This document shows, in pieces, positions 1-64,000 of a stretch of 64,000 nt of DNA; the first letter of the stretch is position 1; every line of letters begins with the position of its first letter. Source of the DNA: Nitrospinaceae bacterium (GTDB taxonomy: Bacteria; Nitrospinota; Nitrospinia; Nitrospinales; Nitrospinaceae); contig OZ245011.1 in assembly GCA_965223665.1 (NCBI GenBank), forward strand, positions 1,984,001 to 2,048,000. Direction: 5' to 3'. A program made the position numbers and the translations under genes. The notes under the pieces were generated by a model that was not told the DNA's origin, did not search any database, and saw nothing but the letters and a program-made list of their open reading frames with translations.

Positions 1-1
1 T

Positions 2-337
2 TTTTCGTACAGAAAAAATATTCATTTAATAACCGCATCGGAAGCATTAAAAGGATTAAAAATGGCTCAGGAACATCAGCCTGATTTAATCCTGCTGGAC
101 ATTAACTTACCCGGAATGAATGGAATTTCCGCAATGCGGGAACTGAAAAAATTTGAACAAACAAGAGACATCCCGGTTATCGCCGTAAGCGCGAACTCAA
201 ACCAGTCCGACATTGATCGGACCCTTAAAGAAGGGTTCCAAACTTACATTTCCAAACCTTTCGAAGTGCAATCCTTCCTCGAAATCATTGATAACATCCT
301 CGAAAAAACCAAGCCTCCGGAAAAAGCCATCGCTTAG
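2..337 (+). CDS. Response-regulator receiver domain, 5'-truncated (possibly the C-terminus of a hybrid kinase)
   Basis: Frame is open from position 2 (FSYRKNIHLITASEALKGLKMAQEHQPDLILLDINLPGMNG). Receiver motifs LLDINLP, IAVSA and YISKPF are present. Confidence 0.9.
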   Translation, partial: FSYRKNIHLITASEALKGLKMAQEHQPDLILLDINLPGMNGISAMRELKKFEQTRDIPVIAVSANSNQSDIDRTLKEGFQTYISKPFEVQSFLEIIDNILEKTKPPEKAIA

Positions 338-382
338 TGAGAGGGTAATTCATTCCTGTTCGTTAAACTTCACTAGGTTTAA

Positions 383-1237
383 TCAAACAGCTTCCTGTTT
401 TTCTTCTACCCGATTCTCTGTGAGGAATTTGTAGGAAAGAGAAAGCGCGACGATGGTCACCGCCAAAAAGACAAAATTAAAAGCGGTTACTAAAGTTAAT
501 TTAATAATACTAAAGTTTGGATTAAATATAATATCTCCTGGTTCGGGCTGAAGAAACGGAAGAATACCCATTATAAGAGACGGAAGAAAGGGAAGAATTC
601 CTACAACAATAAATAATCGCCATCCATTCTTTTTAGACACTGTCCAGGCCCATTCAATGTTTCTATCTTCATCCACAGCCGTAGCGGGAAACAATAAGCT
701 AAAGCGAGAAAAAAAATACGTAGATGGAATATGACACAATATCATAGTTAGAAAAATCCCACTTAAGCTACCCTCGCCTCCTGAAAAATCTGATAAAGAT
801 ATTTTTAACTCAGATAAAAGACCCATTAAGAACATTATTATGAAAAAACTTAAAATATAGACCAAAGGTAAAGCAATGGCTAAACCGGTAAACCTGAATT
901 CTCTTTTTCCCCAACCCAGCATTCCAAATTTTGGCACTGCTTCATCCGGTAAAATAACTAACCGGTGGCAAGTGATGGCAAATAAAATATATAGCATCAT
1001 ACTAATTAACGAAATCAATATTCCTGGTAAAATCATGGAAGGTCCGGGTATATCTCCGGGTTCTAGTTCTACATCTATAAAAAAGAGGGGAAACACGGAA
1101 AACATAACAAGAACCAAAAACGGAACCAATAAAGCCAGCCCAAACCGTGACCGTCTTTCCCAAACCGTTTGAAACGCTTGAATCACGATTTCAAATGCAG
1201 GAAGTTTGGGATACTCTTTCATATTAGTTTCTGTCAT
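383..1237 (-). CDS. Hypothetical polytopic membrane protein
   Basis: 284-aa ORF with about six hydrophobic segments. Confidence 0.8.
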   Translation of the reverse strand: MTETNMKEYPKLPAFEIVIQAFQTVWERRSRFGLALLVPFLVLVMFSVFPLFFIDVELEPGDIPGPSMILPGILISLISMMLYILFAITCHRLVILPDEAVPKFGMLGWGKREFRFTGLAIALPLVYILSFFIIMFLMGLLSELKISLSDFSGGEGSLSGIFLTMILCHIPSTYFFSRFSLLFPATAVDEDRNIEWAWTVSKKNGWRLFIVVGILPFLPSLIMGILPFLQPEPGDIIFNPNFSIIKLTLVTAFNFVFLAVTIVALSLSYKFLTENRVEEKQEAV

Positions 1238-1881
1238 TCTTCAATGTCCTATTTATAATTCAGTGGATTGTACCTACTAACTACTTTTAAATCAAAATTA
1301 CTTTGGGTGAAGAATATTTTAGAATCTCTATTACCAGAAGTTTTAACAAAGTGAAGTTCCTCCAAATTCAATAATGTCAGGTAGAAAAGGCTCGCTTTCT
1401 TTCTATATCCTCCACGAGTTTGACCCGAATAAATTTCTAAAATTTGGGCCAAATCGCTGGGAAAATGCTCTAAAATCTCCATAAGATTCCCTGGAATTTT
1501 GTCAATTTTTAGGTACTTTTCCCATTTTTGACACGAGTTTGTTCCTTATATATATAGGCAAACTAAACCCATAAATTTTCTCTATTTTTTCGCCATTAAA
1601 AAACTTCTCTCCCAATTAAGATTTTCCCGGACTAAACTCCCAAAACATCTGAATAACGCCACTCTACGCATTCCCGATAAAATCGAATTAGAACTATCTG
1701 AGATACCTGTTTAAATATGCCCTTTTGAGCCAATTGTAAATCCTTAATTTTTCCTGACTTAATGCTCAAAATAGCATTACTTTCAAATAGTTATATAATT
1801 ATTCCGAAATTTATATTATGTTTAAGTTTCTTTAAGTACGTTCCCACCGTGAAATGAAATCTCAAAACGCAATATTAATTC

Positions 1882-3438
1882 ATGGAGGGTAATATGAAGA
1901 TAAAGGTCCAAACAGCTTTACTCAGTGGTTTGTGGTTGCTGGCACTAGTTTCCATGGCCCAGGCGCAGTTGACCGACATTATCAACACGCCAAACACTGC
2001 CAACGAAGGAATCAAAAAATCCTACAGTGAACAAATTGGAGTGGGACGTGGCGATCCCAACGTTGCAGAAAACTCTTCCGCGTGTCTCATCGCCCACGAT
2101 CCCTTTCGGGCCATCGCGCGCGGACGTCAATTATTCCAAAGAAAATTCAATGTCGCACAAGGTTTCGGTCCGCTCACAAATGACGGAGTCGGAGATATCG
2201 AAACCGGCGGCTCTCATGGAGCCGGGCTGGTGGACAGTTGCGCCGGATGCCACGGACGCCCCAGAGGATCCGCAGGCTTTGGCGGTAACGTATTCACCCG
2301 ACCCGACAGCCGCGACGCACCTCACTTATTTGGTTTGGGACTCGTTGAGCAAATCGCTGATGAAATCACCACCGATCTGCGCAATATTCGACGCGCCGCA
2401 CTTGCCCGCGCCGCCAGCGAGGGGAACCCTGTACGAGTGCGACTGCGTTCCAAAGGAACACGCTACGGTCACCTGACCGCGTTTCCTGACGGCACCGTCG
2501 ACATTTCCGAAGTGAACGGCGTCAATCCCGACTTACGCGTCCGACCGTTCTTCGCAGAAGGGTCCACCATTTCCATTCGCGAGTTTGTCGTCGGAGCGCT
2601 GAATGCCGAAATGGGTATGGAATCATTCGATCCGGATCTCGTCAACGCGCAAACCGGTCAAGTCACCACTCCTTCCGGCATGGTACTCGATGGCACCACC
2701 GACAGTATCGAAAAAACGATTGCCACATCAGAAACCGATGATCCCGATGGCGACGGCACCCTGCATGAAGTTCCACAGGCGGCAGTCGATTATCTGGAGT
2801 TTTATCTGCTCAACTATTTCAAACCGGGCACCTATAAACAAAATTCCAAAACCGAAGCCGGTCGTCGTCTGTTCCGGGAAATGCGTTGCACTCAGTGCCA
2901 CACTCCGAACATGACCGTTCAGAAAGATCGCCGCGTCGCGGATGTGGAAACTCAATACGATGCCGCCAACGGCAATCCGTTCAGTGGACTGTTTGCCACC
3001 GCGGAAGCGTTGACCGAGGACCGGTTCGTGGTGCGCGGAATTTATGCAGACTTTAAACGCCACGACCTCGGCCCCAACTTTTGGGAACGAAATTTTGACG
3101 GCACCCTGCAAAAAGAGTTCATGACCGAACCGCTTTGGGGCGTAGGGTCAACACCGCCTTACGGTCATGATGGACGAAGTCAAAACCTGCGCGAAGTGAT
3201 CCTGCGTCACGGCGGCGAAGCGAGGAACTCTCGCAACCGTTATGCCAACGCAGGCACCACCAACCAGGATCTGATCATCCATTTCCTGAACTCGCTAGTC
3301 CTGTTCGGTCCCCCGGACACGCCTTCGAACCTGGACCCGAAGGCACCGTCCACCGCGGGCTATCCACAATTCGGCCACGGCAGTATCGACCTCAGCGTCC
3401 TGTTCACCGATGCGTGCCAGGTCACCGGAGCGGAATAA
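1882..3438 (+). CDS. Secreted di-heme oxidoreductase (DHOR / thiol-oxidoreductase-like) cytochrome c
   Basis: Signal peptide ending near AQA; two heme motifs (CAGCH, CTQCH); RDAPHLFGLGLVE, DFKRHDLG, TEPLWGVG, YGHDGRS and ILRHGGEA motifs. Confidence 0.85.
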   Translation: MEGNMKIKVQTALLSGLWLLALVSMAQAQLTDIINTPNTANEGIKKSYSEQIGVGRGDPNVAENSSACLIAHDPFRAIARGRQLFQRKFNVAQGFGPLTNDGVGDIETGGSHGAGLVDSCAGCHGRPRGSAGFGGNVFTRPDSRDAPHLFGLGLVEQIADEITTDLRNIRRAALARAASEGNPVRVRLRSKGTRYGHLTAFPDGTVDISEVNGVNPDLRVRPFFAEGSTISIREFVVGALNAEMGMESFDPDLVNAQTGQVTTPSGMVLDGTTDSIEKTIATSETDDPDGDGTLHEVPQAAVDYLEFYLLNYFKPGTYKQNSKTEAGRRLFREMRCTQCHTPNMTVQKDRRVADVETQYDAANGNPFSGLFATAEALTEDRFVVRGIYADFKRHDLGPNFWERNFDGTLQKEFMTEPLWGVGSTPPYGHDGRSQNLREVILRHGGEARNSRNRYANAGTTNQDLIIHFLNSLVLFGPPDTPSNLDPKAPSTAGYPQFGHGSIDLSVLFTDACQVTGAE

Positions 3439-3463
3439 AAAAGTTCCATTCCACCGTTTCTTC

Positions 3464-3496
3464 AACCCGGGAGTCCATTGGGCTCCCGGGTTTTTT
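3464..3496 (+). terminator. Rho-independent terminator of the di-heme gene
   Basis: aacccgggag...ctcccgggtt stem followed by a T run, 25 bp after the stop codon. Confidence 0.85.
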
Positions 3497-3515
3497 ATTG
3501 AATATAACGATTTAC

Positions 3516-3546
3516 CCCCTCTTTCCTAAAGAGGGCTGGGGTGATT
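3516..3546. repeat. 31-bp REP-like dispersed palindromic element, copy 1
   Basis: cccctctttcctaaagagggctggggtgatt; reverse complement of 38518-38548 with one mismatch. Confidence 0.7.
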
Positions 3547-3943
3547 GACCGCCTGGGGTTTCCGGTCCCGGCCAAAGGCAACAGTTCCCCTCCAATAAAA
3601 TCCCCAACACGATACAACTTTCCACAAATTATTTCTCTTCCGATACCTTCTAAAAACCCAAAGGTTGAAAAAGGTTTCGAAACCATATCGGCTAAGCCAT
3701 ATCTTTTTTTCAGAACTCCATCAAAATCAACTACTTAAAAAATAGTATTTGACATGATTTGGATTATAGAATAATTTGCAAAAGACTAAAATAGTTTTGA
3801 TTTGATAGTAATACACAGCGAACACAAACTGGTTTGAGGTGAGAGATCTCTAAGGCAGCATATCGCTCAAAATTGCTCACGCCCAAGTCTCGCCTTCCAG
3901 CCATTCATTTTAACGGTGGTTTTTCTCGAACTCGGTGGTTCTT

Positions 3944-6900
3944 ATGAAAACGAAACATGTCAGCTTAGCAATCAGTTTTATTCTTTCTCTATTCTTATTC
4001 ACTTCCATCGCCTTGGGCGCAACCGTAACGACCGAACTGCGCAACGGCGAAAACGGCTATACCGGAACGCAGGACACTTACGTCCGCGAAGCCCTGCCCA
4101 ATGATAATTTTGGCGGCGAATCCGGCTTCCGCGCTGACGGAGACAATGGAGGTGAAGACCTCGCATTCATTTCATGGGATCTGTCCTCCATCCCCACCGA
4201 TGCTGTTTTGCAATCGGCGGTGATCCGTTTCGATGTGTTCGATACCACCACCGGCAGTTATGAATTGCTGGAGATGTCCGGGTCCTGGGATGAAGACACC
4301 CTCACCTGGAACACGCTTAACACCGGCGACATTGGCACCACCGCTTTGGCCACCATCACCAGTCCACCGACCGGTACTTTGGATGTCACACTCAACGCCA
4401 CCGCGTTAACTTTAATCACTGAATGGATCGACGGAACAACCACTAATAACGGCTTTGCTTTGCAAAGCACCGGCACCACCGACGGAATCGTGATGTCCTC
4501 CAGTGAGAAAAGCACCGGAACCAAAAGGCCCCGACTCTCTTTAACGTACACCACCAACACCACCACCGATACCTTTCAGGAAGGCGTGGCCGGATACACC
4601 GGCACCGAAGATACTTATGTGCATGAGTCCGATCCCACGTCCACCCATGGCAGTGAATCCGGTTTTCGTGCGGATGGCCAGAAAACTGTCGGCGGCGGCG
4701 TGGGAGAAGACATCGGGTTCGTCACGTGGGATATCTCTTCCATTCCCTCGAACGCGACGGTGTTATGGGCCAAGATTGATTTTGAAATTTACGACGGCAG
4801 CGCCGGCACTTATGACCTTTTCGAAATGCAGGAAACCTGGGACGAAGCAACCCTGAACTGGAACAACTTGAACACGGCGAATATCGGCTCAACTTCTTTG
4901 GCGGGAATTCCCAGCACCACACCCGGGCCTATAGAAATCGTTCTCAACAGCACCGGGTTGAACGTTCTGCAAGACTGGATCGATGGCACCGCCACCAACT
5001 ACGGCTTCGCCATTCGCAGTGCCGGAACGTATGACGGTATCACTTTCAACTCCAGTGAAAAATCCATAGTCGACACCCGACCGCGACTGACCGTACGCTA
5101 CAACACCCAGGCCCAACAGGTCGCCCCGGTCACATTCAATCCGAACGGCGGCACCTTTGTCGGCAATGTCTCGGTGACGTTATCCACCACCACCGCAGGA
5201 GCGGATATTTATTATACGTTGGATGGGTCCACTCCCACCACCAGCTCCACCCTGTACACCGGAGCGATTTCCCTAGGCGCAGCAACCGAAGTGAACGCGT
5301 TCGCGGTGAAATCCGGGCTCACCGACAGCGACGTAACCAGCGCCGAGTTTATCCGAATTCCGGAGGACCCTGCATTGGTGGCCAATGATATAGACAACAC
5401 TCTGCTTTACGACGTGGGCAAGAACAGTGAATTTTTATATACCGGTAGCGACCCGATTCAAACGGGAGTGGATCCCATGGACATCGACGCAGTACGCGCC
5501 TCCGTCATTCGCGGGCAGGTGTTGCAGCTCGACATGAATGCCGCCGACCCGGCCAACGCACCACCGATTCCATTAGGCGGTGCCACGGTGACAATCCTCG
5601 GTCATGACGACCCGGCAGACCCGGAGTACTACGGGCAGACCGTCACCCGCGCCGACGGGTTTTACGACATGGCCGTGAACGGTGGCGGACAACTGACAGT
5701 CAATGTGAAACGATCCGGCTACCTACCCTCCCAGCGCAAAGTCGAAGTCCCCTGGCATGATTTTGCAGTGGTGGAGAATATGTTGTTAATGGAAAAAGAT
5801 CCGAATGCAACTGTAATTAATCTTTCTACGATTACTGAGGCTACCGAAGCACGAGGCAGCGTGGTTACGGACGTTGACGGTACACGTCAGGCGACGGTGT
5901 TATTTTTACCCGGTACCACAGCAGAACGGGTGTACGAAGACGGAACTAAGGAAGATATTTCCAGTCAAATCACGGTTCATGCAACCGAATACACCGTAGG
6001 CGATAATGGGCCGATGGCGATGCCGGCCTTACTGCCCGGCACTTCCGCTTATACGTACATGGTTAATTTTACGGTAGACGAAGCCGAGAGTGTCGGTGCC
6101 CCTTTTGTGGAGTTTAGCCAGCCGGTGTACGGTTACGTTGAAAACTTTTTGGACGTGAAAGCGGGACAAGTAGTTCCGAACGGTTACTATGATCGGGTGC
6201 AAGGAAAATGGATTCCGGAGGACAATGGTCTCGTGGTCAAAATTATGAGTATTGATACTACGGGAACCACTCCTATTGCTGAGTTGGATTTGGATGGTGA
6301 TAATGACCACGATAATGATGATGATACCCTTGAAACAACTTATAACTTTTCCACTGAAGAACTTGAAAAACTGGCATCCCTCTACCAGGCCGGTGACAGT
6401 ATGTGGCGTGTTCCGATGGAACACTTTTCTGATTGGAATTATCCCATCGCGGTTGTCATAGATGCCATTCTTGATGTTTCGGCAGAAGAGGGAAAAACGG
6501 TGAATGAAAATGTCTCTGCCGTTTGTGACATTTGCAAAAGATCCACTATCCAGGTGCAAGGCCAAATCTATGGTGAAGAAGTCGCCATTCCCGGAACACC
6601 GTTCACCTTGCATTACAACAGTGATCGGGTGCGGGGTACCAAAACAGGCGCTACGCTAGATATTCCCCTCATCGACTCCCGATTAAATTTAGGCTCCAGC
6701 AGTATTGTAAAAATTCACTTAACAGTAGACGTAGCTGGAGTTCGAAAAACGGAGGTCTTTGATCGTGTTTCCGGAAATAGCATTCCGGATATCACACCGA
6801 CCCTGGTACACCGGTTCGAATGGGATGGATTAGACGCTTATGGTCGTGATGTGGTGGGAGTAGCCGGGGCAAAAATCACTATTGGTTACGAGTACCCCAC

Positions 6901-7960
6901 GGCTGAATATGGTGCGCCCGCTCAGTTTGCTACCCCTTCACCGAGTGTGAAATTGGAAGCTTCTGATGGCGTAAGCAATGTGTTATCACGGACCAATGTT
7001 ATTTTCAGCCAGTCTTATATCAAACAAGTCAACGTCAATGATTTCCGTCCCCTCGGTTTAGGCGGTTGGACCGTAGACGCCAACCACGTTTATGAATTTT
7101 TCAGTCCGGGTCTGCATCTCGGTCCCGGTCCCAGAAGAACAACTAAAACTCTAAATACGGCGGCCAGCATCTTTGCAGACACGCAAAGTGGAGGAGTAAC
7201 TTTTCCGGATTGGCTAGATGTTGATTCTGTAGGAAACGTTTTTTTTGCAACCAACTGTCATATTTGGAAAGCTGATCTTTCTGGGAACATTACCGACATC
7301 ATGGGATTGAACGGACCGAATTGTACCGGCCCCCCTCCGTTGAGTGGTGATGGCCAATTGGCCAGAAATCAGCCACTAATCAATGTTAGAGGTTTGGATG
7401 TAGATGACGAAGGTAATATATATTTTTATGATGCCGATAATACCCTCCCTCTCCAACCTGTTATTGGAAAAATAGACACCAGTGGAATTCTTCATATTAT
7501 TTTAGGAGGAAATGATCGCGGATTTTCCGGGGAGGGTGGTCCGTCCATTAACGCCCAGGTAAATGCTCTAGGCGAAATGGTAGTGGACAAGGAGGGAAAT
7601 ATTTACCTCGCCGATTCTGAAAACAATCGAATCCGCAAAATAGATACCGCAGGAATCATCACCACAGTCGCAGGGAATGGAAACCAGGGTAGTTCCGGAA
7701 TGACCAATACTCAATTAGGGCATGAAGGACCCGCTACGGATTTCACGCTTGGAAAACCCAATTATTTAACAATTGATAGTAAAGGAAATCTCTATGCAGC
7801 TTCAAGTCATTTGAAGAGAATCATTAAAATTGATACAAATGGAATTGCTACTGTTCTTGTGGGTAGCCATCACCCCTTAACGGATCCATTTTTGGAAGGA
7901 GTGGAAGGGAGTGGAAGGGACCAGTTTCTCATTCCATTCAATTTCTGCTCTCACCATTGA
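3944..7960 (+). CDS. Teneurin-like YD/Rhs protein, N-terminal part (signal peptide, 2x DNRLRE-like, chitobiase/Fn3-associated, TTR-like, FN-plug, NHL); frameshifted at ~7901-7920
   Basis: Sec signal MKTKHVSLAISFILSLFLFTSIALG; duplicated GYTGTxDTYV...RPRL domains; IYYTLDGSTPT; SVIRGQV...YGQTVTRADGFYDMAVNGGG...VPW; WDGLDAYG...IGYEY...GGWTVD; GNIYLADSENNRIRKID NHL repeats. Confidence 0.85.
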   Translation: MKTKHVSLAISFILSLFLFTSIALGATVTTELRNGENGYTGTQDTYVREALPNDNFGGESGFRADGDNGGEDLAFISWDLSSIPTDAVLQSAVIRFDVFDTTTGSYELLEMSGSWDEDTLTWNTLNTGDIGTTALATITSPPTGTLDVTLNATALTLITEWIDGTTTNNGFALQSTGTTDGIVMSSSEKSTGTKRPRLSLTYTTNTTTDTFQEGVAGYTGTEDTYVHESDPTSTHGSESGFRADGQKTVGGGVGEDIGFVTWDISSIPSNATVLWAKIDFEIYDGSAGTYDLFEMQETWDEATLNWNNLNTANIGSTSLAGIPSTTPGPIEIVLNSTGLNVLQDWIDGTATNYGFAIRSAGTYDGITFNSSEKSIVDTRPRLTVRYNTQAQQVAPVTFNPNGGTFVGNVSVTLSTTTAGADIYYTLDGSTPTTSSTLYTGAISLGAATEVNAFAVKSGLTDSDVTSAEFIRIPEDPALVANDIDNTLLYDVGKNSEFLYTGSDPIQTGVDPMDIDAVRASVIRGQVLQLDMNAADPANAPPIPLGGATVTILGHDDPADPEYYGQTVTRADGFYDMAVNGGGQLTVNVKRSGYLPSQRKVEVPWHDFAVVENMLLMEKDPNATVINLSTITEATEARGSVVTDVDGTRQATVLFLPGTTAERVYEDGTKEDISSQITVHATEYTVGDNGPMAMPALLPGTSAYTYMVNFTVDEAESVGAPFVEFSQPVYGYVENFLDVKAGQVVPNGYYDRVQGKWIPEDNGLVVKIMSIDTTGTTPIAELDLDGDNDHDNDDDTLETTYNFSTEELEKLASLYQAGDSMWRVPMEHFSDWNYPIAVVIDAILDVSAEEGKTVNENVSAVCDICKRSTIQVQGQIYGEEVAIPGTPFTLHYNSDRVRGTKTGATLDIPLIDSRLNLGSSSIVKIHLTVDVAGVRKTEVFDRVSGNSIPDITPTLVHRFEWDGLDAYGRDVVGVAGAKITIGYEYPTAEYGAPAQFATPSPSVKLEASDGVSNVLSRTNVIFSQSYIKQVNVNDFRPLGLGGWTVDANHVYEFFSPGLHLGPGPRRTTKTLNTAASIFADTQSGGVTFPDWLDVDSVGNVFFATNCHIWKADLSGNITDIMGLNGPNCTGPPPLSGDGQLARNQPLINVRGLDVDDEGNIYFYDADNTLPLQPVIGKIDTSGILHIILGGNDRGFSGEGGPSINAQVNALGEMVVDKEGNIYLADSENNRIRKIDTAGIITTVAGNGNQGSSGMTNTQLGHEGPATDFTLGKPNYLTIDSKGNLYAASSHLKRIIKIDTNGIATVLVGSHHPLTDPFLEGVEGSGRDQFLIPFNFCSHH
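7901..7920 (+). repeat. Exact 10-bp tandem duplication gtggaaggga x2 that causes the frameshift
   Basis: Visible directly. Deleting one copy gives FLEGVEGTSFSFHSISALT and joins the two ORFs in frame. Confidence 0.9.
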
Positions 7961-10900
7961 TAAAGACGACAACATATATTTTGCAAATAGGGCTGAAAGT
8001 ATTGGCCAAACAATTCAGTTTAGAAAAATGAATAAGCAGGGTATTGTGACTCTATTAAATTCCAGAAGTGAAGGCTGTGACCAGGGAAGTGAAGCTCCTT
8101 TTACGAATAACGAACCCCTCGGCAATACCTGCATAGAGAACTGGGATTTAGCAGTGGGCCCGGATGGAAATGTTTACTCTACCGCCCGGCATATACATAA
8201 AATTTTGAAGTATTCTTCTTCTCTTCCGGAATTCACGGCTGGAGAACTGGCTCTGCCCTCAGAGGACGGGACGCAGATTTTTAAATTCGATGCCACCGGT
8301 CGGCATATCGAAACCCGTAACGCTCTCACCGGTGCGACCATTTTCACGTTCAACTACGATGCGTCCGGTCGCTTAATCCAAATCACCGACGGCGATGGCG
8401 ATGTCACCGATTTCGTTCGCAACACCGAGGGCGACCTGACCAAAATCGTCGCCGAAGACGGACAGGAAACTCTGATCGAATACGATGCCAACGGCTACCT
8501 GAACAAAGTCACTCTGCCTGAAACGGCCGAAATCTACCAAATGCAGTACACCGCCGAAGGTTTAATGACCCAGTTCACCAACCCGCGCGGGTTGTCTTCG
8601 GATATCATTTACAACGCCCTCGGGCAAATGGAAAAAGAAACTGAGGCCGCTCCCGATGGCGGGTTCCTCGAAACTATCCGCACAGACGATGCCGACGGTT
8701 ACGAAGTCTCGGCTAAAACCGAACTCAACCGCGAATCCATCTTCCGTGTGGAAACCGATGTCGCCGGGAACACCGTGCGCATCAACACCGACCCCAGCGG
8801 TCTCGTCACCACCACCACGGAACTGACCGACGATAGCGTCGAAACCGTCACTCCCGATGGAACCATGGTCACCGTTACGAAAACTCCCGATGAGCGATTC
8901 GGCATGCTCGCTCCACTCACCAGTTTAAATGTAGATACACCGGGTGGGCTTTCCTCGGAAATCATTGCTGATCGCAACGTAACCCTTGATGGAAATAATA
9001 ATGTATTAACTCAAATAGATACTTTAACAATAAATAACCGTCCTCTTACAAGTACTTTTGATAAGAATCAATTAAAAGTTACAAATCTATCACCTGAGGG
9101 GAGACAAACCGAAAACGCAATAGATTCTCAAGGAAGAATAACAAAAGAAATTGTTCCGGGTTTTGAAGACAGAAATTTTACTTACGATGCATCCGGTAGG
9201 CTGGCTTCAATATCTCAAGGAACAGGAGCAGATGAACGTCTCACCACTTTTACATATAATTTGGATGGTTTTTTAGAATCAATTAATGAGCCTATGTCAC
9301 GAACATTCAGTTTCGAATATGATTCTAATGGCCGCGTCACCAAGCAAATCCTACCAGGTTCTCGAGATGTGGTCATTAACTATGACCTAAATGGTAATGT
9401 TACCTCAATCACACCGCCCGGACAATTGGCTCACTTATTTAATTATTCGTCGGTTGACTTGGAAGCTGGTTATTCCGCTCCTGCGGTTGTGGGTGGAGGA
9501 ACAAACTCAACGATGGTTACTTATAACTTTGACAAACAACCGGTTCTGATTACCCGTCCCGACAGTCAGACAATTTCTTTTAATTATGATGGCGGCGGTC
9601 GGTTACAAAACACTTTGATTCCCAGAGGCACATTCACTTACAACTATTCTCCTTTGACAGGACAGCTCGATCAAATAACAGCCCCGGACGGTGGAACTTT
9701 AGGTTTTTCCTATGATGGTCAATTGCGTTTGAGCTCGACCTGGGGAGGCCCCTCGGGTTCAGTTTCGGGAAGTGTTTCACAAATCTATAACAGTGATGGA
9801 CTTGTCACATCAAGAAGTGTGAATGGGGGAAATACAATTAGTTTTCAGTACGATCAAGATCTTTTGGTAACGCAAGCAGGAGACCTGACATTACAATACA
9901 GTTCCAACAATAACATGCTTCAAGGCACAACATTGGGTATTACAAACGATTCTCTTACATACAACTTATTTGGAGAAGTTTCTTCATATACCGCCGATAT
10001 AAATTCAAGCACTGTATTTTCAATGCAGTTCATTAGGGATAAAGTGGGTCGCATCATAAAAAAAACAGAAACTGTCAGCGGTGTCACCCATGTATATGAT
10101 TATGCTTACGATTCTGCAGATAGGCTATTGTCTGTTTCCCAGGATGGTCTTATACTAAATACATATACATACGACCTAAATGGAAATCGAAATAATGGTA
10201 TTTATGACGAACAAGATCGTTTAACAAGCATGAATGGAATTGATTATACATATACCGCCAACGGAGAGCTTTTGTCTAGAACTGAGGCAGGACAAACTAC
10301 AGATTACGACTATGATGTTTTCGGGAATTTACTTTCTGTGAATTTACCAGGAGGCACATTAATCGAATATGTTTACGATGGACAAAATAGACGGATAGGG
10401 AAAAAAGTCAGCGGTACTTTAGAAAGAGCCTGGTTATATAAAGATGGATTTAATCCTGTCGCAGAATTGGACGGCTCAGGGAATTTAGTTTCACGTTTTG
10501 TTTATGGAAACCGCAATAATATTCCGGCCTATCTGATTAAAAATGGAACTACCTACCGAATTATCAGCGACGATTTAGGAAGTCCACGATTGGTTATAGA
10601 TAAAGATACAGGAACTATAGCTCAAGAAATGCATTATGATGAATGGGGAAATGTCTTAACAGATACCAATCCGGAATTTCAGCCTTTTGGATATGCTGGC
10701 GGACTTTATGATCCGGATACCAACCTGGTTCAATTTGGTTTCCGTGACTATGACCCGGAAGTTGGTCGTTTCACCAATAAAGATCCTATCCGGTTTGCTG
10801 GCCAAGACACCAATCTCTATGGCTACGTCCTCAATGACCCCATCAATTTTACGGATCAGTTAGGGTTATATGGAACTAATTCGTGCGGTTTTTATGATGA

Positions 10901-11246
10901 TATTTGTTCTCGTTATGGAGAAGGTTATTGCAGTTTAGCAAGACCTATTTGTAAGGTGACAAATAAAATCGAAGATTTGTCTGAAGGAGGTCCTTTTGAT
11001 CCCTTTGATAAACCTAGAAATAGATTTCAATGTATGCGCCAATGCCTCCAAGAAAAAATTGAAAATCGATTATCAAGGGGTATTTGCAATGTAGACCAAG
11101 AAGACATTTCTGGCACTGGCACAGAAATTATTACTGATCATTATGATTGCCATAAAGGTTGTTTAATGAATCCCGAGAACCCATTTAATCCTGATGGGCC
11201 TGATTTGCCAGATCGGGATCCTAGATTACCACCAAGTCCGTTTTAA
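7911..11246 (+). CDS. Teneurin-like YD/Rhs protein, C-terminal part (end of NHL, YD shell, Rhs core, Cys-rich tip)
   Basis: Many YD repeats; core motifs DDLGSPRLV, YDEWG, FGYAGGLYD, GFRDYDPEVGRF..KDPI; NDPINFTDQLGL boundary followed by a 125-aa tip. Confidence 0.9.
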   Translation: MEGTSFSFHSISALTIDKDDNIYFANRAESIGQTIQFRKMNKQGIVTLLNSRSEGCDQGSEAPFTNNEPLGNTCIENWDLAVGPDGNVYSTARHIHKILKYSSSLPEFTAGELALPSEDGTQIFKFDATGRHIETRNALTGATIFTFNYDASGRLIQITDGDGDVTDFVRNTEGDLTKIVAEDGQETLIEYDANGYLNKVTLPETAEIYQMQYTAEGLMTQFTNPRGLSSDIIYNALGQMEKETEAAPDGGFLETIRTDDADGYEVSAKTELNRESIFRVETDVAGNTVRINTDPSGLVTTTTELTDDSVETVTPDGTMVTVTKTPDERFGMLAPLTSLNVDTPGGLSSEIIADRNVTLDGNNNVLTQIDTLTINNRPLTSTFDKNQLKVTNLSPEGRQTENAIDSQGRITKEIVPGFEDRNFTYDASGRLASISQGTGADERLTTFTYNLDGFLESINEPMSRTFSFEYDSNGRVTKQILPGSRDVVINYDLNGNVTSITPPGQLAHLFNYSSVDLEAGYSAPAVVGGGTNSTMVTYNFDKQPVLITRPDSQTISFNYDGGGRLQNTLIPRGTFTYNYSPLTGQLDQITAPDGGTLGFSYDGQLRLSSTWGGPSGSVSGSVSQIYNSDGLVTSRSVNGGNTISFQYDQDLLVTQAGDLTLQYSSNNNMLQGTTLGITNDSLTYNLFGEVSSYTADINSSTVFSMQFIRDKVGRIIKKTETVSGVTHVYDYAYDSADRLLSVSQDGLILNTYTYDLNGNRNNGIYDEQDRLTSMNGIDYTYTANGELLSRTEAGQTTDYDYDVFGNLLSVNLPGGTLIEYVYDGQNRRIGKKVSGTLERAWLYKDGFNPVAELDGSGNLVSRFVYGNRNNIPAYLIKNGTTYRIISDDLGSPRLVIDKDTGTIAQEMHYDEWGNVLTDTNPEFQPFGYAGGLYDPDTNLVQFGFRDYDPEVGRFTNKDPIRFAGQDTNLYGYVLNDPINFTDQLGLYGTNSCGFYDDICSRYGEGYCSLARPICKVTNKIEDLSEGGPFDPFDKPRNRFQCMRQCLQEKIENRLSRGICNVDQEDISGTGTEIITDHYDCHKGCLMNPENPFNPDGPDLPDRDPRLPPSPF

Positions 11247-11248
11247 AA

Positions 11249-11716
11249 ATGCTTTATATTCTTTGCAATAAAATTGTTTATTTATCTCTCCTATTAATTA
11301 ATCTATATTTTTTAGCTTTTGATATAACCAAAGGAAGCTACAAATTCAATGAATACATATTCTTTCTCTCTCCAATTTTAATTGCTCTAAACACATATCA
11401 TCTTGCTTTAGTAATAAAACGAAAATTAAAACCTTGGAATTATAAAGCAGAAATAATAATTTCTCTTTGCCGGATGATAATGATCTTTTTTGCTGGCACG
11501 CCTCTTGTTTTAGCATTTGTAATTTTAAGCCCTGTGGCAAACAGTTTTTGGTTTCCTCTTTTAGATTTATTGGATTTCCTCCTTAAAACATTTCCAAATT
11601 CCAGTTTAAGTCTATTAATTATGTATTCATTAGGATTTTTCTTTTTACTTATTGAGTTTTATAATCTTTATCTATTGCGAAGGAATCGGGATGAACTGAG
11701 AAGAAATTTAGAATAA
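11249..11716 (+). CDS. Membrane protein, candidate immunity protein for the Cys-rich tip
   Basis: AT-rich, about four TM segments, starts 2 bp after the toxin stop codon. Confidence 0.65.
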   Translation: MLYILCNKIVYLSLLLINLYFLAFDITKGSYKFNEYIFFLSPILIALNTYHLALVIKRKLKPWNYKAEIIISLCRMIMIFFAGTPLVLAFVILSPVANSFWFPLLDLLDFLLKTFPNSSLSLLIMYSLGFFFLLIEFYNLYLLRRNRDELRRNLE

Positions 11717-11788
11717 TCACTGCGAACTTAAGGTAAACCCACTTCAAACCCTCTTACGCTAAGCATCTCCGCCACACGGGCGACCACG

Positions 11789-14359
11789 GTGGATGCGAAC
11801 GACGTCCTCACCGCGCAAACCGATACGCTGGACATCAACGGTCGCACGTTCACCAGTGCGTTCACTCGAACCACCGGCGGTACGCCGACAGAGTTTAAGT
11901 TTGTCGACACGTCTCCGGAAACTCGCACCTCGACTTCGTTCATCGACGCGCAGGGGCGCATTGTCGAACAGCAGATTCCGGGAATATTCGATACGGAATT
12001 CAATTACGATTTCCGCGGTAGACTGTCCACCGTCACTCAAGGAACAGGAACTGATGAACGCATAAGCACTATCGAATATTACGATGCAACCGAACCAACC
12101 ATGAAGGGATTCATCAAATCCATCACCGATCCGCTGAATCGCAAAGTTTCTTTTAAGTATGATGCTAATGGTCGGGTTAAAGAACAAACGCTGCCTGATA
12201 TGCGCATTATCAAGTTCGAATATGATCTCAACGGCAACGTGGAAAAAATTATCACTCCCAATCTGGACGAACATGACTTCATGTACACCTCCGTCGATCA
12301 GGAGAATCGGTACGATCCGCCAAACATCGGCTTGACCAAACATCACACGGTATTCGCCTACAACAAGGACAAGCAGCTCGACCTGATCACCCGTCCGGAC
12401 GATGCACAGATCGACCTCGAATACGATACCGGCGGACGGTTGGATAAAATAGAAATTACCAGCACGGGCTGGGACTGTACGGCTCCCTGCGAATTTGTCT
12501 ATGATTACTATCCCAACAACGCAACGACACAGGCAGGAAATCTCCAATCCATCACCACACCCGCGGGAGATAAACTAACCTTTGAATATGACGGGTCCTT
12601 GCTGAAGAAATCTATTTGGGACGGAATCGTTACCAACTCATTAGATATTGAAAAAGTTTACGATAATAACTTTCGTATAAAGTCGCGAACCGTAAACAAC
12701 GGATCGCAAAAAGTGGATTTCATGTATGATAAGGATTCATTACTTATTTCTGCTGAAGCAATCAATGAAAATCGAAAACTCACTTTAGATTACGACAGTG
12801 AAGATCCGAATAATCCCGGAACTTATTTCGAAAACGGTCTCCTGCGTGGAACCACTATGCGGGATGATACAACGGATGACGGAGTTGTAGATAGTTACGT
12901 GTACAACGAGTTCGGCGAAGTAAAAAGTTATAAGGCCGAATACCATCCCGGTGGCGGAGCCCCGGCAACGCCTCTACTCGAAATAGAATATGTCCGCGAT
13001 AAGTTGGGTCGTATTGAGGAAAAAAAGGATATCGTTTTGGGAAACACCAATTCCTCTCCACGGCTTGGGTACGAATACGATCAGGCGGGTCAGCTACACA
13101 TCATCAACGATATCAGCACAACTCCCGGAACCCCAATTGAGCTTAAAAATTATGGTTACGATGACAATGGGAATCGGGAATGGGAGGACGGTGGCCCAAC
13201 TAAAATTGGCATTTATGATAAACAGGACCGGTTAGAAGAATATAACGGGACGACCTATACCTACACTGATAATGGGGAGTTATATACAAAAACGGTTGGA
13301 TCAGATGTCACAACCTACACTTATGATGTTCTTGGAAATTTAACACAAGTAGAATTGCCCAATGGCACCATGATCGATTATATAATCGATGGCCGTAACC
13401 GACGTGTTGGCAAGAAAGTAAATAACACATTAGAAAAAGTTTGGCTTTATAAAGATGGTTTGAACCCAATAGCAGAGTTAGATGGAAATGGCGCGGTAGT
13501 GAAACGGTTTATCTATGCCAGCAAACCTAACGTGCCGGACTTCATGATTATTCCTTCAGGGGTGACCAATGCCGGAACCTACAGAATCATCTCTGACCAT
13601 TTGGGCTCGCCACGGCTTATCATCAACTTAAACGACGGATTACCAGCATCTCAGCTGTATTACGATGAATGGGGGAATATCGATACGATAAAATCGACCA
13701 ATATCGACTTCCAACCATTTGCATTTGCCGGCGGATTGTACGATACTGATACCAAGCTCCTTCGTTTCGGAGCACGGGATTATGACCCAGCCATCGGACG
13801 GTGGACCAGCAAAGATCCAATTCGGCTCAGAGAGGGTCAAAACTTTTACGTTTATAGCCGCAATAACCCTATAAACTTTGTTGATTTTAACGGATTAAAA
13901 ACTACTGTGATCATAGCATATAGTACTTTTGGACCTTTTGGAACATTCGCCGATCATGCTGGAGTTTATGTCGAAAATGGTGGAAACCCAATTTTATATG
14001 ATCCTTCAGGAAGCTATGAAGCCCTAGATCGCAAACAAAATAAACCTTATAGACCTCACGGAGAGGCTTTTTTTAAGGAGGATGAGGTTAATTTACAAGA
14101 TTATATAAATTTTCATAGCAAGGCAGAAGGAACTTCTGTAAAAACATTTACTTTCGATACCACCAAAGAGCAAGAAGAAATATTTGCAAGGAGAATAGAA
14201 AGTTTTGGAAATGCTGGTGGTTTCGGTTGCGCTAAATTTGTCAGTAATGTTTTGACGGGAATAGGCCCATTTAAGGATCTAGGCACTTTTACATTTCCAG
14301 GTTCTTTGGCTAATGAATTAGAAAGAATTAAAAAGCAAATAGAAGAAAAATCGAAATAA
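11789..14359 (+). CDS. Orphan N-terminally truncated YD/Rhs module with a permuted papain-like (His...Cys) tip
   Basis: Aligns to the main protein from about NVLTQIDTLTINNR; Rhs core DHLGSPR, GARDYDPAIGRWTSKDPI, NNPINFVDFNGL; tip contains DHAGVYV...YDP...GCAKFVSNVL; no signal peptide. Confidence 0.85.
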   Translation: MDANDVLTAQTDTLDINGRTFTSAFTRTTGGTPTEFKFVDTSPETRTSTSFIDAQGRIVEQQIPGIFDTEFNYDFRGRLSTVTQGTGTDERISTIEYYDATEPTMKGFIKSITDPLNRKVSFKYDANGRVKEQTLPDMRIIKFEYDLNGNVEKIITPNLDEHDFMYTSVDQENRYDPPNIGLTKHHTVFAYNKDKQLDLITRPDDAQIDLEYDTGGRLDKIEITSTGWDCTAPCEFVYDYYPNNATTQAGNLQSITTPAGDKLTFEYDGSLLKKSIWDGIVTNSLDIEKVYDNNFRIKSRTVNNGSQKVDFMYDKDSLLISAEAINENRKLTLDYDSEDPNNPGTYFENGLLRGTTMRDDTTDDGVVDSYVYNEFGEVKSYKAEYHPGGGAPATPLLEIEYVRDKLGRIEEKKDIVLGNTNSSPRLGYEYDQAGQLHIINDISTTPGTPIELKNYGYDDNGNREWEDGGPTKIGIYDKQDRLEEYNGTTYTYTDNGELYTKTVGSDVTTYTYDVLGNLTQVELPNGTMIDYIIDGRNRRVGKKVNNTLEKVWLYKDGLNPIAELDGNGAVVKRFIYASKPNVPDFMIIPSGVTNAGTYRIISDHLGSPRLIINLNDGLPASQLYYDEWGNIDTIKSTNIDFQPFAFAGGLYDTDTKLLRFGARDYDPAIGRWTSKDPIRLREGQNFYVYSRNNPINFVDFNGLKTTVIIAYSTFGPFGTFADHAGVYVENGGNPILYDPSGSYEALDRKQNKPYRPHGEAFFKEDEVNLQDYINFHSKAEGTSVKTFTFDTTKEQEEIFARRIESFGNAGGFGCAKFVSNVLTGIGPFKDLGTFTFPGSLANELERIKKQIEEKSK

Positions 14360-14363
14360 TCCT

Positions 14364-14816
14364 ATGTCCAATTTATATTTTAACAAAAAAATTTTTTTGC
14401 TATATATGGGGTTTTCGGGATTATCGCATTTGCTTTTGAATGTATTTTTTCCATCCTGGGGACCAGTAGCATTGAATAAAAAGAATATACTCCTTTCACA
14501 CACAGTAATATTTATAATAGTTTTCGGACTTTTTTTTATTTATTGGGTTTTTCCCATCCTTTCAAAAAGGAATTTCAAGCTTGCAGTCTTGACAGGATTA
14601 ATTGTAGGGCATTGTTCTGGAATAATCTCAGGAATTCTAAATAATTTTTATTATTCTTTACGAATAGGCTTAGAACATTTTTTACTCCTACACAAAAATT
14701 TAGAAAGAATATTAGAGGCTTTATTCTTTAATCCCTTTATTTTATTAGGATGGGCTCACGGGCTTTTGATAACAGTTTTTTTTTATTGGACTCGAAAGTA
14801 CTGGCTAAAAAATTAA
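14364..14816 (+). CDS. Membrane immunity candidate (paralog of 15256-15708)
   Basis: Directly after the tip; C-terminus PFILLGWAHGLLITVFFYWTRKYWLK matches the paralog. Confidence 0.7.
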   Translation: MSNLYFNKKIFLLYMGFSGLSHLLLNVFFPSWGPVALNKKNILLSHTVIFIIVFGLFFIYWVFPILSKRNFKLAVLTGLIVGHCSGIISGILNNFYYSLRIGLEHFLLLHKNLERILEALFFNPFILLGWAHGLLITVFFYWTRKYWLKN

Positions 14817-14884
14817 TTAGTTCCAAAATAAATATACCTCTTACCAAAAATAGTTTTCAAACATTCTGCCCATTTCCCTTATGA

Positions 14885-15259
14885 GATTACTCCGCTGTTC
14901 ATGTAGATAACGGTGGCGAGGCTTTCTTATACGACCCCGGTGGAAGTTATATGACCACCGATGAATACGATGAAACGTATAGACCCTCAGGTGAATTTTT
15001 TACAAAAAACGAGGCAAATTTGCAGGACTTTTTGGAATATCTCAGAAAATCCAATTCCTCGGTGAAAACCATTACCTTCGATACTACCCCGGAGGAAGAG
15101 GCTAAAATTGCCGCTAATATAGAAGAATCAGGTAGGACTACAGGTGGATTTTGTGCATTCTCAATTAGTTCTGTTTTAAAGGGCACAGGACCCTTTAAAG
15201 ATCTGGGTACCTTTTTTTCACCTGGTTCATTGGCAGATGAGTTAGAAAAACTTGAGTGA
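14885..15259 (+). pseudogene. Orphan toxin-tip fragment, paralog of the 13898-14359 tip
   Basis: Frame is open from 14885: DYSAVHVDNGGEAFLYDPGGSY...GFCAFSISSVLKGTGPFKDLGTFFSPGSLADELE. No Rhs core upstream. Confidence 0.8.
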
Positions 15260-15708
15260 TGAAAAAAAACCAAAAATTATTCAAAGATTTAACTTTATAT
15301 ATATTTATTAGCAGTATTTCCTTTTATTGCTTTAATTTTTTATTAAAGAACCCAGGGACCAAAAAATTAATTGAGCATAATTTATTTATTCCTTATTACA
15401 TTCAATTTTATATTTTTTTAGGATTATTTCTTATATTTTGGCTCTCAAGAAAATTATCTAAAAAGAATTTTATCATTTTTATTTTATTAGGATGCTTAGG
15501 AGCATATTTTTCATCCATAATTTCTTATTTAATTACCACTGGAGTCTTTTACAGAAATGGTGTAGAGAGTTTGCTGAATACGTTTGATAATTTTAATGCA
15601 ATTTTGGCATTATTTTCATTTATACCATTTTTCCTATTAGGCTGGCTCCACGGTATTTTTATTACAGGTCTTTTTTATTGGACAAAGAAATTTTGGCTTA
15701 AACCATAA
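15256..15708 (+). CDS. Membrane immunity candidate (paralog of 14364-14816)
   Basis: Overlaps the tip stop codon; C-terminus PFFLLGWLHGIFITGLFYWTKKFWLKP. Confidence 0.7.
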   Translation: MMKKNQKLFKDLTLYIFISSISFYCFNFLLKNPGTKKLIEHNLFIPYYIQFYIFLGLFLIFWLSRKLSKKNFIIFILLGCLGAYFSSIISYLITTGVFYRNGVESLLNTFDNFNAILALFSFIPFFLLGWLHGIFITGLFYWTKKFWLKP

Positions 15709-15818
15709 AAATCTCATATACCTCACCCAATTTCTAAATTGACCTTTAAGGTCTACCAGCGCTTTCTGGGCCGTGTGGGAATGGACAACTGCCGCCAGGT
15801 GATTACACTTTAACAGGC

Positions 15819-16052
15819 TTGCCTTTTACTGTACCGCCAAGCCACAAAAATCTAGCTTCCTATTGTGATGCTTTAGGCAATTGCTGGTTCCAACGGATAA
15901 CGCCAGACTTTTCAACTAATAGAACAGGGTTAGGCATTCACCCCGGTGGAAATGTCCCTGGCACAGTGGGGTGTATTGGTTCCACTGATAATGACACAAG
16001 CAGTTTACGCAATGCCCTTACAAAAGATCGAGGCCCTTTGAAAGTGAGGTGA
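15819..16052 (+). pseudogene. Orphan toxin-tip fragment, Tlde1/L,D-transpeptidase-like
   Basis: GLGIHPGGNVPGTVGCIG fits the His...(S/T)xGC(I) signature of L,D-transpeptidase-fold toxins. Confidence 0.6.
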
Positions 16053-16058
16053 ATAAAC

Positions 16059-16589
16059 ATGTTACAGTTCTTTCAAGCTACTTTATGGTTAACAATTTTT
16101 CTTCTGGGTGCTTGTGTTGAATCTCAGAAGAAATTACACCTAAATGAAAAACTTAATCCAGATGTGACAGGTTTTATACAATTGTTGGTAAATCCAGAAA
16201 AACCGACTTTGGCCGAGGCTGCAAAATTTGGTGGCGAATGCGGAGGTGAATCCGAGTTGGAATTTATTTTTGAAGAGTGTCGATCCAAGGGATGGTATAT
16301 TCACTCTCAGTCTTGCGTCAATTTTTCTCGGCAACAGTGCAAGAGGGCTGACCAAGTAATTTCTCTTGAACTTAATTGGCTGAGGGAGCGATTTTCTACG
16401 GTCGGGAAAAGTTATCGTCTAATCAGCATTCACTCGGAGACCGAGGGGTTTAAGCATGATTTGGTCGAAGTGGAAATAGGTATAAATAAATTTTTGCTGT
16501 TCCACAACACTGCTCAAGGCACACCAACAGGTTTACTTGTTGGCGTAACCAAAGTGAATGGTAAAAATTTAAGGGATTTCAGAGAGTAA
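16059..16589 (+). CDS. Lipoprotein, candidate periplasmic immunity protein
   Basis: Lipobox LLGAC; gaggtg RBS; directly follows the Tlde1-like fragment. Confidence 0.65.
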   Translation: MLQFFQATLWLTIFLLGACVESQKKLHLNEKLNPDVTGFIQLLVNPEKPTLAEAAKFGGECGGESELEFIFEECRSKGWYIHSQSCVNFSRQQCKRADQVISLELNWLRERFSTVGKSYRLISIHSETEGFKHDLVEVEIGINKFLLFHNTAQGTPTGLLVGVTKVNGKNLRDFRE

Positions 16590-16704
16590 AAATCCAAAGT
16601 AGGTACAATTTGGGAGCCTTCAACCAACAAAGCAAAGTGATCTTATTTTTAAAGTAATAATATGTGTTCCACCGGTTCATTGCCAGTGGAACAAGTACTT
16701 CACG

Positions 16705-16953
16705 ATGACTAGAATAACTGGAATTTTGGCCTACATTTTTTTATTAATTGGCTCCTTTTTTTGGAATGCTAGCGGACCTAGTTATATAAACTTAATGTGG
16801 GCTTCTATTATTTTTGAAATTATTGCAATAATATTTTTTATTATTTGTTTAAAACAATGTCGTGGCTTTTACAAGAAATTAATTATTTTGGGAATAATCT
16901 TAGCAATGATCCAGTTATTCTTTTCTACCGCACTATTAATAGAACTTTTATAG
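16705..16953 (+). CDS. Small 3-TM protein (orphan immunity candidate)
   Basis: 82-aa hydrophobic AT-rich ORF inside the array. Confidence 0.55.
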   Translation: MTRITGILAYIFLLIGSFFWNASGPSYINLMWASIIFEIIAIIFFIICLKQCRGFYKKLIILGIILAMIQLFFSTALLIELL

Positions 16954-17101
16954 GTGATAAACTTCTTTATTATTTGACCCAAAATTTTCAATAAATTATT
17001 TTTTTAAATTTACTGATCGCCTTTCCTTAACATCCCGCCTAAAGAATATTTTCTAAAATTTTCTTTACAAATCAATTTTTTGTTATGAAATCCCCACTAA
17101 T

Positions 17102-17275
17102 TCTATTGCATTTGATTATGATGATGACGGGTTATTGGAGCTTGCCGGTGGGAAACGTTGGTAAAGAATTCATCCAATGGTTTATTGGATAGCACCACTC
17201 TCGGTGTGGTTAACGATTCATATCTTTACAACGATTTTGGCGAAAAAGAAGATTACGATGCGAGGATCAATACCC
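17102..17275 (+). pseudogene. Degenerate YD/Rhs fragment
   Basis: SIAFDYDDDGLLELAG, frameshift, then ETLVKNSSNGLLDSTTLGVVNDSYLYNDFGE; aligns to ISFQYDQDLLVTQAG...NNMLQGTTLGITNDSLTYNLFGE in the main protein. Confidence 0.75.
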
Positions 17276-17279
17276 CGCT

Positions 17280-17729
17280 TTATTTGGCATTACATTTTGC
17301 GCAGACTCCAAAAAACTCTAACGAGTGCGTGATATCTGAATAACCCATATCGCGAATCATTTGTTCAATTTCAGAGATAAAACAATATTTCACTTTATCT
17401 ATGCTTTTGCACATGCGGCAAATTATGTGGTGGTGATGACTTTCCCTGTCTTTGAATTCATACCGGAGGACTTCGTTACCTAAATAGTGTCTTTCCACAA
17501 GTTTGGAATTTTCGAATTGAACAATGCACCGGTAGACGGTGGCCAAATCGCAAGCGTTATTTCCCAATCCATTATGAATCTCTTCCACTGAAAACGGTCC
17601 GTGATTCTTAAGCAAAAAGCCCAATATATTTTTCCTGGGCTCGGTTACGCTTAAGTTATTTTCCTTAATCAGCTTTTCAGCTTTTTGGATTATTTTTTTA
17701 GAAACGGCTGCCTTCATCATTCCCTTCAT
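17280..17729 (-). CDS. Fur-family regulator, probably Zur-like (copy 1)
   Basis: DLATVYR helix, HHHHIICRMC and C-terminal CAKC; zinc-gene context. Confidence 0.9.
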   Translation of the reverse strand: MKGMMKAAVSKKIIQKAEKLIKENNLSVTEPRKNILGFLLKNHGPFSVEEIHNGLGNNACDLATVYRCIVQFENSKLVERHYLGNEVLRYEFKDRESHHHHIICRMCKSIDKVKYCFISEIEQMIRDMGYSDITHSLEFFGVCAKCNAK

Positions 17730-17774
17730 CCCGGCGATTCAAAGTATTTCAAAAACAAGGACATAAGAATTCCC

Positions 17775-17864
17775 ATGCAATTTTTGCAAAATATTTGCAA
17801 AATATTTGCAAATTAATTCAAACAATACTATTATAGACCTTAGAATTTCGCAAGCTATTCGCAA
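17775..17864. promoter_or_regulatory. Candidate Fur/Zur operator array: TTGCAA hexamers at 11-bp period
   Basis: TTGCAA at 17784, 17795 and 17806; TCGCAA at 17848 and 17859; lies in the divergent fur/merC promoter. Confidence 0.65.
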
Positions 17865-18072
17865 AAATTTTTGGCTATTTATTTTTGAAAAAAGTGAAAA
17901 GTCAAAAAGCTGGAATAAGGGATAACAAGACGACTGAGGGTTGCGCATCACAGTCTCCCCAGGCTTCAGGTCCCAATCCAAACACAACACCTGGGCTCAG
18001 TCTCGAGCCAGGTCTTTTTCCACAGGGAAGGATTTCCTCCACCCGCGGCTAAAAAAACAGGAAACGTATTTC

Positions 18073-18495
18073 ATGAAAACTGCACAAGCGTTAACCGACA
18101 AATTGTCCATAGGCTTATCCGTGATGTGTGTCATCCATTGTCTGGGGCTAACATTCCTGTTGGCATTGCTGCCCAGCATGGCGGCATTGCAACTGGATAA
18201 CGAGGCTTTTCATCTCTGGATGCTTGTGGTGGTGCTCCCCACCAGTTTTTATGCCTTAACCCTGGGATGCAAAGAACACAAACGCTACCGTTTGCTCCTT
18301 TTGGGTTCCATCGGATTAGCACTACTTGTTTTGGCATTAGTTTTGGGTGAAGAACGTATTGGCGAGGCAGGCGAAAAATTACTTACGGTTTTAGGAGCCT
18401 GTTTCGTTGCGGTGGGGCACTGGTTTAATTTTCGTCTGTGTCAGGAGCAAAAAAATAGAGACTGCGCCTGCCCAACCGAAAAGCACGCGACCTAA
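18073..18495 (+). CDS. MerC-domain membrane protein
   Basis: DKLSIGLSVMCVIHC, EAFH and GHWFN motifs; ATG at 18073 preferred over the longer ORF start. Confidence 0.85.
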   Translation: MKTAQALTDKLSIGLSVMCVIHCLGLTFLLALLPSMAALQLDNEAFHLWMLVVVLPTSFYALTLGCKEHKRYRLLLLGSIGLALLVLALVLGEERIGEAGEKLLTVLGACFVAVGHWFNFRLCQEQKNRDCACPTEKHAT

Positions 18496-18497
18496 AA

Positions 18498-18917
18498 ATG
18501 AAACGTGACTATTTCCTTGCCCTGGAGCAACTCAACAACGACAGCTCCCTGCCACTTAACGAAGTCATCGAGAAGCTTGCCTTCAATGAGCAAGGTTTAA
18601 TACCCGTAATCACTCAAGACGTCCAAACCAAAACTCTGCTGATGTTCGCCTGGATGAATAAAGAATCGCTTCAGATAACGCTGGCAACGCAACGCATGAC
18701 TTACTGGTCGCGCAGCCGGCAGCAACTGTGGGTCAAAGGTGAAACCAGCGGCCATGTGCAAAAGCTGGTCTCCATGTCATTCGATTGCGATGGCGACGCT
18801 GTACTCTGCCAGGTGGAACAGCAAGGCGCCCCCTGCCACACCGGCCGGCAATCCTGTTTTTATTTAAACGTCGATGCCGACAACCAAAAGGTTATTGTAA
18901 ACGGCAACCACGCGTAA
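18498..18917 (+). CDS. hisI: Phosphoribosyl-AMP cyclohydrolase
   Basis: GLIPVITQD, YWSRSRQQLWVKGETSGH, DCDGDA and CHTGRQSCF motifs. Confidence 0.95.
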   Translation: MKRDYFLALEQLNNDSSLPLNEVIEKLAFNEQGLIPVITQDVQTKTLLMFAWMNKESLQITLATQRMTYWSRSRQQLWVKGETSGHVQKLVSMSFDCDGDAVLCQVEQQGAPCHTGRQSCFYLNVDADNQKVIVNGNHA

Positions 18918-18919
18918 CC

Positions 18920-20254
18920 ATGTCCGCAACGCTCATCAAACATGCACTTGTGGTGAACGAAGGCAAAATCAAAGAAACTGATCTGCGGATTTTCGATTCT
19001 AAAATCGACAAAATAGAAACCGATATTAAAGCCCAGCCATCAGACCAAATCATTGAAGCGAACGGATGCTATCTGCTGCCCGGCATGATTGACGATCAAG
19101 TGCATTTTCGTGAGCCGGGTTTAACCCATAAGGGCACCATTGCCAGTGAATCCTTCGCAGCGGTGGCTGGGGGAATCACCAGTTTCATGGAAATGCCAAA
19201 TGTCAAGCCAGCTACGACAACCATCGAAGTGCTCGAACAAAAATACAACATTGCCGCGGAGCGATCCCATGCCAACTATGCTTTTTATCTGGGGGCCACC
19301 GAAGACAACCTTGACCAAATAAAGCGACTCGATCCTAAAAAGCACTGTGGAGTAAAAGTCTTTATGGGCGCATCGACCGGTGATTTACTCGTTGAGGCAC
19401 CGCATGCACTCGAGGCCATTTTTCGTGAATCCCCTGTGCTCATCGTTACTCACTGCGAGAGCGGCCCAATCATTAGACAAAATCGAGAGAGGCTCCATAA
19501 CTCGAAGCCGGTTTTAACTATTGAAGACCATCCCCTACTTCGCGATGCCAACGCCTGCTATGCGTCTTCTTCTTACGCTGTCAACTTGGCCAAAAAATAT
19601 CAAAGCCAATTGCATGTATTGCATATCACTACAGAAAAAGAACTTGGCTTATTTGAATCCGGGCCCACTGAAAAAAAGAATATTACCGCAGAAGCCTGCG
19701 TTCATCATTTATGGTTTAGCGACCGGGATTATAAAAATTTAGGTAATTTAATTAAATGCAATCCTTCAATAAAAAGGTCGAGTGACCGCCATGCGCTAAT
19801 TCAAGCATTGCACACCAATCAAATCGATATCATTGCCACCGACCATGCTCCCCATACCCTTGAAGAAAAGCGGGTTGATTACGAGCAGGCTCCTGCCGGA
19901 CTTCCACTGGTACAACATGCCCTATTGAGTTTATTTGAACATATGAAGCATGGACGTTTAAGCTTAACGCAGATAGTTGAAAAAACTGCACACAATCCAG
20001 CACTTCGATACGCCATCGCTGGACGAGGGTTTATTCGTGAAGGCTATTACGCAGATTTAGTCCTTATAGACAGTCAATCCTCCACTGCAGTTACTCACGA
20101 AAACAGTTTATATCACTGCGGTTGGACTCCCTTTGCCGGGCAGACGTTTTCCTGGAGCATTAAGGGTACCTGGGTCAATGGTCAGCAGGTGTATAGCAGT
20201 GAGGGCAGTGTCTCCGGAAAACCGTTAACGATGCCCCTTGCCTTTAATCCATGA
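18920..20254 (+). CDS. pyrC: Dihydroorotase
   Basis: PGMIDDQVHFREPG, GGITSFMEMPN, KCNPSIK and IATDHAPH motifs; ATG at 18920. Confidence 0.92.
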   Translation: MSATLIKHALVVNEGKIKETDLRIFDSKIDKIETDIKAQPSDQIIEANGCYLLPGMIDDQVHFREPGLTHKGTIASESFAAVAGGITSFMEMPNVKPATTTIEVLEQKYNIAAERSHANYAFYLGATEDNLDQIKRLDPKKHCGVKVFMGASTGDLLVEAPHALEAIFRESPVLIVTHCESGPIIRQNRERLHNSKPVLTIEDHPLLRDANACYASSSYAVNLAKKYQSQLHVLHITTEKELGLFESGPTEKKNITAEACVHHLWFSDRDYKNLGNLIKCNPSIKRSSDRHALIQALHTNQIDIIATDHAPHTLEEKRVDYEQAPAGLPLVQHALLSLFEHMKHGRLSLTQIVEKTAHNPALRYAIAGRGFIREGYYADLVLIDSQSSTAVTHENSLYHCGWTPFAGQTFSWSIKGTWVNGQQVYSSEGSVSGKPLTMPLAFNP

Positions 20255-20277
20255 TTGTTAAGCGGGTCTCTATAAAT

Positions 20278-20887
20278 TTAACGCAAAGCCAAAGAAGCTT
20301 CTCGAACGATTTCCAGGCTGGATCTAAAAATCAAAATAGAAATAAGCGTTCCCACCACTAAATCGGGCCAAAACGAATGAGTATAAGCAACTCCCCAAGC
20401 GGCGATTAAAATTCCCAAATTAGCCATTACATCGTTTCGCGTACATAACCAGGCTGATTTCATGTTTATGTCGTCGCTTCTATAACGGTAAACCAGGAAA
20501 GCGCAAACTAAATTGGCGGCTAGAGCCATGTCCACCCACCACTCCCATAGTAAACGGTTCAGGCAAGCCGGGAGAAAAAAATCTATACACTACCGAGGCA
20601 AGTATAAAAAAAGAAAAGGTTCCCATAATAACCCCTTTTATCATGGAAACCCAGGCCCGGCATTTCTCACTTCGTTGAATTACAAAAAGAGAACTCCCTA
20701 ACAAAAAAGCGTCACTTAACATATCAAGAGAATCGGCAAAAAGGGCTTTGGATTCCGACAGCCAGCCATAAATCGCTTCGATGAAAAACATCCCAATATT
20801 TATGAATAACGCCAAACCCAGAACCAGTCGATGATTCTTTGCGAGTTGACTCATTCCCTCTTCGCAGGTGGAAGCGCAATTGCTCAT
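20278..20887 (-). pseudogene. Cation diffusion facilitator (CzcD-like, no C-terminal domain), frameshifted near 20533
   Basis: ADSLDMLSD in the first ORF and SAWLCTRND...WPD in the second. One extra base in ATG GGA GTG GTG GGT GGAC ATG GCT CTA relative to IGVVGALALAAN in the intact paralog 35187-35813. Confidence 0.85.
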
Positions 20888-20952
20888 ATGAATTACCTCT
20901 TTGTATTATCCGTTGGGGTTGCGGTTGGCTCAATCCACCATTCTTTAAATTT

Positions 20953-20969
20953 TTGCAAGTGAATTGCAT
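20953..20969. promoter_or_regulatory. Candidate operator TTGCAA-gtgaa-TTGCAT upstream of CDF copy 1
   Basis: Same hexamer-N5-hexamer geometry as 17784-17811. Confidence 0.6.
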
Positions 20970-21176
20970 TTAGTTTTTGAGATAACTGAAAAATGACAAT
21001 AAATAACAAGCGGTTAATAGAAAAATTTTATCCAAGATTCATCTAGCCGACTAGAAATCTCTCTATATTTATAGGTAATTTTAGACATTCAAAAAACAAA
21101 AATCAAAGTTTTTTGAATAATCTCTTAAAAAATAATTGCAAACCATTTAAAAAATATTGTAGATTAGGTTATATAT

Positions 21177-21193
21177 TTGCGAATTATTTGCAA
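21177..21193. promoter_or_regulatory. Candidate operator TTGCGA-attat-TTGCAA upstream of the COG0523 operon
   Basis: Same geometry; 26 bp before the ATG at 21220; an extra half-site at 21136. Confidence 0.6.
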
Positions 21194-21219
21194 AAATAGC
21201 ATTAAGGAACCCATCAATA

Positions 21220-21879
21220 ATGATCAGGCAAATTGTTTCCATGCTCAAGGATCCGTCTCTATTATCTTCCGGAACTTCCCGGTATTCAAAGGCTCTGATG
21301 AAGGTAAAAAGGTTTGCGGAGATTTTACTGCATCAACAATTGTGGTTTTTTGGTAAAGATATCACTAATGCCAAAAGCAACTTGCTCATCGATTTCGGTT
21401 TTAAAAGGATTCGTCCCCCAAAAGAAACAGACGGCAGCACAAATTACATTTGCCATATCAATGGTGAAAGCAGCCTGGTCCTTTGGGGTTTTGGAGTTTA
21501 CTATGTTCAGGGAAACAACCCGGGAGTCTACCTGGGTCGTTACAACGTTTATCCCAAACTAATCCACGGTGAACCGCTGAATCTTCCCATTTGGTCTCCT
21601 TCCAGCCTTCCTGAAATGAGCAATCCCAAAAGCATAGAAGAATGGGAATGCTCATTTAGATTGATGTCAGAATTATTTGATTGGATTGCCTGTTATGAAG
21701 GGTGGGTTAATTGGGTTATGGACCTTTCTTATCGGGAAAACTGTCTAAAAGATTTCAAGCAACCCATCGTTTCCTGCTATGAAGGAGCATGGGCTTGGAA
21801 CCGGATGGCGAATTTCTTTAGACAACAACTTGTTTCAGATGAAACTTCAAACAAAACATTATTCCTATCTCAGGATTAA
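21220..21879 (+). CDS. Hypothetical protein, first gene of the COG0523 operon
   Basis: 219-aa Trp-rich ORF with an aagga RBS. Confidence 0.75.
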   Translation: MIRQIVSMLKDPSLLSSGTSRYSKALMKVKRFAEILLHQQLWFFGKDITNAKSNLLIDFGFKRIRPPKETDGSTNYICHINGESSLVLWGFGVYYVQGNNPGVYLGRYNVYPKLIHGEPLNLPIWSPSSLPEMSNPKSIEEWECSFRLMSELFDWIACYEGWVNWVMDLSYRENCLKDFKQPIVSCYEGAWAWNRMANFFRQQLVSDETSNKTLFLSQD

Positions 21880-21895
21880 AGGGAAAGCCTAACCG

Positions 21896-22156
21896 ATGCG
21901 AAATCTATTTGAAAAAAATCAAAAAAAAGATGTTGCCGCAATTTCGACCATCAAACATTGGATCAGTGAAATTTTTAATTTGACCAAAAACGACACCATA
22001 CTCGTAACAGAGTTGCAATGTCATGAAGAAGGGTGCCCGCCAATCGAAACGGTAATAGTTGTTATGAGAGAAGGCGCTAGAAAAGAACAATACAAATTTC
22101 ATAAACAAATTCATGAAATTAATATTGAGGATATTACTGATTTATCATCACGATAA
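21896..22156 (+). CDS. Small Cys-motif protein of the type found next to COG0523 genes
   Basis: VTELQCHEEGCPPIETVI motif. Confidence 0.75.
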   Translation: MRNLFEKNQKKDVAAISTIKHWISEIFNLTKNDTILVTELQCHEEGCPPIETVIVVMREGARKEQYKFHKQIHEINIEDITDLSSR

Positions 22157-22174
22157 CAAAAGTAAAGGATTCTT

Positions 22175-23530
22175 ATGAGTACTGAACAAACAATTCAATC
22201 CGTACCCGTCACCGTGTTAACGGGATTTCTGGGTGCCGGTAAAACTACATTGCTGAATTATATATTGACTGAAAATCATGGAAAAAGAATTGCCGTTATT
22301 GAAAATGAATTTGGAGAACTCGGTATTGATAACGATCTGGTTATTAATGCAGAGGAAGAGATTTTCGAAATGAATAACGGTTGTATCTGTTGCACCGTCC
22401 GGGGCGACCTGATTCGAATCCTCGGAAATTTAATGAAACGCAGAGACAAGTTTGATTACATTTTACTTGAGACCACCGGTTTGGCGAATCCCGGTCCCGT
22501 GGCCCAAACGTTTTTCATGGATGATGAAATTGGAACCAAGCTATCGCTAGACGGCATCGTGACAGTCGTTGACGCCAAGCACATCAATGAAAGACTGGCG
22601 GACAGCAGTGAAACCCGGGAACAAATTGCCTTTGCTGATGTGATTCTTATCAATAAAACAGATTTGGTCAATCCTGAAGAACTCGTTGAATTAGAAGCAA
22701 GACTTCGAAAAATGAATGGAGCCGCTAAACTGTTTCGCACTCAAAAATCAAAAGTCAATTTGGAACATATATTGAATATCTCCGCTTTTGATTTGAACCG
22801 GTCCCTGGAAATCAACCCCAAGTTTTTGGAACCGGAATATCCTTTCGAATGGGGTGGGATCTTTGAACTCAACGAAGGGGAGCACGAATTCACTCTTCAG
22901 GAAGGCCCAGACCCCGGAATGAAAGTCTCTTTACGCCAGGTTTCGCAAGCAAGCTCAGAAGAATTAAACCAGGCTATAGAACCCACCGTTAAAATTTTTT
23001 CAGAAAATAAAGAAACTTTATTTTCTGGAGACGCTTTAAAGCCAAATGCAAAACTGTTCTATCTGGATCTTCAATCGAAGCAATCCCGATTTCCTATTCA
23101 AATCCCGGTAAAAGGTTCTTACATATTGTTTTCAGAACACATGCCAGAAGAATTTAACGCGACGTTAAAAAATGAAAGTGGAGAAATTATTCAACCTGGG
23201 GTCTCACAAATTTTTAATCCGGACCATGAGCACGACGATGAAATTTCTTCTGTGGGAATCACACTGGCGGGTGACTTAGATCATGAAAAGCTCAATCAAT
23301 GGTTAGGAGTCATTCTGCAAACCAAGGCTGTAGATATCTTCCGAATGAAAGGAATATTAAGCATTAAAGATCAACCCAATCGGTTTGTTTTCCAGGGGGT
23401 GCATATGCTTTTTGACGGATACCCGGAACAACCCTGGGGAGACAGAAAACGGGAAAATAACCTGATTTTCATTGGTCGAAATCTGGACCGTAGTTTTTTT
23501 GAAGATGGAGTTCGTTCGTGCCTAAGTTAA
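22175..23530 (+). CDS. COG0523/CobW-family G3E GTPase zinc metallochaperone
   Basis: [35 protein letters not shown] motifs; CobW_C domain with FRMKG and FQGVH. Confidence 0.95.
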
Positions 23531-24564
23531 AAAAACCTAAAAATAAAAAGAACCGAAAAAAACTATCGCGATCTTGGACTCAGTCCATCGGAGACTATGT
23601 GATGGATCTTTCCTGGTCGCCTGACGGCTCCCTTTTGGCCGCGGTGGAAACCAGCGGACCCATTACAGTTTTCGATACTGAACAAGGAAATAAAGTATCT
23701 TTTGCTTCTGGTCACGAATTGGGAACTTCTCAAGTTGGATGGAGTCCCGCAGGAGACTGTTTCGCAAGCGCGGGTCTCGATGGAATAATTCGGTATTGGA
23801 ATTGGAAACATTCAGAACAAGAGATTCGTTCCATGAAAGGTGGCTCGACCTGGGTTGAAAATTTGGTTTGGCATCCCAGCAACGAATGTTTAGCCACCAG
23901 CGCTGGAAAACATTTGCGATTGTGGGATACCGATGGGGAGTTATTGGTGGATTGGACGAACTTTGAAAGCACCATTGCGGATATTGCGTGGTCTCCGTCT
24001 GGCGATTGTGTCGTGGCCGCAACTTACGGTGGGCTTACTTTCCAGTTCCCAAAGGAACCAGACAGACAACGAAAATTTAAATGGAAAGGATCTTCATTGA
24101 AAATCGCCTGGAGTCCTGATGGAAAATTCATTGCAACGGGCGATCAGGATTCAACGGTTCATTTTTGGGATGTCGAAACCGGCAAAGATTGTCAAATGTC
24201 TGGCTACCCGACTAAAGTACTTCCATTGGCCTGGAATTCTACCAGTAGATATTTAGCTACAGGGGGATGCGATAAAGTAATCCTCTGGGATTGTTCTGGT
24301 AAAGGCCCCCAGGATACCGACCCGATTCCACTGACCAAACATAAAGAATTACTTTCCGCAGTGGCTTTTCAAAATAATGGACCACTTCTAGCTTCCGCCG
24401 ATGAATCAGGATTAGTGGCAGTGTGGAATCACGAAGAGTCTAAAAAACCTTTGGCGACCGTAAACTTTGACTCTGAAGTCACGCAACTGATGTGGGCGCC
24501 CAACGATCAATCCATTGCCATTGGCGATAACCTGGGGAACATAAAACTTTTAACATTAAATTGA
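23518..24564 (+). CDS. WD40-repeat protein 1
   Basis: Repeated (L/I)xWSPDG...WD units; ATGDQDSTVHFW and MSGYPTKV. Confidence 0.9.
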   Translation: MPKLKKPKNKKNRKKLSRSWTQSIGDYVMDLSWSPDGSLLAAVETSGPITVFDTEQGNKVSFASGHELGTSQVGWSPAGDCFASAGLDGIIRYWNWKHSEQEIRSMKGGSTWVENLVWHPSNECLATSAGKHLRLWDTDGELLVDWTNFESTIADIAWSPSGDCVVAATYGGLTFQFPKEPDRQRKFKWKGSSLKIAWSPDGKFIATGDQDSTVHFWDVETGKDCQMSGYPTKVLPLAWNSTSRYLATGGCDKVILWDCSGKGPQDTDPIPLTKHKELLSAVAFQNNGPLLASADESGLVAVWNHEESKKPLATVNFDSEVTQLMWAPNDQSIAIGDNLGNIKLLTLN

Positions 24565-25667
24565 ATCTTTCCCATTCGCAAAATTATGAGCTTAAATTTA
24601 TGGTACTTATTCAAAACCTGATTCAACAAAATATATTAGACGAATACGTTATTGATATTGGCTGGTCTCCCAACGGTGAATATTTAGCCGCTATTACCGC
24701 TAATGGGCAGATCGCCCTATTTAATATGAAATCTGATTTCGCCTGGAAGGAACTTGGCCGGCATAAGCATGGTGCCCTTTCCATGCAATGGCATCCTTAC
24801 GAAAATTTATTGGCCAGTGGCGGCCAGGACGGAAAACTTACGTTATGGGACATTTCGTCCATGAGCGAAGCCTGGTGTCAGGATTTCGGAGGATGGATTG
24901 ACTGTTTAAGCTGGAGTTCTCTGGGTCAGTTTTTAGCTTCATCATCCGGAAAGAAATTAAGCATTTGGAACGTTTCAGGAAAACACGAAGAAACCTGGTC
25001 TGATCACAAAAGTTCTATTTCAGATATTGAATGGTCTCCCGATGGTCGGTTCATTGCGACGACCACCAAGGGGGGAATCACTATAAGAGGATATGGAGAT
25101 TTGGATACGACTCAATACCTGGAGTGGCACGGGTGTCCAATAAAAATGGCCTGGCAGCCTAATGGAAAACAAATTGCCATGGGAGACGAGGAAGCCATTC
25201 ATTTCTGGGAAGTCAAAACCAGCAAGCATCATCCCTTGTTCGGATACAACTCAAAGGTCTCTAAAATGTCCTGGAGTTCTGATGGCAGGTATTTAGCGAC
25301 TAACGATAAAGAGAACCTGGTGATCTGGGATTGCAACCCTCAACATTCAGCAAATGAACAATTATTTCCTTTGTTTTCTTTGGTTCCTGAATGCAGTCTG
25401 GTGGGGCCGAGCGGTTCGGCACCTATTTTACTTAAACAGCATGCAGGTGAAATCAATTCTCTGGTTTTCCAAAAGAATGGAGAACTCTTAGCTTCCGGAG
25501 ATGAGAATGGGGAGGTTCACATTTGGGATTTGCAAAAAACAAAAATACCCATTGGAAGCATCGCCATGGATTATCCTATTTCAAAAATTGCCTGGTCGCC
25601 CGATGGACAGAGCCTGGGCATAGGCGGGGCAGAGGGAACTGCCTCAATTTTTTCGTTTGATGCATAA
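24561..25667 (+). CDS. WD40-repeat protein 2 (paralog of the previous gene)
   Basis: WSPNG, ASGGQDG..LWD and WSPDG repeats; collinear with WD40 protein 1; may start at ATG 24600. Confidence 0.9.
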   Translation: MNLSHSQNYELKFMVLIQNLIQQNILDEYVIDIGWSPNGEYLAAITANGQIALFNMKSDFAWKELGRHKHGALSMQWHPYENLLASGGQDGKLTLWDISSMSEAWCQDFGGWIDCLSWSSLGQFLASSSGKKLSIWNVSGKHEETWSDHKSSISDIEWSPDGRFIATTTKGGITIRGYGDLDTTQYLEWHGCPIKMAWQPNGKQIAMGDEEAIHFWEVKTSKHHPLFGYNSKVSKMSWSSDGRYLATNDKENLVIWDCNPQHSANEQLFPLFSLVPECSLVGPSGSAPILLKQHAGEINSLVFQKNGELLASGDENGEVHIWDLQKTKIPIGSIAMDYPISKIAWSPDGQSLGIGGAEGTASIFSFDA

Positions 25668-25694
25668 TTTGCAATTTGTAAGGAATCTATAAAA

Positions 25695-26411
25695 TTGGAA
25701 ATGGCCGTACCTTATCCCATATTAGGATTTACCATTTTTGTAACCTTATTAGGAGGTTGTCTTCCAACTTTCAAATCATGGGCTCTCCACAAATTTGAAT
25801 TAATTATAAATTTTTCCGCAGGAATTTTTATTGGAGCCGTTTTATTTCACATGATTCCTGATGCAAAGCCTATCCTGGGTTTTGAAATGATTTACCCAAT
25901 ACTTATTGGATTCTTTTCTATTTACGGGATAGAAAAAGCTTTAGGTTCTAAAATCAACGCGACTCAGGAATTGGTTTTCCAACAAATAGGGATGTCCGCG
26001 TTAATAGGAGTTTCTTTCCATGCTTTAGTGGAAGGGTTTGCAATGGGCGCTGCAACTTTGATGAATTTTGGATTTGCCGTCATCGCAGCGATTATTTTTC
26101 ATAAGTTTCCCACCGCTATGTTATTAGCCGCTCTATTCGTAAAAGCAGGGAAATACGATAGAAAAACTATTGTTTCGATCATTTTTATTTTCGCTCTAAC
26201 CACGCCCCTTGGGGTTCTGCTTTCTTTTAGCGTTTTTGAGTTGGTTGATAAATATTGGCTGGGAATCGCCATTGCTCTTTCTGCCGGTACTTTTATTTAT
26301 TTAGCCTTTTTTGATTTGATGGCCCTCAACAACCAACAAAAGGGCAACAAAACCCTGAACATCATTTCCCTAGGGTTGGGGATGTTAGCCATGCTTTTCT
26401 TTCAAGGTTAG
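25695..26411 (+). CDS. ZIP-family metal (zinc) transporter
   Basis: FSAGIF..HMIPD, FHALVEG, FHKFP and AGTFIY motifs. Confidence 0.9.
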   Translation: MEMAVPYPILGFTIFVTLLGGCLPTFKSWALHKFELIINFSAGIFIGAVLFHMIPDAKPILGFEMIYPILIGFFSIYGIEKALGSKINATQELVFQQIGMSALIGVSFHALVEGFAMGAATLMNFGFAVIAAIIFHKFPTAMLLAALFVKAGKYDRKTIVSIIFIFALTTPLGVLLSFSVFELVDKYWLGIAIALSAGTFIYLAFFDLMALNNQQKGNKTLNIISLGLGMLAMLFFQG

Positions 26412-26457
26412 TTATAGAATAATTGAGGTTAATCATTTGGAGGGATAAAGAGATTTT

Positions 26458-27597
26458 ATGAATGATGCGACTTCTTCAACACCGCTGCCCATTTCTGAAC
26501 CAGACACAGCTAAAGAGGACACAGAAAAACTGGTTTCCTTCTTTGAGCGTTCACTTGGTACCTGGGCACAAGATCAAGAAGTTACCCTGGCAGTCGGCAA
26601 CTGGCAGGATGGCGCCGTGATGGAACTCGTAGGAGTGACTCAGATGCTATCGGCTCGCTATGAAGGTTGCTTCAATGGTGTCCGAGAACTACGCACATCC
26701 GATAGCGAGCATCATGTACATATTGACCTGGCTCGTATCCATTCTATCGAGTATGTAATCGCACCAAGCGTTTGTCTCGAATTTCGTCCCTCACTCGAGA
26801 TCCGTTACCTTTGTATTGGGCCAGGAGGAGCTCGAACCGGCAGGGCGATGCTACGGGCTCTCTTTGCTTCACCTTACACTACCACAGGAGTCGACGGGCA
26901 AGCCGTTGCGAAATGGTATCAGAGATACAAACAGGACGTAACAGAAAAACCCGATCGAGTTCGTCTTATCTTCGATTCCAAGTTGGAAGAAGCCAAAGAG
27001 GGATGTGCAATATTAGAAGCTCTTGCAACTTCATCGCAAAAGGTGCTATCAAATTGGTCTTCCGCAACTAAAGAACTCACATTTTTAGAGCGACCCGCTA
27101 CGGTGCCGTCCGGTCCAGCATTCCATTCCCTCGTCGAGGAGGCCATTGCCATTCCGGAGGCCTCTTTGGTCATCTATCGGGATCGAACACTCGTGGAGTT
27201 CAAGACCGACCACCTTGGAGGTCTCTTTGAGTATCGTGAGGGTGACCATATCTCCTGGCAGTTCGGTCGGTTCGAGGGACATCACTGCCATCTGTCACTC
27301 AATGCCGTTACAGGGATCGAGTTCTCAGCCGAACCTGTTTCCTGCCAAAAAGGGCGACTGAATTATACAATTTGGTTCTTGATCGCCGGCGGCTGCGGCA
27401 ATCCTTTCCGAAGCGATGGCTATTTTTCAGTGACATTGAACCGACCCTACAAAGGGGATCACCCACGCTGGGAAGTCATCTGTCCGCTTGTCAATATTTA
27501 TGCTAAGTACCGCCATCAGGAATGGGTACGTGCTGATAATGGGTTCATCGCGGCACTCAGAGATGTGCCCCAGGGAAAAGGGTTAACCCTCGATTAA
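26458..27597 (+). CDS. Hypothetical protein with two HutX/HemS-like repeats
   Basis: AVGN..GAVMEL...HHVHIDLARIHSIEY and LVIYRDRTLVEF...HHCHLSLNAVTGIEF. Confidence 0.5.
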   Translation: MNDATSSTPLPISEPDTAKEDTEKLVSFFERSLGTWAQDQEVTLAVGNWQDGAVMELVGVTQMLSARYEGCFNGVRELRTSDSEHHVHIDLARIHSIEYVIAPSVCLEFRPSLEIRYLCIGPGGARTGRAMLRALFASPYTTTGVDGQAVAKWYQRYKQDVTEKPDRVRLIFDSKLEEAKEGCAILEALATSSQKVLSNWSSATKELTFLERPATVPSGPAFHSLVEEAIAIPEASLVIYRDRTLVEFKTDHLGGLFEYREGDHISWQFGRFEGHHCHLSLNAVTGIEFSAEPVSCQKGRLNYTIWFLIAGGCGNPFRSDGYFSVTLNRPYKGDHPRWEVICPLVNIYAKYRHQEWVRADNGFIAALRDVPQGKGLTLD

Positions 27598-27698
27598 ACA
27601 TTATGGGAGATGGACGGAGGATAGCATAAATTTCTCAAAGAAATTTTTCGACAAAACCAGAAACCCAAGCTCAGTTCTTGGAAGATATAAAAACGTAG

Positions 27699-28430
27699 TT
27701 ATTTTTTTTGAGTTAAATCGACGACGCCATCAAAGTTTCGATCCAGCTCTACTTTAGCCAATTTTCCGCTCTTAAAACTTTCCCATCGGTCGGCCTTACC
27801 GTCATCATTGGTATCATACTCGACTTTCTTCAAGGTGGTGCCACCGGATTCGTAATACTGCCATTGGTCCGGTTTCCCATTTCCATTGGTATCGAAAGCG
27901 GTATTATCGATTTGATTATTTCCTTTGAAATAGCTCCAACTATCAGGCTTTCCATCGCCGTTATTGTCTTTTTCCAAACGAACCAATTTTTCCTGATCAT
28001 TATAAAACTGAATCGTTTCAAATTTCCCATCTCCGTTATCGTCATATTCCGCGCGATCCAGTTTTTTATCAGCTCCAAACATTTCTCGGGAGTCAATTTT
28101 CCCGTTCATCTTGGTGGATTTTTCAATGCGGTCCACCTCTCCCTTTGAATTGTAGTATTGAAAGTGATCTATCGAGCCATCCTGGTTTTTATCAAACTCA
28201 ACACGAACCAGTTTTTTATCGCCCTCGTAGTATTCGGTTTGATCCACCTTACCATCGTGATTTCCGTCGTATTCTATCTTTATCAATTTACCATCGGCTC
28301 CTACGTGCTGCCATTGATCAATCTTTCCATCGAAATTGGAATCTATTTCATTGACTTCGGCAAAACACACGGCATTCCCAAACCAACCCATAAAAATTAA
28401 AAAAACCCAAAAACATTTTTTTGCAGACAT
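27699..28430 (-). CDS. Secreted protein with nine Dx[N/D]xDGxxD-type repeats
   Basis: Signal peptide; repeats DSNFDGKID, DGNHDGKVD, DKNQDGSID ... DRNFDGVVD at ~24-aa spacing. Confidence 0.8.
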   Translation of the reverse strand: MSAKKCFWVFLIFMGWFGNAVCFAEVNEIDSNFDGKIDQWQHVGADGKLIKIEYDGNHDGKVDQTEYYEGDKKLVRVEFDKNQDGSIDHFQYYNSKGEVDRIEKSTKMNGKIDSREMFGADKKLDRAEYDDNGDGKFETIQFYNDQEKLVRLEKDNNGDGKPDSWSYFKGNNQIDNTAFDTNGNGKPDQWQYYESGGTTLKKVEYDTNDDGKADRWESFKSGKLAKVELDRNFDGVVDLTQKK

Positions 28431-28473
28431 AGTTTTTGTTCTCGTTACATTAGAATGGATAATCAATTTTCAA

Positions 28474-29832
28474 TTATTTTAGTTCAAACTTGAACGGAAG
28501 TTCAAGCACCAAGTATTCCTGCCCAATTTCCGCCGGAAGACTCGTAAACGGGGCAGCCTCCCTTACAGCATTCAGTCCCGCCTCGTTTAATTCTTTAAAA
28601 GGAGTTTTTGCGACCAATATAAGATCTTTAATTTCCCCTGATTTTAAAACCGTGAATCGGACCGTCAACCGACCCTGTTTGCCTTGACGTTTTGCCCTTC
28701 TGGGATATTTTTTCCTGGCCGCAATTTTACTCTGAATCCCGTGACTGTAACTCTGCAACACTCTTGGGTCCACAATCGTAGGTACGGGCCTGGGTTCCAC
28801 CTTCGAGAAAGCGAAGGGTTCAGCACCCGAAGAATACGATGCGGTCTTTACGGTTCCCTTGATGAAATTCGATTTCACATTTTCCGGTTTTCTAGGACTG
28901 GAATGGGGAAACGACATTCTAAAGGATGCCGTTTCTTTCAAAAGATTTCCTTTATTAGAGGTCCCTTTTGGGGAGCCCTTATCAGATTGGAGCGCCTTCG
29001 GTTGAAACGATGCCGTACGCACTCTTTTCGCACGGTCACTGATCAATTGTCCTCTATGATTCACCGAGCTTTTTTGGGAACTCTTATCGGATTGGATTGC
29101 TTTTGGCTGCAAGGATGCGGTATTGATCCTTTTCGCACGGCCGTTGATTAATTGTCCTTCTTTTTTAAACGAATTTTTTGGGGAACCTTTATGAGATTCG
29201 ATTGCTTTTGGCTGAAACGATGCTGCACTTATCCTTTTAGCGCGGCCACTGATTAACCCTCCTCCTTTAGTAGCGGTTAAAAACGAGACTGACTGTTTGG
29301 TCTGTTGAAGAACTCTTCTTTTTGGTGCTGGTTGGGTCAACCGGCTCGCCCGGTTGTCAATCACTGTCGCCTTTGATGAGGAGATACTATTGGTTATTTG
29401 AACTTGTGGATCGCTTCTTGGGACAATGGAATCAGCGTGCGATGGTCGTGTAGAAACCGAAGTTTTTGCAAGAAGTTGTCTCGTTGGAACCGAGGGAGTT
29501 TGGACGGCATTTTGCTCCATCTTCTGGACTACAGGAGTCACAGGTTTCACGGGAGTAACCTCAAGAATACCCGTTGGTTTTTGGATTTGGGGCAGATTCT
29601 CCTGTTTCATTGGACTGGGGGTTTGAATTGGTGGCTTTGAAACTTCCTTTATAGAATTCTTCTCAGGCAAAGGAGTTTTTTTGACAATCTCCAATTTGAC
29701 GATCTTCTTTGGCGGATAAACAGGTCTGTCCTGAGACAAAAATAAATATCCTACAAAAACGACAAAGACAAAATGAGCACTAATGGAACCCAGAGCAGAA
29801 TAAACTGTTGTAGTTGTGTAGGAAGAACTCAT
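28474..29832 (-). CDS. tonB: Energy transducer TonB-family protein
   Basis: N-terminal anchor SISAH, long Pro/Lys/Ser linker, C-terminal KKYPRRAKRQGKQGRLTVRFTV...AAPF. Confidence 0.88.
   Translation of the reverse strand: MSSSYTTTTVYSALGSISAHFVFVVFVGYLFLSQDRPVYPPKKIVKLEIVKKTPLPEKNSIKEVSKPPIQTPSPMKQENLPQIQKPTGILEVTPVKPVTPVVQKMEQNAVQTPSVPTRQLLAKTSVSTRPSHADSIVPRSDPQVQITNSISSSKATVIDNRASRLTQPAPKRRVLQQTKQSVSFLTATKGGGLISGRAKRISAASFQPKAIESHKGSPKNSFKKEGQLINGRAKRINTASLQPKAIQSDKSSQKSSVNHRGQLISDRAKRVRTASFQPKALQSDKGSPKGTSNKGNLLKETASFRMSFPHSSPRKPENVKSNFIKGTVKTASYSSGAEPFAFSKVEPRPVPTIVDPRVLQSYSHGIQSKIAARKKYPRRAKRQGKQGRLTVRFTVLKSGEIKDLILVAKTPFKELNEAGLNAVREAAPFTSLPAEIGQEYLVLELPFKFELK
28950..29262 (-). repeat. 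Three ~105-bp (35-aa) coding tandem repeats in the TonB linker
   Basis: GxLIxxRAKRxxxASxQPKAxxSxKxSxK repeated three times. Confidence 0.85.
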
Positions 29833-29844
29833 TGGAAAATTTAT

Positions 29845-30279
29845 TTAGTTTGCGGGAGTTTTTGCGGTCTCTGTTGCCAGTACAAAATCTTCTGCACCCG
29901 CTTGTCTGGCCACCTCGATGACGTCACCGAAAAGCTCAAACGCAATATTTTTATCGGCCTCAATTTCAATGATTTTTTTCTCTCGATCGCCAAGCGCGGA
30001 TTGCAATACTGAACTCAACGCCTCCAGCGTATAAGGTTTTCCCTCATATTCTACCTGGCCCTTTGGCAGGATCGAAACAGTGAGATTACGTTCTTGTTTT
30101 GGCATTCCAGATTCCGCTTCCGGCAGTTCCACCTTATTCAACTGCGTGAAACTGGTCGAGGTTAGCATGAAGAATATTAATAAAAGAAACACAATATTGA
30201 TCATTGGAATTAAATCAAGCTGTAGAGGCGCCCGTTTTACGACGGGGACTATTAAGTTTTGTTTTTCTCTATTTAACAA
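29845..30279 (-). CDS. exbD: Biopolymer transport protein ExbD/TolR (copy 2)
   Basis: DLIPMINIVFLLLIFFML and EADK motifs; TTG start at 30279 is inferred. Confidence 0.85.
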   Translation of the reverse strand: MLNREKQNLIVPVVKRAPLQLDLIPMINIVFLLLIFFMLTSTSFTQLNKVELPEAESGMPKQERNLTVSILPKGQVEYEGKPYTLEALSSVLQSALGDREKKIIEIEADKNIAFELFGDVIEVARQAGAEDFVLATETAKTPAN

Positions 30280-30655
30280 TGGAAAATCCTTCAGCACCCG
30301 CCAAACGAGACTTGTCGAGAACTTTGGTGAATATTTCGTAACGGGCTTTCTGGTTAGCCTCGATAACAACCGTTTTGTTAATTCGCCCGCTTAATTTTTT
30401 CTGGATCTCTTCTTGAAGCTTTTCAATAGCAATCGTTTCATTATTAATCATTATCTTTTGATCATTGCCGATTTTTATAATCAGGCTTTCTTCTTTTTGT
30501 GCTCCACCTGATGAACCCTTCGGAAGACTAATATCAATCCCTTGGCCCTGGATAGCGAATGTCAGCATGAAAAAAATCAACAGCAGAAAAACAACATCAA
30601 TCAAAGGGGCCATATCCAACCGGGAGAGTTTCCTGCGAGGTTTTATCAGTATCAT
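30269..30655 (-). CDS. exbD: Biopolymer transport protein ExbD/TolR (copy 1)
   Basis: DMAPLIDVVFLLLIFFML motif; ATG at 30655. Confidence 0.9.
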   Translation of the reverse strand: MILIKPRRKLSRLDMAPLIDVVFLLLIFFMLTFAIQGQGIDISLPKGSSGGAQKEESLIIKIGNDQKIMINNETIAIEKLQEEIQKKLSGRINKTVVIEANQKARYEIFTKVLDKSRLAGAEGFSIVK

Positions 30656-30668
30656 CTGAATTGCTTCG

Positions 30669-31370
30669 TTAATTAGGATTAATGTAATCCGATTTTCCAA
30701 TCACTTCTTTAGATTGACTCTCTTTCTGATGTTGTTGCTCATCATCAAAGTGGTGAATCAGCAGTTGACCCAATTTAGTCATTTGAAACGACTTTTGTTC
30801 GATCTTTTTGTCGAAATAATGCAGCATAATGGTAACAGGAATAGCAACCGTTAACCCGGCGGCCGTGGTCAACAAGGCCTCCCAGATTCCACCGGCCAAA
30901 ATGCTTGGGTCCACCTGCCCTTTATATTCCGCAACGCGATTGAAGGCCTGGACCATTCCAACAACTGTTCCCAACAGTCCCATCAAAGGAGAAATAATAG
31001 CGATGACTTCCAGCGCTCTAATATTTTTATTTAAATGGTTAACTTCTTCCTGAGCGGTGACTGAAAGTATTTCGGAAAGTTTCCATGCAGATGCGGTTTT
31101 GTTGTGAACCCCTGCCTCCATGACCCGGCCCAAAGGTCCAGGTGAGTTTTTACAAAACTCCAGGACCTTGGAAGACTTTTCATCCTCTAAAAACTTTTTT
31201 AATCCATTAAAAAATTTATCCGGATCTTCCTGGCATTTTTTAAAATAAAGAAGACGTTCAATGATGATAGTTAACGCGATAACAGAACAAAGGACTATAG
31301 GAACCATTACGAACCCACCTTTGGTCAGCAAACTAAATGAAGATTCAACTACATCAAACATAAACGCCAT
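30669..31370 (-). CDS. exbB: MotA/TolQ/ExbB proton channel
   Basis: SPLMGLLGTVVGM and GIWEALLTTAAGLTVAIP motifs. Confidence 0.93.
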   Translation of the reverse strand: MAFMFDVVESSFSLLTKGGFVMVPIVLCSVIALTIIIERLLYFKKCQEDPDKFFNGLKKFLEDEKSSKVLEFCKNSPGPLGRVMEAGVHNKTASAWKLSEILSVTAQEEVNHLNKNIRALEVIAIISPLMGLLGTVVGMVQAFNRVAEYKGQVDPSILAGGIWEALLTTAAGLTVAIPVTIMLHYFDKKIEQKSFQMTKLGQLLIHHFDDEQQHQKESQSKEVIGKSDYINPN

Positions 31371-31690
31371 CCCTTAAAAAACTTAATTATTATTCTTCCC
31401 TCAGGCAACATTAAAATGTTGCCCAAAGGTGAAAATTTTAAAGAAAACACCTTTCCCGGGGATTACCCGGGAAACGGATACAATGTAAATTTACGAAAAT
31501 TATAACTTATTGATACCAATATTAAAAGCCACCCATTTGATGGTCATTGGCACCCTTTAAAGGGCGATTTTTAAATGAATTTCCCTCCATTTCCCCTCAT
31601 TCTAAAAAATATCCCACACTCCGAGGAGATGTATAGATGGTACCAAAGCCTCCAATATTAGACCAATTGCCATCAACTCCCATTGAGGAA

Positions 31691-33736
31691 TTAATAACTG
31701 ATCCGAACTCCGACTTCTCCCCCAATTCCGGGTTCCGGAGAAAAATTCCTTAAAAAAGAAGTCGCATTTCGAATGTTTGAATCCAATAAGTTATTTCCTC
31801 TTGCATAAACCAGAATATTCATTCCATGAAAATTCTTTACCTGATACTGCGTAGTGATCGTTAAAAGAAAATATCCAGGTGTTCTGGCTTCATTCAGTCC
31901 CGAATACTTCTGGCGTTCCGCTCGAGTCAAACGAAAATTAGAGCTCCAGTTTCCCAGAACATGGTCCACTTGAAATCCCCATCGCAATGGAGGAGTTTGA
32001 GGAATATCCGTACCATTTCTCAACTTGGAGCGTGTGAAATCACTGAACAAAGTTAAATCGACTACACCAAAACTGTTTTGAAGAACCGCGAAAATAAGAT
32101 TCGCTTCATAACCAAAAATTCTGGCGTTACCCTGTTGTTGAATTGCCTCGGGGTCTCCAAGAACCAAAGCTCCTGTACGTTGTAGAAAAATGTAGTCCTT
32201 CACCCAGTTATAAAATAAATCCAATTGGAAAGTTACCAGGTCGGAAATGAATTTGTAACCAAAATCGAGGTTATTGGATGATTCCTTGCGTAAATTGGGG
32301 TTACCCCTTTCAAATACACGTGTGGACTCATGAAACCCTTCGAAAAACAACTCCTGCACTTGCGGCGCCCTTTCTGAATGGGTGAAGGCCAGGCTCACGG
32401 TATTTTGGGCATTGATAGTCCATACTTCTGAAATCGAGGCACTAAAAGGAGTGTAAGTTTTATCTGGATTCATTGAGTCTCTTGGGTTTAACGTAGCATG
32501 CTCTATTCGAAATCCAAATGCAGTCACAAAATTACCATTAACATATTCTTCCTGGGCAAAAAAGCTATAGATATTGGTTCGAGTCACAGGAACAAGAAAT
32601 TCATTATCTTCAATTTCGAGCGCAGAAAACTTACTTGAAATTACCTGGAATCCAAAAACACCATTGAAACCTCCAAAAGGTTTGTGCGGTGCTTCCAGTC
32701 GACCTTCAAAGGTATCGTTTTTAAATAATGCTTCGTCGCCTTCTGCGTGCTGATAGTCGGTGTAGCTCAGACGAGTCCGAATGGCTTCAAGAAAACAGAG
32801 AGGATTTTTATATTCTCCTTTCATATCATATTTGGTTTGCTCCAAAAGGATACGGATCATTTCGGCACCCGCAGTACCTTCCGGTGGAACTCCGTATACA
32901 TTCTCAAGAACATTTGCAGAGAACCCTATAAACCCGCTGTCTCCAACAAAAGAAGCACCCGCCGTACCGCCTTTTGTCCTGGAATTGCTGTTATCTAAAA
33001 AGCCATTTGTATTTTGAACCACGGCCAGGCCCGGTTGGCTGACCTGAGCTCTGGGAACATCAATGGCAAAGCCACCTATATCCACATTGTCATTTTCTCG
33101 ATAAAATCCATCCAAATGATAAGCAAACTTACCAAAGCCACCATCTAATTGGAGTGTGGTAGAGGTTTCATCAGAAACCGAATTATATTTTTGCTCAAAG
33201 GCGCCACCAATCAATTTATCCGGAACAAACATGGGGATCCGGTTGTCGATCACATTAACTACACCACCAATGGCTCCACTACCGTAAAGCAAAGTTGCCG
33301 GCCCACGAAGAATTTCAATCCTCTGAGCAAGTAGAGGCACGGACCCGGACGCATGGTCGGGACTGGCCTGGGAAGCATCGTTGACTCCTAAACCATTCGA
33401 TAAAACTCGAACCCGTGGACCACTCTGTCCCCGGATGACGGGTAAGCCCACACCGGGGCCGAATGATTGTCCGTGAACTCCCAGTTCCTGCTTTAAGGTT
33501 TCACCGATGGTGCCGCTTGACTTTAAGCGCAATTCTTCATCGTGCAAAACGGTAACCGGCTTTGCGGAACTGGCCATACTTTTTTGCATCGGGTCAGACA
33601 CCACAACTTCTTTAAGATGGACCGGAAGATGTTTCTTAGGACCTTGGGATGCTTTGGTTTTTTCATCAGCAAAAGCTGAAGAAGAAAAAAGAACGAGACA
33701 GACAAAGAACACGAGAATATATAAAAACCGATTCAT
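31691..33736 (-). CDS. TonB-dependent receptor, ZnuD-like (probable zinc uptake)
   Basis: Signal peptide; plug SFGPG..PVIRGQSGPRV..DASQASPDHA; IEILRGPATLLYGSGAIGGVVN; GFHESTRVFERGNPNL; C-terminal aromatic residue. Confidence 0.9.
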   Translation of the reverse strand: MNRFLYILVFFVCLVLFSSSAFADEKTKASQGPKKHLPVHLKEVVVSDPMQKSMASSAKPVTVLHDEELRLKSSGTIGETLKQELGVHGQSFGPGVGLPVIRGQSGPRVRVLSNGLGVNDASQASPDHASGSVPLLAQRIEILRGPATLLYGSGAIGGVVNVIDNRIPMFVPDKLIGGAFEQKYNSVSDETSTTLQLDGGFGKFAYHLDGFYRENDNVDIGGFAIDVPRAQVSQPGLAVVQNTNGFLDNSNSRTKGGTAGASFVGDSGFIGFSANVLENVYGVPPEGTAGAEMIRILLEQTKYDMKGEYKNPLCFLEAIRTRLSYTDYQHAEGDEALFKNDTFEGRLEAPHKPFGGFNGVFGFQVISSKFSALEIEDNEFLVPVTRTNIYSFFAQEEYVNGNFVTAFGFRIEHATLNPRDSMNPDKTYTPFSASISEVWTINAQNTVSLAFTHSERAPQVQELFFEGFHESTRVFERGNPNLRKESSNNLDFGYKFISDLVTFQLDLFYNWVKDYIFLQRTGALVLGDPEAIQQQGNARIFGYEANLIFAVLQNSFGVVDLTLFSDFTRSKLRNGTDIPQTPPLRWGFQVDHVLGNWSSNFRLTRAERQKYSGLNEARTPGYFLLTITTQYQVKNFHGMNILVYARGNNLLDSNIRNATSFLRNFSPEPGIGGEVGVRISY

Positions 33737-33835
33737 GATTCACTCCGTTGACAGTATCCTCTTTAAATGAACAACACCCCATTGCCTCCTTAACAAAGGG
33801 ATTGCCCAAAAAGGGATAGAAAAAATAATTAATTT

Positions 33836-34156
33836 TTAAACTAAGGTGTCAACAGAATGCGGGGGCGCTCGACTAAATGCAGGAACAGACTCGGTAGTAT
33901 ATAAAACAGCGTCGGCGAGACTAATCCTGTCAGAGACTTGAGTGAATGGAGCAAGATCGGAAATATTCGCTTCAAAGTTGATACTGGATTCGAAAAAGTG
34001 AAAAGGCGCACAATCCGGGTCCAGTTGTAAATGCCCGGGATCGTGATGGTGCAGGGGTGCCCCAAACAGCATAACCAGGCTGAAACAGAACGCAATCAAC
34101 CAGGTGGTTCCCTTGGATTGCTTTGTGTGTAATTTTCTCAATTGAAAGATGTCCAC
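33836..34156 (-). CDS. DUF2946-like upstream ORF with a C-terminal RAPP motif
   Basis: Hydrophobic segment, LHHHDPGH..DCAPFH, ends FSRAPPHSVDTLV; 99 bp upstream of the receptor gene. Confidence 0.75.
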   Translation of the reverse strand: MDIFQLRKLHTKQSKGTTWLIAFCFSLVMLFGAPLHHHDPGHLQLDPDCAPFHFFESSINFEANISDLAPFTQVSDRISLADAVLYTTESVPAFSRAPPHSVDTLV

Positions 34157-34482
34157 AATATCCCGAAATTATTGCTTAAAAAAGATTTTATTATCATAAA
34201 AGACCAGGGAATTCAATACATTTCAAATCATACTGTTTCTCCTACCCAATCACTAACAGGAACCCCAAAACGGACCCGATTCCACTTTATAACTATTGGG
34301 AAAAATCCCCCAGCCTGATGATGAAAAATTTGAAACTCAGTAATGGAAATGGAAACGACAGATCAGTATGAACCCAAGAGTTCCGGGGATGGAAGTATTG
34401 TCGCCTGGTTGGAGGAGGCTACAAAGTTATGTTTATGATATTCCGTCCCCGGACCCTCGAACTTGAGCAGAGTTCACATTTT

Positions 34483-34626
34483 TTACAAACAATTCGCAAC
34501 TTCCAATGTTTTTGCAATGGAGCCTCAAAATTAAGTTTGTAAAATTTGGGTTAATATTAGCACAGTTAAATTTATTTGCAAACTATTTGCAAATAATCTG
34601 CGATTAATTTTAAGAACTTTTTGCAA
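34483..34626. promoter_or_regulatory. Candidate operator cluster in the divergent receptor/fur2 promoter
   Basis: TTACAA-N5-TCGCAA (34483), TTCCAA-N5-TTGCAA (34501), TTGCAA-N5-TTGCAA-N5-CTGCGA (34576-34603) and TTGCAA (34621). Confidence 0.65.
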
Positions 34627-34734
34627 TATGTGGATTATGTTAAAATTCTTAATGAAAAGAGAAAACACATAATAATTGAATAATAAAAGCAATCATTCTA
34701 GTGGAAAACCGTAAATTTAAAGTTATAAATCTAT

Positions 34735-35190
34735 ATGGAATCTAATAGCCAGGCATTGGCGGAACAATTTCTTCGCCAAAATCAATTAAGCGTTACCAAA
34801 CCCAGAAAAATGATCTTGATGTATTTACTGGACGGTCACGGTCCTTTTACCATTGAAGAAATACATAAAGGTTTGGGAAAAAATGTTTGTGATTTAGCAA
34901 CGGTCTATCGCTGCCTCGGACAATTTGAAAAAGAAGGTTTGGTGGAACGTCGGTACTTAGGCGATGAAATTTTTCGGTATGAAATTAAGGATGAGTCCCA
35001 CCACCATCACCATATCGTCTGTAAAAATTGCAAGGGCGTATCTGAAATGAATTATTGCTTTATTTCTGAAATAGAGAAGATGATTCAAGACAAGGGATAT
35101 TCCGATGTGACTCATATGTTGGAGTTTTTCGGTATTTGTCCCGACTGCAAGCCCACTAAAAAAGCAAGGACCAAAAAGAGGAAATCGTGA
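34735..35190 (+). CDS. Fur-family regulator, probably Zur-like (copy 2)
   Basis: CDLATVYRC, HHHHHIVCKNC and CPDC; collinear paralog of 17280-17729. Confidence 0.9.
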   Translation: MESNSQALAEQFLRQNQLSVTKPRKMILMYLLDGHGPFTIEEIHKGLGKNVCDLATVYRCLGQFEKEGLVERRYLGDEIFRYEIKDESHHHHHIVCKNCKGVSEMNYCFISEIEKMIQDKGYSDVTHMLEFFGICPDCKPTKKARTKKRKS

Positions 35191-35813
35191 GCCAGTGTTC
35201 TTCAGGTTGCGGTAATGACTTAGATGGTTTTTCCACCAACCACCGCAAGGTGCTTTGGTTTGTATTTTATATAAATCTGGCGATGTTCCTGGTTGAGATG
35301 GCTTACGGATGGTTAGGCAACTCCCACGCATTGTGGGCGGATTCGCTGGATATGCTTGGCGATGCTCTCATCTTTGGAGCTTCGATTTTTGTATTGAACC
35401 GGGAAGAAAAACTGAAAGCCCGTGTCGCCCTTGGGAAAGGAATCCTGATGGGAACCTTGTCCCTGGTATTTTTATTTTCCGCACTGCTTCGATTTTTAGA
35501 ACCCTCGAATCCCGACCCGGAAATCATTGGAGTGGTGGGAGCCCTGGCACTGGCGGCCAACCTCATCTGTGTTCTATGCTTGTTTAAATTCAGAAACCAG
35601 GATTTGAATATGCGATCCACCTGGTTGTGCGCGCGGAATGATATTTTGGCCAACCTCGGAGTGATCCTTGCCGCAGGAGCCATTCACCTGTTTCATTCGT
35701 TCTGGCCCGATATTTTAATAGCAACTGTGATTTGTCTTTTTATCCTGAATTCCTCCATCGCTATTATCAAAGACGCATCCAAAGAACTGTCCAGCGAAAA
35801 GCAATTTATTTAA
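35187..35813 (+). CDS. Cation diffusion facilitator (no C-terminal domain), intact
   Basis: ADSLDMLGDA, STWLCARND and WPD motifs; N-terminal CxxxC. Confidence 0.9.
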   Translation: MSQCSSGCGNDLDGFSTNHRKVLWFVFYINLAMFLVEMAYGWLGNSHALWADSLDMLGDALIFGASIFVLNREEKLKARVALGKGILMGTLSLVFLFSALLRFLEPSNPDPEIIGVVGALALAANLICVLCLFKFRNQDLNMRSTWLCARNDILANLGVILAAGAIHLFHSFWPDILIATVICLFILNSSIAIIKDASKELSSEKQFI

Positions 35814-35894
35814 CCAAACCCCACCGTTTGTTTTTTTCAGTCACTTTCCTTAATACATTCTCTCATTATGTAAATGGATTTTTCAGCACCCAAA

Positions 35895-36110
35895 AAGCGC
35901 ACCTCATATCCATTCCAAAACTTCAACAAATCCCTTCCAACTGACACACGAAATAAAATCGCATACATTATCAACGGGCGGGAAGCGGGAAAACGTTTCA
36001 CCCAGCCTCACCAATATCGACTTCTAACCGTTTGCATTCGGTGGCTAATTAGACGATACTGATAGGAAGCTCATCCGCTTCCGTGCTCGGGACTACGATC
36101 CGGCAATTGT
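35895..36110 (+). pseudogene. Decayed Rhs-core remnant, direct-repeat copy 1
   Basis: accaatatcgacttctaaccgtttgcattc...gatactgataggaagctc...cgggactacgatccggc matches 13697-13790. Confidence 0.75.
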
Positions 36111-36156
36111 GATCGGTTATTATGATAGAAAAGTGAGCCAATGAAGAGGAGACAAC

Positions 36157-36498
36157 ATGTTTTACCTGCTATTTGCACTAACTTTATTATCGGGTTGTTC
36201 ATCTGCCATAAAGTGCGATCTTCCCTCCAGCGATACCCAGAAAGGTCCTCCCCCTGCTATTTCTGGACAGGTACTTAGTATTGCTGGCGAACTAAAAGAA
36301 ATAAAAGTGATATCCGGGAAGGCTACATACCCAGTTAGTCTTTCCAAAATTGAAAGAAACCATGTTTTTACTCAATTTGGGGGCATAATTCGTATGGACG
36401 AAATTCATAAAGGCGACTCTATTGAAGTTTGGTTAGAAAATTGTAGTCCACCCAAAGATAACTTAAACCAAGCTGTTGCAATTAGAGTACAAAAGTAA
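36157..36498 (+). CDS. Small lipoprotein (orphan immunity candidate)
   Basis: Lipobox LSGC; gaggag RBS; lies between two Rhs remnants. Confidence 0.7.
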   Translation: MFYLLFALTLLSGCSSAIKCDLPSSDTQKGPPPAISGQVLSIAGELKEIKVISGKATYPVSLSKIERNHVFTQFGGIIRMDEIHKGDSIEVWLENCSPPKDNLNQAVAIRVQK

Positions 36499-36526
36499 CG
36501 GTTTATTGTTGATAGGCAAATCAAAA

Positions 36527-36787
36527 TGCGCACCTCAGATGCACTCCCAAACTTCCACAAATCCCTTCCAACTGACACACAAAATAAAATCGCATACATT
36601 ATCGATGAGCGGGAAAACGTTTCACCCAGCCCCGTAAATATCGACTTCTAACTAATTGCATTTGTAGGCAAATTACACGATACTGATAGGAAGCTCATCC
36701 ATTTCGGCGCGATAGATTACGATCCTGCTATAGGACGGTGGACACAAAGATCCGATTGATTTTATAGGAGACAGCGTCAATCTTTAT
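36527..36787 (+). pseudogene. Decayed Rhs-core remnant, direct-repeat copy 2
   Basis: Near-repeat of 35895-36110, continuing into gattacgatcctgctataggacggtggac..aaagatccgatt (DYDPAIGRW..KDPI). Confidence 0.75.
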
Positions 36788-36859
36788 TAACGAATTAATT
36801 TATTGGTTTTTTAAACAAATTTTTATAATTATTTAATTGGTCTCAAAAATTTTAAATTC

Positions 36860-37276
36860 ATGAGTGATTTTTTATATTTGTCAATTCCAACAATACCGCA
36901 GCAGAATGAAAGCATTCACTCTTTTTTTAAATCTCCCATCATTTTGGAAGATGTCACTAAAACCTCAATTGGAAAAGCAATTTTGGGAGGCAAAATAAAT
37001 GGGGAAGCATATCTAGCGTTGGTAAATGGTTATTCTACCAATATAATGGATCATGGCCATTGGAGAGAAAATTGTTCGAAGGATTTTGTTGGAGGGTTAC
37101 TTTGTCTTTTAAGTCTCTATCCATGTGTATCAGTACTTGTGCACTGGAGCGGAGGCAGAATGAATGAATGGGTAAACATTAAAGAAAGCAAAAAGATTTC
37201 CTCTACAGAATTTTCCAATCTCTTTCCCAACATTGAAGAGCATGTCAAATATCAAATCCTCCCCAACGAACCTTAA
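36860..37276 (+). CDS. Hypothetical protein (orphan immunity candidate)
   Basis: 138-aa AT-rich ORF after an Rhs remnant. Confidence 0.6.
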   Translation: MSDFLYLSIPTIPQQNESIHSFFKSPIILEDVTKTSIGKAILGGKINGEAYLALVNGYSTNIMDHGHWRENCSKDFVGGLLCLLSLYPCVSVLVHWSGGRMNEWVNIKESKKISSTEFSNLFPNIEEHVKYQILPNEP

Positions 37277-37290
37277 TTTCCACCAGTGGG

Positions 37291-37386
37291 TTTACCAAAA
37301 CCACCGGCGGTACGCCAACGGAATTCAAGGTTGAAAACGAATCTCCCGAAACTCGCACCTCGACCACGTATATCCACGGGCAATGA
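37291..37386 (+). pseudogene. YD/Rhs fragment matching the start of the orphan module
   Basis: FTKTTGGTPTEFKVENESPETRTSTTYI versus FTRTTGGTPTEFKFVDTSPETRTSTSFI at 11861-11945. Confidence 0.8.
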
Positions 37387-37685
37387 GTTGACTTTTTATT
37401 TATTCTTTTTTCTTTTTATTAAAATCACAACGCCTATTACGATAACAAGAACCACTGCAATGGTTATGAATCCTTCCATCTTGGCTTGACGGTCCAAGGC
37501 GACACCAGTGTTATAGAAATCATTGACTGCAAAAACCAAAGGCTCCGATTATTGATAAGCTTTTTAATAAATAGACCAATATTTTATTCTTGTCAAAAGC
37601 GGAGAGGGTTAGTGAAATCGCCTCATTTTTTTGCCAACCCATTTTTTCTTTGGTATAAATTCTCGTTAATACCCGGAGAGACACC

Positions 37686-38528
37686 ATGGAAAAAAATTCG
37701 TTTCAGGCGTTGGAGCATGCGGGTTGGCTGGCTAAAGCGAGCGAATATGATCGGCTATTCGAAACCATTACCCAACAGTCTATTGATTCCATCCTTCAAA
37801 CGTTTGGCGATTTAAAGAATAAACGTTTGCTCGATGTCGCGTGCGGGCCCGGTCAATTGGCGGGAAAGGCTCACTCCCTGGGCGCACGTAGTGAAGGCGT
37901 TGATTTCGCCTCGGCCATGGTGGACAAAGCCAGGTCTCTGTTTCCGGAGATCACTTTCACCGAGGGCAATGCCGAGCAGTTGCCTTACCCGGATTCACAG
38001 TTCGATGCCGTGGCCTGTTCTTTTGGGTTGCTGCATTTGGAACATCCGGACCTGGCAGCGCAGGAAGCGTGGCGGATGCTCACTCCCGGAGGGAACTATA
38101 CGTTCACCGTATGGCGCAGTCCGGATCAAGGCGGCGAGTTTTTTCAATTGGTAATGGACGCGATTCAAAAGCACGGTTCGCTGGAGGTTCCTCTGCCGCC
38201 CTCCCCTCCCATGTTTCGTTTTGCAGAACCGCAGGAATCAGAAAACCTTTTAAAAGAGGCAGGTTTTATCGATACGAAATCAACGGTACTCCAGCTTAAA
38301 TGGAATGCCAGACAGCCGGAAGATATTCTGGAAATGATTTATAAAAGCATTGTGCGTATGCCCATGATATTGGAAGCACAGTTGCCTCAGGATCGGGAAC
38401 GCATCAATGCAGAAATCCTGCGGGCCAGCCAGAAACACCGAAACGAAAACGGAATCCAGTTCCAATTCCCCGCACTCCTGACAACCGGCCGCAAACCAAC
38501 CCCTTCAGGCAATGGTGAATCACCCTAG
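37686..38528 (+). CDS. Class I SAM-dependent methyltransferase
   Basis: LLDVACGPG, GVDFASAM and GNAEQLPYPDSQFDAV motifs. Confidence 0.92.
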   Translation: MEKNSFQALEHAGWLAKASEYDRLFETITQQSIDSILQTFGDLKNKRLLDVACGPGQLAGKAHSLGARSEGVDFASAMVDKARSLFPEITFTEGNAEQLPYPDSQFDAVACSFGLLHLEHPDLAAQEAWRMLTPGGNYTFTVWRSPDQGGEFFQLVMDAIQKHGSLEVPLPPSPPMFRFAEPQESENLLKEAGFIDTKSTVLQLKWNARQPEDILEMIYKSIVRMPMILEAQLPQDRERINAEILRASQKHRNENGIQFQFPALLTTGRKPTPSGNGESP

Positions 38529-38548
38529 CCCTCTTTAGGAAAGAGGGG
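38518..38548. repeat. 31-bp REP-like element, copy 2 (inverted)
   Basis: aatcaccctagccctctttaggaaagagggg, between convergent genes. Confidence 0.7.
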
Positions 38549-38637
38549 ACACATGGGATTCCAATTTTACGTTTTTGTTTTATTTAAACTCTGATTATTT
38601 TTGAACCCTTCCTTGGTTCTGTATTCTGACTATTCAA

Positions 38638-41535
38638 TTACAAATCTTTCTTTTTGACTACGTTCAGAGAACAGGTGGTGGTACCCACATTTCCGCTGTC
38701 GTCCACTGCTTGAACCGTCCATTCGATCATATCTCCCACTCCGCCGGCATCAATGATGTCAAGAGTCGGTCCACGCAAGGCGATGTCGCATCCATCGGTT
38801 CGGTCGATCTTCCTTCCTTTTTTATCGATAGTGAAACAGTCGAAAGCCGTCACTTCCGGAACCACATCGGAGTCACAAATATCTACAGCGGTTGCCGTGA
38901 AAGATTGAACCACATTTGACGGTGCAATTTGCGCAACAGAATTACAGGAGATAATCGGTTCTGTATTATCTGCCACGATCACATCCTGTGTGTTGACCGA
39001 TGAGTTGGAACTGTCGTCCACGGCAGTCCATTGCACAGTCGTCAACCCAAGCGGAAAGGTTGCCGGTGCATTATTTGAAATGCTGACGGAGTCATCACAA
39101 ATATCCGTTGCCGTGGCCTGCCCAATATTAATCGCTTGCCCACTCGGTCCGGTACATTCGATAGGGCCCACATCTGGCGGCACAATAAGATTCGGATTGG
39201 TGGTGTCGATGACTGCCACATTCTGGTTATCGGTTTTCGTATTGCCGCTTCCATCACGCACCGTCCAGAACACATTGGTGTTTCCCAACGGAAAAAACGC
39301 CGGCGCATCGTTAGCGAATGTATCTATGGAACAGTTGTCTGCCACCGTAGGACTGCCCAATGCTACGACAGTACTACCACCGGTGGAATCGCATTCATCA
39401 GTAACGTTAGCCGGCGCGGTGATGGTTGGGTTTTCATTATCGTTCACAGTCACTACTGCCTGACAACTTCCCGTAAAACCGTCGTCATCCGTCGCGGTTA
39501 AGGTCACCTGCGTGTCTCCCAGCGAATACGGATTGTCCGGATCCTGCACCAGGGTAATGGGCCCGCCATTAGGATCGAACGAACCGTCATCCACATCCAC
39601 ATTGCTGGCCGTACAAATTCCCGGCTCGGTGTTTACGGTTTTGTCCATGCATAAGGCAATGGGTGAAGGCAACACCACCAACTCCGAGATCATCCCCAAA
39701 GACGCATGCAAAAAGAGATGACAATGGAATACCCATCGCCCCACACTACCACCGCCCGGTATAAACTGATTCGGTGATGGAGCACCCGCTTCCTGGCGGT
39801 TGTCGGTGATGATTGGCCGGTCTTCCAGACGCACACGGAACACCAAACTTTGACCCGTTTGAATATCGACAACATCTACGAATTCCTCGTAGTCAAAGGT
39901 GTACAAAGTATTGCCTGTGGCGTTATCGATTATTCTTACCGGTTGAAAAGAAAACCCATGCAAATGAAAAGGATGATGCGCGCCACCGGTATCATTTCTC
40001 ACAGTGAGTTCCAGCACATCGCCAATGCGTGCATAACGCGTTGCCCCCTGATGCGGAACCTGAGTGTAGTCCGGCCCACTGTCTTCAAATTTTCCGGGAT
40101 GCCCGTTAATGGAAAGGACTCCCGTCACTTCGCCCCGTAAAATAATTTCCGGATTGGTAATTCCCAGTTCCGGTCCGGAGTTGTCGGGCTTGGGTGGCGG
40201 ATCGCTCAGTAAATTTAAATCAGCCACGTCCAGAGTTTTCAAGTTTTCAATCTGACCGTTTCCTAAAATATCATCGCCTTCTGCGATCGTAAAAGGAGTT
40301 GCCGCGGAGCCAATAATTTTAATCCGCACAATATCATGGGCCGGACCAAAGGAAGGTTTGCTGTTGGGTCCTCCGCGATCCGCATCCAACCCGGTGATGG
40401 TGATGATATCGCCCACGTTACCGGTCGGCACGATAACCACATCCGCCCTGCCCGATGCAGGTAACCAAATATCACCCTTCTCAACTTTGGAATCCCATCC
40501 ACCAATGATTCCCCCTTCCAGGCGCGCCTTTTCCAGAAATCCACCTTCTCCACCGATGCGATAAAGATTGTTATCGCTACCATTATTTTGAACACGCAAA
40601 TGAAAATATCGATAGGTGGCGGTGTTGATTAAACGTAATCGGATTCCTTCCCCCGACCGCGCAGCGATGATGGGCGTGAAATCGGAAGGATCGTTCAGGT
40701 CGCCATAATCGGGTTGCTGACCATTGACCAAAACCCTCTCGAACTCTACCATAAACCGACAGGCTCCCTGTTGCGCTCCAATGTCTCCGGTAGCATCCGG
40801 GTCCGAGCACAAGTGCTCCCAAAGCGCCCAGGGTTGAGCAATCCCTAATGCCACGTAACCCATATTGCCTTCCTCTCCGGGAGGAAGCGGATCGATGGTG
40901 TCGAATTCGATATCGCTCAACACCAGTGTGTGAGTACTGCCTTCCTGAGGAATCGTTCCTGCATTTTGAAGTGCCGCTTCATTGGGATCGCGCACGATAA
41001 AGGCACCATACATACCCGCAGCCGTTTGCGGTCCGGGTTTCATATGCGGATGAAACCAAAACAAACCGGGACGCGGCGCAATGAATCGATAAGTATACGA
41101 CTGGCCGGGGGTCAGATGATTTTGCGTAACGCCTGTGCCATCACTGTCGTTATCCACTTCCACCCCGTGCCAATGGATGCTGGTATCGCAGGCCATAACG
41201 GCACAGTCCGGTTCAAGGTTGTTGGTCAGGGTAACAATGACTTCGTCACCGACGTTCACGACGAATTGCGGAACGGGAAGACCCTCGGGAGTACCGGAGT
41301 AGGCACCGGTGGTGTTATTCAGATCTTTATAGATTAAGGCATGCGCGACGTGGCCGCCGATCATGACGGTCTGTTCATCGGCACTAAGTTCGGCTTCGAA
41401 AATATTTGGGTCCGGGTTGATGTCTCGGACATTCACAACCGATTTAGTAATCGTCGATGCCCATGCCGAGTGGAATCCTAAAACCAAAACAACTACGGCA
41501 AATAAAGTTAGACCCAATCCTTCACGTATATTCAT
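38638..41535 (-). CDS. Secreted multicopper oxidase with C-terminal HYR/Ig-like repeats
   Basis: Copper motifs HWHG, WFHPH, HPFHLHG and HCHLFLHASLGM; C-terminal repeats ATDxC...FPLGxTxVxWTxxDxSGN. Confidence 0.92.
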   Translation of the reverse strand: MNIREGLGLTLFAVVVLVLGFHSAWASTITKSVVNVRDINPDPNIFEAELSADEQTVMIGGHVAHALIYKDLNNTTGAYSGTPEGLPVPQFVVNVGDEVIVTLTNNLEPDCAVMACDTSIHWHGVEVDNDSDGTGVTQNHLTPGQSYTYRFIAPRPGLFWFHPHMKPGPQTAAGMYGAFIVRDPNEAALQNAGTIPQEGSTHTLVLSDIEFDTIDPLPPGEEGNMGYVALGIAQPWALWEHLCSDPDATGDIGAQQGACRFMVEFERVLVNGQQPDYGDLNDPSDFTPIIAARSGEGIRLRLINTATYRYFHLRVQNNGSDNNLYRIGGEGGFLEKARLEGGIIGGWDSKVEKGDIWLPASGRADVVIVPTGNVGDIITITGLDADRGGPNSKPSFGPAHDIVRIKIIGSAATPFTIAEGDDILGNGQIENLKTLDVADLNLLSDPPPKPDNSGPELGITNPEIILRGEVTGVLSINGHPGKFEDSGPDYTQVPHQGATRYARIGDVLELTVRNDTGGAHHPFHLHGFSFQPVRIIDNATGNTLYTFDYEEFVDVVDIQTGQSLVFRVRLEDRPIITDNRQEAGAPSPNQFIPGGGSVGRWVFHCHLFLHASLGMISELVVLPSPIALCMDKTVNTEPGICTASNVDVDDGSFDPNGGPITLVQDPDNPYSLGDTQVTLTATDDDGFTGSCQAVVTVNDNENPTITAPANVTDECDSTGGSTVVALGSPTVADNCSIDTFANDAPAFFPLGNTNVFWTVRDGSGNTKTDNQNVAVIDTTNPNLIVPPDVGPIECTGPSGQAINIGQATATDICDDSVSISNNAPATFPLGLTTVQWTAVDDSSNSSVNTQDVIVADNTEPIISCNSVAQIAPSNVVQSFTATAVDICDSDVVPEVTAFDCFTIDKKGRKIDRTDGCDIALRGPTLDIIDAGGVGDMIEWTVQAVDDSGNVGTTTCSLNVVKKKDL

Positions 41536-41974
41536 GTGGCCCCTCCGTCAACGTGGAAATCTTTACTATTGTTAAACCCTGCTCCGCGGCAGGCCTATTT
41601 TTGTGTCACTCTGTAAGTTAAAAACTTAATGGTTGTCAGAATACTATGGGCCTTCAGGAATTATGTCAACCTGATTCAGGCCAATATGGGTATGTTGATT
41701 TTTTCTATGAAGGTGTGGGGATTTCGAATTTCCCGATGAATTGAGGGTAACATTCCCAAATAATCACGAGAAAGTTCATTATATATATAAGCGGATTTTG
41801 GCATGGCGCAGATGGGGGCATTACGGAAGAAATCAACCGCATTTCAGTGCTCACGGATTTTCCTTTTAGAGAAGACACGGCCCGCAACTAAATCATCAAA
41901 AGGCTATATTAAATGACAAATATTCCAAAACTTTTGGATTTCTCCGAAGGCGAAATTTAGGATTCCATTCAGAA

Positions 41975-43816
41975 TTATGAATTGGGGTTTTCCCTGGCTT
42001 CATCCAGCTTACGCTTTACCTCTAATGTCAGGCGATGATCTTTGCCAAGTTTGGATTGAAAGATGATTAACGCGTATTCGTAATTTCTAGCGGCTTTGGA
42101 TTTGTCCCCCTTCAACTTATAGGCATCTCCTAAATTACGCCAAGCCGGTGCAATTTCAAAATCAGGTCGACAATTGATTTTGCTGGCGACTGCTTGTTCA
42201 TAATATTTTATGGCTTGATCAACATTACCTTCTTTCATCCAAGTCGATCCTAACTCATCCATAACAGCTTGAACGGACAAATGATCGTATCCATAATGAA
42301 TTAATAAAGTACTTAATACTTTTTCATAAAATACTAAAGCCTTATCAAATTGCCTTTTATTTCCCCAAGCTCTTGCAAGTTTTTTCCATAAAAAAGCTGT
42401 CTCTATTTGATTATTTCCCGGCGAGTTTTCCCATATCTTTAAAGCATTTTCAAAACATTGGATCGCATTATCGTGATTACCCTGTTTAAACCATATCCTT
42501 CCTATTTCTTTCCAAATTGAGGAAACCTTATAATAATTCTCTCCAAAGTTATTTATCAAAATTTCCAAAGCCTTCTCATACATGGAAATGGCTTTATCAT
42601 AATCTTCCTTTATTTTCCAAACCTCCGCAAGATCGGACCACCGTTCCGCTAAATAAGGATGCGTTTCACCAAAAATTTTAAGGTCGCAATTCAAGGCCTT
42701 TTCGTAACATTCAAGTTCTTTATCGAAGTTCCCCTTGGTTCCCCAAGTCGACCCTATGTCCCTCCAACTACAGGCCACCCGAGGATGATCCTCTCCAAAG
42801 ATTCTTATATTTTGTGCTAAAGCTTTTTCATAGCAGTTAATTGCCTGGTCGTAGTCTGTTTTATAAAACCAACCATCGCCCAGGTCTTTCCAACATTTGG
42901 CAACTTCTGCACCCTTTTCTTCCCGAGTTTCTAAATTAATATTAAGGGAGGTTTCAAAACATTGAACCGCTTCATCATATTTTTCATGGCCTTCTAAAAC
43001 ATATCCTATCTGACCCCAAACATCGGCAATAAGCAAATCATCGTTTTTATTTTGTTGCTTTTGAAATTCAATGGCTTCATTGAAATACTTAAGGGCTTCA
43101 TCGTTTTGGCACAAATAAAAATAACATCTCCCCAGGGTACTCAAATTTAGAATTATGGCTGCGTAATTCGAGTTGGGTGAAAGTTGATTAATAGCAAGAG
43201 CCTTTTTCAAATAATCAACAGCTTCTTCTCTTTTTCCAATGGTAATCAACCATTCCGCTAGAGGCTGATAGTAAATAGAGTTTTCCGAATCCAGATTTAC
43301 GGCTTGTTGATAATACTTCACAGCTTGGGAGTAATCGAAATGATATTGTGCTAACTTTGCAATTAGGTAAGCCACCTCCGCAGCTTGAACTTTAAGCGGT
43401 GAAGTGGACAGAGAAAATTGATTTAATAATTTTTCCAATAATATTTCAGCCTTTGATGTTTTACCCTTCTTTAATCCAGACTGCGCTTCCCTGGATTCAT
43501 TTGGAGTAATTGAGGGTTCGCGCTCTAATACTTTTGCTACCCCTGCAAATAAGGCTTTCGTGTTTTCCCAATCGGATTCAATGTTGATTCGCCTCACATT
43601 CCCATATCTTAAAATGAATTCCCAAAGATTAGTTGTATCAATATCCCTCTCTTTGCCTTTTTGACACTCCTGCTTTAACTGATGTCGAACTTGGCAAAGT
43701 TTTTCCTCTAACTCCTGAGTGTGCTGGTCTAAAGAATATTCATTTATAAATAAGTTTTTATCTGAGGAAATTTTCTCTGGCCTGCCTTCCGGATTATCTA
43801 ATTCTTGGCTTGTCAT
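41975..43816 (-). CDS. Tetratricopeptide-repeat protein
   Basis: ~42-aa TPR units such as YDQAINCYEKAL...FGEDHPRVA. Confidence 0.9.
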   Translation of the reverse strand: MTSQELDNPEGRPEKISSDKNLFINEYSLDQHTQELEEKLCQVRHQLKQECQKGKERDIDTTNLWEFILRYGNVRRINIESDWENTKALFAGVAKVLEREPSITPNESREAQSGLKKGKTSKAEILLEKLLNQFSLSTSPLKVQAAEVAYLIAKLAQYHFDYSQAVKYYQQAVNLDSENSIYYQPLAEWLITIGKREEAVDYLKKALAINQLSPNSNYAAIILNLSTLGRCYFYLCQNDEALKYFNEAIEFQKQQNKNDDLLIADVWGQIGYVLEGHEKYDEAVQCFETSLNINLETREEKGAEVAKCWKDLGDGWFYKTDYDQAINCYEKALAQNIRIFGEDHPRVACSWRDIGSTWGTKGNFDKELECYEKALNCDLKIFGETHPYLAERWSDLAEVWKIKEDYDKAISMYEKALEILINNFGENYYKVSSIWKEIGRIWFKQGNHDNAIQCFENALKIWENSPGNNQIETAFLWKKLARAWGNKRQFDKALVFYEKVLSTLLIHYGYDHLSVQAVMDELGSTWMKEGNVDQAIKYYEQAVASKINCRPDFEIAPAWRNLGDAYKLKGDKSKAARNYEYALIIFQSKLGKDHRLTLEVKRKLDEARENPNS

Positions 43817-43893
43817 TTACTGATTTAATTTGAAGGTTTCTCAAAAAAATCACGAGTTGCTTCTATATATAGGATAGGGATTCAAGGAACGTT

Positions 43894-44379
43894 TTACTTG
43901 GAAAATTCCCATTGGCCGTCTTTATTTTTTTGGATGAGGAAGTTGTAGGACTTGCTGGTTTTGATGATCCAGCCTTCCGGTGGGGTAGTAGCACTTAAGA
44001 TCGCGCCGTCGAGTCCGGCCTTTTCTACTTTGTTGCGGAACTTCGACCAAATGTCTTCCGCCTCTTTCCGCAGTTCTGCCACATTGTCGAGTTTGATCTC
44101 GGTCAGATACCGAAGCATCAACGCAGCTTTTCCATCGGACGAATGCATTTTGGACAGCCCCATGATTTTTACCACTCGACCCGATGGCAACACTTCGACC
44201 TGGTAATCGCCCCCGCCCTGGATTCGTTGGATTTTAAAATCCGAGGCGATCGAATTTTTATGAGTATGCAGAAAGGCATTTTGCGGTTGCCTGTCGATCC
44301 ATTCATTTGCATGAGAAGCGGAAAGAGAAAAGACCCAACCCACAAGTAGCAATACGAGAATTAAGTTAAGTTGTTTCAT
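43894..44379 (-). CDS. Secreted hypothetical protein A (paralog of 47417-47905)
   Basis: Signal peptide; VLPSGR..ALMLRY..ELRKEAEDIW..PEGWIIKTS shared with the paralog. Confidence 0.8.
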   Translation of the reverse strand: MKQLNLILVLLLVGWVFSLSASHANEWIDRQPQNAFLHTHKNSIASDFKIQRIQGGGDYQVEVLPSGRVVKIMGLSKMHSSDGKAALMLRYLTEIKLDNVAELRKEAEDIWSKFRNKVEKAGLDGAILSATTPPEGWIIKTSKSYNFLIQKNKDGQWEFSK

Positions 44380-44389
44380 TAAACTTTTG

Positions 44390-45070
44390 TTAAAAGCACT
44401 GGTTGATGGAAATGGACTTGAGGATTTTTTTGAACTGCTTATCCAGATTTTTCTTCTCTTTATCCTCCACAGGTCGCGAACTCGAAATCATATAAAACTT
44501 ATTGTCTAATGTAATGATCCAGGCTTCAATAACACCTTTAGACGTTTTTCCATTATCAAAAAACACAGTGAAACTAAACTTGAAATTGGTCGCATCTAAT
44601 CCGGAAATTCTTTCCGGATTGGGACCGATCAATAATTCAAAGTTGGTCGCTCTTTGAGTGTAATAGGCAATCGTTTCTTCGGCCAAAGCCTGGGAAGACA
44701 TGTGACGTGGTCCCATCGGTTCCAGCGAAACTTGAAACCCCGGGTTATCGCCGTCATAAGGTTCAGGAAATCGCGCGATGGTAATCGGTTCCAATCCGGT
44801 TTCCTGTTCCAACGACTTATAATAATTGTTGATTTGTTCTCTTTCCTGCGGTGAAACATTCTTAAACGGGTACCCCTGGCTTTTGAAAACCTCATCCAGC
44901 GTTAAAAAATGCCAGCCCTTCGGTTTGGTAATGGAGAAACATACCGTTTTATTATAATAATTGTTGTCCCTAATGATTTTTGCGTTTTTCGTGGAAAAGC
45001 CCGACAAGACCGCCAGACAAAATATTAATCCCGCCAAACCCAAACTTTTTCTCATCCATTTCTTCATCAC
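44390..45070 (-). CDS. Secreted hypothetical protein B, possibly PsbP/DcrB-like (paralog of 48062-48736)
   Basis: YYNKTV.FSITKPKGW, RFPEPYDGDNPGFQV and C-terminal QFKKILKSI. Confidence 0.75.
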   Translation of the reverse strand: MMKKWMRKSLGLAGLIFCLAVLSGFSTKNAKIIRDNNYYNKTVCFSITKPKGWHFLTLDEVFKSQGYPFKNVSPQEREQINNYYKSLEQETGLEPITIARFPEPYDGDNPGFQVSLEPMGPRHMSSQALAEETIAYYTQRATNFELLIGPNPERISGLDATNFKFSFTVFFDNGKTSKGVIEAWIITLDNKFYMISSSRPVEDKEKKNLDKQFKKILKSISINQCF

Positions 45071-45097
45071 ATTGCATTCCTGTTAATTAGAGATTAC

Positions 45098-45133
45098 ACT
45101 GAATAGTATTGATCCTATATCTTTATTTGTCAA
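45098..45133 (-). promoter_or_regulatory. 28-bp block identical to 48763-48790; candidate promoter for gene B
   Basis: actgaatagtattgatcctatatcttta in both copies; minus strand reads TTGAC(A/T)-17-AATACT or -19-TACTAT. Confidence 0.55.
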
Positions 45134-45188
45134 TTTATTAATAAATCGCCCATTTATCTTTAAAAGAATAGCTAACCACAAAAGAATA

Positions 45189-45532
45189 ATGAAGATAACT
45201 ATCCAAGGAAAAAATATAACTTTATTTCGTGTGGTTGACAAGTTTGAATTGGACTATATCGTTTTAAATACTGAACCACCTATTACTCTAAAATTTATTA
45301 TAGAAATACATCAAAATACAGAAAAAGAAAAAGTCTATTTTCCTAAGGTATATCAGCTTGATATGTTTTCAATTTCACCACTAATTTTTCTAAAGATAGC
45401 GTCAACGAGCCAGCAGATGAAAACATTATAATTGAAGATGATTTATATGATTGGGAAACCTTGATTGAGGATGATCCCGATAAGGTTTTGAATAAAGTTT
45501 TAAAAATTATCAGCGATAAATTTAATGAGTAA
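45189..45532 (+). pseudogene. Hypothetical gene probably frameshifted near 45380
   Basis: After ...DMFSISP an alternative frame continues TNFSKDSVNEPADENIIIEDDLYDWE...KFNE to a stop at 45532. Confidence 0.55.
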
Positions 45533-45552
45533 AAATCACTTTAATATTTAGA

Positions 45553-46116
45553 TTGGATAATTTTTCGTATTTCTTTCGAAGAATAAAAAATTTTATGGAA
45601 CCGTATTTCAAATATTTTCTTCGATATAAAAATTTAACGATTTTTTTGAGCGTTTGGTTTGTGATGACGAACCTGGGGTGTTTCTGGGAATACACACATG
45701 GTTATACTGGAATTTTTATTATGGAACAGAAACCCTTTCCACCCATAGAGACCTTGTCCGGTTTTAATCGAAGATTTGTTTTTTATTCCTTAATTCTTGG
45801 GTCGCCCATATTGTGGGGAATACTCGCCCACTATTTTATTTCTGGTCTTCGCTCCAAAACGTTATCTGAGTTAGATCTTCCCCAAACCTTAATTAGGGAA
45901 AGCAAATCAACTGCCAGGTACTTATATATCTCTATGGCAACCCTACATTTTGTTACTATTCTTATTATCTTTCTTTTTATTTTTGTGGTTCCAAGTAAAA
46001 AAAGCTCCACGGAGCAAGCTATTCTTTTTCTAAAAATGGGGGGGCTTTTACTGTTGGGTTATATTGGAAATAAGTACATAGTGCCCTATCTTAAAACTTT
46101 AGCGAGAAAACATTGA
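45553..46116 (+). CDS. Hypothetical membrane protein
   Basis: About four hydrophobic segments; AT-rich. Confidence 0.65.
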   Translation: MDNFSYFFRRIKNFMEPYFKYFLRYKNLTIFLSVWFVMTNLGCFWEYTHGYTGIFIMEQKPFPPIETLSGFNRRFVFYSLILGSPILWGILAHYFISGLRSKTLSELDLPQTLIRESKSTARYLYISMATLHFVTILIIFLFIFVVPSKKSSTEQAILFLKMGGLLLLGYIGNKYIVPYLKTLARKH

Positions 46117-46484
46117 ACTTAATCAAATCAACTTATATTTACTTAGAAGGATTGTTTCCGGAGAGATATCGCGCCCATGATAAAAAAAACTTGAGCGGGC
46201 ACCGAAAGTTCGCTTTTATCACTTATTTTTCGATCATGCTGATCAGTCCAAGTATATACTTTTATAAAATGGGATTTAAGGATTTCGGGTTGGGAGTGAT
46301 CTTTCGGGAAATTTTTTGGAATCCAATGGTTATATATGGCTTGGGATTAGGGGTGGGTTGTATGGGATATTTAGTAGGAGTAATCTTACAAAGGGAACCC
46401 GAAACAACTCATAGAATTTTTTACGGATGCACCATTCTTGGTGTCGTTTACTTTTTATACAAGCATTACAATTCGTTTAACTGA
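46113..46484 (+). CDS. Hypothetical membrane protein
   Basis: About three TM segments; 4-bp overlap with the previous ORF. Confidence 0.65.
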   Translation: MNLIKSTYIYLEGLFPERYRAHDKKNLSGHRKFAFITYFSIMLISPSIYFYKMGFKDFGLGVIFREIFWNPMVIYGLGLGVGCMGYLVGVILQREPETTHRIFYGCTILGVVYFLYKHYNSFN

Positions 46485-46512
46485 TTTAAACCTATTAAAG
46501 AGGACTTATTAA

Positions 46513-46830
46513 TTGTTCGATTCTTTAATCAGCCGGAATACTCAATATCTAATCCTGCTTTTGTATATCGCCATTTTTGCGATTGGCTTCTGGGTGCGGA
46601 AGGGAAAACCGGAAAAGCAAATCTACCGCCAGTTTACATGGAAAGCCTGCTTGGTGTATATGATTCCATTCAATGACTCGTGGAAACGGTTTGTTAACCG
46701 GGAAGATTTGCCATTGTTTGAAGAATATTTTTTCCGATGGAACATTTTCAGTTCAATACTAATTTGGGTAAATTTTTTTGTTTTAACTTATGTCACATAT
46801 ATAGTTTTTACAAAACTAGGCATCTTATAA
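46513..46830 (+). CDS. Membrane protein C (paralog of 48838-49155)
   Basis: KGKPEKQI.RQFTWKA.LVYMIPFND.WK shared with the paralog. Confidence 0.8.
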   Translation: MFDSLISRNTQYLILLLYIAIFAIGFWVRKGKPEKQIYRQFTWKACLVYMIPFNDSWKRFVNREDLPLFEEYFFRWNIFSSILIWVNFFVLTYVTYIVFTKLGIL

Positions 46831-46843
46831 GAACCTTTGATCT

Positions 46844-47359
46844 ATGAATAAATTTATCATAGCAACCTGGCTTTCTAGAATTTCCTTAATGGTTGCTATA
46901 GCCATACTCTTAGCATTACATTTTCCTGAGTATGTATTATCTAAATTATGGCATTTAAAAAACGGGTCTCACCGCATCATCGGAAATATTAAAGTAACCA
47001 TTCCGAAGGAAATGATTGCTATTAAAAAAACCGGAAAAGCTTCAGAGAAGTATGGCTCTTTTAATATTGTTTCTGCGGATGTAAAAAAAACTAAATTTAT
47101 TCTTTCAATTTTTAAATTTCCCGAAGACAAACCCTTCCCTATGAAGAAAATTTTTAAGTCACGAGGACATAGGAATATGCAGGACTTGCCCTGCCACATC
47201 CTGAACCAGGAGTGCCAATGGCTCAAATCTTATAGTGGTAAAAATAAATATGAAGAAAATATTTTCATAACCAAGGAACGAATTTGGATCAGCTTCACCG
47301 GAAAACCTGAAGAAAGAACCCACTTACTCAACGTCATTTCCCAAATGGAATTAAACTAA
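46844..47359 (+). CDS. Membrane-anchored protein D (paralog of 49168-49722)
   Basis: KLWHL..GNIKVT.P, C.IL.QEC.WL.SY and IWI...G.PEER shared with the paralog. Confidence 0.8.
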   Translation: MNKFIIATWLSRISLMVAIAILLALHFPEYVLSKLWHLKNGSHRIIGNIKVTIPKEMIAIKKTGKASEKYGSFNIVSADVKKTKFILSIFKFPEDKPFPMKKIFKSRGHRNMQDLPCHILNQECQWLKSYSGKNKYEENIFITKERIWISFTGKPEERTHLLNVISQMELN

Positions 47360-47416
47360 AAGAAAGAGTGAAATTTTCCAGGCTGGACCATCCATTGATT
47401 TACCGCCAGGATCACC

Positions 47417-47905
47417 TCATTTTTTATTGGGGAACTTCCACTCGCCCTGCTCATTCTTTTTAACTACAAAGTTTTTGGACCTACTGGTTTTGATGATCCA
47501 GCCCTCGGGGATCGTGCTGGCACTTAAAACAGCATTGTTGAGTTCGGCCTTTTCAACATCATATCGAAACACTGTCCAAATATCTTCCGCTTCTTTACGT
47601 AATTCGGCTTTATTGTCAAAGTCAATATCGGTGATATACTGAAGCATCAATGCAGGATCACCTTTGGCAAAATACATTTTGACCATTTTCAAAATTTTAA
47701 CTTTTCTTCCGGAGGGTAATACCTGCACATGGTAATCTCCTCCGGAAACCCGCTGCACTTTAAAATCCGATTGAGAAGCGTTTGTCTGGGATTGAAAGAA
47801 AGCTTTGTGAGGAACTCCCGGTTGCCAATCCTCCGCAAAAGCAGGAAGCACAGCACAAACCCCAAAGGTGATTAAAAGAACAAAATAAAATGTAAATTTT
47901 CGCAT
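47417..47905 (-). CDS. Secreted hypothetical protein A'
   Basis: Paralog of 43894-44379; ggaggg RBS. Confidence 0.8.
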   Translation of the reverse strand: MRKFTFYFVLLITFGVCAVLPAFAEDWQPGVPHKAFFQSQTNASQSDFKVQRVSGGDYHVQVLPSGRKVKILKMVKMYFAKGDPALMLQYITDIDFDNKAELRKEAEDIWTVFRYDVEKAELNNAVLSASTIPEGWIIKTSRSKNFVVKKNEQGEWKFPNKK

Positions 47906-48061
47906 ATACTTTTCCCTCCTTAGGGATTGCTATTTACGATTCGGGAAGATTTTCATTTTAAGAAATCAATCCTTCCTTTTTATTTGTCCCCACCATTAAA
48001 CAAATCAGTTCAGATTCTGATGTCAATTCATTCTCTTTTATAAATTAAAGAAATCACCAAT

Positions 48062-48736
48062 TTAATTATCGATCACTATGGAATTAAAAATTTGCTGAAA
48101 CTGCTTTTCATAAAAAACACAATCCTTTTTCGGACATTCATTACTCAATAAAAAATATCCTTTCCCCTTGGGCACAACCCAAAACTTACTTTTGCTTGGA
48201 ACAACAACTTCGGGTTCTAAAAGATAATCAAAAGAAAAGCTTGAATAAGCTCCTTCAAAGCTTGAAACTTTAGCCTTCCTAGGTTTTGTTATAATCTTGA
48301 AATTTTTCATTTTATGGGAAAAAAAGAAAAGGTATTCCTTTATTAATATTTCTGCTGTATCAGTTAAATAATCTTCATTTAGGTGGAAAGCAACTTGAAA
48401 AGAAGGATTACTGCCATCATAAGGTTCCTGGAATCGATTAATAGATAACGGCTCCATCCCGGTTTGTTTCTCCAATTTAAGCATGTTTTCCTTTATCTTT
48501 TCTATTTCTTCCTGAGTTAAATTCATATCCATACCTTTAGTCTCAAACTGATCCCCCACTCCCAAAAAATTCCAGATTTGCGGCTTCGTCACCGAAATCC
48601 CCACTGTTTGGTTATAATAGCGATGTTCTCCAATAATTTTGGCATTCTGCTCCGAAAAGCCTACCAAAACATACTGACACACCAACAACCCCGCCAAAAC
48701 CAACGGTTTTTTAATCCAATCCGCCATGGAATTCAC
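48062..48736 (-). CDS. Secreted hypothetical protein B'
   Basis: Paralog of 44390-45070. Confidence 0.75.
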   Translation of the reverse strand: MNSMADWIKKPLVLAGLLVCQYVLVGFSEQNAKIIGEHRYYNQTVGISVTKPQIWNFLGVGDQFETKGMDMNLTQEEIEKIKENMLKLEKQTGMEPLSINRFQEPYDGSNPSFQVAFHLNEDYLTDTAEILIKEYLFFFSHKMKNFKIITKPRKAKVSSFEGAYSSFSFDYLLEPEVVVPSKSKFWVVPKGKGYFLLSNECPKKDCVFYEKQFQQIFNSIVIDN

Positions 48737-48837
48737 TTCCTAACTTATATTTGTGAGTTTATACTGAATAGTATTGATCCTATATCTTTAAAAGTCAAAC
48801 AAATATCTTTCTTTTAGATTTAACTAATGGAGGCCAG

Positions 48838-49155
48838 TTGCCCGATCTATTAGTCAGCAAAAACATTCAATATTTAATTTATCTTTTGTATGGCGTGAAT
48901 TTTCTTATTGTCTATTGGGCCTGGAAGGGAAAGCCGGAAAAACAAATCTTTCGTCAATTCACCTGGAAAGCCTGGCTGGTGTATATGATTCCATTCAATG
49001 ACCGATGGAAACAATTTATTAAAGCCGATGATATGTCATTGTTTGAAGAGTATTTTTTCCGATGCAATATCACCGCTTCTTGTTTTATCTGGACAAAACT
49101 ATTCATCATTGTTTTTGTATTTTGTTTTGTCCTCGATAAAATGGGATATATGTAA
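48838..49155 (+). CDS. Membrane protein C'
   Basis: Paralog of 46513-46830; ggagg RBS. Confidence 0.8.
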   Translation: MPDLLVSKNIQYLIYLLYGVNFLIVYWAWKGKPEKQIFRQFTWKAWLVYMIPFNDRWKQFIKADDMSLFEEYFFRCNITASCFIWTKLFIIVFVFCFVLDKMGYM

Positions 49156-49167
49156 AAGGAAAAAAAT

Positions 49168-49722
49168 ATGAACAAATATTCATTTTCCACATGGGTTTTT
49201 AGAATATCGATATTAGCATTAACAGGTGTAACTTTTATTCCTCCATCATTTTACGAAGTAGTTGTCACCAAACTTTGGCATTTGAGACACGATTCTTATC
49301 GGTATCTCGGTAACATCAAAGTGACGGTTCCGGAGGATATGATTATTCCCAGACCACTTGTACCCATGGAAACCTTTGACAAATTTAATATGGATAAAGT
49401 TGACTTCGAAAACCCAAGTGTTTTCCTTTCTTTTACTAGGTTTTATGAAACCAAAGATTTTGAAGACTCCTTTACATTTAAGAAATTTTTAAAAACTCAA
49501 GGTCATACCGAGGTAAAGGATTTATCCTGCAATATTTTGGGTCAGGAATGCGAATGGCTACAGTCCTATGATGGCCAAAAAACAATAGATAAATACAGAG
49601 AAACCATTTTTTTTAAGAAAGAAAAAATCTGGATCACTTATCGAGGAAATCCCGAAGAGAGAATCCACTTTTTAAATGTCATTTCCAAATTGAAATATGA
49701 CGATTCAAAAAAACCGACTTAA
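49168..49722 (+). CDS. Membrane-anchored protein D'
   Basis: Paralog of 46844-47359. Confidence 0.8.
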   Translation: MNKYSFSTWVFRISILALTGVTFIPPSFYEVVVTKLWHLRHDSYRYLGNIKVTVPEDMIIPRPLVPMETFDKFNMDKVDFENPSVFLSFTRFYETKDFEDSFTFKKFLKTQGHTEVKDLSCNILGQECEWLQSYDGQKTIDKYRETIFFKKEKIWITYRGNPEERIHFLNVISKLKYDDSKKPT

Positions 49723-49734
49723 AAGTAATTCACT

Positions 49735-50103
49735 ATGAACAATGATGAATTGATAAATTCCTGGATTCTTTATAACTCCGCCAGGAAGAACTCCATAGAT
49801 AGAGACAAACATTACTGGGCAGAGGAAAGATTGAATGACTTGGTAATGAATGAGCCGCAACAGGCCTTAACAATAATACTAGAATTAATGGAATCTGATC
49901 TCAATGAACATGCATTTTCTTGTCTTGCAGCTGGCCCATTGGAAGATTTATTAGCCGACTGGGGAGACGAAATAATTGATCAAGTGGAAGAACTCGCCAG
50001 GAAAAACCCGAAGTTCAACCAATTACTCCGCGGTGTTTGGCAAAACGCTATGAGTGATGAAGTTTGGGCACGCATTAAAAAAGTCAGTAATAACGTTTGG
50101 TAG
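49735..50103 (+). CDS. DUF6869-like hypothetical protein
   Basis: LAAGPLEDLL...LLRGVW motif. Confidence 0.7.
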   Translation: MNNDELINSWILYNSARKNSIDRDKHYWAEERLNDLVMNEPQQALTIILELMESDLNEHAFSCLAAGPLEDLLADWGDEIIDQVEELARKNPKFNQLLRGVWQNAMSDEVWARIKKVSNNVW

Positions 50104-50195
50104 TTTTTCGATTTGACAATTTATATTTAAATGGAAAGTTATTCGAGGATTTGGTTAAAGAAACATAAACAAGTGTGCATGCGTGAAGGAAATTA

Positions 50196-52406
50196 ATGAA
50201 AAAGAAATTCTTATTTTTAATTGTTTTAGTTTTAACGCTATTTGTAGTTTCCTCAGCAGAAACTAACTCTTCCGACGCTATACGAGTCAAAATGGAATAT
50301 GAGGAGAAAACCGATACGATTCACCTTAAAATTAAAAATACTAGTTTCCAATCGGTAAAAATTTATAATTTGGATTTAAAACCTAAGGACAAGAAAGGAA
50401 TTGCTCCCAGGGGATTCAAAGTAAAATTAAAAGATAAAAACAATAAAATTTTAAGTAATGATAATGGTGCCAAAGATGGACTTATTTCGAGTAGAGATCA
50501 CTGGCATGAAATATATAGAGTGCCAACTGATCCGGTTAAACTTGAGTCGGGCAAAACTATTCAGTTAGATTTTACACTGAAGCATTTAATAAGTTGGAAT
50601 TTCGGTGATTATTCAGAAATTAGATTTTTTAAATTAGTTTATTACATTTATCTCGATGGCTTTTGGGATAGAAAGTTAGAATTTAAATCAAACTGGATAA
50701 CATTTCCGGACAAACTACGGTCAGCATACTCATCCAATCAAAACAAACCTAACCCTAAAGAAAAAACTTTTTTCAAACCTTATAATTTAAAAGATTATGA
50801 AACCATAAAACAACTTTTAAAAGAAGGGGTAGACCCTAATTCACGTTCAGAAAGTGGTTCCCCAGCATTAATCTATGCGGTGGGTGTTAATAATCCAAAA
50901 ATTGTTAATCTTTTGTTGGATCACGGAGCCAACCCAAACATTGTCAATCGGGATGGATACTCTGCATTGCACTATGCTGCTTTAGAGGGCCAACTAGAAA
51001 TAATGAGCTTATTACTGGCTAAAGACGCAGATCCCAATTTAAAAAATAATAGAGGAGAAACAGCTTTATTGCTTGCTGCCAGTGCCGGTCACCTGGAAGC
51101 CATTAAACTTTTAGTCTCTAAAGGTGCAGATTTAAATGTTAGGAATAATACCGATGACAATGCCTTGCATAATGCTTCTGTTCGAAAAAATACAAAGGTC
51201 TTTAAATGGCTATTGGATCAGGGATTAAACTTAGAGGCTAAAACAAAATTAGGTATGACCCCTCTTCATTTGGCTGTGTTCAACGGAAGCGAAGAAATTA
51301 TAGATATATTATTAGAAAAGGGTGTCAAAGTTAACATTCAAAATATTAGGGGAGAAACTCCACTTCACCATGCGTCTTGGGGAATAATAAATATATTCAA
51401 TAAATTGATGGCTCACGGGGCAGATCCCAATATCCGAGACAAGAGAAATGAAAAGCCTATTTCCAATGCAATTGCTTCAGGAAATTTCCAAATCTTCACA
51501 AAGTTATTCACCAAAGAAGATTTAAAAACAAAGGATATTTACGGCAACTCATTACTCCATGTTGCAATTTCATATGGAAAGAGTATTGATATTGTACGGT
51601 TTTTGCTGGAAAGGAATGCCAATCCTAATCTAAAAAATATAATTGGATTGACCCCTCTTCATAATGCAGCTTCAACTGAGAATTTCGAAATTCTAAAGAT
51701 GTTAATGGAAAAGAATGTCGAGGTTAATTCTCAAGATAATGCTGGAGAAACTCCATTAATGAAATCGGTTCAAACAAATAAAATCAACCAAACAAAGTAT
51801 CTTCTGGAAAGAGGCGCAAATCCTAACTTAAAAAATAAAATGGGGGAAACATCCTTATATTGGGCGGCCTATTTCAATCATCTGAATTTGGTTAAATTAT
51901 TGATGGAGAACAATGCAGATCCCGCCATTACTTCAACCCGAGGATTAAATCCTGCATCCTTTGCAATTAAAGAAGGGAATTTAAAAATCTTCAAACTGTT
52001 ATTAAAAAAAGATTCTAATTTAATGGTTCAAACTTTAAATGGAGAAACACTTCTTCACTTTGCAGGAAAAGCGGGCAACCTTGAAATTTTTAAAATTTTG
52101 ATCTCCAAAGGACTGGATAGGAAAGCTATTGACAATCACGGCAACACCACCCTGCATTGGGCCGCTAAAGGAGGCAATCCTGAAATATCAAAATTTTTAC
52201 TGGATCACGGGGTTGATCCAAATACACAAAATCACGCTGGGGACACCGCACTTATTATTGCAACTCAGTATGGGCACACTGATATGGTCAAACAATTATT
52301 AACCCACGGAGCCGACCCCAACATTAAAAACAAAGACGGAGAAACCGCATACAGCTGGGTTGGAAAGAATAAACTTTTAGCAAACTTACTTGAAGAAAAT
52401 GAATAA
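50196..52406 (+). CDS. Exported ankyrin-repeat protein
   Basis: Signal peptide, ~170-aa unique domain, then many GxTPLHxA...LLxxGAxPN repeats. Confidence 0.92.
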   Translation: MKKKFLFLIVLVLTLFVVSSAETNSSDAIRVKMEYEEKTDTIHLKIKNTSFQSVKIYNLDLKPKDKKGIAPRGFKVKLKDKNNKILSNDNGAKDGLISSRDHWHEIYRVPTDPVKLESGKTIQLDFTLKHLISWNFGDYSEIRFFKLVYYIYLDGFWDRKLEFKSNWITFPDKLRSAYSSNQNKPNPKEKTFFKPYNLKDYETIKQLLKEGVDPNSRSESGSPALIYAVGVNNPKIVNLLLDHGANPNIVNRDGYSALHYAALEGQLEIMSLLLAKDADPNLKNNRGETALLLAASAGHLEAIKLLVSKGADLNVRNNTDDNALHNASVRKNTKVFKWLLDQGLNLEAKTKLGMTPLHLAVFNGSEEIIDILLEKGVKVNIQNIRGETPLHHASWGIINIFNKLMAHGADPNIRDKRNEKPISNAIASGNFQIFTKLFTKEDLKTKDIYGNSLLHVAISYGKSIDIVRFLLERNANPNLKNIIGLTPLHNAASTENFEILKMLMEKNVEVNSQDNAGETPLMKSVQTNKINQTKYLLERGANPNLKNKMGETSLYWAAYFNHLNLVKLLMENNADPAITSTRGLNPASFAIKEGNLKIFKLLLKKDSNLMVQTLNGETLLHFAGKAGNLEIFKILISKGLDRKAIDNHGNTTLHWAAKGGNPEISKFLLDHGVDPNTQNHAGDTALIIATQYGHTDMVKQLLTHGADPNIKNKDGETAYSWVGKNKLLANLLEENE

Positions 52407-52617
52407 AAACTGCTTTATTAAAATAAAAGAAAGAGCATATCTGGTTGGATATCTTTTTTGTTCTGAATGTGGGATTGAGTTGGACCTGGATGAAGAAGCT
52501 TCCGATCCAATGGAAAAATGGGCTCAACAATCGGCTGAGGTTGCCAAAGCCCAAGGATGGGGATGCTCTGAAGAAAATAAAATTGTTTGTTCCAATTGTT
52601 TAAAAAAAATACTCTGA
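52390..52617 (+). CDS. Small zinc-ribbon-like protein
   Basis: CSEC...CSNC Cys pairs. Confidence 0.6.
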   Translation: MKKMNKNCFIKIKERAYLVGYLFCSECGIELDLDEEASDPMEKWAQQSAEVAKAQGWGCSEENKIVCSNCLKKIL

Positions 52618-52631
52618 CAACGTGGTGCGCT

Positions 52632-52871
52632 ATGAGACTTCTCGACCAAGAAACTGATAACAAATTAAACCAGGTAACTATTTTTTTAACAAAATCAGAA
52701 GCTAAAGAAATGATTGATTCACTGCAGGAACTTATCTCTAATCCTGGAGAAAATCATCAACACGTATCCAGCGAAGATTTTCAAAAAGAAATTACAATTT
52801 GCATCTACGACCAAAACTCTTTGAATGGCTTTTCGGATCGTGCCAAAATGTTAATTTTAGAAGATATTTAA
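52632..52871 (+). CDS. Small hypothetical protein (possible immunity family)
   Basis: MRLLD..VTIFLT.SEA.E...HQHV...KEITICIY; ATG at 52632. Confidence 0.65.
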   Translation: MRLLDQETDNKLNQVTIFLTKSEAKEMIDSLQELISNPGENHQHVSSEDFQKEITICIYDQNSLNGFSDRAKMLILEDI

Positions 52872-52919
52872 AGATTAAAAGTTCTCTTTGGAAACAGAGA
52901 ATCATAGGATTGTTAACTT

Positions 52920-53306
52920 TTGATGAAACCTATTTATTTACATATTTTTGGCACTTCAATTTTACTAATATTGAGTTGCATAATATTGAAATTTTCTGCC
53001 AAAGTTGCTTTGAAAATTTGGACTGAAAAAGACTCACAAATTAGAAACTTTTATTTAACTACTTTTACATTTGTCCTATTGACCATTATAGGTTATTTGC
53101 TGATTTGTTTACCCTTCTCTTTTTACGATAAATTTAATATTCCCATATATTCGATCGCAAAACTTAACATCACATTTGAAGTTATTACAAGTTTCATTAT
53201 TTGTTGGCAGCTTCTCGCTTGTTTAATTTTCATTTTTGTTGGCCTTAAAAAAGAACGTAAACAAATTGTGGAAATTTCCAATCGATATAAAAACAACCCC
53301 AGTTAA
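52920..53306 (+). CDS. Hypothetical 3-TM protein
   Basis: Hydrophobic AT-rich ORF. Confidence 0.6.
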   Translation: MMKPIYLHIFGTSILLILSCIILKFSAKVALKIWTEKDSQIRNFYLTTFTFVLLTIIGYLLICLPFSFYDKFNIPIYSIAKLNITFEVITSFIICWQLLACLIFIFVGLKKERKQIVEISNRYKNNPS

Positions 53307-53847
53307 TTTTATGTTTAGATACGTTTTATTCATTTTAGTTACCATAAAAAATATTTTTATCAAATCACCCTCAATCCATTTTTCATTTCGAGGATCACAA
53401 GAAAACTTTCTTGAAGGTTTACGAGATACATTGAAAGCCAAAAATATTCATTTGTATCAATTGAATCAGCGAAGTTACCAGTTCAAGTGTTGCGGAAAAG
53501 ATTTAGGCAAAAAATTTAATTTCATTAAATTCTCCAGTAATATCAATTTATCAAAAAACAAAACGATAGAGATTAAAGTTAGTAGTCTTGCAGGACAAAA
53601 TATGAATTTCATGGCTTATGGATTCCTTGCGATAGTCCTGCTTGATTATTTTATTCACAACAAAGACGGTAAAACACTTTTAAATTTCCTTTTCATCTCT
53701 GCATTTATTACTCAGACGTATTATTTTTCAATGGTTGACCCCTTTCGCTCTAAGTTTAAGAAATTCTTTAAATCCGTTCTTGATACAAGCCGTGTAAAAC
53801 ATACCGTTCTAACCCAGAAAAAAAATGATCAAAAGAATTCAGCATGA
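53236..53847 (+). CDS. Hypothetical protein with two C-terminal TM segments (start uncertain)
   Basis: 203-aa ORF; its stop overlaps the next start. Confidence 0.55.
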   Translation: MLALKKNVNKLWKFPIDIKTTPVNFMFRYVLFILVTIKNIFIKSPSIHFSFRGSQENFLEGLRDTLKAKNIHLYQLNQRSYQFKCCGKDLGKKFNFIKFSSNINLSKNKTIEIKVSSLAGQNMNFMAYGFLAIVLLDYFIHNKDGKTLLNFLFISAFITQTYYFSMVDPFRSKFKKFFKSVLDTSRVKHTVLTQKKNDQKNSA

Positions 53848-54362
53848 AATCATTTCCCATTTTATTTTTAATATTGCTATTTGCAAAAATTGCATTCGCC
53901 ATAGAGCCACCCCGCGAAACTATTATTAAAGCCCTGTCAAAAGGGAAAACAGCCTTCATTGGGAAACCCCGAAAAATAGAGATTGTAAATGAAAAATCTC
54001 ATAACGTTACGGCAAAAATGGAATTACAGATTTTGTATTGCTTCTCGGGACTCGATTGTAAAAAGGATGAAGTCCTGTCACTTCAATTTCAATTCCAGAA
54101 CTCAAAGGAAACCAGCCTTCCGGTTGAGTTTCCATTGGGCGCAGAAATTGTATTTGTCATGAATCAACCATTTAAGGATTTGAAAGAATTTGATTCGGAT
54201 TGGCAGGATGGAATTGATAGAGCTTTTATCTGCGACACCTTTCCTCAATCTATTTTAACTTTAAAGGAGAGGTTCCCGTGTAAAAGCATTTATGGAGGCA
54301 AACCTGAATCATGGATTAAATTCGATGAATTACTTATCAAGGGAGACCACCAATCTCCTTGA
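53844..54362 (+). CDS. Secreted hypothetical protein
   Basis: Signal peptide ending AFA. Confidence 0.7.
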   Translation: MKSFPILFLILLFAKIAFAIEPPRETIIKALSKGKTAFIGKPRKIEIVNEKSHNVTAKMELQILYCFSGLDCKKDEVLSLQFQFQNSKETSLPVEFPLGAEIVFVMNQPFKDLKEFDSDWQDGIDRAFICDTFPQSILTLKERFPCKSIYGGKPESWIKFDELLIKGDHQSP

Positions 54363-54422
54363 TGATAAATTGTCACAAACTCACGTAATTAATTAGCCTA
54401 CATTTAAAATATTTTTATTAAT

Positions 54423-55145
54423 ATGCAAAAAAGTTTCCCTAATCTATTTATCGATCTAAAAATTAGCGACATTTCAAAATCCTCCTTACGATTTATAGGT
54501 CTATTCGTTTTTACTTTTGAATTTTATTTTTTTTATTGGATTTTTAAAAACTATCGTCAGTTTAAACATTACCAAACGCCTCCCATCAATCCCTACAAAG
54601 AACTAGCCCTTCTGATTTTTTTCTCCTTAATTTTGCCGGTGACTTTGGTTTTCATAAGTTTCAAACAAAATACTCTTTTTGCGCAAGGCAACATTAGTTT
54701 TCAAAGAGAAATTATTTTAAACGCTCTCTTCATGGGTGCGCCGGTTTTCTTTTTATTTCTGCAGTTATTATTTTTAGACAGAGTTTTTGAGAGGTATGGG
54801 ATTCACAATATCCACCCGTATAAGACCACGTTTATTTATGCAGTTCTGGATGTTTTTATTCTACTGATGCCCGAACCTCTATATTGGGATCCCTGGGGTC
54901 ACCGATTTTTTTTCCTGGGAATTCTTGTTTTTAGAATTTTAATGGGAACTATTCTCTATAGTGTGGAGATAAAAATTCAAAAGTTTCTGGAAGGAAGGAA
55001 AGAAGGAACCAAAGAAACCCCAAAAGGTTCGATTTTAGAAAATTCCATCCTGATATTTGGGGTTTCTTTTAATTTATGGCACATTGTGTTTGCACCCATT
55101 GAGCCTATTAATTTCAATTCCTGGTTCAATTATTTTTTCCCTTAA
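54423..55145 (+). CDS. Hypothetical polytopic membrane protein
   Basis: About six hydrophobic segments. Confidence 0.65.
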   Translation: MQKSFPNLFIDLKISDISKSSLRFIGLFVFTFEFYFFYWIFKNYRQFKHYQTPPINPYKELALLIFFSLILPVTLVFISFKQNTLFAQGNISFQREIILNALFMGAPVFFLFLQLLFLDRVFERYGIHNIHPYKTTFIYAVLDVFILLMPEPLYWDPWGHRFFFLGILVFRILMGTILYSVEIKIQKFLEGRKEGTKETPKGSILENSILIFGVSFNLWHIVFAPIEPINFNSWFNYFFP

Positions 55146-55170
55146 ACAACGGTTCCTTTTTATACTTGTT

Positions 55171-55626
55171 TTACTGTCCAACGATGTCGGGTTTCATGGG
55201 GCCGAGGATGGCAAGGAGTTCGCCTTTTTCTTTTTCGGGGACATTGTATTTATCCAGCGTTTTCACCAGGTCGTCCACCACGTAACCGAATTCCGCATCG
55301 GTAATTCCCAATCCTGCGTGGGATTCCTTCATTGAGCGGCCTTTGTATTCACAGGGTCCGCCGGATCCGGCGCACACCTGATCGGCCACCAGTGATTTTA
55401 ACTTGGCGATATCGATTTCTTTCAATCGTTGCGCCACTTTGGCGTTGGTGATTCGTTTGTCGCCTCCGACGGTATCGATAAAATCATTCACTACGGCCTG
55501 GATCGCTTTCATGCCGCCCAACCGATCGTAAAGAGACGTCTCTTTTTTCATCGCCGTTTTCGAACAGGCGCCGAACAGAGTGACGATTAATAATAAGCTG
55601 AACAATTTTAAAGAAAATTTCTTCAC
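55171..55626 (-). CDS. Group 1 truncated hemoglobin with a lipoprotein signal
   Basis: Lipobox LFGAC; SLYDRLGG; GGPCEYKGRSMKESHAGLGITDAEF; aaggag RBS. Confidence 0.9.
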   Translation of the reverse strand: MKKFSLKLFSLLLIVTLFGACSKTAMKKETSLYDRLGGMKAIQAVVNDFIDTVGGDKRITNAKVAQRLKEIDIAKLKSLVADQVCAGSGGPCEYKGRSMKESHAGLGITDAEFGYVVDDLVKTLDKYNVPEKEKGELLAILGPMKPDIVGQ

Positions 55627-55847
55627 GGCCTCGCTCCTTTGGAAGGTGTTTAAATTTTTGAGAGAACTCTCTAGATCACAACCCGGGTACCTACAAAATC
55701 CGGAGCAATTATAGCATCAATTTTTTCCCTTCGCCATCTCCTCTACCTCCTGAATTTTCCAAACTATTGTAGATTCGCCCCATAACTTCTGCTCTTGCTT
55801 TTGCCGGTGAGTTCCAGGATACTGGATCCAGTGAATCTTTTTAGATA

Positions 55848-56762
55848 ATGGATTTTTGGCAGATATCGACGATGTCCACTTGGGATAAATACTACCTAGG
55901 GCTTGCAATTATATTATTTTCCATGGCCTTATCCATTTGGGGAATTTTTCGCATTTCTGAAAACTTTTTGCTTCTTACAGCTTTATTAGCCACATTATTA
56001 GGACTGTGGCAATATCCATTTAAATGCCCCAATTGCAAAAAAACCATCAACATCAAGGAATCAAAATTTAGTGGAAAACCTTTTCGCATGAGTAAGAGTG
56101 GCTTAACGTATACGGCGTTTCCCCCAAAAAAATGCTGGAATTGTGATTATAATTTGACTCAATCTCCAAAATCCAAAAATATGCCCAAAGAAAATGACGC
56201 CATAAATAAAAAACTATCTCTTGCAGAAGAGTTTCTTGATGATGAAGATTTCCATTCTGCTTTCAAGATATATAAATCCTTATCAGACCAGGGGTTGAAC
56301 ATTTGCGATACCACACTGGGCTGGATGTATTCCCATGGTAAAGGGGTAGGAACTAATTTAGAGATAGCAAAGCAATATCTTCTCCGACCCGCAGAAGAAG
56401 GTGATAAAGAGGCACAGTTTTATCTGGGGAGAAACTTTATACAAATAAATGATTTGGACCAGGCGATCTTTTGGTTGGAAAAATCAGCCAATTCCGGGTA
56501 CTCTCCGGCCTTATTCAGATTGGGATGCCTTTACGATAAGGATAAGCATCTAAAAAAAGACGATGAAAAAGCCACAGATTATTTTGAACGCGCTGCCAGG
56601 CTGAATCATGTTGGAGGACTCATAAGATATTCCTACAAACTGATTAAGGGGAACCGCGGAATTCTTAAGATACCCAAAGGATTCATTATTTTATTAAAGG
56701 GTATATTTTTGGTATTTTATTTTAGCTCCAAAGACGAGGGAGATGAAAGGCTTCAAACTTAA
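55848..56762 (+). CDS. Sel1-repeat protein with N-terminal TM and CxxC...CxxC region
   Basis: LGWMYSHGKGV, AEEGDKEAQFYLG and SANSGYSPALFRLG repeats. Confidence 0.8.
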   Translation: MDFWQISTMSTWDKYYLGLAIILFSMALSIWGIFRISENFLLLTALLATLLGLWQYPFKCPNCKKTINIKESKFSGKPFRMSKSGLTYTAFPPKKCWNCDYNLTQSPKSKNMPKENDAINKKLSLAEEFLDDEDFHSAFKIYKSLSDQGLNICDTTLGWMYSHGKGVGTNLEIAKQYLLRPAEEGDKEAQFYLGRNFIQINDLDQAIFWLEKSANSGYSPALFRLGCLYDKDKHLKKDDEKATDYFERAARLNHVGGLIRYSYKLIKGNRGILKIPKGFIILLKGIFLVFYFSSKDEGDERLQT

Positions 56763-56839
56763 AAGATTTAAAATCCGGGGTAACCCTCCACTTAGAATTC
56801 CTTATTAAAAAACCGATCCAAAACTTTCTTTAGCTTATC

Positions 56840-57478
56840 TCACTTCACCAACTTGATATGTTCAGTGATGGTCTTCACTCCTTTGGCCTGGCGGATGGTT
56901 TTCAGCACCAGATCTTTTTCCCTTTGGCTATCGGCTTCGCCAATAATATAAATATTGTTCATGACCGATCGATAAAAATAATTGAGGGAAGCAATTCCAC
57001 TGGTGGTGACCAGTTTAGCCTTTATTTTTGTTTCGATCCAGAAATCATTGACCGCCTGCCCGGGACCGCCCTTCTCTTCTTCTTTACCACTTTCGGAATC
57101 TTTTTTCTGCTCGCGTCTTGCCTCTTTCACTTCTTTCGGTACCATTTGTACATGGTCTATGAACTCTTTAATCCGTTTATCCTGCTTAGCGAGTTGGACT
57201 ACCTCCTGATGCACTTTGGCATCGTCCAGCGTTCCGGTAATCATCACCCGTTGCTTCCACACATCGGTACTGATATCGAGCAATAAGCCTTTGTCTTTGT
57301 CGGTCAGGCGGTCTAAAATTCCCGCATGAATTTCTGCATCGGTTTTTTGGTCTGCACCCGACCGATCCTGGATCACCCGCCCTGCAGTTTCCTGAACGAT
57401 AGTGGCACAGCCGGAAAACACGGCAAGCATGAGCCCCATCATTAAAGCCAGAGTGATTCTAAAGAAAAGAGTTTTCAT
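56840..57478 (-). CDS. Dual BON-domain lipoprotein
   Basis: Lipobox FSGC; DAEIHAGILDRL and DFWIETKIKAKL...KGVKTI BON signatures. Confidence 0.85.
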   Translation of the reverse strand: MKTLFFRITLALMMGLMLAVFSGCATIVQETAGRVIQDRSGADQKTDAEIHAGILDRLTDKDKGLLLDISTDVWKQRVMITGTLDDAKVHQEVVQLAKQDKRIKEFIDHVQMVPKEVKEARREQKKDSESGKEEEKGGPGQAVNDFWIETKIKAKLVTTSGIASLNYFYRSVMNNIYIIGEADSQREKDLVLKTIRQAKGVKTITEHIKLVK

Positions 57479-57607
57479 CAGAAAGGTCCTCCCCAAGGTT
57501 TTTTTGTGAAAGGGCAACTATACCATTTTTAGGGTCACTTTTGGCCTAGAAAATCTACGAGGACCATCCAACCCTGTGAGGTTGGATGACCGATAAAAGT
57601 TAATATT

Positions 57608-58522
57608 CTAATCCCTCAAGGCAATCCTCACTTCAGCGTTTTCCACTTTAGCTTTGCTGACAGATTCCAACTCACCCAAGGGAATTTTGGCTTTCGCAAA
57701 CACACGAAGACTCAGTTCCAAATTATAATTTCCCTCGCGCAAGATCAGTCCGGCGTTGGGTCCTTGTATGGTATTTTCCATCGAGGGCGGATTGCCATTC
57801 GCCGGTGTTAAAGTTTGCAGAACTGAATCGGCGGGATGACTTTCCTCTTCGCACAGTTGGTCTAGATATACTTTTACCTGGCCCGGATTATTCGGATCAC
57901 TTTTTAACAAATAGTTCGCGTGGGCAATGGCGCCACTGATCGGTGGAGGTTCGGCCAATGGAAGTTCTTCCGGGATCACAACATTGGCCTGGACATTAAT
58001 TTCCACACAACCTTTGTGAACCATTTCAATTCCTTCCAATTTAATATCCAGTTTAAACGTAAAGGATCCGCTTTGAGTCACCCGCAGGTTGCTGACCACT
58101 TTATTAAAGGATCGACCCACGGCGTAGGGTGAACCCATGGGATCATTCGGTCGTTCTGATTCAGGAAGAGGAGTGGATATCGCTTCCGCGCTCCCAGCCA
58201 GGCGATTAAAAACGGGCCACGCGGAGGAAGCTTTCGTTCCGTTAATTTCCGCTTTTAACTGGGCGGGATCGGGCACCGGACCCGTGGGGTCCCTATGATG
58301 TCCATGCTGATTCGGATCATTCGGGGGAAAATCCGGATACCAGTCCTCCGCATTGGTTGAGTTATTAGAATTGGCATCACCAAAAACATCGATTCTGATT
58401 ATGTTATTTTCAATTTCACCTGTATTCGACCGCACTTCTCCATCCGGGCACTGGTCCTGCCCTAAAAAAACGAAGAAGGAGAAGATGAAAAAAACTATTT
58501 TAAAAAATGAGTTTTTAAACAT
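57608..58522 (-). CDS. Exported hypothetical protein
   Basis: 304-aa ORF with a hydrophobic N-terminus; ggaagga RBS before ATG 58522. Confidence 0.75.
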   Translation of the reverse strand: MFKNSFFKIVFFIFSFFVFLGQDQCPDGEVRSNTGEIENNIIRIDVFGDANSNNSTNAEDWYPDFPPNDPNQHGHHRDPTGPVPDPAQLKAEINGTKASSAWPVFNRLAGSAEAISTPLPESERPNDPMGSPYAVGRSFNKVVSNLRVTQSGSFTFKLDIKLEGIEMVHKGCVEINVQANVVIPEELPLAEPPPISGAIAHANYLLKSDPNNPGQVKVYLDQLCEEESHPADSVLQTLTPANGNPPSMENTIQGPNAGLILREGNYNLELSLRVFAKAKIPLGELESVSKAKVENAEVRIALRD

Positions 58523-58791
58523 ATCCTTCCCTCCTATCAAACATTATTTTTTTGAAAAATAAGTTGAGGGTTTTAAAAGAAACAAAATTTTTATAGGAGT
58601 GCGTTCTAAAAAAGAAGCGGGAGGCGAGAATAGAAAGTGAGATAAATACCAGTATTCAAATTAGGGTGTGTGTGAACGTTGGCACTACTGATAATTAACT
58701 TTGTAATCTATGATTGAGTTATCTATTAAATTATATAATAAGACAACCTGCTGTCAATTCGGGTTTTACCGTTGGTTTTTCTAAGCGAATC

Positions 58792-58831
58792 AAAAAAGGA
58801 GGATCCGCCTTCGGGGGCACTCGAAGGCGGA
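58792..58831 (-). terminator. Probable minus-strand Rho-independent terminator
   Basis: tccgccttcg...cgaaggcgga 10-bp stem followed on the minus strand by tcctcctttttt. Confidence 0.55.
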
Positions 58832-60396
58832 CTTGTTTGGGTAGGTTCCACACATAAAATAGGGGGCTTCCTAATTCCCCTATCTATTTTTCATTTCCTG
58901 ACCTTTCTCGGAAAAGCTGGACCCGCCGAGATTAGGTTCGATATCAAAACCGAAATCACAATCCCGACGCCCCTCGTGGTCCATTCCATCAGGAAACATT
59001 TATACTTAATGATTTCATCGTCGGCCTTTGTCTGAATTTTTATCACACCTATGGAACCGGCCCATTCCACCGGCGGGTCTCAACCCTGAGTTGGAATTTC
59101 GCATAAGTCTTTATAAAGAATCCGGTGAGGCTGCAAGCGCACCTATTTTCCATCACCTCTGATTCTTCCGAACCTATCGAATCAACCCGGAGTATTCTCC
59201 CGCGACACCAAGACTGACCCCCAATCCAATGCCTGAGTTTCTCACGGTGGCGGTACCGGTTGCCGAAGGTGTTATCGTTTCATGTTGCTTCAAATGCCCT
59301 CTCTTAAAATCTCCTTTTGAAACAAACTTCAATACATAATGAGCAAGAACAGATACGGGAACTCGAAGTGCACACGGTCTGTCAGGACAAACCATTGAGA
59401 ACCGGTGAATCTTTTTTAAGTCCTCAACTGCGCGAATAAGGAATCTGCACCGACTCCTCCCCGATCTTTTAAAGATATAATAGCCCTTTCTCCCGAAAGG
59501 AAATATCGTTGTATCTTTATATTTTGTGTCGTGGTTTGAATGACAAGAGAGCAGGGAATTCATGGCCAACACTGATAGTTCCTTTGAAAAGTGGGACACA
59601 GGATAGAATTCATGCCTTAGGTTGGGGTTAGCCCCGGATTTGTATTTTGATTTTATTTTGAAAACATTCAGGCATGAAGCCCACCGTAAAATCTGGTTTT
59701 ACAATATGTTTGAAACTCCTCTTTCATGAGGAAATTTTTAAAGAGCCCGTTTCAACAGTTTTCGACCTCTTGAAAAACCACCCTAAATAGGTTAACCTAA
59801 AATTACCTCGATAGGTGAGTCTTTTTTCATAAGAATGGTTTTAAGTGTTACCGCTTAAAACCATTCTAACCCCCTTACTCTCTAAACCCCTGTAAACAGA
59901 AGCTCCCCTGGATGGAAGCGTGGATTGGGGATTAAATCCAACAAAATAACTTTTCAAATGTCCTAATTGGGGCAACCAAACAACACTTCAAATATTTGGT
60001 TTATTAAATTTATTTCTATTAAACAAAAACTGAGATTATCTTTTTAACCTCAACTTTACCACAAGAATTCATTCCTAAACCCTTTGAATATAGCGGATTT
60101 CCGGAAAAATTTCCATTAAATTCCTGCCCAGGAGCTGAACTCTTATTCAAGAACTACATTTTCTATAGATGAAAAAATTTAGGTAAACCAAAATTTTTTG
60201 TTTGGTGAATAGGGATTCATCTGGAGAACAGCGTCTGAAATTATGTTTTTACCCTCAGCCACAGGAGATCGAATTTTTGAAGTACTCAAGTTTTTTGGAT
60301 TGGTAAATATACTGAACGGAGGTGACGATCTTTATTTCGACTCAGAAAAAGGTACCAAAGAAACTCGGCACGATTGGGAGTTAGAATAATTACGTT

Positions 60397-60915
60397 TCAC
60401 TCTTCCAATTGGCTGAGTCTGTGGTCGACGTCTTTGACCTGGAAGTCCATTCCCAGTTGCTGGTAGATCTTCTTGGCCTTGAGGTAAGCCTGGAGTGCGG
60501 CGGCATTATTTCGTTGCTGTTGAAAGGTGACGGCGATGTTGTTCCAACTGTCGGCCACTTCAATATGGTTCTGTCCCGGAATTTTTTGACCGATCTCTAA
60601 AGCCTTATTAAAATATTTCATGGCCGTATCGTATCGACCCTGAGCGCGCCAGGCTTCGCCGAGGTTATTGAAATCGATCGCTACATAGCGATGGTCTTCT
60701 CCGTAAATTTTAAGGTGGTTGGCCAATGCTTGTTCGAAATACATGACGGCTTTTTTGTGTCGTCCCTGCTTCATCTCCTGTGCGCCCAAAAATTTAAACC
60801 GACTCGCTTCTTCAGCCAGTATCTCCGGTTTGTCCTGCGCAGAGGGAACGCCCGCAAACAACAGCATCCCCAACATCAGCAATCCTAAAAGAACACTATA
60901 TCTTTTAATACTCAT
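60397..60915 (-). CDS. Secreted TPR protein
   Basis: Signal peptide; YGEDHRYVAIDFNNLGEAW TPR units. Confidence 0.88.
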   Translation of the reverse strand: MSIKRYSVLLGLLMLGMLLFAGVPSAQDKPEILAEEASRFKFLGAQEMKQGRHKKAVMYFEQALANHLKIYGEDHRYVAIDFNNLGEAWRAQGRYDTAMKYFNKALEIGQKIPGQNHIEVADSWNNIAVTFQQQRNNAAALQAYLKAKKIYQQLGMDFQVKDVDHRLSQLEE

Positions 60916-61213
60916 CCAAACCCCCCTCCGAATCAGGACTCATTTCCCAAAATGGATTTCCTTATCCACTTATTAGAATCACCGGATTCACACCATTTAA
61001 AATTGAGAAACAGATATTCGGCGTGTCACTCTTAAATCAAATTAGTTTCGGTTTAATAGTTCCTGTAATTTTTTTTATGCCTAAACCATATACCATTTTT
61101 AGATTAAGTCAATGATTTTATTAAGATTCCCTGCGATTGGTGCAGAAACCCCCAGCGTCTCAATCACTTTCAGTGGGTTCCCGATACCGATGTTTTGAGA
61201 GAATCCATCAGTG

Positions 61214-61250
61214 AAAATTAAATCCCGGGCCAATCAAATTATAGCCCGGG
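61214..61250 (-). terminator. Possible terminator after rtcB
   Basis: cccgggc...gcccggg stem followed by atttaatttt on the minus strand. Confidence 0.45.
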
Positions 61251-61315
61251 CTAACGGTCGAATGGATGGATAATTTCCTCCTCTCCCGAAAAACTATTTC
61301 AACGTAAAAACTGTT

Positions 61316-62461
61316 TCACACTCCTTTATAACTTAAAAGGGGATCCAGTTTTCGCACAATTCCAGTCAACCTTTTTTGCGCACGCATGACGGCGTTGATG
61401 TTTTTGTAAGCGGCCGGCGCTTCGTCGCGCAACTGATGGCCCAGGTTGTGATTGAACCACACACCTTCCATTTGTTTATGCAAATGGCGCAGCGTGATTT
61501 TTTTTCTGGCTTCGCCTCGGCTCATCACTCGGCCCGCCCCATGCGAACTGGAATTCAAAGCCTCCGGATGTCCTCGCCCTTCGGTATGAAAACTGGGAGC
61601 GCCCATGGAACCCGGAATGATTCCCGGCTCTCCCTGCTTTGCTGAAAGCGCTCCTTTCCTATGAACCCAAATATTCTTTCCGTAATGCATTTCACTGGAA
61701 ACGTGATTATGATTACAGGAAATGATGGAAGACTCCCACGCCGAAACACCAAACAGATCTTGCATCATGGCTCGGACTTCTTCCATCATGACACTTCGAT
61801 TACTTTCAGCATAAAGACAGGCCCATTCCACATCATTGAAATACGCTTTACCGGTTTCGCTGGTGGATTCGAAAAACTTTAATCCCCATTTACTCTTTAT
61901 CGCTAAAGGCAAATGATGATCATTTATGAGCTGCCCCATACCCCGCGACCCGCTGTGAACCATAACCCAAAGCGCTCCCTGTTCATCCGCTTGAAATTCC
62001 AGGAAGTGATTACCACTTCCCAAAGTTCCCAACTGCGCCCGGCCATTTTTCGACTTCGCCTTTTCCAGTTTTTCATGACTGAGTGTGAATTTTATTAGGT
62101 CATTGGGCAACTGGCCCTGCATCGTCTTTCGCGAATGGCGAATGGTCGGAATCCGCTGAGACAACTCTTCCAGAATTTGCGCCGCGTTTCTTTCATTCAT
62201 AAAATGATGCGCGTCACAATCGAACCCCAGAGCGGTCATTCCGCACCCAATGTCATTACCCACCGCTTGCGGATAGTATTGACCCTCGGTTGCCACCACA
62301 GTTCCGATACAGACTTCCCGGCTCAAATGCACATCCGGCATCACGGCAATGTGGCAGACTCCCGTCGCGTTAGACAACCGATCCAGCGCAAGCTTCACTT
62401 CGGCACTCAAAGGTTCGTCCACCCATTGATGAATTTTCTTACCTGGTCTCAATGAACTCAT
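61316..62461 (-). CDS. rtcB: RtcB-family RNA ligase
   Basis: MPDVH, VGNDIGCGM, GTLGSGNHF, HSGSRG, HNH, HRKGA, SHGAGR and DEAPAAYK motifs. Confidence 0.95.
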   Translation of the reverse strand: MSSLRPGKKIHQWVDEPLSAEVKLALDRLSNATGVCHIAVMPDVHLSREVCIGTVVATEGQYYPQAVGNDIGCGMTALGFDCDAHHFMNERNAAQILEELSQRIPTIRHSRKTMQGQLPNDLIKFTLSHEKLEKAKSKNGRAQLGTLGSGNHFLEFQADEQGALWVMVHSGSRGMGQLINDHHLPLAIKSKWGLKFFESTSETGKAYFNDVEWACLYAESNRSVMMEEVRAMMQDLFGVSAWESSIISCNHNHVSSEMHYGKNIWVHRKGALSAKQGEPGIIPGSMGAPSFHTEGRGHPEALNSSSHGAGRVMSRGEARKKITLRHLHKQMEGVWFNHNLGHQLRDEAPAAYKNINAVMRAQKRLTGIVRKLDPLLSYKGV

Positions 62462-62880
62462 TGCCTCACCTCCTTCGGGTTTAACAACCGAAACGAAAAC
62501 TCAGGCACTCGTTTACGATGAATTGCCTTTGCCGCTTCCGCCCTTAAAAACCCGGACGCTTTTTGAAGAGACTGCAGGGTTTCTACCGGGTTAAAACTTT
62601 CCAAAGCATCTGCGAAAGTGAAAACAATCAATAAATGCGAGCTTTCCGGAACCGGCTCCACGCGATCCACGATCAAGTTGCCTAGAGCCGGATCATTCAA
62701 CTCTCCGGACAAGGTCATGTTTAATGTCAATTGAATTTGCTTGCAAAGCTGATGAGCTTTGCGGTTCGCCCTCCTGTTGGTTTGTTTATTAAAAAATTTT
62801 CGCAGGTTCACGCCATCTTCCGGCCCAATCTCCGCGCACAATGATTCTATATTTTTCTTAGAATGAATTTTTGAATTCAT
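62458..62880 (-). CDS. RbfA-like (ribosome-binding factor A paralog) protein, coupled to rtcB
   Basis: LQKASGFLRAEAAKAIHRKRVPEFSF matches the RbfA GFLR...R..P.L.F signature; extra N-terminal CAEIGPEDG segment; ATGA overlap with rtcB. Confidence 0.8.
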   Translation of the reverse strand: MNSKIHSKKNIESLCAEIGPEDGVNLRKFFNKQTNRRANRKAHQLCKQIQLTLNMTLSGELNDPALGNLIVDRVEPVPESSHLLIVFTFADALESFNPVETLQSLQKASGFLRAEAAKAIHRKRVPEFSFRLLNPKEVRQ

Positions 62881-63033
62881 AAATCCTCATATGCATAGAC
62901 AGCAGCAAGTCCGGGCGCAAGCGCACCACTCCGACCTGCACGCTATCGGTGATTGTTATTAGTTGAATTAAAAATAGAAAGAGTCCGGCCTGTTTCTACC
63001 GGAGAGGCTCGGAAGGAAAAACCTGAACGAGAA

Positions 63034-63093
63034 TCAGTCTCTGGAAGAAAGAGGCGGAACCCAATGAATGAATGCTGTCGCAATAGGTTGCAT
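63034..63093 (-). CDS. Putative 19-aa leader peptide MQPIATAFIHWVPPLSSRD
   Basis: GAGGTG Shine-Dalgarno 4 nt before the ATG; lies between a candidate promoter and hairpins leading into the rbfA-like gene. Confidence 0.6.
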   Translation of the reverse strand: MQPIATAFIHWVPPLSSRD

Positions 63094-63127
63094 GGGTCAC
63101 CTCAAAGAATTTATGAATAATTCAAGC

Positions 63128-63155
63128 ATCATAACATAGCTTTTTGAATTGTAAA
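63128..63155 (-). promoter_or_regulatory. Candidate sigma70 promoter for leader-rbfA-like-rtcB
   Basis: TTTACA-16 nt-TATGAT with an extended TGn before the -10 element. Confidence 0.55.
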
Positions 63156-63420
63156 AATAAAGTTTCGGGTAAACTTTATAAAAAACGGGATATCAATGGA
63201 TTATTTTTCTACTCTCCCATTTTATTGATTTTGCGTTCGAGTTCCTGGACTTTTTGGTGAACCGGTAAGTGCTGTAGATGATTTGTGCTTTGAGGAAAGC
63301 TTTTAGCCCCACTGAAAACGACTCAATATTGCTTTCGGTTTCTAACATAAGCTATATTATCAAATTTAACAACAGTTGTTAACACCTGTCTTACTCACTT
63401 GCTTAAAACCTTAACCAGAA

Positions 63421-63801
63421 TCATTCACTATTTTTCTCAAGCCAGAGGGCAAACTCTTCTTCTTTGATTTTACCGGCCGCAAGGTCAAGTACCGCTTGGA
63501 CGGCCTCGGCTTCTGAGGGATTGAAGGATTTCCCGTTTCTTTCGAGAAAGATCGTGCCGAGGACAAACCCGACCCGTTTGTTTCCATCTATAAAAGGATG
63601 ATTACGAATGATAGCGGAAACATAAGCCGCCGCCAAAGAGAAAAGATCAGGTTTGCTATAAGAATAATGCTGTCGAGGACGAACAAGAGCGGCATCCAAA
63701 AGCCCTTCATCTCTTAAACCCGGGGCACCACCAAACTCTGAAATCAGTTCATCATGTATGGCGAGAACTACTGATTTCACAATCCAAACCGGTTCCTTCA
63801 T
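63421..63801 (-). CDS. doc: Death-on-curing (Doc/Fic) toxin
   Basis: GGAPGLRDEGLL and NHPFIDGNKR motifs. Confidence 0.93.
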   Translation of the reverse strand: MKEPVWIVKSVVLAIHDELISEFGGAPGLRDEGLLDAALVRPRQHYSYSKPDLFSLAAAYVSAIIRNHPFIDGNKRVGFVLGTIFLERNGKSFNPSEAEAVQAVLDLAAGKIKEEEFALWLEKNSE

Positions 63802-64000
63802 TTAGCGAGTTCCCGCAGCGTATTGCGGAAGCGGGACATGGCTTTTTTGCCAAGGGCCATTTGTTTTTCAAATTCAGGATCGTAAGGTGTGATGCGGTAA
63901 CTTCCGTCCGGGGCTTCTGTCAGGTACACTTTGTCGCCGTCTTTGAGATGCATACGATTTAGAATTTCGCGAGGCAGAATAACACCAGAAGCGTTTCCGA
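63798..64000 (-). CDS. AbrB/MazE-type antitoxin, 5'-truncated by the window end
   Basis: Minus strand reads GNASGVILPREILNRMHLKDGDKVYL...ITPYDPEFEKQM...RNTLRELAK; stop overlaps the doc ATG. Not in the ORF track. Confidence 0.9.
   Translation of the reverse strand, partial: GNASGVILPREILNRMHLKDGDKVYLTEAPDGSYRITPYDPEFEKQMALGKKAMSRFRNTLRELAK

Follow-up and report, generated by a model that had tools for sequence, protein, structure and literature searches.

A recurrent operon of an RbfA paralog and an RtcB RNA ligase as a candidate RNA-repair module

On the minus strand of the window (the whole stretch of 64,000 nucleotides that was analysed), a gene for an RbfA-like protein is followed directly by a gene for an RtcB-family RNA ligase. 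Together they make up a real module of two genes that has spread horizontally. Its recurrence in many unrelated bacteria suggests an RNA-repair system, possibly one for ribosomes, that has not been described before. It is considered very probable that the RbfA-like protein and RtcB work together in RNA repair. The fuller reading, an RNA-repair module with an RbfA-like adaptor, the ribosomal (30S/16S) target included, is given a probability of roughly 40%. To our knowledge, the only dedicated ribosome-repair module that has been characterised is PrfH-RtcB2, and from that work comes the reported finding that 16S rRNA can be restored after lethal damage by ribotoxins. Burroughs and Aravind are said to have provided the principal survey of gene neighbourhoods in RNA repair. 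No paper linking RbfA and RtcB was found, and the pairing could already be shown in that survey (Burroughs and Aravind 2016, NAR 44:8525) or in the SI figures of PMC9304027 (RtcB similarity network).

An RbfA paralog coupled to a complete RtcB

The RbfA-like gene (62458..62880, minus strand) encodes a protein of 140 aa, which consists of an RbfA type-II KH core (residues ~41–132) and a family-specific N-terminal extension. The gene for the 3'-phosphate/5'-OH RNA ligase (61316..62461, minus strand) encodes 381 aa. The translational coupling that had been claimed from the sequence alone was borne out, as the two genes share four bases in an ATGA stop/start overlap (62458..62461, minus strand). 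The RbfA-like gene sits between TPR-repeat genes and not in an infB-rbfA-truB operon. Such an operon is present elsewhere in the genome with the order infB, a 100-aa ORF, rbfA, truB and rpsO (genes named by reading their translations), and its canonical rbfA, which scores 119.9 bits, lies 1.9 Mb from the RbfA-like gene. The sequence-only reading was therefore right to place the RbfA-like gene outside the usual context, and the separate canonical rbfA that it proposed to look for exists.

The RbfA-like protein was matched by the Pfam model RBFA (PF02033) with 42.4 bits over residues 43–131, above the cut-off of 34.7. Against the rbfA equivalog TIGR00082 it reached 35.3 bits, below the cut-off of 51.15, and it fell far under the cut-offs of all other rbfA models (NCBIfam and PRK models). 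The AF2 model has a pLDDT of 82, rising above 90 in the core, with helices at residues 35–59 and 98–120 and strands at residues 69–76, 82–89 and 127–132, arranged in a type-II KH fold. When this model was compared with the PDB using Foldseek, the best matches were all RbfA; the five best superposed at 1.9–2.8 Å over 89–96 columns, and the top eight, all bacterial RbfA, had target-normalised TM-scores of 0.57–0.80.

RtcB joins RNA ends that carry a 2',3'-cyclic phosphate or 3'-phosphate to 5'-OH ends. The 381-aa protein matches Pfam RtcB (PF01139) with 298 bits, and its motifs GNDIGCG, GSGNHFLE, VMVHSGSRG, NHNH and SSSHGAGR align with those of the solved RtcBs of P. horikoshii and T. thermophilus. 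In an alignment of 47 RtcBs, the metal-ligand and nucleophile motifs were invariant or nearly so: D70, H152, H169, H251 and H307 do not vary, and C73 is at least 90% conserved. We take these residues to be the Asp/Cys/His metal ligands and the His nucleophile. The earlier description of a catalytically complete rtcB is upheld by this alignment. The ligase scored below the cut-offs of two subfamily models, with 153.5 bits against release_rtcB (TIGR03073; cut-off 271.8) and 196.2 bits against PRK09588 (cut-off 407); three other RtcBs of its clade, three having been scanned, were likewise below the PRK09588 cut-off.

The genome holds another RtcB, which is 41% identical to the RtcB of the pair and adjoins RtcA (C1:1716014-1718765, with RtcA at C1:1716014-1716961). 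RtcA was found only at this place. A search of the genome for archease gave no match, and none above the cut-off was obtained for PrfH anywhere in it, in agreement with the observation that no rtcA, prfH or archease adjoins the pair. No ribotoxin gene was seen beside the module; a Doc toxin-antitoxin pair does lie close by, but it was inserted there and the sister species lacks it. PADLOC returned no match for either the RbfA-like protein or RtcB.

Recurrence and distribution of the pair

Searches for close relatives yielded just two proteins and one locus. The wider family was reached by a full-library phmmer search, in which it appeared as a distinct family of ~140-aa proteins with 457 clusters at E ≤ 1e-10. 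A search seeded with an alignment of 12 family sequences gave 80 related metagenome loci, equal to 71 non-redundant clusters. RtcB lies directly downstream of the RbfA-like gene in 23 of the 80 loci and directly upstream in 6. Counted by cluster, RtcB is directly adjacent in 27 of 71; it is absent from 25 in which both sides could be assessed (25 of 52 fully assessable clusters), and the remaining 19 were only partly assessable. The four-base overlap was found in 19 of the 23 loci with RtcB downstream (18 ATGA, 1 TTGA) and persists at 35–49% protein identity. The six loci with RtcB upstream form one clade in the RbfA-like tree and carry a different RtcB type (34–37% identity).

Co-occurrence was followed in 401 genomes of one phylum, probably Planctomycetota. 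The family is present in 36 of them, and canonical RbfA is kept in all 36. The RbfA-like protein is thus a paralog that exists beside canonical RbfA and not a replacement for it. RtcB stands beside 21 of the 37 family genes in this sample and is absent beside 16. Every RtcB of the window's clade (at least 440 bits; 19 of 19) adjoins an RbfA-like gene, and none occurs in the 365 genomes that lack the family, in which the best RtcB reaches 405 bits. The pairing is therefore conserved across loci and genomes, a point on which the sequence-only reading had made its proposal depend.

Chance adjacency was considered and can be ruled out by the conservation of the overlap together with the adjacency of the whole RtcB clade. 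A single RbfA-like::RtcB fusion (P0194) was set aside as a probable indel or frameshift artefact, in which the last RbfA strand is lost to a change of frame; a word-based search, which gives weak evidence, found no longer fused forms of the RbfA-like protein. Among 14 operons, the pairwise distances of the RbfA-like protein and RtcB were correlated (Mantel r 0.76; none of 2000 permutations as high). Such a correlation would also be expected from plain vertical co-inheritance.

It could be argued that the two genes are only regulated together. The RbfA-like protein would then be a stress-specific factor for 30S maturation or silencing and RtcB a general repair ligase, the two acting on different molecules and sharing a translational-stress operon. 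A passage of PMC7145577 reports that canonical RbfA keeps immature 30S from translation, and a leader and small upstream ORFs also precede family genes that have no RtcB, both of which fit this idea. However, an RtcB clade that is confined to the neighbourhood of the RbfA-like gene, the recruitment of a second RtcB type in the opposite gene order and the conserved overlap are typical of subunits of one machine, so mere co-regulation appears quite improbable.

The distribution of the family is sporadic. In the window's phylum, the paralog was found in 2 of 120 genomes, which belong to a single genus; a sample of 401 genomes across the domain gave no other high-scoring match, another phylum gave none in 94 genomes, and a plasmid search matched canonical rbfA-like sequences only. 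From this it is concluded that the module is accessory and horizontally spread. The same pattern bears on a housekeeping role, in which the pair would perform a ligation step in 16S processing. RbfA is a 16S maturation factor, archaea use RtcB-type ligation for circular pre-rRNA, and the phylum in which the module is commonest presumably has an unusual rRNA gene organisation, which was counted in favour of such a role. A core maturation step would not be so patchy, however, and every carrier retains canonical RbfA. A housekeeping function is therefore regarded as very improbable.

RNA pocket, N-terminal extension and possible substrate

In canonical RbfA, the core acts as a clamp on the 3' end of 16S rRNA, within the mRNA exit channel and next to h28, h44 and h45. 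Several features of this core are recognisable in the RbfA-like protein. The AxG motif is present as A108-S-G110 at a helix kink; in the family, G110 is found in 102 of 126 aligned rows and A108 in 67 of 126. R113 and P126 are invariant in the family and common to canonical RbfA. At other positions the family departs from canonical RbfA. The part of a bioRxiv text that concerns this site (10.1101/2020.10.19.334821) describes the stacking of canonical Phe78 on 16S A1534/C1535. The window's protein has its equivalent, F111, whereas only 8 of 126 family rows have Phe at this position (mostly R, K, L or H otherwise), compared with 33 Phe and 4 Tyr among 37 canonical RbfAs sampled. Furthermore, R122 is invariant in the family where canonical RbfA has Leu. 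The frequent loss of the Phe78 equivalent and the exchange of Leu for R122 indicate that the RNA pocket has been remodelled. To judge from these residues, the RNA bound by the family may not be 16S rRNA, or 16S rRNA may be bound in another way. The retained RbfA fold, the AxG motif, the F111 of the window's protein, the RNA-repair genes near RtcB-less family members and the precedent of PrfH-RtcB2 count for a ribosomal target; the rarity of the stacking Phe in the family, the score under the rbfA equivalog cut-off, the lack of a ribotoxin gene beside the module and the roughly half of the genes without RtcB count against it.

One alternative keeps the module and changes its target. The remodelled KH pocket would take some other RNA in single-stranded form, for instance tRNA anticodon-loop halves, an mRNA or a small RNA, and would pass it to RtcB. 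The loss of the 16S-stacking Phe from most of the family and the new invariant arginines agree with this. Roughly every second family gene lacks a neighbouring RtcB, which suggests that the adaptor can function, or at least be encoded, separately from the ligase, and such members are found near other RNA-repair genes: RtcA in two loci, two RlaP genes with a methyltransferase, and a NYN nuclease. RlaP owes its name to a linkage with RNA ligases, and an action on damaged tRNAs has been proposed for it in a section of PMC6514570. In L055 and L059, tRNA genes flank the module, and E. coli RtcB1 repairs tRNAs and not 30S, according to passages of PMC9304027. A non-ribosomal target is nevertheless held to be rather unlikely: the nearest relatives by structure and by sequence are all ribosome-bound RbfAs, F111 is retained in the window's protein, and positions 55000–64000 of the window contain no tRNA gene or known small-RNA gene.

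Canonical RbfA lacks the N-terminal extension (residues 1–40; 62761..62880, minus strand). Within it lies the family-conserved motif LCAEIGPEDG (residues 14–23; 62812–62841, minus strand), so the extra CAEIGPEDG segment that had been noticed in the sequence is real and corresponds to residues 15–23. The family consensus reads LCAExGPxDGxDPR. In 50 sequences, C15, D22 and G23 were at least 90% conserved, and C46 in helix 1 was nearly invariant. The motif is equally conserved in the RtcB-linked and RtcB-less subsets of the family. With an AF2 pLDDT of only 51–66, the extension is predicted to be disordered on its own.

These features raise the question of whether the RbfA-like protein acts on RtcB itself. 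As a cofactor or regulator, it would use its Cys-containing extension as an archease-like activator of guanylylation or turnover, as a protector of the metal site, which is sensitive to oxidation, or as an inhibitor that holds the ligase inactive until it is required. In favour of this stand the lack of an archease match in this genome, the near-invariant C15 and C46, the acidic motif and the disorder of the extension; the ATGA overlap, in turn, implies stoichiometric co-translation. But the RNA-binding AxG motif and the basic helix have been kept in the family, about half of its members have no adjacent RtcB, and the N-terminal motif is just as conserved in those members. A role as RtcB cofactor is thus judged unlikely.

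In the preferred reading, that of an RNA-repair module with an adaptor, RtcB would be the ligase and the RbfA-like protein, which retains the RNA-binding core of RbfA, would be the substrate-recognition or adaptor subunit. The adaptor would bind small subunits, or their 3'-terminal 16S fragment, once an endonuclease has damaged them near the decoding centre or the 3' minor domain. It would hold the broken pieces together and away from translation, and would offer the RNA ends to its cognate RtcB, perhaps by means of the N-terminal extension. The physical interaction of the two proteins, the 30S/16S target and the logic of the leader are what we infer from the features described here.

The operon leader and the relation to known systems

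Upstream of the RbfA-like gene, conservation and folding energy mark out a structured 5' leader (62881..63127, minus strand). It is 96.8% identical to that of the sister species, compared with 92.3–92.4% for the two coding regions and 79–88% for the flanks. The predicted minimum free energy is -78.9 kcal/mol (z -3.94). The leader was also detected by nhmmer upstream of the L037 homologue (E 1.6e-8), whose protein is just 49% identical, and two-sided changes were seen in eight pairs. No Rfam family matches it. A sigma-70-like promoter, TTTACA-16-TATGAT with TG (63128..63155, minus strand), precedes the leader as a consensus match only (10/12), and overall the region holds no more sites of this kind than shuffled sequences do.

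A Shine-Dalgarno sequence GAGGTG and a 19-codon upstream ORF (MQPIATAFIHWVPPLSSRD) lie at 63034..63103 (minus strand). Neither the sister species nor L037 (MLPIVTKILQKVPTSY) has lost the open frame of this ORF; across the family, the evidence for a small upstream ORF is equivocal, and peptide similarity is not above that of composition-matched shuffles. Further on, a terminator-like hairpin followed by a T-run was located inside the leader (62984..63003, minus strand). L037 preserves its stem, in which G-C has changed to G-U, and two compensatory changes occur in the extension of the stem. A leader helix is predicted to pair with the start region of the RbfA-like gene and to mask the start codon. 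With its upstream ORF, hairpin and start-masking helix, the leader probably switches the operon on and would do so by sensing the state of translation. Leader-peptide attenuators and leaders that mask a start codon are known, for example, from the erm and cat resistance genes. The same parts are found here, namely a promoter, a Shine-Dalgarno sequence with a short ORF, a terminator-like hairpin and a start-region helix; no sequence or Rfam relation was found.

Taken together, these features allow a more specific proposal, which is put forward tentatively. The module may be a second, independently evolved ribosome-repair system in which the remodelled RbfA paralog binds within the mRNA exit channel of the damaged 30S, holds the severed 3'-terminal 16S fragment and recruits its private RtcB through the N-terminal extension for religation of the rRNA, while the leader, with its small upstream ORF, turns the operon on when translation fails. 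In that case, damage to the ribosome would serve the module as signal and as substrate alike. If this is true, a second module on a different ribosome-binding scaffold would make a factor paralog with a private RtcB a general design, would offer a handle on the roles of most uncharacterised bacterial RtcB paralogs and would provide a natural tool for recognising small subunits that are damaged. Should the target not be the ribosome, the strict clade-level coupling would still make the RbfA-like protein a new kind of specificity subunit for RtcB. Its N-terminal motif, its pair of cysteines and its altered KH pocket are open to direct testing. The conserved leader, for its part, is a candidate for a new regulatory RNA involved in stress-induced repair of RNA.

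The closest known counterpart is PrfH-RtcB2 of E. coli ATCC 25922 (PMC9304027, PMC9223846), which is likewise a two-gene operon of a diverged ribosome-factor paralog and its own RtcB clade. According to a part of PMC9304027, RtcB2 repairs colicin-E3-type damage only on free 30S, aided by the ribosome-factor paralog PrfH. Both modules are sporadic, horizontally spread and separate from rtcBA. The sequence-only reading had drawn this analogy, and as a statement about architecture it is sound, given the separate canonical rbfA and the conserved, coupled and clade-specific pairing. The mechanism that it proposed, with the RbfA paralog acting on nicked 30S for religation of 16S rRNA, is a hypothesis of the strength given above for the ribosomal target. 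The partners differ, however: PrfH has a release-factor fold and the partner here an RbfA type-II KH fold, for which reason no peptidyl-tRNA hydrolysis is expected. In addition, the window's RtcB lies under the release_rtcB cut-off, its genome has no detectable PrfH, and the ribosomal target of the RbfA-like/RtcB module is putative.

The RbfA-like protein agrees with canonical RbfA (PF02033 and TIGR00082; 30S-bound in 7AFL and 7AFQ) in its fold, in the AxG motif and in an Arg and a Pro that are conserved in the last helix and strand. It is set apart by the ~40-residue N-terminal extension with its Cys/Asp/Gly motif, a short C-terminus, a new RKR motif and the poor conservation across the family of the Phe that the window's protein retains, and it always coexists with the canonical copy in the genomes examined. 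The ligase chemistry is expected to be that of the RtcR/sigma-54-controlled rtcBA operon (E. coli RtcB1), whereas no rtcA adjoins the pair, the RtcB clade differs, and a sigma-70-like promoter and a structured leader lie upstream. Archease-RtcB also combines a small partner with RtcB, but the folds of archease and of the RbfA-like protein are unrelated. On the sequence evidence, the module belongs neither to the PrfH-RtcB2 family nor to the rtcBA system.

The gene pair and its place in the genome

The two genes lie on the minus strand. An RbfA-like gene with a 140-aa ORF (62458..62880) is followed by an RtcB gene with a 381-aa ORF (61316..62461), and the bases ATGA are common to the 3' end of the first ORF and the start of the second. 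The 140-aa protein matches Pfam RBFA over residues 43-131 (42.4 bits against a cut-off of 34.7) and stays under the curated rbfA equivalog cut-off (35.3 against 51.15). The 381-aa protein matches Pfam RtcB with 298 bits and falls under the cut-offs of both release_rtcB, the PrfH-linked model (153.5 against 271.8), and PRK09588 (196.2 against 407). The motifs for its metal ligands and nucleophile line up with those of solved RtcBs, and they vary little or not at all across an alignment of 47 RtcBs. The ATGA coupling to a catalytically complete rtcB, noticed in the sequence-only reading, is confirmed.

In this genome, which is 98.6% complete, a canonical rbfA (119.9 bits) was found 1.9 Mb from the pair in the gene order infB, 100-aa ORF, rbfA, truB, rpsO, where the gene names were assigned from a reading of the translations. 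A second RtcB (435 bits) adjoins RtcA at 1716014-1718765 of the genome's contig (C1). With a canonical rbfA and a second rtcB elsewhere, the pair is therefore an extra system and not the housekeeping copies. The RbfA-like gene indeed stands outside infB-rbfA-truB, as had been supposed. The reported absence of archease and prfH beside the pair extends to the whole genome, in which no archease was found and no PrfH scored above its cut-off; RtcA occurs only beside the other RtcB.

The RbfA-like protein belongs to a distinct family. By phmmer against the full library, 1398 cluster representatives matched it at E<=1e-3, and 457 did so at E<=1e-10. The best 150 matches are mostly about 140 aa long and mostly aligned from near residue 1. 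Fifty aligned members have in common the N-terminal consensus LCAExGPxDGxDPR and RKxxQLCxQV; C15, D22, G23 and C46 are nearly invariant among them, and R113, R122 and P126 do not vary. With this alignment as input, AlphaFold2 gave a model with a mean pLDDT of 82.1, the values being above 90 in the core and only 51-66 for residues 1-40. The PDB structures closest to the model are all RbfA, the five best superposing at 1.9-2.8 Å over 89-96 columns. The family profile likewise matches RbfA chains only, and the matches start at profile position 41-45; the first 40 or so residues are therefore an addition to RbfA, and the extra N-terminal segment that had been noticed proves to be a conserved family motif. 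In the tree, a very long branch parts the family from the canonical RbfA of the window's genome.

Pairing with RtcB and distribution

A metagenome scan for RbfA-like genes yielded 80 loci, in which RtcB was sought by tblastn with the window's RtcB. It lies immediately downstream, on the same strand, in 23 and immediately upstream in six; the 51 loci with no match include many short contigs. After clustering at 90% identity, 21 of the 71 clusters had RtcB downstream and six upstream, 25 had none and could be assessed on both sides, and 19 were only partly assessable. Of the 23 loci with RtcB downstream, 19 have a 4-base gene overlap (18 ATGA, one TTGA), the RbfA-like proteins of these loci being only 35-49% identical to the window's. 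The six upstream loci carry RbfA-like proteins of one well-supported clade (97*), and their RtcB is of a different type, with 34-37% identity over the full length and a different NCBIfam score profile. Recruitment of RtcB thus took place on at least two occasions.

Two metagenome loci have tRNA genes flanking the module (L055, 4521-4593; L059, 317-1241 and 4473-4545), one of them with five tRNA genes upstream and one just after RtcB; such genes could reflect an integration hotspot or a functional link. A 519-aa database protein (P0194) is predicted as a single RbfA-like/RtcB fusion. Its N-terminus is RbfA-like and its RtcB part belongs to the same clade as the module's RtcB. Out-of-frame residues stand in place of the final RbfA strand, so that a 1-base indel in its assembly is more probable than a true fusion.

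In the window's phylum, the paralog was present in only two of 120 genomes, which belong to a single genus. No further high-scoring match appeared in a 401-genome sample across the domain; the other eight matches there scored at most 52 bits and mostly covered the RbfA core only, and the one inspected was a canonical rbfA between infB and truB. The family was absent from the 94 genomes of the second phylum sampled. In the third phylum, which we infer to be Planctomycetota from the PSD-domain content and the source names of the closest homologues, it occurs in 36 of 401 genomes (37 genes). RtcB stands beside 21 of these 37 genes, directly adjacent in 20 and about 1 kb away in one. The pairing is thus conserved, with RtcB in 27 of the 71 metagenome clusters and beside 21 of the 37 third-phylum genes. 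All 36 carriers have some RtcB-family gene and also a canonical RbfA elsewhere (70-107 bits); the module is always additional to canonical RbfA, in the window's genome and in 36/36 of these carriers, as the check for a separate rbfA was meant to establish.

An RtcB profile search of the same 401 genomes, with four candidates scored per genome, gave 19 matches at 440-606 bits, and each of the 19 lies immediately beside a family gene. Below them is a gap in the scores, the remaining matches having at most 405 bits and lying mostly in genomes without the family. In this sample the window's RtcB clade was thus found only as the partner of the RbfA-like protein. Pairwise distances of the two proteins correlate across 14 operons (Mantel r 0.76, 0/2000 permutations), which fits inheritance as a unit; vertical descent would give the same pattern. 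The two genes make up a genuine module, conserved and mobile, whose RtcB clade is private to it.

The N-terminal motif is kept in family genes that lack RtcB, whose neighbours are mostly unrelated. Among the neighbours at L048-L050, L052, L053, L085/L086 and L095/L113 are RtcA (two independent loci), two RlaP nucleotidyltransferases with a methyltransferase, an NYN nuclease, EF-Tu and CysRS (Cys-tRNA synthetase). In seven genomes (G540, G559, G576, G592, G607 and G621, all of family f289, and G859), the match starts near model position 27-35 and has no RtcB adjacent, and most of them, G621 excepted, have an in-frame stop in it. Such copies may have lost their N-terminus or be in decay.

Leader and neighbourhood of the operon

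Upstream of the RbfA-like gene, at 62881-63155, the minus strand carries a sigma-70-like promoter (63155-63128), a 19-codon ORF with a Shine-Dalgarno sequence (63093-63034; peptide MQPIATAFIHWVPPLSSRD) and, after it, a terminator-like hairpin with a T-run (63003-62984). A long-range helix is predicted on this strand between about 63118-63106 and the RBS and ATG of the RbfA-like gene, whose start it would mask. Shuffled sequences fold far less stably than the leader (z -3.94). Identity to the sister species is 96.8% across the 247-nt leader, compared with 92.3-92.4% for the two coding regions and 88% and 79% for the flanks. By nhmmer, it is also detected upstream of the homologue at locus L037 (E 1.6e-8), whose protein is only 49% identical; the small ORF, hairpin and 3' stem persist at that locus, with compensatory changes at 8 pairs, in a comparison that amounts to effectively two independent sequences. 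An iterated nucleotide profile reaches only loci L099 and L071, and no Rfam family matches the leader. A Shine-Dalgarno sequence followed by a short ORF is present 90-260 nt upstream in 25/39 RtcB-linked and 23/47 RtcB-less regions, against 17/39 and 6/47 in the antisense control, and the peptides of these ORFs are no more alike than composition-matched shuffles. We take the leader to be real and conserved in the window's lineage, and limit that reading to this lineage rather than the whole family.

The cassette with about 400 nt on each side (60950-63306) is about 90% identical to the sister species, where a TPR gene directly follows it. An AbrB/MazE-type antitoxin and Doc (Fic/Doc) toxin pair (63421-64000, minus strand, and 1-1230 of locus L117) sits in a stretch of about 920 nt that is absent from the sister species and is an insertion in the window's genome. 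TPR_12/TPR_10 repeat genes lie on both sides of the cassette (60397-60915 and L117 1238-7047) and look like a local paralog family; PMC6514570 describes a TPR gene as an occasional accessory of PrfH-RtcB operons. The downstream 172-aa TPR protein has what looks like a hydrophobic, signal-peptide-like N-terminus. A sub-threshold Rfam match to the L21 leader at 59766-59832 on the plus strand (26.6 against 36 bits, E 0.04) has no ribosomal protein gene nearby and is probably due to chance. Further away, at 49735-52406, a DUF6869 protein precedes a 736-aa protein that consists almost wholly of ankyrin repeats.

RNA-binding site and relation to known systems

In the cryo-EM work on RbfA (bioRxiv 10.1101/2020.10.19.334821), 16S G1530-A1536 is held by the KH domain inside the mRNA exit channel. 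The AxG motif touches A1531-C1533 and Phe78 stacks on A1534/C1535. This site was compared between 126 family rows, some of which overlap between two source sets, and 37 canonical RbfAs. The Gly of AxG is present in 102/126 family rows. The following Arg is invariant in the family and R in 35/37 canonical RbfAs; the Pro before the last strand is invariant in the family and P in 37/37. At the position of Phe78, 37/37 canonical RbfAs have F or Y and only 8/126 family rows have F, the window's protein (F111) among them, and the family-invariant R122 stands where canonical RbfA has Leu. As judged from this alignment, the family retains the RbfA scaffold and some of the RNA site, with a remodelled pocket, a pattern that neither proves nor excludes binding of the 30S by the RbfA-like protein. 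The module's target may be a non-ribosomal RNA, or the RbfA-like protein may serve as a cofactor of RtcB. A ribosomal target is the most economical reading, argued from homology and analogy, and we hold it tentatively, at a probability of about 0.4.

In the full-text literature searched, no paper linking RtcB with RbfA was found; the 2016 survey by Burroughs and Aravind could list the pairing. The module is not a member of the rtcBA system. As a precedent, PMC9304027 describes RtcB2 as repairing 16S cleaved at the decoding centre on the free 30S, with PrfH making the subunit available. The architecture of PrfH-RtcB2, a factor paralog with an RtcB, is like that of the window's module, which is nevertheless not a member of that family: its RtcB is under the release_rtcB cut-off and the genome shows no PrfH above cut-off. 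The suggested analogy with PrfH-RtcB2 is therefore sound in architecture.
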